A stretch of DNA of 64,000 nt. Source: Nitrospirales bacterium. Its GTDB lineage: Bacteria > Nitrospirota > Nitrospiria > Nitrospirales > UBA8639. The DNA lies in the NCBI GenBank assembly GCA_965223295.1, contig CBDCWC010000002.1:704001-768000 (forward strand), read 5' to 3'. Below are positions 1 through 64,000 of this stretch, one piece after another (within the stretch, counting starts at the first letter, position 1; every line of letters starts with the position of its first letter). The translations under genes were made by a program, and so were the position numbers. The notes beneath the pieces are model-generated. The model was not told where the DNA came from and did not search any database. It saw only the letters and a program-made list of their open reading frames with translations.

Positions 1-17
1 TATTCAATACTCCCAAT

Positions 18-1376
18 ATGTTCAATAACCCCACTCGTCTGACCATTGTCTTAGTCCTCATCGTGCTCGGGTTAGGAGGCTATATCCTGTTTGTAGACAT
101 TCCTCAAACCCGTGAATTTAAAAAACAAGAAACAGAAGAACGGCAAGTCATCCCATTTGATGATCGAGATATCACCGCAATCACCTGGGCCACAAGGTCT
201 GAAACTATTCAACTGGAACGTGACGACAAATATCGATGGAAAATTACCGAACCCATTCAATCTCCAGCCGACAATAAAGAAGTGCGGCGCATCCTCCGTG
301 CCCTCACGATTGGAAAAATCAAACGGGTAATTGAAGATGGTCCAGAAACCTTGGAGAAGTACGGGCTAGCACCTCCCTATCTGACACTGACGCTTACGAC
401 TCCAACTCTTAGCCATGAACTCGCACTCGGTGATCGTGGGCCTTTTGCGCCCTCCCTCTATGTCCAAACGAAATCAGACCGCCAGGTCGTGATCACGACC
501 TTGGATGTCATGACGTTTGCACAAAAAACTTTGCCGGATTTTCGATTGAAAGACCTCTTATTCTTTGAACGCGAACGCGTTCAAGAAGTCCATATTCAAC
601 ATCCTGATACGACCATGGTGATGGCCAGGTCGGCGGGAATCCACAGTCTCTCCCCTAATTGGATGTTTACCAGTCCAATGAAAGCTCCAGTCGATAAAAT
701 TACGATGGGCACATTGCTTATGGAACTAAGCGGACTCCACGCGACAGGGTTTATTGATTCCAAAGAAGATAAAGAACGCATTCTCGGACAACCGAAGCAG
801 GCTCATATCGGTATCACCATCTTAGAAGGACCTCACACACATTACATCAGCCTTTATCAATTTCAAAATCCAGAAAAAGCCTATGCCATGACATCCGAGA
901 CAGGGCCGCTCTATGAAATCTCTCCAAATATCCTGAAGCCAATGACTCAAGGAGCCTTTTATTTTCAAGACAAGCGTCTCTTCGGCATGGACAGTCAGGA
1001 TGTGATCATCCTGGAGGTCATCACGCCGCAAGACATGTACGTCCTCATTAAACAACACGACGACTGGACACTCGACAACCATCCCAATCTGGCTTTAGAC
1101 CAAGAATTAGTTAACCTCTTTGTTAGCCGCGTCACGGATCTTCCTACAGAAATCGCACATCCCGAAGGATCAACAACCTCTACCCAAACAGCATTAGACA
1201 CTCCAACTGCTACAATTCGAGGGCGAGGCCGTCAAGGGCAAAAGATCGGCTTGCTCATGTTAGGAAAACGAGAAAAAGGCCTCGTCTATGCTAAAGGCGC
1301 AGCACTCAAAGGCATCTATCAAGTCCGCTCCACCATCCTGGACCAAATTCCCACTCAAGCTGAGCTCACCCAATAG
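18..1376 (+). CDS. DUF4340 domain-containing membrane-anchored protein
   Basis: 452 aa; N-terminal TM anchor; three repeated units with W-x-I-x-x-P and YGL-x-x-P patterns typical of DUF4340. Confidence 0.75.
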   Translation: MFNNPTRLTIVLVLIVLGLGGYILFVDIPQTREFKKQETEERQVIPFDDRDITAITWATRSETIQLERDDKYRWKITEPIQSPADNKEVRRILRALTIGKIKRVIEDGPETLEKYGLAPPYLTLTLTTPTLSHELALGDRGPFAPSLYVQTKSDRQVVITTLDVMTFAQKTLPDFRLKDLLFFERERVQEVHIQHPDTTMVMARSAGIHSLSPNWMFTSPMKAPVDKITMGTLLMELSGLHATGFIDSKEDKERILGQPKQAHIGITILEGPHTHYISLYQFQNPEKAYAMTSETGPLYEISPNILKPMTQGAFYFQDKRLFGMDSQDVIILEVITPQDMYVLIKQHDDWTLDNHPNLALDQELVNLFVSRVTDLPTEIAHPEGSTTSTQTALDTPTATIRGRGRQGQKIGLLMLGKREKGLVYAKGAALKGIYQVRSTILDQIPTQAELTQ

Positions 1377-1605
1377 CCCAAGACAATTTTTAATAGGGGT
1401 CAGACTCGAATTAAACTAGTACGCTTCTAACGTGAAGTCGCTATAAGGGGCTGCGACAATGCAGATACCTGTGTCCAAACCGAATCGAAGAGTCCAAACA
1501 CAGTGCAATTCATAAGTTGTGCCTCAGTCCGAATGCGCGACGTAATGGTGATAGCACCGAATAGATCATAGAGCACAGCTTTCCATCACACATTCGCTTG
1601 TTTTA

Positions 1606-2006
1606 CTATTGGACAAAGAATTTTGGAGTCATAGCCACATTTGGGAAAGCTCGGAGGACCTGCCGATCAGCCGTAATCAATGGGATTTCTAGATCTATCG
1701 CAAGGCTAACGAATTCACAATCATAGGTAGAACAACCAGACTTTTTCGCCAACTGCATGACTTGCTGCGATACAATTGAAAATCACGCCCAGCCATCCAC
1801 TGCTCTGCTTCAGCTACGATGATCCGAACATCGGCAAAACTCACTTGTTGATGTCGCTCTAAACCGATCAAAGTATTCCGAAATTCTGAACGCCAGAGGA
1901 GAGGAGCGGCCCAGGCTGGGTCTTTGCGCAACACTTCTTCAGCTTCTCCAGTGCGTTGTCCCGTGACATAGAGATAGATCAACTTATTCGTTTCCGCAAC
2001 AATTAC
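1606..2006 (-). pseudogene. vapC: VapC/PIN-domain toxin, frameshifted, start codon degenerate
   Basis: First frame reads (V)IVAETNKLIYLYV...WRSEFRN; after a frameshift near 1780 another frame gives SGCSTYDCEFVSLAIDLEIPLITADRQVLRAFP to TAG at 1606. Confidence 0.75.
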
Positions 2007-2245
2007 GGCCTTCCTTTGCTCTTTAATTCCTGGAGCGTTTTATCGGTGAGGCGTGCGTGAATGGATGTCGGTCTGATGGCATGAACCTTGGCTAACAAGC
2101 TGTCAGGATCAAGAGGAACACTTCCCGCTGCACATTCTAGGCAGCGGATGACTTCATTGTTGAGACTACAGCGACACAGAGATGCTTGAAGTTTTAACTT
2201 CTCTACAAGAGTCTGAGGAATGTTTTTAATCGTCAAGTTCGCCAT
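2003..2245 (-). CDS. FitA/Arc-like ribbon-helix-helix antitoxin
   Basis: MANLTIKNIPQTLVEKLKLQA...SLNNEVIRCL; AGGAG RBS; overlaps the PIN gene start. Confidence 0.8.
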   Translation of the reverse strand: MANLTIKNIPQTLVEKLKLQASLCRCSLNNEVIRCLECAAGSVPLDPDSLLAKVHAIRPTSIHARLTDKTLQELKSKGRP

Positions 2246-2277
2246 GAAGGCCACTCCTATTTTCTGTGATAACATAC

Positions 2278-2294
2278 GGTTCCAAAAAGGAACC
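2278..2294. promoter_or_regulatory. Palindromic operator upstream of the antitoxin gene
   Basis: GGTTCC-AAAAA-GGAACC perfect inverted repeat about 30 bp upstream of the antitoxin ATG. Confidence 0.5.
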
Positions 2295-2405
2295 ATAATG
2301 AAATCGTAGGCCACAATACCCTATCTGCCAATGAGGCAGCTAAGAAAGTTAGCTATAACGACTTTGTCAGATGAGATTTTTCTTCCAAGATTCTAGGAAA
2401 TGCTC

Positions 2406-2606
2406 TTATTCTGGGTAAGGCGATTGACTTTCTTCTTGTTTCATCTTGTCAAAGAATCGGTCGGCGTCTTGCTGGATCTCGTTTTTTGAAGGTTCCGGCT
2501 GAGGGTCCGGAGCTGACGAACAATTCACCACCAGCATTCCCGCCAATATGAGGCAAGCCATTGCTATTCCTTTGACCTCTAAAACAATTGATTGCATCTT
2601 GATCAT
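2406..2606 (-). CDS. small hypothetical lipoprotein
   Basis: 66 aa; GAGGAG RBS; hydrophobic stretch ending VVNC-SS, then an acidic Pro-rich tail. Confidence 0.6.
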   Translation of the reverse strand: MIKMQSIVLEVKGIAMACLILAGMLVVNCSSAPDPQPEPSKNEIQQDADRFFDKMKQEESQSPYPE

Positions 2607-2705
2607 GAGTATTCTCCTCTCACTACGATCTCGGCACTTACTTTAATTCGACTTTCATCATACCCTACCGTGATCATGAATTGACGCACAAGAAACTGTT
2701 GAAAA

Positions 2706-2734
2706 TTGACTGGGGTAGAGGGGTCTGCTACGGT
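2706..2734 (+). promoter_or_regulatory. sigma70-type promoter for transketolase
   Basis: TTGACT-17 bp-TACGGT with extended TG. Confidence 0.5.
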
Positions 2735-2784
2735 TTGAGACAACCTCAGGTGCTATCCCAAACTCAGAAAAAAAGGAGTCGTGT

Positions 2785-4641
2785 GTGACCACTATTGGAG
2801 CTACCCAATTACCTGAACAGCTTCGTCAAAAAGCCGATCAACTGCGTATTCATAGCATTCGAGCCACAACCCAGGCTGGAAACGGTCACCCAACCAGTTG
2901 TTGCTCCGCTGCCGATATCGTCGCCACACTGTTCTTTTCAGTGATGCGGTACGAGCCGAAAAATCCGCGTAACCCTGATAATGATAGATTTATCTTATCC
3001 AAAGGCCATGCCGCACCACTGCTGTATGCCGCATGGGCTGAAGCTGGGCTCTTTGACCCTAAAGAATTACTTGAGCTTCGTACATTAGAGTCAGATCTTG
3101 AAGGACATCCTACCCCCCGCCTCTCGTTTGTGGATATGGCTACTGGTTCACTCGGACAAGGCCTTTCTGTGGGCATTGGTATCGCCCTGAATAATAAGTA
3201 TTTAGATAAAACACCTGCTCGGACTTATGTGGTCTTGGGTGATGGCGAATCAGTAGAAGGCTCGGTCTGGGAAGCAGCTGATGTGGCCCGCCAGGCTCAA
3301 TTAGATAACCTCTGCGCCATCATTGATATCAATCGGCTTGGGCAATCAGACCCGACCATGTTGCAACATAATGTGAATGCCTACAAGGCACGTTGGGAGG
3401 GATTTGGCTGGAAAGCCATCTGTGTCGATGGTCATGACCATGCGGAATTACTCCAGGCTTTTGCAACGGCAGAACACACCGCCCAGCAACCCACGATGAT
3501 TTTAGCCAAAACCTTTAAAGGTAAAGGAATTTCATTTGCTGAAGATCACCCCAGCTGGCACGGCAAACCGCTCAACGCTGAGCAAGCCGAAGAAGCCATT
3601 CGCGTCTTAAGCCAAAACCTGACATCTCCCGCACCGGGTCTCGACATTGTCGAACCAACAACCGTGCAGCGGACAAACGGAGCCGCCACAGCGCTACCAG
3701 CTCCATCCTACAAACCAACAGATTCTGTCGCAACACGCGAAGCCTTTGGCGAAGCCTTAGCACAACTCGGTGAGGTGAACCTGCATGTCGTTGCTTTAGA
3801 TGCGGACGTCAAAAACTCAACGTACACAGATAAGTTTGGCAAACGATTTCCTGAACGCTTCTTTGAAAATTTTATTGCTGAACAAAATATGGTCGGCACA
3901 GCCGCCGGACTTGCCGCTTGTGGCAAGATTCCTTTTGCTGCCACATTCGCTGCCTTTTTCTCACGAGCCTATGATTTCATCCGCATGGCCGCCATCAGCC
4001 AATCCAATATTAAATTGATGGGCTCCCATGTGGGCGTGAGCATAGGAGAAGATGGTCCATCGCAAATGGGCTTAGAGGATCTTGCGATGATGGCTGCTCA
4101 GCCTGGAGTGGTCGTGTTATACCCCTCCGATGCCGTGTGTGCCTATCGGCTGGTGGAAACGATGGCTACCCACAAAGGCATGGTATACATGCGTACTGGA
4201 AGGCCTAAAACGCCTATCCTGTATGACACAAATGAGACCTTTACGATTGGAGGCTCCAAAGTCCTCCGGCAAAGCGACAAAGACCAACTCACCATTGTTA
4301 CAGCCGGCGTCACGCTCTTTGAAGCACTAAAAGCCTACGACGAATTACAGAAGGCCGGCATCACCGTGCGCATCATCGACCTGTATAGCATTACTCCCAT
4401 TGATACCGCCACGCTCAAGCAAGCTGCCATCGCTACCAACAAACGTCTCCTCACCATTGAAGACCATTACATTCATGGCGGATTGGGGGATGCCGTCCTG
4501 AGCGCTTTGTCAACAGAAGGCGTTTGCCTCCACAAAATGGGCATTCAGGAAATTGCCCATAGCGGCAAGCCCGCCGAACTGTTAGATCATTACGGTCTCA
4601 GTGCCCGAGCCATCATCGAAAAAGTTAAACAACTTGTTTAA
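2785..4641 (+). CDS. tkt: transketolase
   Basis: DRFILSKGHAAP, EGHP, TGSLGQG, GDGESVEG TPP motif, GEDGPSQ; AGGAG RBS before GTG. Confidence 0.95.
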   Translation: MTTIGATQLPEQLRQKADQLRIHSIRATTQAGNGHPTSCCSAADIVATLFFSVMRYEPKNPRNPDNDRFILSKGHAAPLLYAAWAEAGLFDPKELLELRTLESDLEGHPTPRLSFVDMATGSLGQGLSVGIGIALNNKYLDKTPARTYVVLGDGESVEGSVWEAADVARQAQLDNLCAIIDINRLGQSDPTMLQHNVNAYKARWEGFGWKAICVDGHDHAELLQAFATAEHTAQQPTMILAKTFKGKGISFAEDHPSWHGKPLNAEQAEEAIRVLSQNLTSPAPGLDIVEPTTVQRTNGAATALPAPSYKPTDSVATREAFGEALAQLGEVNLHVVALDADVKNSTYTDKFGKRFPERFFENFIAEQNMVGTAAGLAACGKIPFAATFAAFFSRAYDFIRMAAISQSNIKLMGSHVGVSIGEDGPSQMGLEDLAMMAAQPGVVVLYPSDAVCAYRLVETMATHKGMVYMRTGRPKTPILYDTNETFTIGGSKVLRQSDKDQLTIVTAGVTLFEALKAYDELQKAGITVRIIDLYSITPIDTATLKQAAIATNKRLLTIEDHYIHGGLGDAVLSALSTEGVCLHKMGIQEIAHSGKPAELLDHYGLSARAIIEKVKQLV

Positions 4642-4653
4642 CATTGAGGTGCC

Positions 4654-5418
4654 ATGGCTTCACACACCTCCTTTGATTCTCTTCCGCTATTTGCCTGCCT
4701 TTCTGAACAAGACAGACAAGAATTGGCCCAACATGCCGTCGAAATGCCCATGCAAAAGGGCCAGTTCATCTTTCGGGAAGGTGACGCGGCTGACTGGTTT
4801 CATATTGTTCAAGAGGGCAATGTGAAATGCGTGAAATCCAATGCCGACGGACGCGAAGTAACCCTTAAAGTCCTCATGCCCGGAGATCTCTTTTGCTGTG
4901 AAGCCTCTGCGTTTTCAGGTGAATCCCATCCCGGCTGCGCCCAATCCATGGGTGAGGGAACCGTCATCAAAATTCATCGCAAGGCGATGCTTGATGTCAT
5001 CCAACGCAATCCCGAGGCGGCCGTCAGTATCATCAATTATTTAAGCCAACGCCTTCGCGAATCACAAGATAATGCCAAAGCCTTTGCCTTAGACCGCGCC
5101 GAACAACGCGTGGCTGCACTTCTTGTCAACTTAACCGAACGTTCAGGCGTGCAAGAAGACAATGGAATTCGCATTTCGGTCCGACTCACCCATCAGGACC
5201 TAGCTGATATGGCCGGACTTACCAAAGAAACCACCAGCCGGATTCTCAGCCGTTTCAAAAAAGAAGAACTCATCGCCGGGCACGGCAAGCAGCTCGCATC
5301 CTCAATCTCCCTCACCTCCAAGCCATGGCCCCACACGCTATTCCCTAAATACATAGAGACAAAGACACAAGCAATTCTGCTCTCCTCACGTTCCTTTCGC
5401 ACATTGTCAGCCAGCTAG
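4654..5418 (+). CDS. Crp/Fnr family transcriptional regulator (probable C-terminal frameshift)
   Basis: cNMP-binding domain (FIFREGD...GREVTL) and HTH LTHQDLADMAGLTKETTSRILSRF. Confidence 0.9.
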   Translation: MASHTSFDSLPLFACLSEQDRQELAQHAVEMPMQKGQFIFREGDAADWFHIVQEGNVKCVKSNADGREVTLKVLMPGDLFCCEASAFSGESHPGCAQSMGEGTVIKIHRKAMLDVIQRNPEAAVSIINYLSQRLRESQDNAKAFALDRAEQRVAALLVNLTERSGVQEDNGIRISVRLTHQDLADMAGLTKETTSRILSRFKKEELIAGHGKQLASSISLTSKPWPHTLFPKYIETKTQAILLSSRSFRTLSAS

Positions 5419-5500
5419 AACTGCTCCTTATTGGTCACCAATTCGCTCTTGAGATATACAGCAAGATTTACGCAACAAACATGGCTCGCCCGTCGCCTCC

Positions 5501-5537
5501 TTGACAGCCAAAAGCCAATATGTAACCATTGGATACA
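5501..5537 (+). promoter_or_regulatory. Promoter plus palindromic operator of the LexA-like repressor
   Basis: TTGACA(5501)-17 bp-AACCAT with extended TG; imperfect palindrome TGTAACCA-T-TGGATACA at 5521-5537. Confidence 0.5.
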
Positions 5538-6079
5538 TGACCCCTCAAGCTCTCAAACAGATTCGCGGACGCCTTGGATTCACTCAATCGGAATTGGCTG
5601 AACGCCTTCACACCACTCGCATGACCATTACCCGCTATGAATGCGGAACGCGCCGCATTCCTGGGGTGGTCGAAGCCCTTCTTTCACAACTTGATCCCTC
5701 TTCTCAAATTCCAATGCTTGGGGTCGTTGCGGCTGGAATTCCAATTGAACCCATTCTTCAAGTGGAACAGGTGGAGGTCCCACCATCCATGCTGCGGACG
5801 GGCGAAAACTTTGCGTTAGAGGTCAAGGGCGAGTCGATGCGTGATGAAGGGATTCTGTCTGGTGATCTCGTGATCGTCCACAAACAACAGGCCGCTCAGA
5901 ATGGACAGACCGTGGTCGCCTTAGTCAACCAAGAGGCGACAGTTAAGAAGTATTACAAAAAAGACAACCAGATCGAATTGCATCCTGCAAATCTAACCAT
6001 GAGCCCCATTATCGTCACACCAGCAGATGAGTTTGCCATTGAAGGAGTTGTCATCGGCGTAATTCGCCACTGCGGATAG
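5537..6079 (+). CDS. lexA: LexA/CI-like repressor (XRE HTH plus S24 autopeptidase)
   Basis: HTH TQSELAERLHTTRMTITRYECG; cleavage site VAAG; catalytic GESM Ser and ATVKK Lys. Confidence 0.85.
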   Translation: MTPQALKQIRGRLGFTQSELAERLHTTRMTITRYECGTRRIPGVVEALLSQLDPSSQIPMLGVVAAGIPIEPILQVEQVEVPPSMLRTGENFALEVKGESMRDEGILSGDLVIVHKQQAAQNGQTVVALVNQEATVKKYYKKDNQIELHPANLTMSPIIVTPADEFAIEGVVIGVIRHCG

Positions 6080-6149
6080 GTCTCTGCTTATGCCTATTTT
6101 GTATTTTTCACTCATGAATCATGTTCTCACCTAGAGTTAAGAGGAAAAT

Positions 6150-6452
6150 ATGCGCCTCACAGCTCAAACTCGGTTTCGTGCCTACTTTCAACGACGAACT
6201 CATATACGTTCTCTGATTATCCGAAGTAATAGCTTTACTCCCTCTCCCGAACAACTCTCACTCTTTCCACCACAGGGCTTAGAGGCAGCTTCTGCTGACC
6301 TAAGACCTCATCAGACAGACTCCACTCCTGCCTATCGAGATACTCGATTGTTTATGAAAATCATTCAATGGGGACGCTCTCATATGGATAATTATAAAGA
6401 TAAAATAGGCAATATTTATAAGGCTTTTTCTATTTTTATGAGACAAAATTAA
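6150..6452 (+). pseudogene. probable C-terminal remnant of a DinB/ImuB-like Y-family polymerase
   Basis: FQRRTHIRSLII...EQLSLF (beta-clamp motif)...IIQWGR; lies directly after the LexA-like gene; no catalytic domain. Confidence 0.45.
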
Positions 6453-6886
6453 AAGCTATGCATTAATAGATGGAGTTATCAACAAGCAGAAAACTTCAAG
6501 CAATTTATTTATCAACAAGTTATCAAATTTTCAGAAAATTCATGCAAATTATTAGATTATTCATACCAAAAACTGGCAACATCTTATCCCAGACAATCAA
6601 GACCTACTCCACTTTCGTTAAACCACTAATTGGGTAGCTAGTAGCCTGCTTAAGAGTCATCTATTCAGAGAATAGTAAAGCTGGCACAAGTATAATACGT
6701 ATCCCACCCCTAGGATGAGTCAACAGGCTATGACATAGCATGCTTCAGCCTCAGAGGAGTTACGCACTTTTATATTATTTCAAACTACGCTGAGGCAAAA
6801 AATTGAAATCCATGAGCCAAATAAAAGTATGAACAGTTCATACGCTGTGGTATTATGAATGAGAAACAAAGAAGGAGGTCTTTATC

Positions 6887-7150
6887 ATGATCAGAAAAAC
6901 AATCGCTATTCCCGATGAGATGGGCGCATGGGTCGGTAAGCGCATTGAATCCGGCCAGTATAACAATGAAAGTGAATATTTTCGCGACCTGGTGCGTCGC
7001 GACCAGGAACGCCAGGAAGTCATCAGTCAATTACGACAGATGCTTGAAGAAGGAGAAACCAGCGGGATGAGCCCACGCACAGTTCCTGAGATCATGGATA
7101 ATGTAGAAAAGCGACTGCGATACGATGGCCGATTACCAACTCTCGAATAG
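6887..7150 (+). CDS. parD: ParD-family antitoxin
   Basis: RIESGQYNNESEYFRDLVRRDQER...LEEGETSG; AGGAGG RBS. Confidence 0.9.
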   Translation: MIRKTIAIPDEMGAWVGKRIESGQYNNESEYFRDLVRRDQERQEVISQLRQMLEEGETSGMSPRTVPEIMDNVEKRLRYDGRLPTLE

Positions 7151-7418
7151 CGCGGAAAAAGCCGTTGACCATATCTATGAATATTCCATTCTCACTTTTG
7201 GGTTAGAACAGGCCAGAGAATATGTTCAGGGACTCCATGAATGCTTTGTGACTCTGGCCAACAATCCCAAACTTGGCCGGAATGTAGCGGAGCTGAAAAG
7301 AGGGTATCGTCGGCATCTCTACGAACGCCATGCAATCTATTACACCATCACGAAAACCGGCATCTTCATCACCCGCATTTTGGGGCCTGGACAGGACCCA
7401 GCCATACATTTGTTGTAG
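7125..7418 (+). CDS. parE: ParE/RelE-family toxin
   Basis: YQLSNSA...IYEYSILTFGLEQAREY...NPKLGR...HAIYY...ITRILG; overlaps parD. Confidence 0.9.
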   Translation: MADYQLSNSAEKAVDHIYEYSILTFGLEQAREYVQGLHECFVTLANNPKLGRNVAELKRGYRRHLYERHAIYYTITKTGIFITRILGPGQDPAIHLL

Positions 7419-7530
7419 TTCTTCTTCTGCTTGCTACCACGACGCCATTGAGCTGTCCGATGCAAACGCTCTAAGCCTCTTGTAGTGCCACCGTGACAAT
7501 ATACGGCGCTTAAACTCGCACATGTGTGAC

Positions 7531-8631
7531 TTATTGAGGGCAGGCTTTGCGCTTTTGTTGTAGCACAGGGCTATTGTTCTTCATATCAAATATCGATTGG
7601 GTGAGCAGATGCGCGACTTTTTGGCTTAAAACCTGTTGCATTCTGCCGTGAGCTCGGACTTTGGCCTCCTGCTCAGTGACATGACCTTCTCGGCCGGTTT
7701 CAGAAATGATGCCAATAAGTCGTTGGGAAGGATGCTCATATATATCGATATCTCCACACCAACGGACGTATTTGAATAGCGGGTCAGGTAAATCTATCGT
7801 CCAGAGCTTTCCCTGGCCGACAATCGCCATATCTACTGTTTTGTGTGAATCCACGTCTTGACTAGAAACCGCCACACCCATCAGCCCTTCACGCTCTAGA
7901 CCTTGGACAATTGCCCGTTCCAGTTCTTCCTGGTACTCCCCAGTCATGGCAATGGAAACAACAAATTCTTTTGCAACAAAATTTTGAAATTCTCTTTGAA
8001 GATCTGAAAGGCGATACAGTGCGGGCTGACTTTTTCCACTTGATCGAATCACTTGCAAATCCGCATTCAGAAATTCTCGATCAGCCAAACGAGCCATTGC
8101 TTGTTTGTATCCACGGATTCGTTGAATTTTCTGAGAGTGAGCCCGACCTTGGTCAACAAAATTCTTGATGCTTTCATCTATGTTTCTTAACCGATCAATT
8201 ATCGCCTCCTCTGCTTGCTGCCGGTTCAACCCTGCCAATGCAAAAAAATGTTTCGTTAATGGTTGCCGCCACACCTCTAAGATTTTGACATTTTCTAATA
8301 TTTTGGTGGTCGTCACGCGCGTGCGTTGATCCAACTGCACAGTTCGCTTGGCTCGACTCCCACTATCAGTTTCCTTCATCGCATAGGATTCATAATCCAT
8401 TGACCGTGATTGGACATTAGCCGAAAATATTCTGGCTACGGCTGCATAAGCTCGTTTTTCAGCTTGTCCCCGGGAGTCGCCTTCTGCTAATCCCGTGAGA
8501 TATTGTTCTGAAGGGTAGAGACTATGTGGAGATTGAATCCATTCAGGGCGAGCGTTAGCACTAAACCAGGCACATCCACCAATGAGTACGGCACACACTA
8601 TACTCAAACATTGGGTGGGTTGGCCCCTCAT
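7531..8631 (-). CDS. LPP20-like lipoprotein
   Basis: Lipobox LIGGC; RPEWI...YPSEQYLTG...AEKRAYAAVARIF pattern. Confidence 0.7.
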   Translation of the reverse strand: MRGQPTQCLSIVCAVLIGGCAWFSANARPEWIQSPHSLYPSEQYLTGLAEGDSRGQAEKRAYAAVARIFSANVQSRSMDYESYAMKETDSGSRAKRTVQLDQRTRVTTTKILENVKILEVWRQPLTKHFFALAGLNRQQAEEAIIDRLRNIDESIKNFVDQGRAHSQKIQRIRGYKQAMARLADREFLNADLQVIRSSGKSQPALYRLSDLQREFQNFVAKEFVVSIAMTGEYQEELERAIVQGLEREGLMGVAVSSQDVDSHKTVDMAIVGQGKLWTIDLPDPLFKYVRWCGDIDIYEHPSQRLIGIISETGREGHVTEQEAKVRAHGRMQQVLSQKVAHLLTQSIFDMKNNSPVLQQKRKACPQ

Positions 8632-8637
8632 GGTTCT

Positions 8638-10188
8638 TTAAGGCCCATTCTGTTGAAGAAGAAAGCGGGTCTCACCTTTGTCAAGATGGAGAGAATATCC
8701 TCGCACCGCTTCTTCACTCGATGCTTGAAGGGCCCTAGAACCAATACCGACTGAGTAATTTCCCGGTTCGACCCACATTCGAGCCAATTGAATTTCTCCT
8801 GGCAGCGTCCGCCAAGAGCGGACATCCGCTTCTTCGGTGGCTAAAGCCACCACTCGTGCGAGTCCTCCAACGAGGGGTCCAATCCAATCCCGATTTTTTC
8901 TTCCTCCTGCTGCTCGTGCGCCAATACGAATGCCTTCGGCTGCAGCCATTTTCATCGCCGTTCGGGCAACGGCTCGTAATACCAAACCATCATAATCATC
9001 AGCTAAGGTTTTTTCAGCCACCGCATTAACGTCATACATGCGTTGGGATTGTACCATCATGGTCGTCTGCGGACTTGTTAACCGAATAGTGCTCTCAATC
9101 CACGGCTTTTTGTTCAGGGAGAAACGAGGCAACGCAATGCGGGCAATACGACCATGGATACCATAGAGAAGCGCCTCCCCTCCCCTTGTTCTTCTATTGC
9201 TGCCACGAAACCCGGGCTTCGCGAGCGCCACGAGTTGCAGCGCATCGAGACTCACCGGCACATCGATGAAAAGATCTTCTTTTTTGGGACCTTTGCCTTG
9301 ATAGGTCACGATAACTAATTGAGCGAGGTCTCGATGACCGGATGGCAAAGATGTTCTAGCGATATTGGGATATTTCTTCTGATAGCGTAAGACATCTTCA
9401 TGTAAGCCTAAACGATTGGCCGTATGAATGAGATCGCTCTTCAGCACATCCGGAAGGGCGACCCGCGTCCAGGCCTGCCCCTGTTCATAGACCTGTTCGG
9501 CTTTTCGATATCCCACATACGCATTGTTGAGATCACCTGTAATGTCATACAACAGCCCAACGATATACCGCGCAAAGGGATCTTCTTGGTACGAGTCTTT
9601 GTCTTCAACTTTATCGCTCAAGACATTTAAACGATGGTCGATTCTTCTTGCTTCAACGAGAGCCTCACTCCATTGCTGTTGCAATGCATAGTTCAAGGCT
9701 TTGATCACATTTACCATGACATGCTCATGCGGAGCCCCTTCATAGGGCTGACGGGCCTCATTCACTAACATCGCCGAAGCTTCATCCCGTATACGTTTGG
9801 TGTAGAGATCTTCGATCAGAAGATGGGCGTCTTCTAGTACTGCATTGCTTTCGCCATATTTTCCCGCTAGATGGAGCACCATTCCATAATCCATGAGATA
9901 CAGCAATTGGCTTTTCTTTCCGTATTTATTTTTTGCGGCTTGCATGACTTCAACCGCTTGCGCAGGCTGTCCAGCTAACAAGCTCTGTTCGATGTCAGCA
10001 TAGTGAGCCATTGGCCCACTACAACCCACAAACAGAATGGCACCGAGCACTAACGCAACTATTCGAAAGTGGCGAAAACTAGAGAGACACGGAAGGCTAA
10101 ATGGGCATGCCGTTGAATCAGAAAATCGGAGAAGCTCGGATTGTGAACAGCAGGAGTGAAAGACGTGAAGACTAGGAAAGAATGACAC
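8638..10188 (-). CDS. COG3014-family TPR lipoprotein (true start probably downstream of 10188)
   Basis: Lipobox FVGC; PYEGAPHE, EALVEARR, ADVRSWRTLP motifs. Confidence 0.8.
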   Translation of the reverse strand: MSFFPSLHVFHSCCSQSELLRFSDSTACPFSLPCLSSFRHFRIVALVLGAILFVGCSGPMAHYADIEQSLLAGQPAQAVEVMQAAKNKYGKKSQLLYLMDYGMVLHLAGKYGESNAVLEDAHLLIEDLYTKRIRDEASAMLVNEARQPYEGAPHEHVMVNVIKALNYALQQQWSEALVEARRIDHRLNVLSDKVEDKDSYQEDPFARYIVGLLYDITGDLNNAYVGYRKAEQVYEQGQAWTRVALPDVLKSDLIHTANRLGLHEDVLRYQKKYPNIARTSLPSGHRDLAQLVIVTYQGKGPKKEDLFIDVPVSLDALQLVALAKPGFRGSNRRTRGGEALLYGIHGRIARIALPRFSLNKKPWIESTIRLTSPQTTMMVQSQRMYDVNAVAEKTLADDYDGLVLRAVARTAMKMAAAEGIRIGARAAGGRKNRDWIGPLVGGLARVVALATEEADVRSWRTLPGEIQLARMWVEPGNYSVGIGSRALQASSEEAVRGYSLHLDKGETRFLLQQNGP

Positions 10189-10202
10189 GGTGACGCATAG
10201 GA

Positions 10203-10856
10203 TTAAAACAACGTGCGTTTTCGCTCAACAACTTTTTTAATTTTTTTCTGTCCGTACCAGGACTTAACATTACTTTCTAAGTCAATCAAATCTAAATCAA
10301 CTTGATAGTAAACAGCTTTGGTACCAGCCGATTCATCCAAGATTGTCGCAATAGTGCCTTTCAACATGTAATCGGCACCGAGCTCCTGTCCTGGACGTTT
10401 TTGTGTATCTTCGCGAGCAAAGACGCCTTGCTCCTTACGTTCTTGTCGCACTTCTTCCCGTTCACTTTGGCTCGCGACAAATAGGACTTTCTGGGAACTC
10501 GTCATTTCACGTTCCAAGTCGGTGATAAACGTACCCACATCAATGTGTTCATGACTTTTATTGAGAATAGTGCCCACAATGACGACTGGTTCCCGGCCTT
10601 GGGATTCAGTAAATTTTTGCAACCAGGGCTGCTTCACCATTTCTTCAATCATCGTTTCAGCCACAAGCTTAGAATCGGTATCATTCCAACGACCACTCAA
10701 ATCCGTCACCACACCAGGATCCACCCGTGTCACTCGCTTTTCTTTCCCACAACCAATTACCGTCAGCAGGCAGAGAGCGGCACTGCATAACACAAGGAAT
10801 CGAAAGGGCCAGGATATCACGTTCTTCATGAGATATTTACCAGCACCAACAATCAA
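10203..10856 (-). CDS. lpoB: LpoB-like penicillin-binding-protein activator lipoprotein
   Basis: Lipobox VIGC; DLSGRWNDTDS, NKSHEHID, GADYML, YYQVDLDL. Confidence 0.8.
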   Translation of the reverse strand: MIVGAGKYLMKNVISWPFRFLVLCSAALCLLTVIGCGKEKRVTRVDPGVVTDLSGRWNDTDSKLVAETMIEEMVKQPWLQKFTESQGREPVVIVGTILNKSHEHIDVGTFITDLEREMTSSQKVLFVASQSEREEVRQERKEQGVFAREDTQKRPGQELGADYMLKGTIATILDESAGTKAVYYQVDLDLIDLESNVKSWYGQKKIKKVVERKRTLF

Positions 10857-10859
10857 GCC

Positions 10860-11408
10860 TCAAAGCCCTCCTGGACGTTTGGCTTCTTCCTGCTCGAGTT
10901 TATTAAACACACGTTCTGCGTTTTTTCGAACATACTCACGTACTTCCGCATCCAGTTCCTGCGCTTGTTGAAGCACTTCTTTCATTTCTTCAAAGGAGAG
11001 TTTCGTGAGCACATAATAGGTGGTATTGTCCTCATCCTTATAGCGGTCCACCGGCCGTACCCCATTGAGGGTAATCGCTGTGAAGGTTTTCACGGCACGC
11101 TCAACATTTTGTTCTTCGGTTGATTTCGTAAAATCTCCTGCGGTTGTCGAAGCCGCATAATCTTCCATCAAATACGCGGTATAGGCGCGAAATGTCTTGG
11201 CCAGTTCTGCTCTCGCTCGATTTTCGGCGGCTTCCCATGCCAGCGGTTCATTTTTGACACCCACAATCGAGCCTACACCATAAATCGACTTTTCTTCATC
11301 TTGATTAAGAGCACCAGAGCCTTCTTCCACCCAATCAGGAGGTCCTCCACAGGCCACGAGGCCTAAGCTGAATAGTGCACAGATGACGAATCGCAAAGGA
11401 TGTTTCAT
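10860..11408 (-). CDS. LPP20-family lipoprotein
   Basis: Lipobox LVAC; PPDWV...YGVGS...AENRARAELAK. Confidence 0.75.
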   Translation of the reverse strand: MKHPLRFVICALFSLGLVACGGPPDWVEEGSGALNQDEEKSIYGVGSIVGVKNEPLAWEAAENRARAELAKTFRAYTAYLMEDYAASTTAGDFTKSTEEQNVERAVKTFTAITLNGVRPVDRYKDEDNTTYYVLTKLSFEEMKEVLQQAQELDAEVREYVRKNAERVFNKLEQEEAKRPGGL

Positions 11409-11504
11409 ATTGAAATTGTTCAATCTTAAAGTATAGCTATTTGCTGTAAATGCGGGAAAATCTTGAACTTTCGGTAGAATTCTTGTATCCGAGGGGCTAA
11501 GAAA

Positions 11505-11533
11505 ATGCTAGCATTGCCCCTAGAACCTGTCAA
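11505..11533 (-). promoter_or_regulatory. sigma70-type promoter of the lipoprotein operon
   Basis: TTGACA-17 bp-TAGCAT on the minus strand. Confidence 0.6.
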
Positions 11534-11620
11534 GAAAATTAAAACGTCGACTCATTCTCTATGTACGGCTATGATCTTATGTCTCTCGGATAAGGGTTGA
11601 CTTCAACAAAGGGGGATTCA

Positions 11621-11791
11621 GTGGCTGATGTGAAAGTCGAAGATGGCATTATTCGAATTAAGGAATTAGATATTCAGGATCTCAAATCTGCCAAGGTGTT
11701 AGCTGAATACCCTGAATCCCGTTGGCCGGAAATTACCCGACGAGCCTTGAAAATTGGACTGGGATATTTGCAGGGAGGAGCTCAGGACTGA
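11621..11791 (+). CDS. small hypothetical protein (56 aa)
   Basis: GGGGGA RBS before GTG; MADVKVEDGIIRIKELDIQD...ALKIGLGYLQG. Confidence 0.65.
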   Translation: MADVKVEDGIIRIKELDIQDLKSAKVLAEYPESRWPEITRRALKIGLGYLQGGAQD

Positions 11792-11821
11792 GACGGAAAT
11801 TCGAACAATACAGCAGACTGT

Positions 11822-11858
11822 TGCACCACTCAAAAGAAAAAACCTTTTGAGCGGCGCA
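11822..11858. terminator. hairpin between convergent genes
   Basis: CCACTCAAAAG / CTTTTGAGCGG inverted repeat; no strong U-tract. Confidence 0.35.
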
Positions 11859-11902
11859 AGCAAAAGGACTGCTTGTTCAAACTATTTAAAGCGAAGTCCT
11901 GC

Positions 11903-12310
11903 TTATGATAGTGGCGAAGAAGGGGATTTTGTAGCCAACGCCACTTGATTTATGAACGTCGCCAAATGAACACCGCCTTGCTTCACATTAATGCTCGATA
12001 GATCGGGGAAATTCTGCTGCAACCGCGCAGCAAAGGTCTGTTGTTCTGACGAAGGGACATTGAGTACCTGACCGAAAGCCTGGAGATATTCACCTTCTCC
12101 TTTGGCAATATCTTGAAGCAGGTTTTCATGGTTTAATGCGACAAATAATTCTGCATGTTGTCCCTGCTTCACCAGACCGTCACTTGTCCACCATGTCTCT
12201 CCTGTACTGGAAGAAGTCATATCGGTAAGACCCTCGACGGTTGCCGTCGTACTACATCCACTGAAGAGTAATGCCACCATGGCAAAAGCTAGTAACATTC
12301 GAAATGTCAT
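11903..12310 (-). CDS. DUF3015-like lipoprotein
   Basis: Lipobox FSGC; NHENLLQDIAKGEGEYL motif; AAGGAG RBS. Confidence 0.75.
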   Translation of the reverse strand: MTFRMLLAFAMVALLFSGCSTTATVEGLTDMTSSSTGETWWTSDGLVKQGQHAELFVALNHENLLQDIAKGEGEYLQAFGQVLNVPSSEQQTFAARLQQNFPDLSSINVKQGGVHLATFINQVALATKSPSSPLS

Positions 12311-12651
12311 GATTCTCGCTCCTTACTGGTATCATACCGATTGACAAAAAAAAGCTCTTGCCCAACTTCTAAATGAAATGGGGCTCAGCTAAAAATTTAA
12401 AGAAAAACTTTAGATCAATTGCGTAATTATATTTAAACTGATACGAATTCGCTATACAATCGTGTACTTAAGTAGTTATCTGCCAAAACTAGCTCTTGGT
12501 TCGTCTCTGACGGTCGGCAGAAATAATTTCAAAGAGATGGAAGACATCCCTGATCAATGAAAACCCTACGGCAAAGACAACACGAGAATCATATGCTTAT
12601 AAAAAGATATCAGATTCTCTTCTTCTTCAGTTCATAACCGAAAATAATCAT

Positions 12652-14199
12652 ATGCTTAATCTTAGCCAACACGATCACCAGACTCTTCAGAAACATGGCT
12701 TATCAATCGAACAGATTGACACCCAGTATCAGTTGCTTCAGCAGGGAGTTCTCCCACTTCATCTCATACGCCCTTGTCATGTTGGCGATGGAATCAGGCA
12801 ATTTTCTTCTCAAGAATTGTCTAACTATCAGAAACCATTTCACAGAGCGCATGCCGCAGGAAGAATCAGTAAATTTATTCCAGCATCGGGGGCCGCTACC
12901 CGTATGTTTAAAGATTTGCTTCAATTTGTGGAAAAGGCAGACACTCTCAACCCTAGCGAGCAAGAGGATCTACAATCTCCTGAAGTCGTTACTGAAGCCT
13001 GGGAACACTTGCATCAATTTCCGTTTTTTGAAGATCTTAAACGGCATATTGAAAAAGCAGGAATGGACTTCAACAATCTTTACGACTCAAAACACATGGC
13101 GCAAGTTTTTCACATGCTTTTACAGAAGCCAGGGTTAAACTATGCCAATCTTCCTAAAGCCTTACTTCCCTTCCACCACTATTCAGATGGGACACGGACC
13201 TCACTCGAAGAGCATGTGCACGAAGCCATAATGTTTGCAGAGACCAGTGGTGAGAACATTCAGATCCACCTGACGGTATCAGCACAATTTGAGGACCAAG
13301 TAAAAGCTCATTTAGAAATAATTCGCAAGAAGGTCGTTGCAACTGGAATAAATTTTAACTCGACGGTATCTATTCAAAAACCCTCAACGGACACAGTTGC
13401 CCTTGATTCCAACGATCAACTCTTTCGGAATACCCAAGGCGATATCATTTTTCGACCCGGTGGGCACGGAGCACTATTGGAAAATTTACATGATTATCAA
13501 GGCGATATTGTGTGTATTTCCAATATCGATAATGTCGTACCGGACCATCTCAAAAAACCAATTGTGGAATGGAGAAAGGCCTTAGGCGGGTATTTGATCA
13601 CGATTCAAGATCGCATTTTCGATCATCTTCAACAACTTAGCTCCCCGCAATCTGAGACAATTGAGAATGTCAAAACCTTTGTACAAGACGAAATCCAACT
13701 CATACTTTCTGAATCATTTACCCACTTAGATATTCAGGAGCAAGCGAATCAGCTCAAACAATTGTTGCATCGGCCCATCCGCGTCTGTGGTGTTGTGCCA
13801 AATACCGGTGATGCAGGTGGCGGACCGTTTTGGGTACAACATGTCGATGGGTCCCAGTCACGACAAATTGTTGAGCAATCGCAAGCTGACCCGACATCTG
13901 AGTTGCAGCAGCAGTTATTTGCCACTGCTAGCCATTTCAACCCAGTCGACTTAGTCTGCGGGGTCCGTGATTATCAGGGCTCACCCTTTAACCTGCTAGA
14001 ATTTAGGGATCCCACTACGAGTTTTATTTCGCATAAATCGTATCAAGGACGTCCGCTTAAAGCGTTAGAATGGCCAGGGCTGTGGAATGGCGGCATGGCA
14101 AACTGGAATACTCTCTTTGTCGAGATCCCCCGCTCCACCTTCAACCCCGTCAAAACCTTCATGGATTGGCTCCACCCTCACCATCAGCCTCCGAACTAA
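12652..14199 (+). CDS. DUF4301 family protein
   Basis: KFIPASGAATRMFK, LPKALLPFH, FRPGGHGALLENL, GGGPFW, HFNPVDLVC, PGLWNG, FNPVKT. Confidence 0.9.
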   Translation: MLNLSQHDHQTLQKHGLSIEQIDTQYQLLQQGVLPLHLIRPCHVGDGIRQFSSQELSNYQKPFHRAHAAGRISKFIPASGAATRMFKDLLQFVEKADTLNPSEQEDLQSPEVVTEAWEHLHQFPFFEDLKRHIEKAGMDFNNLYDSKHMAQVFHMLLQKPGLNYANLPKALLPFHHYSDGTRTSLEEHVHEAIMFAETSGENIQIHLTVSAQFEDQVKAHLEIIRKKVVATGINFNSTVSIQKPSTDTVALDSNDQLFRNTQGDIIFRPGGHGALLENLHDYQGDIVCISNIDNVVPDHLKKPIVEWRKALGGYLITIQDRIFDHLQQLSSPQSETIENVKTFVQDEIQLILSESFTHLDIQEQANQLKQLLHRPIRVCGVVPNTGDAGGGPFWVQHVDGSQSRQIVEQSQADPTSELQQQLFATASHFNPVDLVCGVRDYQGSPFNLLEFRDPTTSFISHKSYQGRPLKALEWPGLWNGGMANWNTLFVEIPRSTFNPVKTFMDWLHPHHQPPN

Positions 14200-14415
14200 G
14201 CAATTCACTCCTTGGCACAAAAATTCAATTGCCTATACAATTCTTGAAGAAATTTTTCCGTTAGTGTTAGTTATTGCATAGGAAAATAGTTTTCTTAAAA
14301 AATCTCCCCTCAATCGATTTTTCTCACTCAGATCTTTCCTGATCTTAGCCGACAAACAAAGAATTGCCTTTCCACATAAATTTTTCACCAATTTGGATCA
14401 GTTGGATCACACACT

Positions 14416-15105
14416 ATGACCGATCAAGAATTTTTCGCCTTATGGCAAACACTTGGTTTTCCATGTAAATCTCATCCTTGGCATGGCGTTGAGATTGGAG
14501 CGGACGCTCCAGAATGCCTAACCGTCTATATTGAAATCGTCCCAACTGACAATGTGAAATATGAACTGGATAAAAAATCTGGACATTTACGTGTGGATCG
14601 CCCCCAACGCTATTCCAATGTCTGTCCAACCCTCTACGGCCTGATCCCTCAGACCTATTGCGGCCAATCCGTGGCAGAGTTCAGTGCCGAGAAAACCGGA
14701 CGGCCTGGGCTCATCGGCGATCATGATCCACTTGATATCTGCGTACTCACAGAAAAAAGTATTACCCACGGAGATCTCTTGCTTGATGCGATTCCGATCG
14801 GCGGATTGCGTATGCTTGATGGAGAGGAAGCCGACGATAAGATCGTGGCAATTCTGAAAGGTGATGCCATGCATGAGCAATGGCAAGATATTAAAGATTG
14901 TCCCATCTCCTTCGTAGAACGCCTCATGCATTATTTTCTCACCTATAAAGATGCGCCAGGCTCAGAGAAAAAGAACTGTGGGATTACCCATGTCTATGGA
15001 CGTGAAGAAGCTCACGAGGTGATTCGCCGCAGCCAAGCCGACTATGTTGCGAAGTTTGGACAATTGCAAAATCAACTAGCGTCTCTCGGATCAACTTTAA
15101 ACTAG
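14416..15105 (+). CDS. ppa: inorganic pyrophosphatase
   Basis: HPWHG, KYELDK, GDHDPLDICV, DGEEADDKI. Confidence 0.92.
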   Translation: MTDQEFFALWQTLGFPCKSHPWHGVEIGADAPECLTVYIEIVPTDNVKYELDKKSGHLRVDRPQRYSNVCPTLYGLIPQTYCGQSVAEFSAEKTGRPGLIGDHDPLDICVLTEKSITHGDLLLDAIPIGGLRMLDGEEADDKIVAILKGDAMHEQWQDIKDCPISFVERLMHYFLTYKDAPGSEKKNCGITHVYGREEAHEVIRRSQADYVAKFGQLQNQLASLGSTLN

Positions 15106-15310
15106 CACGTAGACAATTGGGATCCTACTATTTTTGTTTTGAACAAAATATCGCTAAGAACCCCTGTTTATTCCTTTCACAAACACCCTCAATTTTTCAT
15201 CCAACTTTTTTACTCTACTTGAAGGAAAGAACAGGGGCTTGCATAATGGGCTAAGATTCAGTACTTAGTTATAATCTTTTGCGCCAAATAGACAAGAAGG
15301 AGTTTTCTCT

Positions 15311-17197
15311 ATGAGTGAAAACATTGAAACCCTGCAACGCTCAACCCGTGTGATCCCAGCTCCTCCCGAGGTAAAAGCACAGGCCCATATTCAGGATTAT
15401 GACGCAGCGTACAAAGCCTCTATCGCTGACCCCGAAAAGTTTTGGGAAGGCATTGCTAAAGAACTGCATTGGTTCTCTCCCTGGAATAAGGTTTTAGAGT
15501 GGAATTACCCCTGGGCTAAATGGTTTCTCGACGGGACGTGCAACATTGCCTACAACTGTTTAGACCGCCATGTGCAAACATGGAGAAGAAACAAAGTTGC
15601 AGTAATTTGGGTCGCCGAAAACGGCGAAGAACGAATATTTACCTATGCCGAGCTCTATCGACAGGTAAATAAATGTGCCAATGCCCTCAAAGGCCTTGGA
15701 CTCAGGAAAGGCGATCGTGTCACGATTTATCTCCCTAAAATCCCGGAACAAATTGTGGCCATGTTGGCCTGTGCCCGAATCGGCTTGATTCACTCTGTTG
15801 TCTATTCTGGCTTCAGTGCGCCAGCTCTTCAAACACGTATTCATGATTGTGAAGCCAAGGTCGTCATTACCGCTGATGTAAGCTATGACCGGAGCAGGAC
15901 CATTGCATTAAAGCCCGTTGTTGATGAAGCCGTAGCCAGTTGCCCGACCGTCGAAAAGGTGATTGTTGTTCAACGAGAATCACCCCCAACTCCGCTCCAA
16001 GACTCAAAAGAAATCAATTGGGATGATTTCATGAAAGATCAATCACCCAAATGTGACGCGGAACAGCTTGATTCAGAAGATCCTCTGTATATCCTCTATA
16101 CCTCGGGAACAACCGGCAAACCCAAAGGTGTCTTGCATGTGCACGGCGGCTATATGGTCGGGACCTATCTCACAACCAAATACGTCTTTGATCTCAAGGA
16201 AGAAGATCTGTTCTTTTGTGTAGCGGACCCAGGCTGGGTTACGGGACATAGTTATATTGTGTATGGCCCGCTCCTGAATGGCGCCACTATCCTTACAGCC
16301 GAAGGCAAACCCGATTATCCCAATCCCGGGCGCTGGTGGGATCTCATCGAACATTATGGTGTCTCTATTTTCTACACCACACCTACGGCCATTCGGCTAC
16401 TCATGAAATATGGAGAAGATTGGCCTGCAAAATATGATCTCTCATCGCTGAAAGTTCTGGGGTCTGTTGGCGAACCTATTAATCCAGAAGCCTGGGAATG
16501 GTTTCATCGCGTCACCGGCGGCACGAAGCCCATTATGGATACTTGGTGGCAAACAGAAACCGGCGCCATCATGGTTACGCCTCTCCCATGTGTCGATCTC
16601 AAACCCGGTTCGGCGACACGACCGTTTCTGGGCATTGAAGCCGACGTCACCGATCGAGAAGGTAAGAGCATCCCTTCTGGAGGTGGCTTTGCCGTCATCA
16701 AAAAACCGTGGCCATCAATGATGCGTACGATTTACAAAGAACCCGAACGCTACGAGCTCTATTGGAATACTATCCCTGGGGTCTATACCGCCGGAGATGT
16801 CTGTCACAAAGACGAAGATGGTTACATGTGGTTCATGGGTCGTGCAGACGATGTCGTGAAAGTCGCGGGCAACCGAATTGGAACAGCTGAAGTGGAAAGT
16901 GCGTTAGTCAGTCATGAAGCCGTCGTGGAGGCAGCAGTCATTGGTAAACCCCATAAAACAGCTGGAGAAATGATCAAAGCCTTTGTCATCCTAAAACAGG
17001 GACAAACGGAATCGTCTGAACTGATCAAAAGCTTAAAAAACCATGTTCAACAAGAATTAGGAAAGATCGCCACGCCACGGGAAATTGACATCGTACCTTC
17101 ACTTCCCAAAACGCGCTCAGGAAAAATCATGCGCCGCGTGCTAAAAGCTCAAGAACTCGGCCAAGACCCCGGCGACATTTCCACATTGGAAGAATAA
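15311..17197 (+). CDS. acs: acetate--CoA ligase (acetyl-CoA synthetase)
   Basis: YTSGTTGKPKG, SVGEPINPEAW, DTWWQTETG, LPKTRSGKIMRR. Confidence 0.95.
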   Translation: MSENIETLQRSTRVIPAPPEVKAQAHIQDYDAAYKASIADPEKFWEGIAKELHWFSPWNKVLEWNYPWAKWFLDGTCNIAYNCLDRHVQTWRRNKVAVIWVAENGEERIFTYAELYRQVNKCANALKGLGLRKGDRVTIYLPKIPEQIVAMLACARIGLIHSVVYSGFSAPALQTRIHDCEAKVVITADVSYDRSRTIALKPVVDEAVASCPTVEKVIVVQRESPPTPLQDSKEINWDDFMKDQSPKCDAEQLDSEDPLYILYTSGTTGKPKGVLHVHGGYMVGTYLTTKYVFDLKEEDLFFCVADPGWVTGHSYIVYGPLLNGATILTAEGKPDYPNPGRWWDLIEHYGVSIFYTTPTAIRLLMKYGEDWPAKYDLSSLKVLGSVGEPINPEAWEWFHRVTGGTKPIMDTWWQTETGAIMVTPLPCVDLKPGSATRPFLGIEADVTDREGKSIPSGGGFAVIKKPWPSMMRTIYKEPERYELYWNTIPGVYTAGDVCHKDEDGYMWFMGRADDVVKVAGNRIGTAEVESALVSHEAVVEAAVIGKPHKTAGEMIKAFVILKQGQTESSELIKSLKNHVQQELGKIATPREIDIVPSLPKTRSGKIMRRVLKAQELGQDPGDISTLEE

Positions 17198-17356
17198 AAA
17201 CCAACAAACAAGAACGCATACCAGAGGAAGAAAGTCATTAACATATGCCTTGAGAGAACCGATATCAACATCATGACCGCCTATAAAAAATATTGCGACA
17301 GGCGAGCCAGACGAAAAGGACCAGAACCAGCTGACATTCCCTGTTGTCCATCTAGG

Positions 17357-17548
17357 ATGCCAATCATCGGCCCTATCCTCTTTAGTCTGTTAATCTTCAG
17401 TCCCTTCATTTTTCCATCGAGTGAAACAGAACAAGATTCAGAGTTAGATCTTGCACGTATTACTGAAGAACCATTCCTCTCTGATCAACAATCTTCAACG
17501 ATCATACAAGTTCCTGAACATAGGCAGGATGCTTCTTTCCGCGAATAA
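17357..17548 (+). CDS. possible small secreted protein
   Basis: MPIIGPILFSLLIFSPFIF hydrophobic start followed by an acidic tail; weak support. Confidence 0.3.
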   Translation: MPIIGPILFSLLIFSPFIFPSSETEQDSELDLARITEEPFLSDQQSSTIIQVPEHRQDASFRE

Positions 17549-17594
17549 AAATCGCTTCTGCAACTTTGCTCTCATTATTGTAAGCTGCACATTC

Positions 17595-17637
17595 GTCTCC
17601 ACCCTCACCTCTGTCCCTCCCTGCAGAGGGAGAGGAG
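17595..17637 (+). repeat. REP-like palindromic element, copy 1
   Basis: GTCTCCACCCTCACCTCTGTCCCTCCCTGCAGAGGGAGAGGA; similar in inverted orientation to 29136-29170. Confidence 0.45.
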
Positions 17638-17793
17638 GCATGAATTGGTTCATAGAACTCTCCCGAGTCAATGACCCAACACCAGTTGTCCAACCCACTG
17701 GGCGACTGCTTAGATATATTGGTTAACCTTGTTTAGGTCTTTCGAGAAGGCTCAAGACAGGCTCTGCGAATTAGACCCCTTACCTTGTTGTTT

Positions 17794-18639
17794 TTAGAGG
17801 GCGATGGATTCGATGGTTTGGAGATCGTCTGAGGAGAGTTTGAAGTGAGTGAGGACGGCAAGGTCGTCTTTCATGTGCTGTTCGTCTGTCGTACCTGTGA
17901 GTGGGAGCATGCCGATTTGTAACGCAAAACGGAAAATGACCTGAAGAGGATTGGCCCCTATCCGCTTGGCAATATCCCAAACCTGTGGTTCGCGTAAGAC
18001 CTCTTGATTGGCAGTCAGGAGCGAAAAACCTTGGTAGACAATACCCTGTGCTTGGCAAATGTTTCGCACTTCTTTATCCCAGCCCATTGACGCATAGCAG
18101 CGATTTTGTACAACCATCGGTTCCACGGTAGCCTTTTCGCAGAATTCTTGAAGTTGATCAGCATGGACATTGCTCACACCAATGATCTTGGTCTTTCCTG
18201 CTTCATACAAGGCTTCCATGGCATGCCACACCTCCCAATCCCCTTGGCTTAAACCCCAACGAGAAGACGGGCCATGCAAGACATACGAATCAACATAATC
18301 TGTGTGGAGATGTTGTAGAGAACTCTCAAAGGATTGCTGTACTTGAGTCGCAAGGTCTGCAGAGGGGTCATAGGGTGTACGGTGATCTTGGCCTGAGACA
18401 GACGTAAATTTCGTTTGGAGAAAAAGAGATTCTCGCTTCATGCCTTTTTTGGCTAATGCCAACAGTGCCTCTCCTACCATGGCTTCTTGGTAATGAATGA
18501 GCTGGTTGGCCGTGTCGATGGCAGTAAACCCAGTATCGACAGCTAGTTCAACTAGTCTGGCGGTCTCCTCTTTTTTCCAGGCGGTACCATACATGAAAGC
18601 TGGAATCTTGACGTGATTATAGGTGCTGACTGTTTCCAT
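17794..18639 (-). CDS. aldo/keto reductase
   Basis: YGTAWK, GFTAIDTA, LFLQTKF, YVDSYVLHGP, IGVSN. Confidence 0.9.
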   Translation of the reverse strand: METVSTYNHVKIPAFMYGTAWKKEETARLVELAVDTGFTAIDTANQLIHYQEAMVGEALLALAKKGMKRESLFLQTKFTSVSGQDHRTPYDPSADLATQVQQSFESSLQHLHTDYVDSYVLHGPSSRWGLSQGDWEVWHAMEALYEAGKTKIIGVSNVHADQLQEFCEKATVEPMVVQNRCYASMGWDKEVRNICQAQGIVYQGFSLLTANQEVLREPQVWDIAKRIGANPLQVIFRFALQIGMLPLTGTTDEQHMKDDLAVLTHFKLSSDDLQTIESIAL

Positions 18640-18847
18640 AGCGTTTTAATCCTCGAGGCTTACGGTGTCCTACGCGGACGAGCCATGCCTTCACATCCCC
18701 CCAACCAGGCACACAGAACTTCATAGAGTTGCACAATCCCCCATAATGTCGCGGGCACAACGATGACAAAAATTGTCACAATCCCAAAAAGACGCCACAG
18801 TGGATGCCTGGCTGCAAATGAAGAATCACTCGGCATAGATCAATGAA

Positions 18848-19504
18848 TTACATCAAGCCCCGTTTTTGAAGATAGTCTTTATCAATGATGGGGGCGGAAG
18901 GTGGAGACAAGGTGCCATTGGCTTGCAGCAGACGTTCAACATATTTGCCAATCAGGTCAGATTCAAGGTTCACAGAATCTCCAATTTGCTTAAGACCTAT
19001 CGTGGTCACTTGTGCGGTATGAGGGATAATCGCCACCGCAAAAGAACGGTCTCTCACGCCATTGATCGTTAAACTAATGCCGTCCATTGTAATTGATCCT
19101 TTGACCACGCAATAGCGCATAATTTCTTCTGGCGCTTCGATGGTAAGCTGGATCGCATTCCCATCCTGTTCACGTGTACGCAATACGCCTAGGCCATCGA
19201 CATGGCCTGTGACAAGATGGCCTCCCATTCTCGCATTTAACTTCATGGCCCGTTCGAGATTGACGGGCGTTCCAACAGCAATATTTCCTAAAACCGTACG
19301 ATTCAAAGTCTCGGTCGAGACATCGACAGAAAAACCCTGCTCTTCAATGTTCGTCACCGTCAAACAAGTACCGGAAACGCTGACGCTATCCCCCACATGC
19401 AGATCATCTAAAATCACGGAGGCCAAAATAGAAAACTTAGCACCAGCGAGACCTTTATCCATAGACTGGATTGCGCCCATTTCTTCAACAATCCCACTAA
19501 ACAT
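18848..19504 (-). CDS. ribE: riboflavin synthase (alpha chain)
   Basis: MFSGIVEE start, GDSVSVSGTCLTV, VNLERA, GGHLVTGHVDG. Confidence 0.95.
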   Translation of the reverse strand: MFSGIVEEMGAIQSMDKGLAGAKFSILASVILDDLHVGDSVSVSGTCLTVTNIEEQGFSVDVSTETLNRTVLGNIAVGTPVNLERAMKLNARMGGHLVTGHVDGLGVLRTREQDGNAIQLTIEAPEEIMRYCVVKGSITMDGISLTINGVRDRSFAVAIIPHTAQVTTIGLKQIGDSVNLESDLIGKYVERLLQANGTLSPPSAPIIDKDYLQKRGLM

Positions 19505-19518
19505 ATGACTCCTGAGGG

Positions 19519-19653
19519 CTATTCATCCGTCTCTTCATCTTTTTTCAATAGAACGGTTTTCACAACCACAAGAAAGACGATAATTAATACCACCACACCT
19601 AATGCCGCCAACACGCCAATGACGATGTCCCCAGTTCCCATTGGTTCGTCCAT
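19519..19653 (-). CDS. 44-aa single-pass membrane protein (not in the ORF track)
   Basis: GGAGG RBS; MDEPMGTGDIVIGVLAALGVVVLIIVFLVVVKTVLLKKDEETDE; fills the gap between the MFS gene and ribE. Confidence 0.7.
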   Translation of the reverse strand: MDEPMGTGDIVIGVLAALGVVVLIIVFLVVVKTVLLKKDEETDE

Positions 19654-19679
19654 AAGTCTTTTCCTCCATTCGGAAACCA

Positions 19680-20867
19680 TTATAGCATGGCCGGTTTCTT
19701 GATCCCTATCATCATGACGCCAAAATACACTGCTGTGATCAGTAATATCATGCCAATATAAAAGAACCCTTGACCATAGCCAAGCTGCTGAATGAGTAAT
19801 CCCGCCACCAATGGCCCACCGGCATGTCCGGTATCCATAATCGTTCCGCGCAATCCCATACCGGCACCAAGACTTTTTCCTTCTGACAAATCTGCGACTA
19901 ACGCGGTGGTTGAGGACGTCACGACCGCTTCTCCAAATCCGAAGGCACCCGCCACCAAGAGTAACAACCCATAGGCTTCAATATGAGGAATGCACATCAT
20001 CATAAAGGCACACAAACACAATCCGCCAACAATGAGCAGACGCCGGGAACTTCGATCGGATAGACGGCCCATGAACGGTTTTGCGATAAAGGACGTGAAG
20101 GCTTGGACGCCAAACAACACGCCAATCTCTGCAGCATTTAATCCAATTAAAAGGCCATACAAAGGAAGGAAGGCCATGAGTGTCCCATTGCCCACCATTT
20201 TCGCAGCTTCAACCAAACTCGTCATGAGAATTGAAGTATTTTGACAAACACGCCGCAGGCCATCACGCATTTCTAGCCAGAGCGTCGCAAATGAATGTTG
20301 TGGAGAAGATCTAACGGCGGAAGAGGAAGGGATCAAATAAAAAAAGCCTACCGCCAACAAGCCAAACATTCCCGCTAGGATAAATGCGGGGATAAATCCA
20401 TATTCATAGACGATGAGCCCGCCAATCATCGGGCCTAGCAACCCACCACCTTGAGCCGCAGAAGTGTACCACCCAAACGCTTCACCACGCTGTTGTACAA
20501 ACCATTCACCAACCATCGCTAAGGCTAATGGTGTATACATGGCCGTGGCTAATCCATGAACCAAGCGCAGGGCTCCCAACGTGGACAAATCAGAAATAAA
20601 GGGATAGAAAAATGGCGGGATTGTAAACGCTAAGACTCCGCCTATCATTAACCGCTTCCGGTTTACGACATCTGACAGTATCCCCATGGGCAGTTTCAAA
20701 AATATTCCTGTGATAGTCGAAAGCGCGATCATCATTCCCACCATAAAAGGACTCGCTCCCAGGGAATCAGCCAGTAAGGCCAAAGCCGGACGACGCACCA
20801 TGTCGTAACTGACAAAACAACACAGTCCCACAAGACACAGGTAAATAAAAGAGCGTGAAGGCTTCAT
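19680..20867 (-). CDS. MFS transporter
   Basis: About 12 hydrophobic segments; motif A GILSDVVNRKR and GRLSDRSSRR. Confidence 0.9.
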   Translation of the reverse strand: MKPSRSFIYLCLVGLCCFVSYDMVRRPALALLADSLGASPFMVGMMIALSTITGIFLKLPMGILSDVVNRKRLMIGGVLAFTIPPFFYPFISDLSTLGALRLVHGLATAMYTPLALAMVGEWFVQQRGEAFGWYTSAAQGGGLLGPMIGGLIVYEYGFIPAFILAGMFGLLAVGFFYLIPSSSAVRSSPQHSFATLWLEMRDGLRRVCQNTSILMTSLVEAAKMVGNGTLMAFLPLYGLLIGLNAAEIGVLFGVQAFTSFIAKPFMGRLSDRSSRRLLIVGGLCLCAFMMMCIPHIEAYGLLLLVAGAFGFGEAVVTSSTTALVADLSEGKSLGAGMGLRGTIMDTGHAGGPLVAGLLIQQLGYGQGFFYIGMILLITAVYFGVMMIGIKKPAML

Positions 20868-20978
20868 ACAACGTTCAACGGTTGACGTCGCTCGGCAAAC
20901 CACTGTGTGGCAAATACTGAGAAAAGAGCAATGGAAGGCGGGACTGTATAGAGTAAGAGATTTCTACTTTCCCAGTTC

Positions 20979-21007
20979 AAGCTACCAATGGTCGTCGATA
21001 TAGTCAA
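20979..21007 (-). promoter_or_regulatory. sigma70-type promoter for MFS-small ORF-ribE
   Basis: TTGACT-17 bp-TAGCTT with extended TG on the minus strand. Confidence 0.5.
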
Positions 21008-21151
21008 CGAAAAGACTCCATCCGATCCTCTCCCGCATGAAACTTGTTCGTGTGACTCAACACAATCTTCATCATTCTGTGTCAAAAGTAAGAAGTGCTA
21101 TCGTTAAGATTTTAAGCCTGTTAAGGTGAACCGATCAGACCCGATTCACTT

Positions 21152-22456
21152 ATGACCCGTCAACTCCCCGAAGAACTCATTCTCCTCATTCATGTCCTCA
21201 AATGGCTGATCCTCGCAGCAGGGATTGGTGCGTGCGTGGGCCTCACAAGTACAGGCTTTGTCTTGTTCTTAAATCTTTTTATTAGCCAAATGCAAAGCGT
21301 GTCTTGGACGTTTTGGCTATTGCCCCTAGGCTTAGCGCTGTCAGCCTGGATTACCACCGCCCTAGTCCCGGAAGCCGGCGGGCAAGGCGTGGAACGAGTG
21401 ATCCGGGCAATCCATTTACAATCTGGAAAAATTTCATGGCAAGTCATCCCAGCCAAAATCGCCGCCACCATTCTCACAATCGGCAGCGGAGGGTCGGCAG
21501 GGAACGTGGGACCCTGTGTACAAATAGGCAGTGGGTTCGCTTCCCTGATCTCTGATATTCTTCAATTTGACGCACCAGATCGAAAGACATTGGTCATTTG
21601 CGGATTAAGTGCAGGCTTTGCATCTATCTTTGGTACTCCCCTCGCTGGAGCGTTTTTTGGGATCGAGGCCCTCTTTGTTGGCTCATTAACGTATCATGCT
21701 TTGTTTCCTTCCGTGGTCGCCGCTATGGTCGGCTCCATAACCGCACAATTTGCTGGAATGCCAGCCATGGGGTTTGTGGCCTCAGCCTTTCCGATCATGG
21801 ATGGCACGCTTTTATTACTGGCCTTATTGGGAGGCATGATTTTTGGCCTTTGCTCACTAGTGCTTGTTGAATGTCTTAACGGCGCTAAGCGGCTAACCTA
21901 TTATTTGCCGGTTTCACCTTTCCTCCAAGGTGCTATTGGAGGAGCTCTCCTCTTTGGGATCACCTGGCTTGCTTCGCCGGAAGTCCTCGGATTGGGGAAG
22001 GAGACGATTCAACGAGCGTTGGAAGGAGGCTCGATTGCCTGGGGCTTGGTATTGGGAAAAATCCTGACCACAACCCTGACACTGAATACCGGTGGGAGCG
22101 GCGGGATTGTTTTACCGATATGTTTTGTTGGAGCAACGGCAGGGTCTGCACTTGGATGGGCTCTCGGTCAAGATCCCAGTCTGTTTGCCGCGTTAGGATT
22201 GGCGGCACTCTTAGCCGGTTCCATTAACACACCTGTGACAGCGGTTCTGTTGGGGCTCGAATTATTTGGGATGGCGAGCGGACCCTACCTCTTACTGAAT
22301 TGCACGATGGCCTTTTTACTCTCTGGGCATCGCAGTGCTATTCCAACTCAACTGCTGCAATTCCAAAAGGCTCCAGCATTGCAAGCACAAATCAATCAGG
22401 AAATTGGAAGTCTTGAGAGAAGAAAGTCAGACACGTTCCAGGATGGAAACACATAA
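21152..22456 (+). CDS. CLC-family chloride channel/transporter, atypical signature residues
   Basis: PEAGGQG, GGSAGNVGP, FGTPLAGAFFGIE, GGSGGIVLP, NTPVTAVLLGLELFG. Confidence 0.9.
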   Translation: MTRQLPEELILLIHVLKWLILAAGIGACVGLTSTGFVLFLNLFISQMQSVSWTFWLLPLGLALSAWITTALVPEAGGQGVERVIRAIHLQSGKISWQVIPAKIAATILTIGSGGSAGNVGPCVQIGSGFASLISDILQFDAPDRKTLVICGLSAGFASIFGTPLAGAFFGIEALFVGSLTYHALFPSVVAAMVGSITAQFAGMPAMGFVASAFPIMDGTLLLLALLGGMIFGLCSLVLVECLNGAKRLTYYLPVSPFLQGAIGGALLFGITWLASPEVLGLGKETIQRALEGGSIAWGLVLGKILTTTLTLNTGGSGGIVLPICFVGATAGSALGWALGQDPSLFAALGLAALLAGSINTPVTAVLLGLELFGMASGPYLLLNCTMAFLLSGHRSAIPTQLLQFQKAPALQAQINQEIGSLERRKSDTFQDGNT

Positions 22457-22584
22457 ACCGGAAGGGAAAACGACGGCCTATACCTTTCGCGAATCTGAAA
22501 CCTCTTCTTTAGGTTTCAAACAACGCCGCACGAACCACATGAATCCCATAAACAAGTGAGAAGACTCCCGTCTGATGAAAACAA

Positions 22585-22917
22585 TTAGGAAAGAGCATCC
22601 TGCTCGGTTGGACAAATCACAATCAGATCATGAAGTTGTAAATTTTTCACCAAGTCCCCAACAAAACCTTGAGGTTCAATCCAGGAAATTTTGCGTCCCA
22701 GGTCTTTGAATTGTTGCGAACACAATATGAGAAATCCCAGACCTGCACTGTCCACAAATGTTAATCCTTGCAGATTAAGAATCAGATGTTCAAATTCGGT
22801 CTGGCAACATTGATTAATGATCGCTTTCATATGCCATCGGGAATGCATATCCAACCGGCCATGAAAGTCTACCACCGTGGCCCCTGGACAACCTCGTACA
22901 ATTACATCTATCGCCAT
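22585..22917 (-). CDS. STAS domain protein (anti-sigma-factor antagonist)
   Basis: GRLD...LILNLQGLTFVDSAGLG. Confidence 0.85.
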   Translation of the reverse strand: MAIDVIVRGCPGATVVDFHGRLDMHSRWHMKAIINQCCQTEFEHLILNLQGLTFVDSAGLGFLILCSQQFKDLGRKISWIEPQGFVGDLVKNLQLHDLIVICPTEQDALS

Positions 22918-23144
22918 GATCTTATGAATCTTATCGGCTTCCTGAGAAGAAGCTTGACAGTTTTTCGTATACATTGGTGGTTCACTTCTCTTGTACCAAC
23001 ACATCGTCATCTGCGGGATATTTCACCTGTTATCCCGATTTTTATAGTTTTACCTATATAGAGACACATTAGGAGGGGCTGTTGAATACTGATGATATTA
23101 ACGGCCAAATTTTCATCTCTGCGACGTCACATGTCAGAAGCCTC

Positions 23145-23264
23145 GGGTCTGTTCAAAAAGGTTCGTTCAGCAAGGCCGCAGCCATTCTTGCGCACGGAGC
23201 GTACTGATTATGTGAGCAAGGAAAAAGGGCGAGAACGCCGGTGACGGCTATTTTCAAAAGACCC
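23145..23264. mobile_element. MITE-like non-coding element (120 bp)
   Basis: Imperfect terminal inverted repeats GGGTCTGTTCAAAAAG / TATTTTCAAAAGACCC; no ORF. Confidence 0.6.
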
Positions 23265-23268
23265 GTTA

Positions 23269-25167
23269 GTGTTTTTTCCGATCACTCCTGATACAATTTT
23301 ATTGTCCATGCCGCCTGCCATTCATCCGATTGACCTCATTGAAATCCTTCGTGAGCACCAGTTAACTCCCGCCATTATCTTTTTGACTTCTCGACGCGGA
23401 TGCGACGAGGCTATCGACACCTTTCTCCATACGTCAGCGGGTATCTCAGCTTCTCATTCCGTAGCCATTCAGACATTTTTTGAACAATTTTCTCAAGAAT
23501 TCCCAAGTATCGCGGATCATCCCCTCATCCCTGTCGTGCAGGAATATGGCGTAGCCGCCCATCATGCAGGACATTTGCCTTCCTGGAAAATGGCTGTTGA
23601 AGAACTGATGCGGCGAGGGCTTCTAGATGCGGTGTTTGCCACCACCACTCTCGCCGCTGGTGTAGATTTCCCCGCCCGAACCGTAGTTGTGAGTCAATCC
23701 AGTGTCCGTAAGTCACAAGATTTTACAGATTTAACGGTCAGCGAAATTCAGCAGTTAGCTGGGCGAGGAGGACGCCGGGGAAAAGACTTTGTGGGATTTG
23801 TCGTCATTACCCCATCGCCATACATCGATTTGCATGTGTTAGGCAAGGGCCTCACGGGCCATCCTGAAGCCATTGATAGTCAATTTTTGGTCTCCTACCC
23901 TATGGTCTTGAATCTCCTCAAGGCTCATACAGTGGATCAAATCGAAGGACTGTTGGCCAAAAGTTTTGCACAGTTTCAACTGAATCAACGCGCCACGGTT
24001 CACCAAGATCGGTTGGATGACATAAACGAACAACTTGTGCCCTATGGTCCCAGAGAATGTGCGGATTGGGTGGCACAATGGAAAGTGTTCGATTTGGCCC
24101 GCCGCCGCAAAGCTCATCGCCGGCCAGTCCTGCATACTGATACACCCTATCTCAAGGCCTCTTTGCCATTCCTGACTCCAGGCCGCCTCGTTGCCTTGGC
24201 CAAAGGTCCCGCCATTATTCTTCGCCAATATCGAAGCCGCGGCACAGGCACCCCAATGTTGTCCGTCCTCCATGCAAAGGGGACCATTGGGGAATGCCAG
24301 GCACAACGCGTGGCACAGATCTACGATCAGGTGTATGACTTTCAACCCATTCGGACTTTACCGTGGTGTCCACCTCGCACTCTGCATCATTTTAAAACCG
24401 TCTTGACTCAATTGCCGTCCAGGCTGCCGACCGTGCCGATTTTTGAAGCCAAGCAAGACATGGAAGATCCGATGTTAACCGCTGTGCTCACAGATGAATT
24501 TGCCTGTCCGTCCTGCCCCTCACATGCCGCATGCAAGAAAGATTTCCCCCTCGCCTCACGCCTACGACTAAAAGCCCAACAACTCACGAAAACGATTCAG
24601 GCTTTACGTGATGGTCTGTGGCATCAATTTCAACAAAAGGGTGATGTGCTCCATAAATTTGACTACATCACTGCAAGCCTGCAATTAACACAAGACGGCG
24701 AATGGGCTCGTCTCATTCGCATTAACCATTCCCTGTTGATCACCGAACTCATTCGGATGGAGGCATTTTCCGGCGTAACGCCAGCTCTTCTGGCAGGAGT
24801 GATGGCAAGTATCGCCCATGACGATGATCGCCCTAGTTCCTATATGCGCCTATCGGCTGGGATGAGTTCAATGCTTTCTCAAGTGAGGCAGGTCGCCGAT
24901 TCACTTCATGCCTATGAACCAGCTCCGCTCCTGCGATCAGATGTCGCCGCGATCGCGGAACGCTGGATTGGACAGACCGATCTCAGTTGGACTTCCCTGG
25001 TCAAGTCCACTTCAATGGCTGAAGGTGATGTCTATCGTCTTTTAGCCAGAACCTTGGAATTTCTTTCACAAATCTATGGGCTTAAAGCGACCCATCCAGG
25101 GTTGGCAGATTCCGCTCATGCAGCCATGGTGAATATGCGACGGGAAGTCTTGGCCGAATTACCCTAA
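23269..25167 (+). CDS. HelY/Ski2-like SF2 helicase, C-terminal half (RecA2 plus DSHCT); start may be ATG at 23308
   Basis: PAIIFLTSRRGCD, GVAAHHAGHLP, VFATTTLAAGVDFPARTVV, QQLAGRGGRRGKD, MAEGDVYR; no Walker A or B. Confidence 0.85.
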   Translation: MFFPITPDTILLSMPPAIHPIDLIEILREHQLTPAIIFLTSRRGCDEAIDTFLHTSAGISASHSVAIQTFFEQFSQEFPSIADHPLIPVVQEYGVAAHHAGHLPSWKMAVEELMRRGLLDAVFATTTLAAGVDFPARTVVVSQSSVRKSQDFTDLTVSEIQQLAGRGGRRGKDFVGFVVITPSPYIDLHVLGKGLTGHPEAIDSQFLVSYPMVLNLLKAHTVDQIEGLLAKSFAQFQLNQRATVHQDRLDDINEQLVPYGPRECADWVAQWKVFDLARRRKAHRRPVLHTDTPYLKASLPFLTPGRLVALAKGPAIILRQYRSRGTGTPMLSVLHAKGTIGECQAQRVAQIYDQVYDFQPIRTLPWCPPRTLHHFKTVLTQLPSRLPTVPIFEAKQDMEDPMLTAVLTDEFACPSCPSHAACKKDFPLASRLRLKAQQLTKTIQALRDGLWHQFQQKGDVLHKFDYITASLQLTQDGEWARLIRINHSLLITELIRMEAFSGVTPALLAGVMASIAHDDDRPSSYMRLSAGMSSMLSQVRQVADSLHAYEPAPLLRSDVAAIAERWIGQTDLSWTSLVKSTSMAEGDVYRLLARTLEFLSQIYGLKATHPGLADSAHAAMVNMRREVLAELP

Positions 25168-25186
25168 CTAAAAAAAAAGAGCACTG

Positions 25187-26224
25187 ATGAATGATGCCGA
25201 TCTACAGCGTGAATTAGCTTCTCTCCCTGTCAAGTATTTACATCAACTCGCGAAAGGGCATATCCATCGGCATTTTCGACTTGGCAAGCGTCGCCTTATT
25301 GACAATATTCTGGCTCTCCCTCCTGATCAAAAAATGGCCATCGCCAGCGCATTAGAACAGAGATCTCCCATCCCCAAAACATCTCCATCTGAGCCAACGA
25401 CAGAAGAGGATCATACACTTTTTTACCCTCAACCTCGCTCGAAAAAAAGATCCCACCATCTCAAAGCCACATCTCCAGTCGTTGAACTGCCTGAGCTTCT
25501 TGACGGAATAGGAGTACCAGAACCCAAACCATTTGTTCCCGATCCTTGGCAGCAAGAGGCTGTGGAATCCATTGCTCAGACCGACGTCATTGTCAGTGCG
25601 CCAACAGGAAGCGGAAAAACTTATGTCGCACTTGAAGCCATCAAACAAGCGATGGCTGCGAATCAAACCGTGATCTACACCTCTCCACTCAAAGCACTTT
25701 CCAATACAAAATATATGGAATTCTCGCAATGCTTTGGATCTGATCAAGTGGGCATTCTGACAGGAGATCGGCGAGACAACGCACAAGCCCCGCTTCTGGT
25801 CATGACAACCGAAATTCTAAGAAACGTCCTCTATGACTCGGCCAGCGGAGATCTTGACCTTCGTCTTCATATGTTAGGATTAGTTATTCTTGATGAGTCG
25901 CAGTATTTAGCAGATCCGGAACGAGGAGTGGTGTGGGAAGAAACGCTTATTCTTTGTCCACCGCAAACTCGTTTGTTGTTGCTTTCTGCGTCAATCGGCA
26001 ATCCTCAGGAATTGGCTGAATGGTTGACCTCCATTCGTCCAACCCGGTGCCATCTCATTCGCCATACGACTCGATCTGTTCCTCTACGGGCACTCTATTT
26101 ACATCCCACAGGACAGCTTGTCCCTCTTCTCGACAAACGAGATATTCAGCAGCAAAAGAGCTATCGGTTTCACCCAGAAACCAAACGTTTATTTGCCCAT
26201 TATGAATTTAAATCTTCACGTTAA
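25187..26224 (+). CDS. HelY/Ski2-like SF2 helicase, N-terminal half (RecA1 DExH-type domain)
   Basis: PDPWQQEA, APTGSGKT, YTSPLKALSN, GILTGD, MTTEILRN, ILDESQYL, RGVVWEE, LSAS, RSVPL. Confidence 0.88.
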   Translation: MNDADLQRELASLPVKYLHQLAKGHIHRHFRLGKRRLIDNILALPPDQKMAIASALEQRSPIPKTSPSEPTTEEDHTLFYPQPRSKKRSHHLKATSPVVELPELLDGIGVPEPKPFVPDPWQQEAVESIAQTDVIVSAPTGSGKTYVALEAIKQAMAANQTVIYTSPLKALSNTKYMEFSQCFGSDQVGILTGDRRDNAQAPLLVMTTEILRNVLYDSASGDLDLRLHMLGLVILDESQYLADPERGVVWEETLILCPPQTRLLLLSASIGNPQELAEWLTSIRPTRCHLIRHTTRSVPLRALYLHPTGQLVPLLDKRDIQQQKSYRFHPETKRLFAHYEFKSSR

Positions 26225-26437
26225 TATTTCAACTTCCAACATCATCAGCCTGCGGCATTTATCGCACACCTTGTGGTATAGAAAAGACGACGCTAAGTCA
26301 GTAATCCCATAATATATTATTAACTATCTTATAAATACTTGATTTTCTTTTGATTTCATTTCAAGCATACAATTTGCTTAATTTTTAGGCTGACGTTTAA
26401 GTCAAGAGGATAAGAGTGCCAAAATTATTAAAATAAT

Positions 26438-26977
26438 ATGAAGTTTTATAAACCCCCAAAAATATTCAAAAAACAAGCTACAATGCTGGCTGGAATGGTG
26501 CTTCTGAGTTTCAGCATCATGGGCTGTCAGAGCTTTCAGCCAAAAAATCCTGGAGAACTTGCCCTGCAAAATGATGCGTTTATTAGCTTGTGGGATGAGT
26601 ATAATCATTGCGTAGTCGGCTCGAACATCGAGGCTATGCAAGAAAGCCTTAAGGTCTTACTTGCAGCTCCATCACCCATTTCGCTTGAGGACTCTCCCAT
26701 CCCTATTCCTGATTTCCTGAAAGGATTAACAAGCAGCAGGAATTCTCGTTTATCTGTTGACCCACGCGCTATGGCGGCCTCTTGCTCCATGCATCTTGCG
26801 GAATCTGCCCGTCAGTCATCGGACTGGCATACCGCTCTCTCCACATTACAATCCATCGTCAACAATTACCCTGAGCCCCAGTATGCCTTCTATGTGTCAA
26901 AGGCCACCCAAGCCATTGAACAATTTTCCTCTATCCAACCCGTCTCACTACAATCTTGGGACGCTTTCGTTCATTAA
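26438..26977 (+). CDS. hypothetical lipoprotein
   Basis: Lipobox IMGC after a basic/hydrophobic leader; C-terminal TPR-like helix pair. Confidence 0.65.
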   Translation: MKFYKPPKIFKKQATMLAGMVLLSFSIMGCQSFQPKNPGELALQNDAFISLWDEYNHCVVGSNIEAMQESLKVLLAAPSPISLEDSPIPIPDFLKGLTSSRNSRLSVDPRAMAASCSMHLAESARQSSDWHTALSTLQSIVNNYPEPQYAFYVSKATQAIEQFSSIQPVSLQSWDAFVH

Positions 26978-27013
26978 GCTTTCTATCTCCCTTTCCTCAC
27001 AATTCCCATTCCC

Positions 27014-28459
27014 TTGATCAATAGACGCCATGGTGCCAACACTGGCTTTGTTCAGGGACGAGTTGCGATGCAAGGTTCGCGCAGGCGTCCCATCCGCTGT
27101 GTCTCATACTATATGTCCTGGCTTATACCGATGCTCATCCTGTTCGCGCCTCCGGTGGTGGCCGAAGAGAGTGCTCCAAATTCGGCCGAAACTGAGAGAG
27201 AAGTCGCCTACGACCCTTATCGTGGCGTAGATGACGATGGCCGGATTCCTAAGATCGACAAGGCCGCTCTGGTCGAGAGGCCCGAACGTTGGCGTTACGT
27301 TCCCGAAGGACGACTCAAACCCGGCGGGTTCTTCCAGCGCTTCCTGGTCTCAAGCTTCCTCGTTCCAATCGTCTTCGCCAAATCCGATGTTGGAACTGGA
27401 TTAGGTGTGGCACTGACCGATATCGATTTTCGCGCCCAACGTCGTCGCGAATTCATGGGCGTGTTCCTCTCCTACACAACTGAGGGCCAACAGAGTTATG
27501 TGGTGCGTTGGCGACGCTGGCTCAAACATCTTGAAGTCTCCAGTGGTGGCATACTCCAGGAGGAACGCAGCTTCGTTAGCATGGGCGGTGGATATCGCAA
27601 GACCCTGACCCGCCGTTTCTTTGGGATCGGTCCGTCGACTAAAGAACGCGAGGAGACGAGCTTTACCGACCAAATGGCTTTTATTGACATAGGGCTATCC
27701 ACCTCTCTCGAGGACTCGTTCCAAGATGTCGTTCTCGAACTGGGTATACGAGGGGAACACCACAGGCTCAGCCGGGGACAGGTCGGGAATGCAGGACAAA
27801 CCAGCACCGAGTTTCCCGAGCTCTTTGCCGAGGCGGACCCTTATGGTCTCGGCTGGTTGGCTGCAGGCCTTCGCTGGGACACGAGGGATAGCCTGCGCAA
27901 CCCCTACCGCGGAACGGTCCTAGGAGCAAGGATCGATGCCGCGCTGCTTCAGAATAATTGGAACCGTGGGGCGATCTACAAACTCTTCGGCGACCAGTTG
28001 ATCCCCGTCCCGGGACTCTTTCACAGCGGAGGAGATGAGGAAGAAGAGCATCCGCCAACCGACACCATCGCGCTCCACGCCGAAAGTCAACTCAGCTCCG
28101 GCGACTTGCCGTTCTTCGCCCGGCCAACGCTCGGAGGCAATAAGGTGCTGCGCGGGTATATCGCTGGTCGATGGCGAGACGATGCGGCCTGGACAGCAGC
28201 GACGGAATATCGCTTCTGGGTCTTTCCCCGCGGTTTCACCGTCTGGCGGCATATTCGTGTTGAACGCCTCGGACTGGCGATCTTCTACGAAGTTGGGGGT
28301 GTCGCGGAGAACGGAATAGGCCTCTTCCAGGAACGCGTGCGCCAGAGCTACGGGATCAGCGGTCGTTTTACCCTAGAACGTGCCGCGATCTTTCGCGCCG
28401 ATTTCGGGTTCTCGGAAGATGGCTTCAATTTTTCTGCAGGTTTCGGCCTCCCCTTTTGA
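27014..28459 (+). CDS. Omp85/bacterial surface antigen-like beta-barrel outer membrane protein (true start probably about 27113-27128)
   Basis: WDTRDS, LGG-x3-LRGY-x2-GRW, EYRF, RADFG, C-terminal aromatic GFGLPF. Confidence 0.8.
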   Translation: MINRRHGANTGFVQGRVAMQGSRRRPIRCVSYYMSWLIPMLILFAPPVVAEESAPNSAETEREVAYDPYRGVDDDGRIPKIDKAALVERPERWRYVPEGRLKPGGFFQRFLVSSFLVPIVFAKSDVGTGLGVALTDIDFRAQRRREFMGVFLSYTTEGQQSYVVRWRRWLKHLEVSSGGILQEERSFVSMGGGYRKTLTRRFFGIGPSTKEREETSFTDQMAFIDIGLSTSLEDSFQDVVLELGIRGEHHRLSRGQVGNAGQTSTEFPELFAEADPYGLGWLAAGLRWDTRDSLRNPYRGTVLGARIDAALLQNNWNRGAIYKLFGDQLIPVPGLFHSGGDEEEEHPPTDTIALHAESQLSSGDLPFFARPTLGGNKVLRGYIAGRWRDDAAWTAATEYRFWVFPRGFTVWRHIRVERLGLAIFYEVGGVAENGIGLFQERVRQSYGISGRFTLERAAIFRADFGFSEDGFNFSAGFGLPF

Positions 28460-28499
28460 AAAAATTCGCGCTGCAGGAAAACTCTGTCTCCTCACGATA

Positions 28500-29103
28500 T
28501 ATAGTCGATTAACTTTTTATTGATAAGCAAGAAAACCTGATCGAAAGCTTGAGCAAGAGGTCGTTTTGGAGTCATGATTTTACGCACCCGCACTCTAAGC
28601 ATACCCCAATAGTGTTCAATCGGATTGAGATCAGGGGAATACGTGGGCAAGAACTTGAGGGGACAGCCTCTCCTGGCGAGCAGGCTGTAAGTTTTCGGCG
28701 ATTTATGGCACGACGCGTTATCTATGATCACCGTTTGTCCGGGCTTGAGCTCAGAGAGTTACACCTCTTCCACCCACGTATTCAAGACTTGCGTAGCACA
28801 GTACCCTTCAAATCGCATGGAGCCAGCAGAGGGGAACCATTCAAAGCGGCAATGAGACTGATGCGGTGGGCTCGAGTCCCCGAGACTTCACCCATCACTT
28901 TGGTGCCGCGAAGCGCGTGCCCGTATGGACGGTGGAACGAGGCATCAACGCCACTTTCATCTAGGTACACAAGGCTTTTCGGTTCTAACCCTGCCAGCTC
29001 TTTTTGAAACTGACGGCGAGCCGCCTCGTTGCGCTCGCCGTAAAGTACAGTTTTTTTTCGAGTGATCGCCAGACGCTGACAGGTTTTCCAGACGGCACTA
29101 TAG
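28500..29103 (-). mobile_element. IS630-family transposase remnant (5' truncated, frameshift and stop)
   Basis: ITRKK at an A8 run, VYLDESG, IIDNASCHKS, FLPTYSPDLNPIEHYW. Confidence 0.85.
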
Positions 29104-29135
29104 TATTTTAACTTTCAACTGATGTCTCATAAAAT

Positions 29136-29170
29136 TCCTTCTCCTCGAGGGAGAAGGTGAGGGTGAAGAC
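29136..29170 (-). repeat. REP-like palindromic element, copy 2
   Basis: Reverse complement GTCTTCACCCTCACCTTCTCCCTCGAGGAGAAGGA resembles 17595-17637. Confidence 0.45.
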
Positions 29171-29427
29171 CCACTTGTTGATTAAAACACCATAGTAGAG
29201 GCTAAATGACAGGGAATCGAGGAAAATGCTAGAGGGAACCAAACATGACAAATAGCCAAACTGTCTCATAGAAAACTGTGTTATTCATTGATATTGTACC
29301 ATTTTCTGTCAGTTCTGAACCCATGTTTTTAACAAAATTATGAAGTTGCAAAATGAGAAGAGACATCTAATAACGCCTCTTAAAACTTCTCTAGTGCGCT
29401 CGAAGTGACATAGAATCAAATCAACAG

Positions 29428-29778
29428 CTACATAAGCTCTTTCTTTTTGGGTTTGTTAGGGACACAGATGTCGCATTGGCACATGTTGCGAAGAGAGGTA
29501 TAGCTATAAATGCCCGTGTCATGACCATCACTCCATTTGAAACGAAAGGCATAACGTCCGACCGGTTCAATATCTTCTAAGAGGATAAGCAATGGGATCG
29601 AATCGGGCTTGAGACGCCGCTCCCCTGTCCACTCATCTACGCAACCTGCGCATGGACAATGCTGACGAAGATACCGCACAGGGTACACACCTTTATGCCC
29701 ATCACTCCAAGTGATACTCAACACTCCCTTGTCGAGCCATTCCATATCAGTTGGTTCAAGTGATTGTTCCCTTGTCAT
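29428..29778 (-). CDS. DUF971 (GBBH N-terminal-like) protein
   Basis: WSDGH, YLRQHCPCAGC, PVGRYA, WSDGHDTGIYSY. Confidence 0.9.
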   Translation of the reverse strand: MTREQSLEPTDMEWLDKGVLSITWSDGHKGVYPVRYLRQHCPCAGCVDEWTGERRLKPDSIPLLILLEDIEPVGRYAFRFKWSDGHDTGIYSYTSLRNMCQCDICVPNKPKKKELM

Positions 29779-29805
29779 TCTCGCATTTCCTTCTCGGGCA
29801 ATTGC

Positions 29806-30555
29806 CTAAGAGACCCACGGCTCAAATGTGGGAAGCGATTTTCCGACAACTGCATAAAAATAGGCTTCCATCGCCGCTTCAACTTCGACACGCACACTCC
29901 CGATGGCTTTGAGGCGAGACAGGTTCGGCATGGATAGCCGTCGTGCTTGCTCAATAAATGCCACACTGCCTTTCGATAACAACAACATACGACCCACGTC
30001 CCGCGACCCACAATCGCGGCAGACAATGCCTCCAAGGCGTGGAGAAAACCATTGAGAGAGCTGTTGCTGCGCGATCGTTCCACATTCCGTACAGGAATTG
30101 AATTGTGGACGAAATCCCGTATGGCCCAGCACATGTATTTGGAACAAGAGCGCGGTGAGGACCACATCGTCGTCTGACCGCAATGATTCCAGCCCATGAA
30201 CTAGCGCGGCATACATGTTCGGATTGGGGTCACGATCCGCTGTAATGGCGTCAACCATTTTGACCATCCTAGCCGCTGCGGTCATCACAGTTAAATCTTC
30301 TCGAATCGAGGCATAACTTGTCACTAAATCAATTTGACTAATTTGGCCAAGAGACTCCGGTGTTTTTTGAAAAAGAGTCATATCCACCAAACCAAAGGGT
30401 TCCAGAACTCCCCCAAATCGAGTTTTCATCCGTCGGGCTCCACGGGCTACACCCCGCACTTTTCCCAAATTGGGAGAATATACGGTGATGATGCGATCTG
30501 CATCGCCCCATTTTAGGCTTCGAAGAATAATGCCTCTGGTGCGGACTAAGGGCAT
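29806..30555 (-). CDS. recO: DNA repair protein RecO
   Basis: GIILR...WGDADRI...GKVRGVARGARR; Zn finger CTECG...CRDC. Confidence 0.93.
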   Translation of the reverse strand: MPLVRTRGIILRSLKWGDADRIITVYSPNLGKVRGVARGARRMKTRFGGVLEPFGLVDMTLFQKTPESLGQISQIDLVTSYASIREDLTVMTAAARMVKMVDAITADRDPNPNMYAALVHGLESLRSDDDVVLTALLFQIHVLGHTGFRPQFNSCTECGTIAQQQLSQWFSPRLGGIVCRDCGSRDVGRMLLLSKGSVAFIEQARRLSMPNLSRLKAIGSVRVEVEAAMEAYFYAVVGKSLPTFEPWVS

Positions 30556-30713
30556 ATCTCGAATTTAGTGTTGAACGTGTTTGTAAAGTTTCCAAGAGTC
30601 ATTGTTCAACTCAGTGAAAAGTGAGTAACAACAAGCCCGATAATACAGCAATTCATTTTCGTAAGCTCCTGTTTCACCTCTCTCCTCACCACTTAGTTTT
30701 TACTTCTCACTAT

Positions 30714-31610
30714 TCACAAGCCATAGCCTAAATCGGATAAGACGCGTGGATCATCACGCCATCCAGCCTGGACCTTGACCCACATCTCTAAAAAAATTTT
30801 CATCCCAAAGAGGCCTTCCATTTCTTCACGCGCCTGTTGACCGACTTCTTTCAGTCGTCGTCCACCTTTCCCAATAATAATCCCTTTTTGACTCGATTTC
30901 TCAACCATGATCACCGCGTAAATAGTTGTGAGTTTTTTGGTTTCCTCAAATTGCTCAATGAAGACTCCCACGGCATATGGCAATTCAGCATGGGTTGAGG
31001 CCAGGACTTTTTCACGAATAATTTCGCCCGCCATCTGGCGCATGGATTGATTGGTCAAAAAATCTTTGTCATACAATACATCTCCCGAATCTTCCAAACA
31101 GGCAAACGTGAGCTCAACTAATCGAGGGACATTTAATCCTGTTTTGGCTGAAAGCGGGACAATTTCTGTCCATGAATATCGAGTGCGGTACTGTTCTATG
31201 AGAGGCAACAAACGAGACTTCTCCACAGCATCGGCTTTGTTCAAAAGTAGAAAGACCGCTTGAAACGGTTGTTCCTTGTTCGTTTCTTTGACTTGGTCAA
31301 TGACAAATTGATCACCTGGCCCAAGTGGCACTTGACTATCCACAATGACATATACCACATCAGATTCTGTCAAAATGCCCAAGGCAGACTGTACCATTTG
31401 AGCATTGAGTCGATGATGCGGGGTATGCAACCCTGGCGTATCAACCAAGATTAACTGTCCATCGGGATAGTGCCCGACACCCACAATCGGCATTCGGGTA
31501 GTTTGAGGTTTATCAGAAACAATCGCAACTTTTTCTCGCACTAGGGCATTCAGCAAAGTCGACTTGCCCACATTGGGACGACCGAGGATCGCAAGTTGAC
31601 CCGACTTCAT
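30714..31610 (-). CDS. era: GTPase Era
   Basis: GRPNVGKSTL, KPQTTR, DTPG, NKAD, KH domain GIIIGKGG. Confidence 0.95.
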   Translation of the reverse strand: MKSGQLAILGRPNVGKSTLLNALVREKVAIVSDKPQTTRMPIVGVGHYPDGQLILVDTPGLHTPHHRLNAQMVQSALGILTESDVVYVIVDSQVPLGPGDQFVIDQVKETNKEQPFQAVFLLLNKADAVEKSRLLPLIEQYRTRYSWTEIVPLSAKTGLNVPRLVELTFACLEDSGDVLYDKDFLTNQSMRQMAGEIIREKVLASTHAELPYAVGVFIEQFEETKKLTTIYAVIMVEKSSQKGIIIGKGGRRLKEVGQQAREEMEGLFGMKIFLEMWVKVQAGWRDDPRVLSDLGYGL

Positions 31611-31695
31611 AAGAGGAATCTGGAGTAGGAAAAGAAAAAATGGCTCTTAGATAAACGCCTCTGAGGATAAAAAAAGGGAGAGGGTAACACTCAGA

Positions 31696-32049
31696 CTACG
31701 GCCTGGCCGTCAGAGAAGAGGGCGAGGGCTCGACAAACTGATACACTTTTTCACCGGGACGAACCATACCCAATCGATCTCTCGCAAGTTCTTCCAATCG
31801 CTGGGGATCATGTTGGATACGAGTGATATCCCCTTGCATAGCCGCATTCATATACTCTAATTGCTCAATCTGCTTCACGAGATATTGACGGTTCTCCCGC
31901 ATCTTAAAATACCGTGGCAATCCATCTTCACTAAAAAACATGGTTCCTGCCAGCATGCTCATGATAAAAAATGCACCGACTACCGGAAGCCGGCAACCCA
32001 GATCTCCCCAAAATCCACGCGACACTCGCTTTTTATTATTGGGACGCAC
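31696..32049 (-). CDS. ftsB: septum formation initiator FtsB/DivIC
   Basis: TM segment, coiled coil, LEELARDRLGMVRPGE; downstream of eno. Confidence 0.85.
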   Translation of the reverse strand: MRPNNKKRVSRGFWGDLGCRLPVVGAFFIMSMLAGTMFFSEDGLPRYFKMRENRQYLVKQIEQLEYMNAAMQGDITRIQHDPQRLEELARDRLGMVRPGEKVYQFVEPSPSSLTARP

Positions 32050-32054
32050 TGTGC

Positions 32055-34839
<2,785 letters not shown>

Positions 34840-34879
34840 GACTAGTAAAGGGATTCGTGTTACAGAAATTTACACGAAA

Positions 34880-35191
34880 CTAATCGAGTGAATTCATCTC
34901 TCGCTCACGACGCATAGCATCTCGTCCAGCTTCTAACGCCTCCCGCACGGCACACGAGACTTCGTCTACGAACTCTCGACCACGCCCGACAGCCTCTTCA
35001 ACAGTATCTGTGGCGCGGTCTTTGAAATCTCGCAGACCTTCAGTTTGACGTCGCGCATAGCCTGTGATACGTCCACGAGATTCGCGTCCGGCTTGGGGAG
35101 CAAACACGACCGCAGTCACCGCCCCTAACAATGCTCCACTTAAAAATGCTAATGCCACCGATCCTGCAGAAGCTCCAGAATTAGTCGCCAT
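34880..35191 (-). CDS. YtxH domain-containing protein
   Basis: AFLSGALLGAVTAVVFAPQAGRESR. Confidence 0.85.
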   Translation of the reverse strand: MATNSGASAGSVALAFLSGALLGAVTAVVFAPQAGRESRGRITGYARRQTEGLRDFKDRATDTVEEAVGRGREFVDEVSCAVREALEAGRDAMRREREMNSLD

Positions 35192-35597
35192 AAGAATGCC
35201 CTCCTTCTTTGCCTTTTGGTTCTTTATTCACTCGGTGCTTCACAGTTGACGTGACAGCTTTAATCCCTGCAAGAAGACTGGTTATGCCAACCATAAGGTT
35301 CCCGCCTTTCCCACGCACTGTTTGATGAACTTGGTTCACCGTTTGCCCCACATCACCCACAGCATCTAAGAACAAGGTCGCACGATCAACGCTGACCCGG
35401 GCTTGCTCGGTGATGATACGAATATTTTCATTCGTGCCTTTCACTTCTTTTAACATTCCTGGTAGCTCGTGATTCAGACGAATCAGGAGGCGTTCTGATT
35501 GGCCCACCGTTCGCTTGACCTGTAAGATGGTCGGAACCAGATACCCCACCAACACGACCACAGCCACTGCAATGATCATCACGGCCAAATCCATCAT
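35181..35597 (-). CDS. DUF948 (YoxC-like) protein
   Basis: N-terminal TM segment then coiled coil; paired with ytxH. Confidence 0.8.
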   Translation of the reverse strand: MMDLAVMIIAVAVVVLVGYLVPTILQVKRTVGQSERLLIRLNHELPGMLKEVKGTNENIRIITEQARVSVDRATLFLDAVGDVGQTVNQVHQTVRGKGGNLMVGITSLLAGIKAVTSTVKHRVNKEPKGKEGGHSYGD

Positions 35598-35612
35598 ACG
35601 TTCCTTATCCTT

Positions 35613-37085
35613 TCAGGACCGAATCACCGGCCGCTTACTGCGCCAGTTCGTCGCATGTTCATAAGCATAGGCCACGCGAAGAACAATATTTTCCTCAAAC
35701 GGGCGACCCATGAGTTGCAGGCCAATCGGCAGACCTATCGAGCTGAACCCACAAGGGACAGAAATAGCCGGCAACCCGGCTAAACTGGCTGGGATTGTAT
35801 ACATATCGGACAAGTACATTTGCAGGGGATCTTCTAATCGTTCTCCAAGAGGAAATGCGGGCGTGGGCATCACCGGGCTCACCAAAATATCCACGTCTTG
35901 AAAGGCCTCGTTAAAATCACGTTGAATCATCGTCCGCACCGCTTGGGCCTTTCCGTAATAGGCATCATAGTAACCCGCGCTGAGCGCGTAGGTTCCCAGC
36001 ATGATACGGCGTTTCACCTCAGGGCCAAACCCTTGTGAACGGGTGCTGTGATACATCTCTACCAATTCTTTAGATTCTTTGGCCCGAAACCCGTACTTGG
36101 CTCCGTCATACCGCGCAAGATTCGAACTCGCTTCAGCCGTGGCAATGAGATAATACGTGGCGATGGCTCGTTCCGTCGAAGGCAATGTGACTTCTTGAAT
36201 TTTGCCGCCGATGTCTTCTAGCACGCCAATGGCTTCTTGAATCTTTTCGTTGACCTCGGGATCCAGACCTTCCGCAAAATATTCCCGAGGCACTCCAATA
36301 ACCAGTTTTTTGATATCCTTTTTTTTGGTCGATTTGGTGAAGTCCGGCGCATCTCGTCTCGCTGAAGTCGAATCCAAATGATCATACCCAACAAGCGTAT
36401 TGAGCATGATGGCGGCATCGGTCACCGTTTTCGTAATGGGCCCAATTTGATCCAGGGAAGAGGCAAAGGCCACCAAACCATAGCGAGAAACCCGTCCATA
36501 CGTAGGCTTCAGTCCCACCACCCCGCAACATGCAGCCGGTTGACGGATAGACCCGCCGGTATCTGAGCCTAAGGCCGCCACGCATTCGTCTGCTGCCACC
36601 GCCGCTGCCGACCCTCCACTCGATCCTCCAGGAATATGTTTTTGATTCCATGGATTTCTCGAAGGACCAAAGGCCGAATGTTCGGTCGAGGACCCCATCG
36701 CAAATTCGTCTAAATTCGTTTTGCCAAGAATCAATGGTTGTTGAGAATGCAATTTAGACATGACCGTTGCATCATAGGGAGGAACAAAATGCTCCAGCAT
36801 CCGTGATCCGCAAGTCGTGCGCATCCCCTTGGTACAAATATTATCTTTAATTCCCAGTGGCATAGCCATGAGCGGTTCGGTTTTGCGCCACGCCTTTAAT
36901 CCATCATCAATGGCTTGTGCGTTGGCTAGCAATTCATCTCGAGGCGTGACAGAAATATAGGATTTGATTTTAGGTTCAACTTGACCGATTCGCAGTAAGT
37001 AGGCCCTGGCAATTTCGCCTGCCGAAATTTCACCACCGGTAAACTTATCCTGTAACTCTTTTAATGTGAGCTTAAATAACGCCAT
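35613..37085 (-). CDS. gatA: Asp/Glu-tRNA amidotransferase subunit A
   Basis: Amidase signature GGSSGGSAAAV...GSDTGGSIRQPA; FGPEVKRRIMLG. Confidence 0.97.
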   Translation of the reverse strand: MALFKLTLKELQDKFTGGEISAGEIARAYLLRIGQVEPKIKSYISVTPRDELLANAQAIDDGLKAWRKTEPLMAMPLGIKDNICTKGMRTTCGSRMLEHFVPPYDATVMSKLHSQQPLILGKTNLDEFAMGSSTEHSAFGPSRNPWNQKHIPGGSSGGSAAAVAADECVAALGSDTGGSIRQPAACCGVVGLKPTYGRVSRYGLVAFASSLDQIGPITKTVTDAAIMLNTLVGYDHLDSTSARRDAPDFTKSTKKKDIKKLVIGVPREYFAEGLDPEVNEKIQEAIGVLEDIGGKIQEVTLPSTERAIATYYLIATAEASSNLARYDGAKYGFRAKESKELVEMYHSTRSQGFGPEVKRRIMLGTYALSAGYYDAYYGKAQAVRTMIQRDFNEAFQDVDILVSPVMPTPAFPLGERLEDPLQMYLSDMYTIPASLAGLPAISVPCGFSSIGLPIGLQLMGRPFEENIVLRVAYAYEHATNWRSKRPVIRS

Positions 37086-37137
37086 GAGAACTGGAAACCT
37101 TTAGAGTTGAGCAAACGCAGGGGGCTGCAGAGATATG

Positions 37138-37500
37138 TCAATGAGATTTCGTCTCACGAATGGCATTTCGTTCATCAACCTGAATGACTTTGGGAACATG
37201 CCGTTTGGCCTCATCGTCTTTAAAAAATTCATAGCAAAAAATAATAATCATATCGCCCGTCACGCCTTTTCGAGCGGTTGGACCGTTAAGAATGATCTCT
37301 CCTTTGCCGCGGGTCCCAGGAAGCGCATAGGTGGAAAAGCGTTCGCCGTTATTCAGATTTGAAACCATCACCAGCTCATAGGGTAAAATACCCGCATGAT
37401 CCATCAGCTCCTCATCAATGGTCATGCTGCCTTCATATTCCAGATTCGATTCTGTCACGGTGGCCCGATGAATTTTACAACGAAGTAATTGCCTATACAT
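37138..37500 (-). CDS. panD: aspartate 1-decarboxylase
   Basis: KIHRATVT...YEGS (pyruvoyl cleavage site), NGERFSTY, LNGPTAR. Confidence 0.95.
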   Translation of the reverse strand: MYRQLLRCKIHRATVTESNLEYEGSMTIDEELMDHAGILPYELVMVSNLNNGERFSTYALPGTRGKGEIILNGPTARKGVTGDMIIIFCYEFFKDDEAKRHVPKVIQVDERNAIRETKSH

Positions 37501-37557
37501 AACCAGATCCTATCTATTCTTTATGGTCCTTGGAAACAACCAAGCACCCATATTCAC

Positions 37558-37854
37558 CTATTTCCCGATAATTTTAGGCACCACGAAAAATCCATTATAG
37601 GCCTCGGGAGCATTGCTCAAGACCTGGTCCTGCGACAACCCTTCTCGTGGAACGTCCTCTCGCAAAACCAGCTCTTGATCTGCAACCGAAGCGGTTGGAG
37701 GAATTCCCTCGGTCGAGACCCCTTGCAATTGCTCTACAAAGGTCAGGATCTGACTAAGCTGTTCACCAAATAGCGTTTTTTCAGGTTCCGTTAGATCTAG
37801 CTTGGCTAACTGTGCCACATGCTCAACTTCTTTTTGAGAAATATCTGCCATCAC
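37558..37854 (-). CDS. gatC: Asp/Glu-tRNA amidotransferase subunit C
   Basis: VEHVAQLAKL...LREDV...NAP...FFVVPKII. Confidence 0.95.
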   Translation of the reverse strand: MMADISQKEVEHVAQLAKLDLTEPEKTLFGEQLSQILTFVEQLQGVSTEGIPPTASVADQELVLREDVPREGLSQDQVLSNAPEAYNGFFVVPKIIGK

Positions 37855-37975
37855 AATTCCTGTATATTTTTTGCCGACGGATGTCGATTAGAGGGAATGA
37901 TATGTATTTTTACCATGAAATTCTCAATGAAAGCTACATTGTAGAGTATTGGGTAGAAAAGAGAACACCTGAGTT

Positions 37976-38710
37976 TCATTGTCCTAGCTGTGATCTTGCT
38001 GATGACGATCCAGGTGCTAACAAACCCTCATCTGCAAAACACACGTATTTCCCATCCCCAATGACGATATGGTCCAATACGCGAATACCTAAAATTTCGC
38101 CAGCCGTCATCAACCGATGAGTCAGGACATGGTCTTCTTGGCTTGGTTGCGGGTCACCGCTGGGATGATTATGGACAAAAATAATCGCTGCTGCTGATTC
38201 TCGTACGGCACGGTTAAAGACCTCACGCGGATGGACAATGCTGACCGTCAAACTGCCTTGAGACACGGTAAAATCTCCAATGAGCTTATGCTTCGCATCT
38301 AGTAGAACAGCTTTAAACACCTCATGCCGCAAATCACGCAATAAGGGATAATAATGTTGAAAAATATGCTGGCTTCCTTGAATCCGTTTTCCGTTCGTCA
38401 ACGGCATGGCTAAAGCCCGTTTGCCCAATTCGACCGCAGCAAGAATTTGCGCCGCTTTCGCAGGCCCAATGCCCGGAATGGCACAAAGTTCTTCCAAACT
38501 CCGATTGGCCAAACCTCGCAAGCCATCTAATTGAGTTAAGAGATCCATCGCCACCTCGACCGCAGAAGAATCAGGACGCCCAATGCGAAGGAGAATCGCT
38601 AAAAGTTGCGCATCAGATAAGCTTTGTGGACCTTGAGACAGGAGAAGTTCACGCGGGCGTTCTTGTTCCGGCCAGGATTGAATGCCTTTTTTTGTCTGCT
38701 CGGCTTTCAT
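37976..38710 (-). CDS. radC: RadC/JAB domain protein
   Basis: ERPRE, IPGIGPAKA, VHPREVF, HNHPSGDPQPSQED, LDHIVIG. Confidence 0.93.
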   Translation of the reverse strand: MKAEQTKKGIQSWPEQERPRELLLSQGPQSLSDAQLLAILLRIGRPDSSAVEVAMDLLTQLDGLRGLANRSLEELCAIPGIGPAKAAQILAAVELGKRALAMPLTNGKRIQGSQHIFQHYYPLLRDLRHEVFKAVLLDAKHKLIGDFTVSQGSLTVSIVHPREVFNRAVRESAAAIIFVHNHPSGDPQPSQEDHVLTHRLMTAGEILGIRVLDHIVIGDGKYVCFADEGLLAPGSSSARSQLGQ

Positions 38711-38853
38711 GGTAGGTTCTCTGAACGAAGTCTATCAATATAATTACTTTCACTATACGCAGCATATTTTCAGTCCGTCAAAATACCGCTGTCAGGCACG
38801 TAAATTCGCCCAATTGTTGAGGTTTTGCTGGTTATGCTATCGTCTTCATCATC

Positions 38854-39456
38854 ATGGAACTCTCATCGATCCGAATCATTACTGGACAATTGAAAGGACG
38901 AAAAGTCCCCACCATACAAGGACACAATATCCGGCCAACCTCCCTGCGGGCGCGGGAAGCCTTATTTTCCATCTTGGGGTCAAAGATCTCAGGCGCATGT
39001 GTCGCCGATCTCTGTGCCGGAAGTGGAGCGATTGGACTAGAGGCGTTAAGCCGCGGAGCGACCAGAGTCGTCTTTGTCGAACAGAATCCCATGGCTGGGG
39101 AACTTCTGCTCAATACGGTGAAACAATTTCGGATGGAGACACAGAGCCGGGTCCTGATTCAGGATGTCGTACTCGCCATCCAAAACCCCATTTTGGTAGG
39201 ATGGCAACCGTTTGATGTATTGTACATTGACCCTCCGTATCGATTTGAACACAGTCACCACCTTCTCACACAGATTGAACACGCCAAGTTAGTCGCCCAA
39301 TCCGGCCAAATTATTTATGAACATTTTTCTAAAGCAAGCCCCCCATTAGCCATTGGCCAATGGGTTCTAACCAGAACAGCAAAGTATGGCGATACCGCCC
39401 TGACCTTCTATCAACTAGATTCTCAAACTAGTCCGATAGCACCAACTCAGGCATAA
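38854..39456 (+). CDS. rsmD: 16S rRNA m2G966 methyltransferase
   Basis: RIITG, RPT, DLCAGSGAIGLEALSRGA, DPPY. Confidence 0.93.
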   Translation: MELSSIRIITGQLKGRKVPTIQGHNIRPTSLRAREALFSILGSKISGACVADLCAGSGAIGLEALSRGATRVVFVEQNPMAGELLLNTVKQFRMETQSRVLIQDVVLAIQNPILVGWQPFDVLYIDPPYRFEHSHHLLTQIEHAKLVAQSGQIIYEHFSKASPPLAIGQWVLTRTAKYGDTALTFYQLDSQTSPIAPTQA

Positions 39457-39459
39457 CAT

Positions 39460-39948
39460 ATGACCATTGGCATTTATCCCGGTACCTTTGACCCGATCAC
39501 CCGAGGCCATGCTGACGTGATTGCCCGTAGTCTTCATGTCGTCCAAGAAGTCGTCGTCGCTGTGGCCCCCAATCCTCGTAAAGCCCCATTGTTTAATTTG
39601 AAGGAACGCGTTGAACTGGCTAAAATTGTGACCAGAGATCTCACTGGAGTCGTGGTGGAGCCCTTTGATGGCTTACTCGTGGATTACGTCCGTCGTCGAG
39701 GGGCCCAGGCCATCATCCGTGGACTGCGTGCCGTGTCTGACTTTGAACATGAATTCCAGATGGCCTTAGTTAATCGAAAATTGGACCAGAATTTAGAAAC
39801 CATGTTTTTGATGGCCAGTGAAGAATATTCGTATTTAACGTCTAGTATGGTCAAAGAAGTGGCCTCCGTCGGCGGCCCCCTTCATGACTTTTTACACCCT
39901 GAGGTTGCCGAACGCTTGAAAGCTCAATTGCGATTGACTCAATCATGA
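39460..39948 (+). CDS. coaD: phosphopantetheine adenylyltransferase
   Basis: YPGTFDPITRGH, IRGLRAVSDFEHE, SSMVKEVA. Confidence 0.95.
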   Translation: MTIGIYPGTFDPITRGHADVIARSLHVVQEVVVAVAPNPRKAPLFNLKERVELAKIVTRDLTGVVVEPFDGLLVDYVRRRGAQAIIRGLRAVSDFEHEFQMALVNRKLDQNLETMFLMASEEYSYLTSSMVKEVASVGGPLHDFLHPEVAERLKAQLRLTQS

Positions 39949-41138
39949 AACTTGCCACTCGTACAACACGGATCACGCCTTCGCCAACATTACAACTCTC
40001 CGCCACAGTGAAATCCTTAGTGGCTCAAGGGCAACGAGTCTTTGATTTTACCGCAGGCGAACCTTCTTTTGACTCTCCTGATATGGCTAAAAACGCAGCC
40101 ATTACTGCCATACAAGAGGGATTTACCAAATACACCGCGGTGACAGGCATTGATGAACTGAAGGATGCCATCATTGAAAAATTTCGACGCGATCAAGGCC
40201 TCACCTATTCCCGGTCACAGATTGTGGTGTCCTGTGGAGCCAAACATACGCTGTTCAATTTAGCCCTCACTCTGTTTGAAGCTGGAGATGAGGTGATTAT
40301 TCCCGCGCCCTACTGGGTCTCCTATCCAGAACAAATTCTTGTGGCAGATGCCACGCCAGTATTTTTGCCAACATCCGAATCAGAACATTTCGCCATTGAT
40401 CTGGACACCTTACAAAGTCTCATCACGCCACGAACAAAGGCGATTATTCTCAATTCACCTTGCAATCCCACTGGCAGTATGTACAACCGAGAAACGCTTG
40501 AAGGGATTGCCGCCCTCGCGCTTCAGCACAATTTGCTGGTGATTTCTGATGAAATTTATGAACAGATGGTCTATGACCACCATCAACATTACTCCATTGC
40601 CACCATCCACCCTGACATGATCGACCACACGATCATTGTGAATGGTGTTTCAAAAACCTACTCGATGACGGGTTGGCGAATTGGCTATGCGGCCGGGCCT
40701 GAATCAATACTGAAACCAATGGGAACTATCCAAAGCCAAAGTACCTCTAATCCCAGCTCAATTTCTCAGAAAGCTGCAGTCGGTGCTCTCTTAGGAGGAG
40801 ACTCCTTTATCACCCATATGGTCAAGGAATTCGATGCACGGCGAAAAGCCATCGTGACAGGATTCAACCGAATTGCCGGCATCCACTGCCCCATGCCTGC
40901 AGGAGCCTTTTATGCTTTTCCCAATGTGTCTGGGTTGTTAGGTCGACGCTTCGAGGGAAAGACCCTATCGACCCCTTTTGATCTGGCCACATTTTTTCTG
41001 GATGAAGCCAAGGTGGCTTGTGTGCCGGGAGAACCATTTGGCACAACGGCTCATCTCCGGTTTTCTTATACCGGGACATTGCCGGCCATCGAGGAAGGCC
41101 TACACCATCTGGCGCAGGCCATTTCAAAACTTGAATAG
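39945..41138 (+). CDS. class I PLP-dependent (aspartate) aminotransferase
   Basis: NSPCNPTG, SDEIYE, SKTYSMTGWRIG. Confidence 0.92.
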   Translation: MKLATRTTRITPSPTLQLSATVKSLVAQGQRVFDFTAGEPSFDSPDMAKNAAITAIQEGFTKYTAVTGIDELKDAIIEKFRRDQGLTYSRSQIVVSCGAKHTLFNLALTLFEAGDEVIIPAPYWVSYPEQILVADATPVFLPTSESEHFAIDLDTLQSLITPRTKAIILNSPCNPTGSMYNRETLEGIAALALQHNLLVISDEIYEQMVYDHHQHYSIATIHPDMIDHTIIVNGVSKTYSMTGWRIGYAAGPESILKPMGTIQSQSTSNPSSISQKAAVGALLGGDSFITHMVKEFDARRKAIVTGFNRIAGIHCPMPAGAFYAFPNVSGLLGRRFEGKTLSTPFDLATFFLDEAKVACVPGEPFGTTAHLRFSYTGTLPAIEEGLHHLAQAISKLE

Positions 41139-41277
41139 TGGTTATTCTCTGTATATGAGATTAGAATATTACCTAAAAATGATCCCTATTTCCCTTGACC
41201 TTGAGAAAAGATATCTTATCTAGACTATGTATTTTCGCCTTATAATATTGACCCCAGTTTGATGGAGGAAGTTTCCG

Positions 41278-41718
41278 GTGCCGATTTACGAATATGAATG
41301 TACCAGTTGCCAAAAGCGATTTGAGCTTCAACAAAAAATGACTGACCCCTCAATTCAAACCTGTGATCAATTGGGATGCGCAGAAGCCAAACCCGTCAAT
41401 AAAGTGATTTCCGCTCCTGCCATTATGTTCAAGGGAACTGGCTGGTATGTGACGGATTATTCCGATAAGCTCAAGGACCCCCAATCAAAATCTGAGAATA
41501 AAGGCGAAAAAACAGAAGTCGGCAATTCGACCACTTCCTCTGAAACTAAAGGAACGGCCGAGAGCAAACCCAGTAGTGAGGGTTCAGCAAGTAAAGAAAG
41601 TGGCAGTACTTCTCAGTCTTCAACAAATTCCTCGGGTACGTCGAGTTCCTCAAGCTCTTCCTCATCGGAATCAAGCACAACTTCTTCTACGCCGTCCAGT
41701 TCAAAATCCGACAAGTGA
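41278..41718 (+). CDS. FmdB-family zinc-ribbon protein with Ser-rich tail
   Basis: MPIYEYECTSC...FKGTGWYVTDY; GGAGG RBS. Confidence 0.9.
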   Translation: MPIYEYECTSCQKRFELQQKMTDPSIQTCDQLGCAEAKPVNKVISAPAIMFKGTGWYVTDYSDKLKDPQSKSENKGEKTEVGNSTTSSETKGTAESKPSSEGSASKESGSTSQSSTNSSGTSSSSSSSSSESSTTSSTPSSSKSDK

Positions 41719-41728
41719 CTCCCAAGAT

Positions 41729-42406
41729 CTAAGCAAGTAGTCCCTTAATCACCTGGACCCAAAGCAATTCTGCTAATCGCTTATAGCCTGCCGTATTCAG
41801 GTGTAACCCATCATTGGAATAGCAGGCGGCAAGAGCCTGTGTCTTGGGTTCGCAAGTTTCTGTAAACCAATCCACTATTGAAATATGTCGCTCTTGACAA
41901 CAGTCTTTAATCAATTGATTCAGAATGACGCGGGCTGCAATAGCTTCTCCAATAACAGGTGGAAGCTCCTCTAATGCGCAATCATCATCTCCAGAAACAT
42001 TCTGCCAAGAGTCGTCTCGCAAAGAAGGCACAGTGATAGCGATGGGCAAAATTTGATGAGTTTGGGCTTGTTCATAAAAAAATCGCAGGTTGTCCAAGAT
42101 TTCATGTGGGGTCATGCCCAAACCTAAGTCATTGGTACCTCCAAGGATAATGACGGCTGTGGGTTTTTGATCTAGTACATCTATCTGAAAACGAGCCCGC
42201 ATGTCCTGTGTGGTCTCTCCACACACGCCCCGAACACATATCCGTCCTCGATCCTCTAACCATTCCTCCAGATACTTGCCATAAGGAATATTTGCGACAA
42301 TTGGAGATTGAAACGTTGGAGATTCCCATCCCAACGTCAAACTATCTCCAAAACACACGATATTGAAGGGAACCCATTGTTCTTTCATAATGTCATAGCT
42401 TGGCAA
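41729..42406 (-). CDS. SGNH/GDSL hydrolase
   Basis: FGDSLT, GVCGETT, GGTND, DGLH. Confidence 0.9.
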   Translation of the reverse strand: MPSYDIMKEQWVPFNIVCFGDSLTLGWESPTFQSPIVANIPYGKYLEEWLEDRGRICVRGVCGETTQDMRARFQIDVLDQKPTAVIILGGTNDLGLGMTPHEILDNLRFFYEQAQTHQILPIAITVPSLRDDSWQNVSGDDDCALEELPPVIGEAIAARVILNQLIKDCCQERHISIVDWFTETCEPKTQALAACYSNDGLHLNTAGYKRLAELLWVQVIKGLLA

Positions 42407-42470
42407 GTCTACGGATCAAGCAAGAAGATTCTATCAAATAACCCCCTTCTATGTGGATGCTATCCCTGGC

Positions 42471-42499
42471 TTGACAGGCTACGATCACCTGGTTACGCT
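42471..42499 (+). promoter_or_regulatory. sigma70-type promoter for skp
   Basis: TTGACA-17 bp-TACGCT. Confidence 0.55.
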
Positions 42500-42580
42500 C
42501 AAGAAGCTAACAAGGTAGTTTCCATTCAAGCGGTCCACTGGACCTATAAAATCTCATCCTTAAATTGTAGAGGGACCTGT

Positions 42581-43159
42581 ATGATGACGATGAAGTTCTG
42601 GAATGTTCACCGATTACATCAACTCGCGATCGTGGCCTTCGTCGCCTGTTGTTCAGTAGTATTCATAAGCCAATCGGCACTCGCGGCATCAAAAGGCTCC
42701 TTCCGAGTTGGCGTGATTGACCCTCAAGCGGTCATTGAAAAATCAAAGGCTGGCAGCCGAGCGCTCGCAGGCCTCAAAGAACATGCCAAAGCCCGCGAAA
42801 CGGTCATGAAAAATGACCAAAAGGAATTAGAAAAACTCCAACAAGAACTTAGTTCAGCTTCCTCATCTCTTGGTGATGCAGAAAAAAAGAGCCGGCAAGA
42901 ACGTTTTGCGCAAAAGTATCAAGAATGGCAAAAACGCGGGCAAGAATTTCAGGCAGAACTTGGACAAAAACAAAAAGACCTTGTCCAGGAATACATGAAG
43001 AAAATTGAAACGGCCACTAGCATTGTTGCGAAACGCCACGGTTTCGATGTCGTGGTCGACAAAGGAAGCGAAAGCACACTGAAAATCGTCCTCTATAATC
43101 GAGATGGCTTAGATCTGACCAATGAAGTCATCAAAGAATTCAATAAACGCTTCAAATAA
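42581..43159 (+). CDS. skp: OmpH/Skp periplasmic chaperone
   Basis: Signal peptide ending ALA; VGVIDPQAVIEKS, coiled coil, DLTNEVIKEFN. Confidence 0.9.
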   Translation: MMTMKFWNVHRLHQLAIVAFVACCSVVFISQSALAASKGSFRVGVIDPQAVIEKSKAGSRALAGLKEHAKARETVMKNDQKELEKLQQELSSASSSLGDAEKKSRQERFAQKYQEWQKRGQEFQAELGQKQKDLVQEYMKKIETATSIVAKRHGFDVVVDKGSESTLKIVLYNRDGLDLTNEVIKEFNKRFK

Positions 43160-43179
43160 CCTAGACAATCTCATAACAA

Positions 43180-43218
43180 AAAAAATCCTCTGCGAGTGTT
43201 ACTCACAGAGGATTTTTT
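43180..43218 (+). terminator. Rho-independent terminator
   Basis: AAAAAATCCTCTGCGAGT-GTT-ACTCACAGAGGATTTTTT hairpin with A/T tracts. Confidence 0.85.
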
Positions 43219-43417
43219 ATTTGGCAATTCCGAAAAAGGTTGTCAGCAAATATTTTGGGAGAGTAAAAGAAACAAAAATGGACCGCCCGAAAGAAGAAAG
43301 TTGGAATAAATCGGTTAGTTTTCTCGAAGAATGAAAAGGATTCTTTGGAGAACATCTTTAGAACCTCGCCTATCTCTATAGACACCCTATAGAACAAGGC
43401 TACACACTAGATAAAGC

Positions 43418-43463
43418 TTGTCGAGTTGCCTTGTTCATACTATAATAATCTAGACAATCTAGA
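43418..43463 (+). promoter_or_regulatory. Promoter and operator of the phd-vapC operon
   Basis: TTGTCG-17 bp-TATAAT, then tandem palindromes TCTAGA-CAA-TCTAGA (43449-43463). Confidence 0.6.
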
Positions 43464-43482
43464 TATATATATGGAGGTAGGC

Positions 43483-43725
43483 ATGGAATGGAAACTTGCT
43501 GAAGCTAAAAACCGATTTAGTGAACTGGTGAATAAGGCGCTTTTAGAAGGCCCTCAACTGGTATCCCGCCGTGAGGACAGAGTGGTTGTGATCTCTGAAA
43601 ATGACTACCAGCATCTGACGGGCGAAAAGCCCAACTTTATTGAATTCTTGCTGAAAGAAAACATAGACCTAGAAGGGGTGGACTTCAAGCGAGATCGATC
43701 CCTATCCAGGACGACTGAGCTATGA
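43483..43725 (+). CDS. Phd/YefM-family antitoxin
   Basis: MEWKLAEAKNRFSELVNKALLEGPQLVSRR; GGAGG RBS. Confidence 0.9.
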   Translation: MEWKLAEAKNRFSELVNKALLEGPQLVSRREDRVVVISENDYQHLTGEKPNFIEFLLKENIDLEGVDFKRDRSLSRTTEL

Positions 43726-44138
43726 GGGTCTTGCTTGATACATGCGTGGTCTCAGAACTATGGCGCACAGGCAGCTCTGAAAAGGTTCGCAAGCGTGTTT
43801 CGATGTTGAATCCCGAGGACAGCTATTTATCTGTCCTGACGGTTGGTGAGATTACCAAAGGTATTCACCTTCTCAATGAAAGTAAAAAAAAGCGCGAACT
43901 ACGAAATAAACTGACTTTCCTAGAAACTGAATACCAGCAGAATATTCTGAATATCGATATTGAAATCATTAAACTATGGGGGGGACTCCTGGTCGCCTCA
44001 CAAAAGAAAGGAAAACCGCTGCCCGTGAGTGATGGCCTCATCGCTGCAACAGCCACCCGCCATGGCCTCCATATCATGACGCGCAATATTTCTGATTTTG
44101 AAGGAACGGGCGCGCTGCTAATTAATCCGTGGGAATAA
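43722..44138 (+). CDS. vapC: VapC PIN-domain toxin
   Basis: LLDTCVVSE, SVLTVGEI, DGLIAATA, TRNISDF, INPW; ATGA overlap with the antitoxin. Confidence 0.92.
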   Translation: MRVLLDTCVVSELWRTGSSEKVRKRVSMLNPEDSYLSVLTVGEITKGIHLLNESKKKRELRNKLTFLETEYQQNILNIDIEIIKLWGGLLVASQKKGKPLPVSDGLIAATATRHGLHIMTRNISDFEGTGALLINPWE

Positions 44139-44337
44139 CCCTCATCCTAGTTATATTACATCTCTGTTTATTGAATAGAAATGATTGCTCCCCGCTTAAA
44201 ATTTGAGTAGATCTTTCAAGCCGCTCAAACGTTGTTATCCGACAGCTTTTTATGAAGAATATGGAGGATGGTTAGCATGAAATGGCCTTCCACGAAGGTA
44301 GGAATTTATTCCTTTATTTTTGAACAGTGACAGAACT

Positions 44338-44414
44338 TGGCGCGCCCGGCAGGATTCGAACCTGCGGCCACCGGCTTAGAAGGCCGATGCTCTATCCAGC
44401 TGAGCTACGGGCGC
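44338..44414 (-). tRNA. tRNA-Arg(TCT)
   Basis: GCGCCCGTAGCTCAGCTGGATAGAGCATCGGCCTTCTAAGCCGGTGGCCGCAGGTTCGAATCCTGCCGGGCGCGCCA, 77 nt with encoded CCA. Confidence 0.97.
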
Positions 44415-44509
44415 TTGCTACGAAAATCGCACAGTGAGGATACTTCCGTCAAACGACCATAGACGGTTGTGTGCTCAAAACAACCCTCTCATTGCCCGTC
44501 CAATCCTGC

Positions 44510-44836
44510 CTATTTTACAACTCTGAGTCCTGTTGGCTTTTTGGGTGGAATAGTATCTCCATTCCCCGATGAAGGGCCTTGGATTTGAATACGAAAACCT
44601 GCAGGGGATGTTTCTGCCGACAGATCGGTAACCGGCTGCTGACTAAAGGTCAGGGCAAGGCAAAACTCAAGTATCGTGAGCTCTTTTACTGTAAGAGAAG
44701 TAGGGTCAGATCCATAGGCCCACGCCAAGTTTTTACAAAGATCTTCATCCAATTCGATGACGCTTGTTTCACTGCCCATAACCGTTCCCGAGAAGATAAA
44801 CAAGCCCAATGCTGTAATAACGAATACGATTTTCAT
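44510..44836 (-). CDS. hypothetical secreted protein
   Basis: GGAGG RBS; signal peptide; Cys pair; ends DTIPPKKPTGLRVVK. Confidence 0.6.
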   Translation of the reverse strand: MKIVFVITALGLFIFSGTVMGSETSVIELDEDLCKNLAWAYGSDPTSLTVKELTILEFCLALTFSQQPVTDLSAETSPAGFRIQIQGPSSGNGDTIPPKKPTGLRVVK

Positions 44837-45077
44837 AATTGACCTCCGCATTGAAATTGCAATGGTATAAAAAGGTCATTACTCTTCAATACCCAAGCAT
44901 ACCAAAATTGTATAATAAAAGGAACAATGCGCGACATAGAAGTCTACAGATTCTGTTTAGACACCTCACACTTCATCTGATTCCTCTATTCCTACCATTG
45001 CATGATCTTGGCGTGCCCCCTTTAAACGGCTCCGAGGCCTATGTTACAGGCTAGGGCATATAAAAAAGGAGGGTATC

Positions 45078-45356
45078 ATGGCACGTGTGAAGTACTCGGT
45101 TGAACAAATCATTCACAAACTGCGGGAAGCGGAGGTCCTGTTGGGGCAAGGGCAGACCGTCAAAGACATTTGTCGGAAGTGGAATATCACCGATCCCACC
45201 TACTATCGGTGGCGGCAGGAATATGGTGGACTGAAACTTGATCAGGCGAAACGACTCAAAGACTTGGAGCGCGAGAATGCCCGCTTGAAGCGAGCCGTGG
45301 CAGATCTCACCCTGGATAAATTGATTCTGAAGGAAGCAGCTGAGGGAAACTTCTAA
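45078..45356 (+). CDS. IS3 transposase OrfA
   Basis: [14 protein letters not shown]...[11 protein letters not shown]...[10 protein letters not shown]. Confidence 0.9.
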
Positions 45357-45406
45357 GCCCCACCCGACGCCGCCGAGCCGTTCACACCATTGGGCAACGA
45401 CTGAGG

Positions 45407-46189
45407 GTGGCGGAACGGCGGACGTGCCAGGTGCTGGGGCAACCTCGATCGACACAGCGGTATCAGGCTCAGGTCCGAGGGGACGAAGAAGCGTTAACTA
45501 AAACGATTGTGCGGCTGGCTCGAAAGTATGGGCGCTATGGCTACCGACGCATCACCGCGTTGGTTCGAGTCGAGGGCTGGCACGTGAATCATAAACGCGT
45601 GGAACGGATTTGGCGGCGGGAAGGCTTAAAAGTGCCGAAGAAGCAACCCAAACGGGGGCGACTCTGGATCAACAAGGACTCCTGTGTGCGGCTCCAGCCT
45701 CAACATCCAAATCATGTCTGGGCCTACGATTTTGTGGCCACGCGGACCCATGATGGTCGCCCGGTACGCTTGCTGACCATTGTCGATGAATATACCCGAG
45801 AATGTTTGGCTATTGAGGTCGCTCGGCATCTTCGAGCCGATGATGTGCTACATCGGCTGGCTGAGCTGTTTCTGCAGCACGGTTGTCCGGGATATATTCG
45901 TTCGGATAACGGCCCAGAATTTACCGCGAAGGCTGTTCGACAATGGCTCGCCCAGCTAGGGGTCGGCACCTTGTTTATCGAACCAGGCAGCCCCTGGGAG
46001 AATGGCTATAATGAGAGTTTGAATGGCAAACTGCGGGATGAGCTCTTGAACGGGGAAATCTTCTATACGCTCCGGGAAGCGCAAGTGCTCATCGAATGGT
46101 GGCGGCAACACTATAAGCAGGTGCGTCCCCATAGCGCTTTAGGATACAAACCACCAACCCCTGAGGCATTAATTCCAAAATGCGCTTAA
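45407..46189 (+). CDS. IS3 transposase OrfB (DDE), probably joined to OrfA by -1 frameshift
   Basis: [30 protein letters not shown]. Confidence 0.9.
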
Positions 46190-46906
46190 AGCTGCATGCA
46201 CACTGGAACAATCACTGGGGGCACGTCAGAGCCATAACAACAAAATACAGACAGCCTCTCATGTAATGAGGGCCTTCGACTGTCTTGTTCACTTTCCGTG
46301 CATTTTTTTGAGATTGAAAATGATTTTTTAGTTCATTTGGAGGAAAAAGGAGCCCTAACCAGTTTGACAATGAAATACTTCTAAACTTGCTACAAGGCGT
46401 TTTGTTGTGAGAGAGATAGACTTTCTACCCCATTTGAGGGGCTGAAAGCTTGTTTTCTAGCCCATCATTGACTTTATAGAGCAGAAATGAGGGGAATAAA
46501 AGAGTAGGCACAATACCATCTATTGAACCACTTTGGACGCGTCACTCTTAGCAAAGCAGCAATTCTCTATAGGCCCAGAGCCGCATCAGCCTTTTCTCGC
46601 AAGTTTCCACATTGGATTTAGATGCTTTTGTATTAGTAGTATTACTATACTTTCAATTCTTCGAATGCCCTTCTTAAAAATGCTTGTTATACGGTCTTGA
46701 CAAAAAGACTACTTCTATTAGTTTACTATTTGGAACTGCAAAACAAAGTGCGGTTTGTCAAAAAGTATGAAGAGTATTTCTGCTTAAGGAAGTATAAGTG
46801 GGCGTACTTGTGTACTTATGATCTTAAGTGAGGAAAAACTCAAAAATCTATGTAGATAAATTTGTATTTGCCAGTGAACGACTTGGTCAAAATGCCATAG
46901 AATACC

Positions 46907-49900
46907 ATGCTGATATCCCCCAGTTATCAAAACACGAATCAGACGCTGATTGATATTCTTTCGTGGATAGCAGAAAACCATCCAGAGAAACCGGCCTATG
47001 TCTTTTTAAAAGACGGAAAAACTGAAAATGCAAGATGTACCTACTCAGAATTGTCTTACCAAGCGCAAGCAGTTGGTGCAGGGCTTCGAAACCGTTGTAA
47101 ACGTGGAGATCGAGTTCTTCTCCTGTTCCCCCCTGGTTTAGATTTTATTCGAGCATTATTTGGCTGTTTCTACGCAGGTGTCATTGCCATTCCTACTCCG
47201 TATCCTGAACGACATTTCCCGGCTCTCTATTCAAGAATTCAAACCATCACCAAAGATGCCCAAGCATCCTTGAATCTGACAACATCGGCCCTTTGCAACT
47301 CCGAAAACAAGAGGGATCTATTGTCAGGCGATGGGCCAACTCTTCCTTGCCTAGCGCTCAATGATCTTATGCTTTCAGAATCCAATATGGATGCAGGGGC
47401 AACCATTCATGCACAAGACCTTGCCTACCTGCAGTACACCTCTGGCTCCACATCCTTACCCAAAGGCGTCAAGGTTTCACATGATAATGTCATGTCCCAA
47501 TGCGCGGACCTCTGCTTAGCCGGCAGATGTGATACCGATTCTGTTCTGGTGAATTGGATGCCTCATTTCCATGATTTTGGTTTGGTCCAAGGTCTTCTTG
47601 TGCCACTATTTGCTGGAATCCCTGCGTATATTATGTCTCCCCTCACATTCTTAAAACGTCCGATGAATTGGCTAGAAGCCATGTCTCGTTTAGGCGGGAC
47701 ACATAGCGGCGGACCAAATTTCGCTTACGAACATTGTGTTCAAAAAACTACGGAAACCGAACGGACCACTCTCGACCTCCAACGTTGGCAGGTAGCTAGC
47801 TGTGGATCTGAACCAATCCAAAGAGAAACAATCCAGAATTTCATTCACGCATTTGAACCATGCGGTTTCAAAGCCAATGCCCTCCGCCCAGGCTATGGTC
47901 TGGCAGAGTTTACCCTCATGGCATCGGGCAAACCTCAGATCGAACCTCTCCGCTGGGAAATAGTGAACAGGGATGCGTTAGAACGTCATGAAGTTCTTTC
48001 TGCTTCGGAGAATGAGATGGACTCCACACGCACACTCCTTGGCTGTGGAAATGTTGGAGCGAAGACTCAAATCGCAGTTGTCGATCCGAATCACTTGCAG
48101 AAATGTGGGCCTCATCAAATAGGAGAAATCTGGTTAGCCGGCCCCAGTGTTGCCCAGGGCTATTGGAATCGTCCAAAGGAGACTCAAGATACATTTAAGG
48201 CTTACCTTGCTGACACTGGGGAAGGCCCTTTTCTCCGCACTGGCGATCTTGGCTTCCTCAAGGATGGGGAACTCTTTATCACGGGACGGATCAAAGATCT
48301 GATTATTTCCCGTGGAAGGAACTACTACCCGCACGATATTGAACAGACGATTGATGCCAACCATCAAAGTCTAGGGAAAGGAAAGGTTGCGGCAGTTTCC
48401 AGCGATCGTGAAGGTGAAGAACGATTGATTGTCTTGAAAGAAGTCGCCCGTTCGTTGGAACAGTCCGAAATTGAAAAAACCGCCGGACTTATTCGACAAA
48501 CGGTCATCGACCATCACGATATCCAGCCTTATGCCGTGCTGTTTATGAAGTCAGGGAGTCTCCCATTGACGACAAGTGGCAAAATACAACGATATGCCTG
48601 CCGGTTAGCTTATGAAGCTGGAGACCTACCGGTACTTGGTTCTAGTGTCATAAACCTCTCTTCGACGTCAGACTTCGAGCAGGACACAAAAATTGCCTAC
48701 AACACGATTCAACAAAGCCCTGCAGGTCATGAACGCCAGAAAGCGTTGGAAGACTATCTTTGCCAACAACTCTCACAAAAACTGAGCCAGAGCCCTCAAC
48801 ACATAAAGCCAACCAATACATTGAGTTCTCTAGGCCTAGACTCTCTCATGGCAATAGAGCTTCGTAATCACATTGAATTTAACCTCAGGATCGACCTTCC
48901 CTTAAGTAAAATTTTTGAAGCATCATGTATCACAGACTTAGCCAAGACTATCGAGCAGCGACTCACACCCACGACTGATGCTCATCAAAAACGATTGTTA
49001 ACAGTTTCTCGAGATCGTTCGCTTCCCGCATCTTTTGCTCAGGAAGGATTTTGGGTCCTCAATAGATTCAATCCAGGAGACCCATCACATCATATTTGCC
49101 TTCAGTTTACACTAACCGGTTCTCTCAATCAGAAATTGCTAGCCGAGGCCTTCAATCACATCATTGAACGTCATGAGTCCTTGCGAACAACTTTCAAATC
49201 TCTCGACAACCAAGTAGTGCAGGTCGTTGCCCCCAGCCTCACACTCCCCGTTTCCATGATAGATCTTCGCCAACTGCCAAAAATTCAGCGACACAAACGA
49301 GTGAAAGAAAAAATCCACGAAGAAAATTTACGACCTTTTGATTTAGAAAAAGGCCCTCTAGTAAGAATGTCTTTGATACAAACTACTAGCACAGAACATG
49401 TGCTCCTTCTATCTTTCCACCACATTATTTCTGACTGGCACTCAATTGATCTATTTCTTAAAGAATTATCCGGCATCTATTTCAGCTTATTGAACGGCGA
49501 GCAACCTAGACTTTCCCCGTTGCCTATTCAGTATGCAGACTATGCCCTCTGGCAACGCGAGCGACTTCAGGGAAAAGAAAGTGAACGACTTCTGGATTAT
49601 TGGAGAAAAACCTTACAAGGCGCTCCAACAACAATTGATTTCCCTGATCGATCCATTGCTTTAAGAGAGCCGGCAGCACATCGCACGGCGGGACAATTCT
49701 CGCTTTCTCATGCCCAAATCAAAGCGCTCAAGGATTTGAGCCATCAAGAAGGGACAACGGTCTTTATGACGCTGGTTGCAGCATTTTTCGTGTTGCTGTT
49801 CCGCTATACACATCAAACCGATCTCGTGATAGGCACACCAGCAACGAACCGGATCAAACAGGAACTGGATGGCCTAATCGGCATGTTTATTAATCCACTC

Positions 49901-52900
49901 GTCCTACGAGCCAATATGACCGGCAATCCAACATTTCGAGAGTTTCTTCAACAAGTCAAACATGTCACACTAAAAGCCTACGATCATCAGGCATATCCAT
50001 TTGAACTTCTCGTGAAAGAACTGAAACCGATTAGAGACAAAAATCAGAACCCGTTGTTTCAAGTGCTCTTTGATTTTCAGTCTTCAAATGGCTTAGACCT
50101 AGATTTGTCTGGAGTTGATTCAAAATTACAGGCCTATGACCCCCCGAATACTCAATTTGATCTGACCATATCCTTACTTGAGGAACCTGATAGTCTAGAG
50201 GGCCGTGTTGACTACAACACAGAATTATTCGACTCAGGATTTGTTGAGCATATGGCCGAAAGTTTTCCAATCTTGGTGAATTCCGCCTTAGCACAACCTG
50301 ACCAATCCATTGCCAATCTAACCATCATGTCCAACTCGGAAGAAGATCAGCTACTCAACCTATGGAGTGGAGCTGCCGATCTTGATTTTCACAAATCCGA
50401 TTCTTGTATCCATGAATTGTTTGAATCTCAAGTTATCCAAACTCCTGATGCTATTGCCGTTGTCTACCAAGATGAGCAATTGACCTACCGAGAACTGAAT
50501 GATCGTGCAACTAGACTAGCCCACCACCTACGCAGCTTGGGAGTTTACCCGGATACCTTGGTAGGACTTTGTATGCCGAAAGGGCCAGATCTAGTTATAT
50601 CGATCTTGGGAATTCTCAAGGCTAGTGGGGCATATGTTCCTCTGGATCCAAACTATCCAAATGATCGATTGCGTTTTATCCTTAAAGATACCCAGATATC
50701 TATCGTTCTCAGCCAATCATCAATCCCACAAGAAAAATTCTCGTCAGTTAATCATGTCGTTCTCATCGATCAAGACCAGGGAAAAATTGCACGATATCCA
50801 AAGACAAACCTGCCGAAGGTAACGTCGTCGGAGAATTTTGCGTACATGTTGTACACATCAGGATCTACTGGCATGCCCAAAGGAGTCGTAGGGACCCATA
50901 AAGGACTAGTCAATGCATACCCGGCATGGGAACAAGCCTATAGGCTCCAAACTGTGCGAAATCACCTCCAACTAGCTAATGTCGTCTTTGACGTATTCCT
51001 AGAGGACCTCTTACGAGCCTTGTGTTCAGGAGGAAAATTGGTGATCTGTCCCGAAGACCTTGCCACATCACCTCAGCTCTTAGATTTAATGAGGCGGGAA
51101 GCTATTGATGTCATCGAGATGGTCCCTGCTACGATGAGAGTTATTGTGCAATATCTGGAAGAACGTCGGCAGAAGCTTGATCAAATCAAGCTCTTAATCA
51201 TTGGAGCTGATCGTTGGAATATTGCTGAACTACCGCGCTTACGAAAACTCTGTAGTCCCGAGACGCGAATCATCAATTCCTATGGTGTCACAGAATCCAC
51301 AGTCGACAGTACATATTTTGAAGATACAGAATATGAGTTGGAAGGATCCCGCGCAGTTCCCATTGGAAGACCCATGCACAACACTCTTATCTATATCCTA
51401 GATGAGCAATTGCGACCCGTTCCCCCGTATGTCATTGGAGAGTTGTATATTGGTGGTTCGGGAGTAGCGAGAGGGTATTGGAATAGACCAGAACTGACCA
51501 AAGAACGGTTCGTCTCCAATCCATTTCATCCCCGGTGTGGGAATAGTTTATATAAAACTGGTGACCGTGCAAGATTTCTAGGAGATGGCACGATAGAATT
51601 TCTCGGACGTCAAGATTACCAGGTCAAAATCAACGGACTTCGGATTGAGCTAGGCGAAATCGAACATGCATTAAGTCAGCATACAGAGGTGAAAGAAAAC
51701 GTAGCGGTTGTCGGAAAAGATCACTTGGAGCATAAAGTTTTAACCGTCTATGTTGTGGCAAAGGACAGTGCCCACCCACCTACTTCTCAAAATCTTCGTG
51801 AATTTCTTGTAGAGCAACTCCCCAGACCTATGATTCCCACGACTTTTGTGTTCCTTGCTAGTCTTCCCTCGACTCCTTCTGGAAAGATCAACCGTCAAGC
51901 CCTGCCACAACCTGAAGCAGTTGCGCCTTTGAACCAAGTGGAGTATCAGGCCCCAAGAACAGAATTGGAGCGCCAACTCGTACAAATTTGGGAGGATGTT
52001 CTTCAAAAGTCTCCCATCGGCATTCGGGAAGACTTCTTTGATATTGGTGGGTATTCGTTACTGGCAGTCAGCATATTCCAGCAAATTGAAAAATTGACGG
52101 GACAGACCCTTCCCCTTTCTATACTCTTTCAAGCTTCTACCATTGAGAAACTCGCTGAAGCCATAGGAAATAATGTAAAGCAGCCCTCATTACAGGCTCT
52201 TGTTCCCATTCAAACCACTGGTACGCACCCTCCTCTGTTTATCGTTCACGCCATAGGGGGCAATGTTTTAACATTTGCACCACTGCCCAAGCTCCTCGGG
52301 AAGGACCAACCAATATATGGTCTGCAATCAATTGGTTTAGATGGTCAAGAGAGACCGATCAATAAGATAGAGGAGATGGCTGCGCGTTATATTCAAGAAG
52401 TTCAAATCATTCAACCTCGCGGTCCATATTTTTTGGCGGGAGCATGTATGGGAGGAGTGGTCGCATATGAAATGGCCCAACAATTTCACGCGCATGGGCA
52501 AACCGTGGCCTTCCTTGGACTCGTGGAAAGCTGGTTGCCTGACCTCTTCGATGAACCTGAAACATGGGACTTTGCAATGGGTCCGCGAGTGAATTATCTG
52601 GTCAGGGGGTTACAAGCCCAAAAGGAAATTCTCAAAAATTTATCCGGGAAAGATTGGTTGGCCTTTGGACGGAAAAAACTGAAAGTCATCGCTCAAATGG
52701 CCAGCAACATGGATGTGTACAAGAGAAAAACTGACCAGCAACGTGATTTTGTGTCTCATGCCAATCAGCAGGCGCTCTCAACCTATGTTCCGAAACCCTA
52801 TTCTGGAAGGATTAGCTATTTTCTGGCAGCGAAACGCTCTATCCCAATCAAAAAGGATCCTCGACTCAAATGGAATAACTATGCTCGAGGAGGCTTTAAG

Positions 52901-53023
52901 TTGTATCGCGTTCCAGCGATCAATACAGGCCAAATGTTTAAATCCCCCTGCGTTGAAATACTTGGGAAACAAATTAAGCAGGAGTTGCATCATGCTCGAC
53001 GAAACACCTCCACAAAGGCCTAG
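46907..53023 (+). CDS. single-module lipopeptide NRPS: FAAL-ACP-C-A-PCP-TE
   Basis: FAAL YLQYTSGST/YGLAE/FLRTGDLG; ACP LGLDSL; C HHIISD; A YTSGSTGMPKG/NSYGVTE/YKTGD; PCP GGYSL; TE GACMGG. Confidence 0.93.
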   Translation: MLISPSYQNTNQTLIDILSWIAENHPEKPAYVFLKDGKTENARCTYSELSYQAQAVGAGLRNRCKRGDRVLLLFPPGLDFIRALFGCFYAGVIAIPTPYPERHFPALYSRIQTITKDAQASLNLTTSALCNSENKRDLLSGDGPTLPCLALNDLMLSESNMDAGATIHAQDLAYLQYTSGSTSLPKGVKVSHDNVMSQCADLCLAGRCDTDSVLVNWMPHFHDFGLVQGLLVPLFAGIPAYIMSPLTFLKRPMNWLEAMSRLGGTHSGGPNFAYEHCVQKTTETERTTLDLQRWQVASCGSEPIQRETIQNFIHAFEPCGFKANALRPGYGLAEFTLMASGKPQIEPLRWEIVNRDALERHEVLSASENEMDSTRTLLGCGNVGAKTQIAVVDPNHLQKCGPHQIGEIWLAGPSVAQGYWNRPKETQDTFKAYLADTGEGPFLRTGDLGFLKDGELFITGRIKDLIISRGRNYYPHDIEQTIDANHQSLGKGKVAAVSSDREGEERLIVLKEVARSLEQSEIEKTAGLIRQTVIDHHDIQPYAVLFMKSGSLPLTTSGKIQRYACRLAYEAGDLPVLGSSVINLSSTSDFEQDTKIAYNTIQQSPAGHERQKALEDYLCQQLSQKLSQSPQHIKPTNTLSSLGLDSLMAIELRNHIEFNLRIDLPLSKIFEASCITDLAKTIEQRLTPTTDAHQKRLLTVSRDRSLPASFAQEGFWVLNRFNPGDPSHHICLQFTLTGSLNQKLLAEAFNHIIERHESLRTTFKSLDNQVVQVVAPSLTLPVSMIDLRQLPKIQRHKRVKEKIHEENLRPFDLEKGPLVRMSLIQTTSTEHVLLLSFHHIISDWHSIDLFLKELSGIYFSLLNGEQPRLSPLPIQYADYALWQRERLQGKESERLLDYWRKTLQGAPTTIDFPDRSIALREPAAHRTAGQFSLSHAQIKALKDLSHQEGTTVFMTLVAAFFVLLFRYTHQTDLVIGTPATNRIKQELDGLIGMFINPLVLRANMTGNPTFREFLQQVKHVTLKAYDHQAYPFELLVKELKPIRDKNQNPLFQVLFDFQSSNGLDLDLSGVDSKLQAYDPPNTQFDLTISLLEEPDSLEGRVDYNTELFDSGFVEHMAESFPILVNSALAQPDQSIANLTIMSNSEEDQLLNLWSGAADLDFHKSDSCIHELFESQVIQTPDAIAVVYQDEQLTYRELNDRATRLAHHLRSLGVYPDTLVGLCMPKGPDLVISILGILKASGAYVPLDPNYPNDRLRFILKDTQISIVLSQSSIPQEKFSSVNHVVLIDQDQGKIARYPKTNLPKVTSSENFAYMLYTSGSTGMPKGVVGTHKGLVNAYPAWEQAYRLQTVRNHLQLANVVFDVFLEDLLRALCSGGKLVICPEDLATSPQLLDLMRREAIDVIEMVPATMRVIVQYLEERRQKLDQIKLLIIGADRWNIAELPRLRKLCSPETRIINSYGVTESTVDSTYFEDTEYELEGSRAVPIGRPMHNTLIYILDEQLRPVPPYVIGELYIGGSGVARGYWNRPELTKERFVSNPFHPRCGNSLYKTGDRARFLGDGTIEFLGRQDYQVKINGLRIELGEIEHALSQHTEVKENVAVVGKDHLEHKVLTVYVVAKDSAHPPTSQNLREFLVEQLPRPMIPTTFVFLASLPSTPSGKINRQALPQPEAVAPLNQVEYQAPRTELERQLVQIWEDVLQKSPIGIREDFFDIGGYSLLAVSIFQQIEKLTGQTLPLSILFQASTIEKLAEAIGNNVKQPSLQALVPIQTTGTHPPLFIVHAIGGNVLTFAPLPKLLGKDQPIYGLQSIGLDGQERPINKIEEMAARYIQEVQIIQPRGPYFLAGACMGGVVAYEMAQQFHAHGQTVAFLGLVESWLPDLFDEPETWDFAMGPRVNYLVRGLQAQKEILKNLSGKDWLAFGRKKLKVIAQMASNMDVYKRKTDQQRDFVSHANQQALSTYVPKPYSGRISYFLAAKRSIPIKKDPRLKWNNYARGGFKLYRVPAINTGQMFKSPCVEILGKQIKQELHHARRNTSTKA

Positions 53024-53157
53024 GAGAGACATAGGAACACGAAATGCTTCCTGAGCAAAAAGATCAATTTTCTATAAATACTCCGAAGGCTGACAGAAGA
53101 ATCAGTCATAACTTTCACATCAAATCTCATTCCTACCTACTTGCCCCGAACTGATTT

Positions 53158-54981
53158 GTGGCGCGACTCTCTACCATTCAGTCGGACCTTCGAGCATTTT
53201 GGTTAAATCTCACTCGAGCTATGGGTTTTGTCTGGCAAGCTAGCCCAGGCTGGACGATTGGAAGTCTCGTGCTTCAAGCTATCTTGGGGCTGGTTCCCCT
53301 TGTTTCCTTGTATCTTCTCAAACAGATTGTCGATACCATTACACAAGTCTATGAAGAACAAGGGAACTCGGCAACATTTGATGATGTCTTGCTCTTCATC
53401 ATCTTGGCGGGACTTGTTGCATTTATGAGTGCAGCACTGACTGCCATTGCAGTGGTTGTCAAAGATGCCCAGGAAAACATTGTCACGGATTTTATGTCTC
53501 AAATGATCCACAACAAGGCCATAGAAGTTGACCTGGAATACTATGAGAATCCTGCCTATTACGACAAATTGCATCGCATGCAAAAAGAAGCGCCATTTCT
53601 TCCCACTAGAATTCTCCAATCGTTACTTCAAGGCATTCAATTTTTCATTTCATTGTTGGTCGTTGCTGGATGGCTTTTTTGGTTTCATTGGATCATTGTA
53701 CCGATCCTGTGCCTCACGGCTCTCCCAAAAGTTCTTGTGCGTTTACGATATACAGAGCACGGGCATGCATTAGAAATTCGCCATACGCCTCTTGAACGCA
53801 AGGCTTCATATCTTCATGAGTTGCTCACAAATGACTTATATGCCAAAGAGATTAGACTTTTTTTCATTGGAACTATATTCAGTCGCCGCTTCCAGAACAT
53901 TCGCAGACAACTGCGCAACGAGGAACTGTCTTTTGATAAAAAATGGCTACGCATTGGTTTACTCACTGAAGTTTTGCCAACACTTGGAGTCTTTGGCATG
54001 CTCTGTTTTGTGGCCTATCGAACCAGCCTGGGAGTGCTCACAATTGGAGACCTCGTTGTCGCCTTTCAGGCGATACAACGAGGACATGGGTTTTTACAGG
54101 GCTTCCTCACGAGCATCACCAATCTTTATGGAAACAACCTCTTCGTTCAAAATCTGCATGAATTCTTGAACATCCAACCCCGTCTCATCAGCCCCCCTGA
54201 GCCCAAAGCAATCCCGCGCCCTTTAGAACGAGGAATGGGCTTTCACAATGTCAGTTTCAATTATCCGAATGGAAAACACGAAATTTTAAGCAAGGTGTCT
54301 CTAGAAATCCGACCGGGTGAGCATATTGCCCTCGTAGGTGAGAATGGTGCGGGAAAAACCTCGTTGGTCAAATTGTTGTGCCGGCTCTACGACCCCACAC
54401 AGGGTAGCATTACCTTAGACAACATTGACCTTCGAGAATTTCCTCTTGCAGATCTTCGTAGGGAAGTGAGTGTCATGTTTCAAGATTTTGTCCGCTATCA
54501 TTTATCGGCACGAGAGAATATCTGGGTGGCAGACACCTCAGTCCCACTGGAATCAGAGCGAATTGAAACGGCCATTCACCAGGCTGGCGCCGAGGGAATT
54601 ATTACAAATTTGGATGCTGGCTATGACGCCATTTTGGGGAAACGATTTGAAGGCGGGCAGGAACTAAGTATTGGAGAATGGCAAAAGATTGCTCTTGCTC
54701 GGGCATTTCTTCGGGATTCACAAATATTGGTCCTCGATGAACCCACCAGCGCAATGGATGCTCGAGCAGAATACGAACTATTTCAAGGATTTCATTCGTT
54801 AACAAAAGGACGAACGGCTATCCTCATCAGCCACCGGCTCTCCTCAGTCAAAATGGTCGATCGGATTTATGTCCTTGAGCATGGCGCAATCATCGAAAGC
54901 GGGACACACCAGGAACTCATGACCTCCAATGGACGCTATGCTGCTCTGTTTAACATGCAGGCTCAAAAATATCAGTCCTGA
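53158..54981 (+). CDS. ABC exporter (fused TMD plus NBD)
   Basis: About 6 TM segments; GENGAGKT, LSIGEWQKIALAR, LDEPT, ISHRL. Confidence 0.92.
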   Translation: MARLSTIQSDLRAFWLNLTRAMGFVWQASPGWTIGSLVLQAILGLVPLVSLYLLKQIVDTITQVYEEQGNSATFDDVLLFIILAGLVAFMSAALTAIAVVVKDAQENIVTDFMSQMIHNKAIEVDLEYYENPAYYDKLHRMQKEAPFLPTRILQSLLQGIQFFISLLVVAGWLFWFHWIIVPILCLTALPKVLVRLRYTEHGHALEIRHTPLERKASYLHELLTNDLYAKEIRLFFIGTIFSRRFQNIRRQLRNEELSFDKKWLRIGLLTEVLPTLGVFGMLCFVAYRTSLGVLTIGDLVVAFQAIQRGHGFLQGFLTSITNLYGNNLFVQNLHEFLNIQPRLISPPEPKAIPRPLERGMGFHNVSFNYPNGKHEILSKVSLEIRPGEHIALVGENGAGKTSLVKLLCRLYDPTQGSITLDNIDLREFPLADLRREVSVMFQDFVRYHLSARENIWVADTSVPLESERIETAIHQAGAEGIITNLDAGYDAILGKRFEGGQELSIGEWQKIALARAFLRDSQILVLDEPTSAMDARAEYELFQGFHSLTKGRTAILISHRLSSVKMVDRIYVLEHGAIIESGTHQELMTSNGRYAALFNMQAQKYQS

Positions 54982-55573
54982 CTATGGCCATTGATCGACA
55001 ACCACAAGCCTGCCCTTGCTAGCACTGTTCCAATATCTTCACAATGGAGAAGGTTCTCCCCTTTTACTCTCCTTTCTACTCTTTTAAAATACCCTACCGG
55101 TTCACATTGCCTTCGGCTTATCCCGATTACGGAGAAATCCATTAGTTCAGCAACTTGATGTTTTTCAAGATTTCTGTTCCCATATGCTAAAGAATCGGAA
55201 ACCTGATAACCACTAAGAAAACGAGATTGGCTGGACTCTTTCGATTTCAATATTTTGGGGCAATTCGATATTGGTTCATAAATGGTTGGCTCCAAGTCCG
55301 ATGCAAATCACTCATTTGGACTTCTAGAGGAATCCACAAACGCATTTGGGTATGACGCTAATATAGTATGACTAAATCACATAGATGAGTTGTCCTGGAA
55401 AATTTTATGTCAATCGTTACTTCTTTATTATATGTTGTGAGTATGACGATAGCTCGCGCGGCCACTCAGTCTGTAATTTTCATAATCTTGAGCCATGTGC
55501 ACGCTCAATATGATTCAGCTTTTTCAGGCGTGGGCACCATGTCGTCTTAATAAAATGGAGAAAGGATTCTCCC

Positions 55574-56308
55574 ATGATTGAAATTCCAAGCCTGAGGCCT
55601 GAGTCACGCTACGGAATTCCTACGGCAGACCTCGTCTTGTTCAATCGTCAGTATATCGTGGGCTATTCCTATTTGTTTCGCCAGCCGAGATGGGCCATGC
55701 AGATTATCGATGAGGGTACCATGCAGATGAAGGGCGACTTTGATCGTCTTGACAATTTTCGCGAAGATTTGCGCATCCCCGAGAAATTTCGATCGACTCT
55801 GGACGATTACAAAGGATCTGGATTTGATCGAGGCCATCTGATCAACAGCGCAGACCGCAAAACTTCTCGAATTATTAATAGCGAAACATTTCTCTTGAGC
55901 AATATGAGTCCGCAGAAACTCGACTTCAATCGGGATATTTGGCTTGAACTAGAAAATGCCATACGGATTCTTGCTGAAAAAGAGGAATATGCAGAAGTCT
56001 ACACCACCTGCGGACCACTATTTGCTATTGGAGACCCCATTGAAGTCATAGGCAAAAACCACGTCGTTGTTCCTGACGCATTTTTCAAATCGGTTCTAAC
56101 CGAAAGAACAAAGGCTAAATCGACGAATTAGCTAAAAATGTGGCCCTTCGTGATCCCTAACGGGAAAACCACTAAGTCTCTACAGGATTTTTTAGTGCCA
56201 ACAAGTGAAGTGGAACGTCGGGCCGGACTCCCCTTATGGGATCGGTTAAGAGGCAAGAAAAGCGATGCGCTCAGAACAAAAAAGGGTAGAATGTGGTCAG
56301 TACGGTAG
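55574..56308 (+). pseudogene. DNA/RNA non-specific (NucA/EndoG-like) endonuclease with an in-frame TAG at 56129-56131
   Basis: DYKGSGFDRGH, ETFLLSNMSPQ, FNRDIW-x2-LE; the same frame continues after TAG as LKMWPFVIPN...EVERRAGL to 56308. Confidence 0.8.
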
Positions 56309-56396
56309 CTCTCTGGCCAATATCAGTACACTGAGGCTGAATAGAAGTGCCTGTTGGTTCTCTGTAACCTGAAACGTTTAAATTTCATTCAGCATA

Positions 56397-56474
<78 letters not shown>

Positions 56475-56485
56475 ATCCTTTATTT

Positions 56486-56986
56486 TCAATGACTTATGAA
56501 TGGGCCTGATGCGCGTTTTCCATCAGGTGTTATTAAGGTGTTAGCCGTATATTTCTCAAACATGGCGGCCGCCTGGTGAAGATCTGCTGGCTTAATTGAA
56601 TTATAACGCCGCTGCATTTGTTCAGACTTGTGGCCGACAATCTTCATGGCCGTCATCGTATCCACTCCTGCTCGTCTCAGGTTCGTCGTGGCCGTGTAGC
56701 GAAAGTCATGGAGCCGCAGGTCACGAATCCCCGCTCGCCGGCACGCCGCAGCAAATGCTGTCCGTGGATTTTTCCACGGTTTTCCTTTATACAGGAAAAC
56801 CCGATTGGTGTCTAGGCGACACTCGTTCCATAATTCCCAAAAGACGGCATGCACATCCCGCGTCATTGGGACGATTCGTGTTTCCCCACTTTTAGTCTGA
56901 CGAAGTGTAAATTCTCGCCGTCTCAAGTCGACATCCGCCCATTCGGGCTTGAGCAATTCTCCTCTTCTTGGGCCGAGCCCGCGCAA
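56486..56986 (-). pseudogene. tyrosine recombinase/integrase, C-terminal catalytic fragment
   Basis: RRGEL, TKSG, HDFR, VGHKS, RRY; no N-terminal binding domains. Confidence 0.85.
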
Positions 56987-57039
56987 CGATCAAGAATCGA
57001 AGGAGATGGAAACAGCGGCATGTTTTAACCGTTCCCTCT

Positions 57040-57800
57040 CTTCACTGTGTAAATGGTTATCATGACCGTTTTATTACATAAGGAAGAATGATGAACAAGT
57101 TCAATACGAAAACCAATACCCTGCTACATGACTTATTGAAGGATTGTGAGTCGCCAGAAGATATTCTGGGGAAAACATGGGTTACTCAAAGGGTTAACCA
57201 AACGTCTTGTTAAATGAGCCTTGCAGGCAGGCGGAATTGACCGAACATCTGGGCTATGCCCCTCATGCTCGACATCAGGGCAAGGACGGTAATGTTCGTA
57301 ATGGCACCAGGGCCAAAACCGTGGAGACGGACCAGGATCCGGTGGAGCTGCAAGTCCCCTGAGATCGATCGGGCACATTTGAACCGATAGTCGTGAAGGA
57401 ACGTCAACGCCGTCTTGAGGGATTTGATGACAAAGTCTTAGCGCTTTAAGCGCATGGGCTGACTACTCGCGAGATTCATGGAGATCTGGAAGAGTTCTGA
57501 TATGCGGCTCTAGCAGAGCCGGCCTTTAGAGACGGTTTATCCCATTTTCTATATTGATTGTCTATTTGTAAAATCCCGGCATGAGGGATCGGTCAAGACG
57601 ATAGCCGTCTATGGCAACCTGGACGTCACGCTCACTGCGGTAAAGGAATTGTTAGGCCTCCGGCTGAGTGAGACGGAAGGGGCGAAAGTGTGGCTGGCAA
57701 TTTTTACTGAATTACAGCAACGTGGGGTAAAAGATTGCTTCGTGGCCTGTGTCTATGGATTGCCAGGATTACCCAAATCGTTGGGAATCATCTTTTCCCC
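57040..57800 (+). mobile_element. IS256-family transposase remnant (multiple stops and frameshifts; ends approximate)
   Basis: Fragments AELTEHLGY, RNG, DRSGTFEP, GLTTREI, KELLGL, EGAKVW, ELQQRGVKD. Confidence 0.8.
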
Positions 57801-57934
57801 AAACGTAAGTCCAATTGAACATAGTTTGTGGCTTTATGTCTTTTCTATTCGTAAGAAGGCAAAAAAGAATACGCAACGGATACAAACCATTCCTTTCATG
57901 AATGAGGAATATGATTTTTGTCGTATGCTGCTGA

Positions 57935-59614
57935 CTACAATCCACATACCTTTTCTGAAAGTTCATCAATAAGGACTTTTTGATTTTCGGAATAATCTAC
58001 AGGCACATCAATGATGTGTACTCCACCTTTCTCAAATGCTTTCTCAAAAATTGGAACAAGATCGCTAGCAGCCTGAATTCGGTGACCATATCCACCAAAA
58101 CTTTCAGCATATTTCACAAAATCAGGATTTTTGAAATCTAGACCCCAATCGGAAAAGTTAGCGGCCGTTTGTTTCCAACGAATCATACCATACGCGCTGT
58201 CATTCAAAATGGTCACGACCAGATTAAGATTCAATCGCACCGCCGTTTCTACCTCTTGACTATTCATCATGAAACCACCATCACCACAAATCGCCATCAC
58301 GCGACGGTCAGAATAAAGTAACGCTGCCATCATAGCAGAGGATAATCCAGCGCCCATCGTTGCTAATGCATTATCTAGGAGAACAGTATTAGGGTGATAG
58401 GCTTTATAATTACGGGCATACCAGATTTTATAGATACCATTATCTAAGGCAATAATATCGTGTTCCCTCATAACTTTCCTCGTATCAGCAACGATGCGTT
58501 GAGGAATAATCGGAAAGCGACCATCTTCAGCTCCTTGGCGTATATGCCATTCCACTTCTTTGCGAACCTTATCAAAATATGCGGTATCGAATTGTATTTC
58601 ACCCCCTAGGTTTTTCTTGAGAAGTTGCATAGAACGCGCCAAGTCGCCAACCACCTCGATCTGCGGAAAGTATACTTGATCAACCGTAGCAGCTTTATAG
58701 TTGATATGAATGACTTTTTTACCACTTTTTTCCATAAAGAATGGCGGTTTTTCTACGACATCGTGACCGACATTAATAATCAGATCGGCACGGTCAATCG
58801 CACAATGCAGATAATCACTATCAGACAAGGCTGCCGTTCCCATAAAAAGATCAGATCGTTCATCCACGACACCTTTACCCATTTGAGTCGTAAAAAATGG
58901 AATACGGATTGTCTCCACAAATTCGCACAAAGCCCTATGCGCGTTCTTTCGATTGGCCCCAGCTCCAATTAGTAGCAAAGGCATTTTCGAGTTTTTAATA
59001 AGCTTGCTGGCTTCATCTAGAATAGATTCACCCGCTACAGCATAATGACGTGCATGAGGCTTTAAAACCTGCTCCTCCGTATCCTCTGTAGCGATATCTT
59101 CCGGCAACTCAAGGAGCACAGCACCTGGGCGCTCCTCTTCAGCAATTCGAAACGCTTCCCGAACCAAAGCGGGGATCGTGTTACCATGGACGATTTGTTC
59201 GGACATCTTGCAAATCGGTTTGAATAAATTAACGATATCCACGATTTGAAATCGACCTTGTTTGGAATTCTTAATCGACTTTTGACCTGAAATGATCAGC
59301 AACGGCATTCCACCAAGTTGAGCAAAAGCAGCAGGAGTGGCCAAATTGGTCGCACCTGGGCCTAAGGTAACCAAACACACACCTGCCTTGCCCGTGAGAC
59401 GTCCATGCGTTGCCGCCATAAAGCCCGCACCTTGTTCATGACGTGTCAAAACAAGCCTAATGTTTGAATCGCGTAGAGATTCCACTATATCCAAATTCTC
59501 TTCTCCTGGAAGCGCGAAAATATACTCAACACCTTCCGCCTCAAGAGCCTGCACGAGAAGATCAGACGCTTTACTCTTTGTGGTCTTGTATGGCATTTTT
59601 CCGTATGAACTCAT
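57935..59614 (-). CDS. acetolactate synthase large subunit-like TPP enzyme
   Basis: RHEQGAGFMA, TLGPGATN, LDNALATMG, GDGGFMMNSQE. Confidence 0.92.
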   Translation of the reverse strand: MSSYGKMPYKTTKSKASDLLVQALEAEGVEYIFALPGEENLDIVESLRDSNIRLVLTRHEQGAGFMAATHGRLTGKAGVCLVTLGPGATNLATPAAFAQLGGMPLLIISGQKSIKNSKQGRFQIVDIVNLFKPICKMSEQIVHGNTIPALVREAFRIAEEERPGAVLLELPEDIATEDTEEQVLKPHARHYAVAGESILDEASKLIKNSKMPLLLIGAGANRKNAHRALCEFVETIRIPFFTTQMGKGVVDERSDLFMGTAALSDSDYLHCAIDRADLIINVGHDVVEKPPFFMEKSGKKVIHINYKAATVDQVYFPQIEVVGDLARSMQLLKKNLGGEIQFDTAYFDKVRKEVEWHIRQGAEDGRFPIIPQRIVADTRKVMREHDIIALDNGIYKIWYARNYKAYHPNTVLLDNALATMGAGLSSAMMAALLYSDRRVMAICGDGGFMMNSQEVETAVRLNLNLVVTILNDSAYGMIRWKQTAANFSDWGLDFKNPDFVKYAESFGGYGHRIQAASDLVPIFEKAFEKGGVHIIDVPVDYSENQKVLIDELSEKVCGL

Positions 59615-60945
59615 CGAGGTGTCCTCTCTGTCTTTGTAAGGTATGCATTATGGTACCGAAGCTTCATTTTGGTGAGAGAAAAATGGAAGATCATAAATAA
59701 ATTGGGGAAGAAGTTCTGAGCCCTCACTCGATTGATCACCAACTAGCAGGGTATTTCGTACACCTTTTGCCCCCCCTTCAAACGCATTTTCAATCGCAAC
59801 ACCTAATTCCGCCCAACTATTCACAGTGCCTCTAAGAGTCGTGATTCCATCCTTCACTGAAACAGTAATATTCTCACTGTCGATGAACGGACTCCACCAC
59901 AATTCATTTCGAATATTTTTGAATATCACCCAATCTGGCTTCCACGTCCATTCAGCATCTATCTGTAAACGGTTTTTCACATTGACCGTGCCTCTCACTT
60001 TTGCTGAAAGATCTTCGGCTAACACCTTTTCAAAAACAGTATCGACTCTCCCATGTAGCCAAACTTGTCCGTCCTTTACCGAAACGATGACCTGCGATGG
60101 AGCCATACTAGGTTCTCGCAATATAGCTCCGCGAATTTTCTCATTTAGCTCTTGATCACTAACCTCATGCGCAGGACGCACCTTAAGAAGATTGTTGACC
60201 ATCTTGACACCTACGATGTGCTTCGCATCTTGTTCTGCAGCCTTTCTAGCCTTCAAATTATCGACCATGCCAGTTAATGTGACATTTCCATCATCTACTG
60301 AAATCTGGGGGTTAAAGGCAGAAACTCTAGGATCATATTGGAATGCAAGTTTGACGGCTTTAGCGATTTCTTGGTCGGTTTTAGCTATAGACTTATTAGT
60401 TCTATACACATCTTTTATGGTTTCCCATCTTACCCGAAGGTCATCGGCTACTACGGAGGTCACCCCGCTTACCCAAGCATTCTGATAAGCACGATCTCTT
60501 TCAGCTGCGCTTCGCACCGTTCCATGAAGCAAAACGTTCCCATTTTCGACATGAATACGAATTGTAGGGCCGAAAACCCAAACATCCATTTCAAGTCTCG
60601 CTCTAATCTCATCAGCAATTTCAATATTGGGCCGCTGAATCTTTTCCTTCACAGTTAATTCATCTTTAACTTCAGAAATGCCAACAACTCCCGAAGCGAC
60701 ATTTCTGGTGAGTAGTTTAGCTGTCCACGATGGTATTTCTCCCAAAAGCGTGACCTGCCCCTCATTCACCTCAACGACAATGTTGAATGAATCGGTTGCC
60801 GGATCCTCATGTAAAACACGTATGACCTCTTGGCGAAATTCCTGGTCTGTTAATGAGCCACGTTTTACTTTGATAAGATTCACGACGCCTTGCACGCCTT
60901 TAATAGTTTTTGCGATTTTTGCAGCTCGCATTGTAAGCTTCCCCG

Positions 60946-61722
60946 TCAAGCGGACAGGTCATAACTAGAGTGTTCTGGTGTTGGTTGATAATAGGCACAG
61001 GGCGGTGTTCCCCGTAGCGCGTCATGTGGGCGGTGTTCATTGTAGATGGTCATCCACTCGGACGTGAGTTCCCGCACTTCCTCTAAACTCCGAAACAGAT
61101 AGAGATTCAGCACTTCATTCCGATAGGTGCGATTGAATCGTTCAATAAATGCATTCTGTGTGGGACAACCGGGTTGAATGTGATAGATCAACACGCGATT
61201 GGCTTTTCCCCAATCTTTTAGTGCCTGTGAGAGAAATTCTGGTCCGTTATCAACCCGAATCATGTGAGGTAACTCCCGCTCAGTCTTCAAGCGGTCCAAC
61301 ACGCGGATAATCCGTTCAGCTCTTAGAGAGGTATCAATCTCAATCGCCAAGACCTCCCGATTGAAGTCATCGAGGATATTGAAGGTGCGAAACCGCGTGC
61401 CGTGATACAAGGTATCGCTCATGAAGTCGGCTGACCACACCTCATTGGGACCTTCTGGCACAAACACCGGCCAGGAAGGACGCTTGGGCAGCTGGCGTCT
61501 GGTGCGACGAGGCTGATTGTGTCCTAACTGCCGATAGACGCGGTACACCCGTTTGTGATTCCAGACATGTCCGAGGACTCGCAATCGCCGGATATATTTC
61601 CAGATGCCCCAGCGCGGGTACTGCTCCACTAACTGATTCAGGGCCTCAATAATTTCCTGATCACGGATCTGCCAATCAACGGGCGCTTGGTAATACGCCG
61701 ACCGAGAAAATTTGAGAGCCAC
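60946..61722 (-). CDS. IS3 transposase OrfB (DDE)
   Basis: WSADF, RVDNGPEF, QNAFIERFN, RPHDAL. Confidence 0.9.
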   Translation of the reverse strand: MALKFSRSAYYQAPVDWQIRDQEIIEALNQLVEQYPRWGIWKYIRRLRVLGHVWNHKRVYRVYRQLGHNQPRRTRRQLPKRPSWPVFVPEGPNEVWSADFMSDTLYHGTRFRTFNILDDFNREVLAIEIDTSLRAERIIRVLDRLKTERELPHMIRVDNGPEFLSQALKDWGKANRVLIYHIQPGCPTQNAFIERFNRTYRNEVLNLYLFRSLEEVRELTSEWMTIYNEHRPHDALRGTPPCAYYQPTPEHSSYDLSA

Positions 61723-61793
61723 ACACCCTCGTGTGATCGAGACGCCATGTGTCTCTTGTAGGGACTGAATGGCCTCCCGTTTCTCCGCCGGCG

Positions 61794-62060
61794 TTAGAGC
61801 TTTTTTTCGATCAAATCCTTCAGCGCCCGATTCTCTAAGGCCAGATCCGCATACATCCGTTTAAGCTTCGAGAGTTCGCCTTCTGTTTCTTTGAGGCGTT
61901 TCAGATCCGAGGCTTCTAAGCCCCCGTACTTCGCTTTCCAATTGTAATAGGTCGCATCACTGATGCCATGCTCCCGGCACAAGTCTTTGATCTTGATGCC
62001 GGCGTCACCTTGTTTCAAGATGGCGACGATTTGGGTTTCGCTGAATCGACTCGTTTTCAT
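61794..62060 (-). CDS. IS3 transposase OrfA
   Basis: MKTSRFSETQI...CREHGISDATYYNWKAKYGG; GGAGG RBS. Confidence 0.9.
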   Translation of the reverse strand: MKTSRFSETQIVAILKQGDAGIKIKDLCREHGISDATYYNWKAKYGGLEASDLKRLKETEGELSKLKRMYADLALENRALKDLIEKKL

Positions 62061-62656
62061 GAGAACCTCCTGGGATCATTCTGCCAGAACGCTCTACTTT
62101 TGGTCTGTTCGGATTTAGGGGAAGCTTACAGCATCTTTTCCCGTAAAGCTGGAACAAAACCCGAAATTTTGGCAATACCGTGATCAACCTGGACATCAAT
62201 ACCATGCCCCTGTACGACAGGATCAATTAATAGTTTTCCTTCAATAGCTATTCCAATATGTTTATCGTCGAAGGAATTTTTGCTGGAATGCGCGCTCAAA
62301 CAAAAAAGGGCTTCACATAAGATCACACAGGAGCAAATTAGGATGGCTTGCCATAATCTTTGCTTATTCAAAAGAGAACCCGCATTGCGAGTGCGAAAGT
62401 TACCAGCCATCAGTTACTCGACAGTCAATCCTCAATTTTCAATGATGCAAACAATTCAATATTCATATTTTCAATTTTGGAAGTTTCTTAAAAACACGTT
62501 TACACAGATTCCCGGGTAAATAAGAAAACTAGACGGAATAAATCTTTTCCTTTTGCAGAGGCAACGTTCCTTATATAGCGCAAGCACACGGATTAAACGA
62601 AGGATTCTATCTATTGGAATCAACGATGTATTCTGCAGACGATCAACCTGTTCGCT

Positions 62657-63523
62657 TTACTGATCAGCATGCTCAGTCACCGTTTTTAATGGTTCTTTAA
62701 ACGTTAATGTGCGATACGGGAATGGGATTTCAATATCAGCGTCATCTAACGCTTTCTTGACCGCCGCGACCACCTTGTCGCGCGACTCCCTTACTTCGAC
62801 CGGTTTCGATCCTGTCCACCAGGTCACTTCAAAGTCAATACTACTCGCCCCGAACCCTTGAGCAAATATTTGAACATCCTTTTCCATATCAACTGTATCA
62901 AGCCCTTGAACGGCGTCCATGATCACCGATCGAGCCTTATCAACATCTTCGCCATAGGCTACGCCACACATGATCGTCACACGACGTCGATCTAGGTCGG
63001 TTCGAACCGTTACTGGATTTTTAAAGAGCTGCGCGTTTGGAATAACCACCCTCTGTCCATCTACTTGACGAATGTGCGTATCCCGAATCGTGATCTCTTC
63101 GACAAAACCTTCAATTTCTTGGCACTCAATACAATCCTTGAGCTGGAAAGGTTCTCTGAATAGAATAAGCATTCCCGCGATGAAGTTTTCAAAAATATCC
63201 TTAAACGCAAACCCTATCGCGATTGACCCTAATCCAATCGCGGTCAGTACCTTGCCAGGCGTCAACGTGGGGAACATCACGATGGCCGAGGCCAAAATTC
63301 CAACAATCCAGATGATGATGTAGGTCAGCTGTTGAATTAGTTCCTGCAGAGAGGTTCGCAATCGAAAGCGAGGAAGTATTCGCTTGAGAATCAACTGAGC
63401 GACTCGGCCGACTCCCCACGTGAGAACGAGAAGAAGACATCCGAATACAATCTGAGGAAGATGCGCAAGAAAACCTTCACCCAAGTTGCGCAAGCTTTCC
63501 ATGATGACCCTGAGTGGTTCCAT
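62657..63523 (-). CDS. MscS-family small-conductance mechanosensitive channel
   Basis: GLGSIAIGFAFKDIFENFIAG, VVIPN, GVAYGED, IEIPFP. Confidence 0.92.
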   Translation of the reverse strand: MEPLRVIMESLRNLGEGFLAHLPQIVFGCLLLVLTWGVGRVAQLILKRILPRFRLRTSLQELIQQLTYIIIWIVGILASAIVMFPTLTPGKVLTAIGLGSIAIGFAFKDIFENFIAGMLILFREPFQLKDCIECQEIEGFVEEITIRDTHIRQVDGQRVVIPNAQLFKNPVTVRTDLDRRRVTIMCGVAYGEDVDKARSVIMDAVQGLDTVDMEKDVQIFAQGFGASSIDFEVTWWTGSKPVEVRESRDKVVAAVKKALDDADIEIPFPYRTLTFKEPLKTVTEHADQ

Positions 63524-63669
63524 GCGTTAGAGCTCCTTCTTGATCTTTTACCAACTGACACAAACAACACAATCTAGGCTACTCAATCAAAATCTGGAAA
63601 CAGCAATGACGGTTATACAAAAGCCAGCCATAAGATGAGTGTAAACATAAGGTAAAAAAGAGAGATTTG

Positions 63670-63999
63670 TTACCGTCCTAAAAACTCGCCAATAGGAGCA
63701 AGCGGCTCCAAATGGTCACAGATGATCTTAAACGAAGCCACAAGAGGAACGGCCAGTAAGGTCCCGGGGATCCCCCAAATCCATCCCCAGAGAAACACGC
63801 TGAGAAGCACGACCACAGGATTCAGAGTGAGCTGTTTCCCTAAGATCATAGGAGTCAACAAGGTCCCCTCAACGGCTGTCAGGGACCCATACGATACTCC
63901 AACAAGAAGGATCCATCCAAGATGTTCAAACGTCAGTGCAGCCGCCAAGGTGACGATGACAATTCCAAAAATACTGCCGGCATAGGGAATAAAGTTCAA
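63670..63999 (-). CDS. AI-2E family transporter, C-terminal part (cut by the window edge)
   Basis: NFIPYAG, EGTLLTPMILG, LNP, WGWIWGIPGTLLAVP. Confidence 0.88.
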   Translation of the reverse strand: MNFIPYAGSIFGIVIVTLAAALTFEHLGWILLVGVSYGSLTAVEGTLLTPMILGKQLTLNPVVVLLSVFLWGWIWGIPGTLLAVPLVASFKIICDHLEPLAPIGEFLGR

Positions 64000-64000
64000 G

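Follow-up and report, generated by a model that had tools for sequence, protein, structure and literature searches.

A probable two-subunit HelY/Ski2-type RNA helicase encoded by two genes in reversed order in the Nitrospirales

Two neighboring genes of a Nitrospirales bacterium, with the gene for the C-terminal half (C-half) preceding the gene for the N-terminal half (N-half), probably specify a single SF2 helicase of the HelY/Ski2 type (Mtr4 fold), one subunit each. SF2 helicases are single-chain motors in which the ATP site lies between two RecA domains. The pair lies in the 64,000-nucleotide stretch of DNA analyzed here (the window), and its features are collected in Table 1. A naturally two-subunit helicase had been proposed in the initial annotation, and this proposal is now favored by order-wide conservation of both genes, purifying selection, an invariant ATP-site signature split over two chains, complementarity to fused proteins, and a complex model that passes its controls.

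Table 1 Features of the split helicase gene pair, in window coordinates
Feature	Position	Strand	Remarks
C-half gene	23308..25167	+	619 aa plus stop; remainder of RecA2, then arch and helical bundle/DSHCT
RecA2 minus first β-hairpin	23308..23922	+	C-half residues 1-205
Motif IV AIIFLTSRR	23371-23397	+	C-half
AAHHAGHLP	23554-23580	+	C-half, RecA2
Motif V ATTTLAAGVDFPARTVV	23638-23688	+	C-half
Motif VI QLAGRGGRRGKD	23752-23787	+	C-half
RecA2 strand VGFVVIT	23791..23811	+	C-half residues 162-168; predicted partner of N-half tail strand
Arch-like insertion	23965..24657	+	C-half residues about 220-450
Invariant Cys	24058-24060	+	Arch-like insertion
CPSCPSHAAC, invariant Cys	24505-24534	+	Arch-like insertion
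DSHCT domain	24682..25152	+	PF08148
Spacer ctaaaaaaaaagagcactg	25168..25186	+	19 nt between C-half stop and N-half start
N-half gene	25187..26224	+	345 aa plus stop; Q motif, motifs I-III
Four-helix N-terminal domain	25187..25357	+	N-half residues 1-57
Linker, poorly conserved	25358..25498	+	N-half residues 58-104; 60-94 pLDDT below 50
RecA1	25499..26062	+	N-half residues 105-292
Q motif FVPDPWQ	25532-25552	+	N-half
Motif I PTGSGKT	25601-25621	+	N-half
Motif Ia	25682-25708	+	N-half
Motif II DESQ	25892-25903	+	N-half
Motif III SAS	25985-25993	+	N-half
Tail, structurally RecA2	26063..26221	+	N-half residues 293-345
Tail strand RSVPLRALYL	26072-26101	+	N-half; then second strand, helix 330-341

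The longest upstream ORF (23269..25167, plus strand, 632 aa) opens with a GTG at 23269, but ATG 23308 is the sole start common to 23 compared loci and, by this alignment of loci, is the conserved start of the C-half gene (619 aa). The two ORFs show the 19-bp gap and the C-half-first order initially described. The junction is bridged by contigs from three sequencing runs and two independent studies (X1 record 1, 23000-26400; X3 record 15, 23665-25927; X6 record 24, 24801-25927), and the length of the poly-A in the spacer differs by 1-2 nt among runs. No terminator-like site is found on the plus strand of the spacer, and scans of positions 22400-27100 returned five promoter-like sites versus 6.2 expected and one terminator-like site (minus strand) versus 4.0 expected; Rfam gave no match in 22900-26500 at E ≤ 0.1. 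Over 23 loci, the genes overlap by 4 nt at one extreme and lie 178 nt apart at the other, all three relative frames occur, the C-half gene ends in TAA, TAG, or TGA, and the stop and start codons overlap as ATGA in three loci and as GTGA in another three. The pair is most likely co-transcribed and appears to be translationally coupled in several relatives. The genes adjoining the pair include no exosome-type partner, and no second copy of either half was found in its own genome. An IS630-like transposase fragment lies ~2.3 kb downstream of the pair, and a dispersed repeat immediately upstream.

The upstream ORF matches the Pfam families Helicase_C (E 5.3e-06; 27.1 bits versus a cut-off of 23.5) and DSHCT (PF08148; E 1.4e-22; 80.7 bits versus 22.7), and the downstream ORF matches DEAD (E 2.3e-23) as well as the Suv3-type family PF22527 (E 5.6e-10). 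These matches and the located motifs bear out the original assignment of motifs IV-VI and a DSHCT-like region to the upstream gene and of the Q motif and motifs I-III to the downstream gene. Foldseek ranks arch-bearing Mtr4 entries first for the C-half model (E 2.1e-22; Hel308, 2e-4) and Mtr4 first for the N-half model (E 1.3e-17; Hel308, 3e-9), and the predicted fold is that of Mtr4/Ski2-type helicases with an arch insertion, in which long stalk helices are modeled to flank a five-strand β-barrel (C-half residues 293-342). The arch assignment rests on the model because the Pfam MTR4_beta-barrel match in the C-half reaches only E 0.11. Modeled by itself, the C-half has residues 114-192 at pLDDT 29-46, low values that in a fragment say nothing about real folding, and its protein ends in EVLAELP, of which ELP is invariant in 26 genomes. 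The N-half opens with a four-helix domain that is present in families f1-f3 and absent from family f4 and from fused relatives. Residues 1-60 match no Pfam family, with a sub-threshold Lambda_CIII hit in two of five sequences; an Atlas feature search with this domain scored 0.84 at best, clusters containing Rho_N or SAP reached 0.81, and these matches are a lead only because the scores lie within the chance range.

With motifs named from the Mtr4 alignments and customary SF2 nomenclature, the Q motif and motifs I, Ia, II, III, IV, V, and VI are all present, spread over the two chains, and the catalytic motifs of both chains are invariant across 26 genomes, as expected from the initial description of two open halves with intact motifs. 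Motif II is DE[S/A]Q in 26/26 Nitrospirales relatives and motif III is invariantly SAS, whereas DEAH is found in 118 and SAT in 113 of 120 fused relatives; both motifs are thus as atypical as first noted, and the N-half carries DESQ in place of the DExH-type motif II of Ski2-like and HelY proteins. A Gln for His substitution in motif II could mean altered coupling of the ATPase to unwinding.

The position of the cut is where the initial annotation had to be revised, since it had placed the break at the RecA1/RecA2 linker, while the Mtr4 alignments and the models put it within RecA2. The N-half aligns to residues 81-273 of Mtr4 chain 2xgj_A, beyond the post-motif-III "RSVPL..YLHP" strand, and therefore holds a β-hairpin and helix of RecA2 (residues 293-345); the C-half picks up at Mtr4 residue 335 in the same chain. 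By these alignments the cut is inside RecA2, about 50 residues beyond the linker. Each of the 120 fused relatives aligns with the N-half first and the C-half after it, and in the fused protein P0013 the match to the N-half stops at residue 305 and that to the C-half begins at 315-317. Together the halves correspond to one fused HelY with nothing lost or duplicated, and we propose that both genes derive from one ancestral gene through a cut in an Arg-rich surface loop of RecA2, just before a conserved "MPP." A split-intein pair was considered and rejected, since a Pfam search at E ≤ 0.01 detects no intein family and the halves abut cleanly on the fused sequence.

A search for the same C-then-N pair across genomes, as first suggested, found it adjacent in 32 of 40 relatives (22 in genus g1, five in f2, and five in f3). 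Both halves are intact yet unlinked in five relatives (all 5/5 f4 genomes), one carries the C-half only, and two carry neither half (66% and 83% complete); the halves thus co-occur in 37/40 relatives, and G217 is without both. Four families keep the arrangement, and single-contig genomes are among those that show it. Among 301 genomes sampled from the phylum, a stand-alone N-half is found in 73 of 76 genomes of the order, that of the pair included, while the 225 genomes outside the order yielded two weak N-half matches in frames of 721-732 aa. A fused gene in close relatives, which the initial annotation had named as a point against a genuine split, was not seen in the order, with no frame of at least 900 aa among the genomes examined. 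Furthermore, two genomes of the Nitrospira family, G034 and G329 (each 99% complete and in 30 contigs), retain an intact and selected C-half with no detectable N-half, a new observation. No N-half adjoins the C-half in G329, the G034 contig stops 160 nt past the C-half stop codon, and genome-wide searches of both found neither an N-half (A1 profile, E ≤ 1e-8) nor a DEAD-domain frame of about 360 aa, which the control G037 does show. This lone, selected C-half suggests that the C-half may have a role without an N-half partner.

Both halves are under purifying selection, linked or unlinked. Comparisons inside the genus put dN/dS at 0.105 in the N-half (18 of the 45 pairs usable) and at 0.057 in the C-half (35/45 usable), ratios that are rough because dS is near saturation; less diverged pairs give 0.035-0.135, the unlinked f4 pair 0.106 for its N-half and 0.123 for its C-half at dS about 0.6, and the C-half of G034 and G329 0.083 at dS 0.23. 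The selection check called for at the outset thus returns 0.04-0.14 for both halves. Within the N-half, the ratio is 0.09 for the N-terminal domain, 0.35 for the linker, and 0.07 for the tail.

Structure prediction of the heterodimer, also among the initial suggestions, gave an ipSAE of 0.84 in 3/3 runs, with 0.00 for the best of three controls; this mark is reached by 58/80 solved complexes and 2/110 mismatched pairs, counts that hold only roughly because our own alignments were supplied to the complex model. At least 90% of contacts agree among runs, and the partner pLDDT is 77. The lowest-error contacts in the model join N-half residues 299-305 to C-half residues 162-168 (expected error 0.5-0.8 Å), motifs I-III are placed opposite motifs V-VI, and no confident contacts are modeled for N-half residues 1-103. 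The pass may partly reflect the model's memory of solved single-chain Mtr4/Ski2 structures. In the mechanism that we propose, the C-half would supply most of RecA2, the arch, and the DSHCT bundle, and the N-half would supply RecA1 and the tail, whose β-strand would slot beside the last RecA2 strand of the C-half. Insertion of the tail would complete the RecA2 sheet and set motifs I-III facing motifs V-VI, so that ATP could be bound and hydrolyzed. Mycobacterial HelY is an RNA-stimulated 3'-to-5' helicase, and by analogy the assembled pair would act like fused HelY, with RNA as the likely substrate. We infer that the subunits assemble physically and that activity depends on assembly, the latter reading being qualified because G034 and G329 keep a selected C-half without a detectable N-half.

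These same genomes lend some weight to the alternative that the halves are independent proteins, for example an ATP-independent RNA-binding or adaptor C-half and a stand-alone NTPase N-half, as do the unlinked genes of f4 and the lineage-specific N-terminal domain that selection maintains on the N-half. We nonetheless regard this alternative as improbable, since motifs V and VI and motifs I-III, invariant in 26 genomes, make one ATP site only jointly, the halves co-occur in nearly all relatives, the N-half tail is a RecA2 element as strongly constrained as its dN/dS indicates, and the complex model passes its controls. Far less credible is a single polypeptide, made either by read-through or frameshifting as a circularly permuted C-N fusion or through trans-splicing of protein or RNA back into the N-C order. 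The short spacer and the stop/start overlaps in some genomes are what such a product might exploit, but spacer length, frame, and stop codon all vary among the 23 loci, the halves are unlinked in f4, and neither an intein or splicing domain (Pfam) nor an Rfam match accompanies the pair; a circularly permuted protein was likewise rejected, with a stop always between the halves. We give just as little credence to a helicase gene in decay, left over from a rearrangement, or to an artefact of assembly: the transposase fragment and the repeat flanking the pair are compatible with rearrangement, but the junction is bridged in three runs and two studies, the order recurs over four families and in single-contig genomes, dN/dS is low, and the catalytic motifs are all intact, in line with the initial argument that no sequencing error or frameshift explains the pair.

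Returning to the two-subunit helicase, a broader scheme can be drawn that we hold rather doubtful as a whole. In this scheme, the loop before "MPP" would be a fission hot spot that produces an assembly-gated HelY motor, with RecA2 inert until the tail inserts; the DExQ and SAS motifs, the four-helix domain, and the C-first order would be adaptations to the heterodimer; and a second, ATP-independent role of the C-half would explain its lone persistence.

A second split lineage, SP2, is found on soil-metagenome contigs (L070-L149; representative P0133, 621 aa) whose host is probably an acidobacterium (Acidobacteriota), judged only by nearest named relatives. Like the Nitrospirales pair, SP2 is cut in the same loop, at a site that falls within the same 10 or so residues ahead of "MPP," and the halves occupy separate frames with an intervening stop in 51/53 loci examined; unlike the Nitrospirales pair, SP2 has the normal N-then-C order (57/80 loci) and canonical DEAH and SAT motifs. 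In some SP2 loci the halves lie apart or no N-half is found nearby. SP2 is 58-74% identical to fused proteins and nests among fused forms in trees, and the Nitrospirales pair sits on a very long stem branch (1.07 changes per site). Family f4 is sister to the remaining Nitrospirales in the C-half tree (SH-aLRT 93) and not in the N-half tree. A single origin of both split lineages was rejected in AU tests (p 0.022, N tree; p 0.0034, C tree) that used "quick" LG+G4 trees and groups defined after the first tree was inspected. SP2, a new observation, thus appears to be a second, independent split in the same loop.

Full-text searches of the openly available literature found no report of a split or permuted HelY/Ski2-type helicase or of a split helicase of Nitrospira, and a passage of PMC7509114 does no more than name HelY. 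The pair would represent a natural, order-wide SF2 case in which the chain is cut within one RecA fold and the genes are swapped. It lends itself to studies of which parts of a helicase core need covalent linkage, to what extent, and whether assembly can regulate activity, and it points to a split-tolerant site in such motors that may be useful for engineered split helicases. For annotation, such pairs are better read as one enzyme than as fragments or pseudogenes. Nitrospira are the main nitrite oxidizers, and the finding bears on their RNA metabolism.

Among known systems, the nearest fused proteins, 660-977 aa long, belong to records of Desulfobacterota and Acidobacteriota, and several carry the name "ATP-dependent RNA helicase HelY" in their source. 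Bacterial HelY has the same domains in the same structural order as the halves laid end to end, including the arch and DSHCT, and its identity to the pair is 45-58% in RecA1 and 30-46% in the C-half. A single chain carries DEAH and SAT in HelY, whereas the pair is two chains in C-then-N order with DE[S/A]Q and SAS and the extra four-helix domain; wherever the helicase occurs in the order, two ORFs replace the single-polypeptide core of Ski2-like and HelY proteins. The eukaryotic Mtr4, Ski2, and FRH (2xgj, 4u4c, and 4a4z) match both halves best in sequence and in fold and share the four-domain ring and an arch with a β-barrel, but they are single chains of about 1000-1290 aa that serve as exosome cofactors. 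Suv3-type DExQ helicases (PF22527) also have a motif II that ends in Gln, but they lack DSHCT and the arch, and the pair is overall far closer to Ski2/HelY. A Hel308 or archaeal Ski2-type DNA helicase was rejected, with 50-71 bits versus NCBIfam equivalog cut-offs of 887-1216 and fold matches far weaker than those to Mtr4. Finally, Cas3'/Cas3'' and the split reverse gyrase of Nanoarchaeum each make one enzyme from two genes, and their splits fall between whole domains; the Nitrospirales pair, in contrast, is cut through a RecA fold and has its gene order reversed.

The two genes are plus-strand neighbors separated by 19 nt, with the upstream gene (C-half) encoding RecA2 motifs IV–VI, the arch and the DSHCT region and the downstream gene (N-half) encoding the Q motif and motifs I–III. 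The C-half ORF matches Helicase_C (E 5.3e-06) and DSHCT (E 1.4e-22) in Pfam, and the N-half ORF matches DEAD (E 2.3e-23) and the DExQ-type Suv3 domain (E 5.6e-10); NCBIfam returned solely Hel308-type matches far below threshold (50–71 bits versus cut-offs of 887–1216). Translation of the exact coordinates yields FVPDPWQ, PTGSGKT, SPLKALSNT, DESQ and SAS in the N-half and AIIFLTSRR, AAHHAGHLP, ATTTLAAGVDFPARTVV and QLAGRGGRRGKD in the C-half, and ORF calls, Pfam and translation thus agree with the gene order, gap and division of motifs described in the initial annotation. The C-half most likely starts at an internal ATG (MPPAIHP...), since this is the sole start common to the 23 compared loci; the protein is 618 to 621 aa in all 26 aligned genomes.

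Features of the helicase gene pair and its surroundings (window positions)
Feature	Position	Strand	Length
C-half longest ORF	23269..25167	+	632 aa
C-half from most likely start (ATG)	23308	+	619 aa
N-half ORF	25187..26224	+	345 aa
C-half invariant Cys, C251	24058-24060	+	
C-half invariant Cys, C400, C403 and C409	24505-24534	+	
Dispersed repeat	23100-23260		about 160 nt
Two short DDE transposase-like ORFs	28492-28970	-	

The repeat just upstream of the C-half start looks MITE- or REP-like. A first look gave 245 candidate copies, and the copies that were scored, at least 40 with 82 to 90% identity, are spread over two contigs of this genome in both orientations; the repeat gives a depth spike and many loose ends in public contigs, and no Rfam match was found. 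On the downstream side of the pair, about 2.3 kb away, two ORFs resemble halves of a DDE transposase, which we take to be IS630-like.

In 32 of 40 relatives (22 in the genus, five each in families f2 and f3), the C-half is immediately followed by the N-half in the same orientation. In family f4, the halves are intact yet separated in five of five genomes, on different contigs in four; in G033 of this family, they are 13.5 kb apart, with the N-half fragmentary at a contig end. Of the 40, one (G034) has a C-half only, and both halves are missing from two genomes that are incomplete (66% and 83%). Sampling 301 genomes across the phylum showed a stand-alone N-half in 73 of the order's 76 genomes, and the other 225 gave two weak matches, to frames of 721 to 732 aa, with E 1e-16 to 1e-18. 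No fused frame was seen within the order, in either the 40 relatives or these 76 genomes.

An assembly artefact is excluded by contigs from three public sequencing runs in two studies that span the junction (X1, 23000-26400; X3, 23665-25927; X6, 24801-25927), the sole indel being a 1–2-nt change in the poly-A run of the spacer; the genome itself (3.78 Mb, three contigs, 100% complete) has no second copy of either half. The junctions argue against a recoded single-chain fusion. Among 23 loci, each of the three stop codons and every relative frame is represented, with stop/start overlaps of ATGA in three and GTGA in three and spacers of 18 to 23 nt in nine and 67 to 178 nt in eight; this pattern points to two polypeptides, coupled in some genomes.

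The break had been placed at the RecA1/RecA2 linker, and this proved incorrect. Alignments to solved Mtr4 (chain 2xgj_A), where the N-half covers residues 81 to 273 and the C-half resumes at 335, and to fused bacterial relatives place the cut about 50 residues beyond the end of RecA1, within RecA2, in a loop rich in Arg. In the fused P0013, the cut is clean, the N-half match ending at residue 305 and the C-half match beginning at 315 to 317; both halves match 120 of 120 fused proteins, in N-then-C order. The N-half model consists of a four-helix domain (residues 3–57, pLDDT about 78–88) confined to families f1–f3, a disordered linker (60–94), RecA1 and a lower-confidence tail (strands 303–305 and 311–313, helix 330–341). 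The C-half model is confident save for residues 114 to 192 (motifs V and VI and the next strand; pLDDT 29–46), and its stalk helices and five-strand barrel (293–342) form an Mtr4-like arch. The nearest Foldseek neighbors of both models are Mtr4/FRH/Ski2 (E 1.3e-17, N-half; 2.1e-22, C-half), with Hel308 far weaker (3e-9 and 2e-4). Four invariant cysteines in the arch insertion could form a zinc site; similar CxxC...C strings occur in the distant relatives P0127, P0144 and P0168.

Heterodimer prediction gave an ipSAE of 0.84 in three of three runs versus 0.00 for the best of three controls. For reference, 58 of 80 solved complexes and 2 of 110 mismatched pairs attain that mark; these counts apply approximately, because our own alignments were used. 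The runs share at least 90% of contacts, with a partner pLDDT of 77. This pass may reflect likeness to Mtr4 and Ski2, since both were solved as single chains, and not binding by this pair itself. The lowest-error contacts join N-half residues 299–305 (PLRALYL) to C-half residues 162–168 (VGFVVIT), a predicted strand complementation in RecA2; motifs I–III sit opposite motifs V and VI, the DSHCT C-terminus contacts RecA1, and the N-half N-terminal domain makes no confident contact in the model.

Across the 26 genomes, mean column identity is 67% for the N-half and 73% for the C-half, and all catalytic motifs are invariant. The motif II sequence flagged as atypical is indeed so, as is motif III: DE[S/A]Q and SAS occur in 26 of 26 Nitrospirales pairs, versus DEAH in 118 and SAT in 113 of 120 fused relatives. 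Within the genus, the N-half has a Nei–Gojobori dN/dS of 0.105 (18 of 45 pairs usable) and the C-half one of 0.057 (35 of 45), at a near-saturated dS of about 1.4 to 1.6; less diverged pairs give 0.035 to 0.135, and the f4 pair, whose halves are unlinked, has values of 0.106 (N-half) and 0.123 (C-half) at dS about 0.6. By N-half region, values are 0.04 (RecA1), 0.07 (tail), 0.09 (N-terminal domain) and 0.35 (linker). The C-half is likewise under purifying selection (dN/dS 0.083 at dS 0.23) between G034 and G329, two f2 genomes, each 99% complete, where it is intact (1501–3360 of loci L150 and L151, respectively) and where neither the N-half profile nor a search for DEAD-domain frames of about 360 aa found a partner. 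No N-half adjoins it in G329, and the G034 contig stops 160 nt past the stop codon; control genome G037 does show an N-half, and neither half is present in G217. Either the partner of the G034 and G329 C-halves is in DNA missing from both assemblies or the C-half can work without it, and these orphans count against strict co-dependence.

An exhaustive C-half search returned one Nitrospirales-type representative, P0121 (620 aa, 60% identity), before a drop to 30 to 38%, and also some stand-alone proteins about as long as the C-half, among them P0133 (621 aa). P0133 recurs at 80 loci from soil metagenomes, with a RecA1 ORF upstream on the same strand in 57 and downstream in none; 18 have too little upstream DNA, and five lack such an ORF despite at least 1.2 kb. 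Separate frames with an intervening stop and canonical DEAH/SAT are found in 51 of 53 examined loci, the exceptions being L132 (fused, 1006 aa) and L145 (truncated N frame). The cut falls within the same ~10-residue window as in Nitrospirales. In quick LG+G4 trees of each half, the Nitrospirales sequences form one clade (SH-aLRT 100; stem 1.07 changes per site), the P0133-type lineage nests among fused Acidobacteria-type proteins, and a single origin of both splits is rejected (AU p 0.0034, C tree; 0.022, N tree) for groups named after the first tree was viewed. Of the 120 fused relatives, 18 already carry the "MPP" methionine (e.g., P0001, P0004 and P0005, the first two in the sister clade in the C tree), and we infer that this ready start codon would account for recurrence of the cut site.

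Side features of these loci include a group II intron-type reverse transcriptase/maturase ORF between the halves of L086 (1892–3208; RVT_1 E 1.4e-33, GIIM E 7e-4), with similar spacing of about 2.1 to 2.5 kb in L108, L117, L118 and L126. In L071 and L074, of the sub-lineage nearest P0133, a Tricorn-protease-like gene precedes the stand-alone C-half and no N-half was found within 5 kb; the halves may be unlinked here too. In "Cyanobacteria bacterium HKST-UBA" records (P0168, P0288–P0291), a related helicase is a single 826-aa entry in one case and, in others, a pair of neighboring entries in normal order (262 + 558 aa; 335 + 380 aa), which could be MAG frameshifts or further fissions.

The proposal of a naturally two-subunit helicase is well supported as to two genes, by the conserved pair, purifying selection and clean complementarity to fused proteins, with assembly and activity predicted. 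The HelY/Ski2-like family is already known, and no split or swapped form was found in the literature searched; new here are the second split lineage, the unlinked family f4 and the orphan C-halves. The two split lineages differ in that the P0133-type retains N-then-C order and DEAH/SAT, whereas the Nitrospirales pair combines C-then-N order with DE[S/A]Q and SAS.
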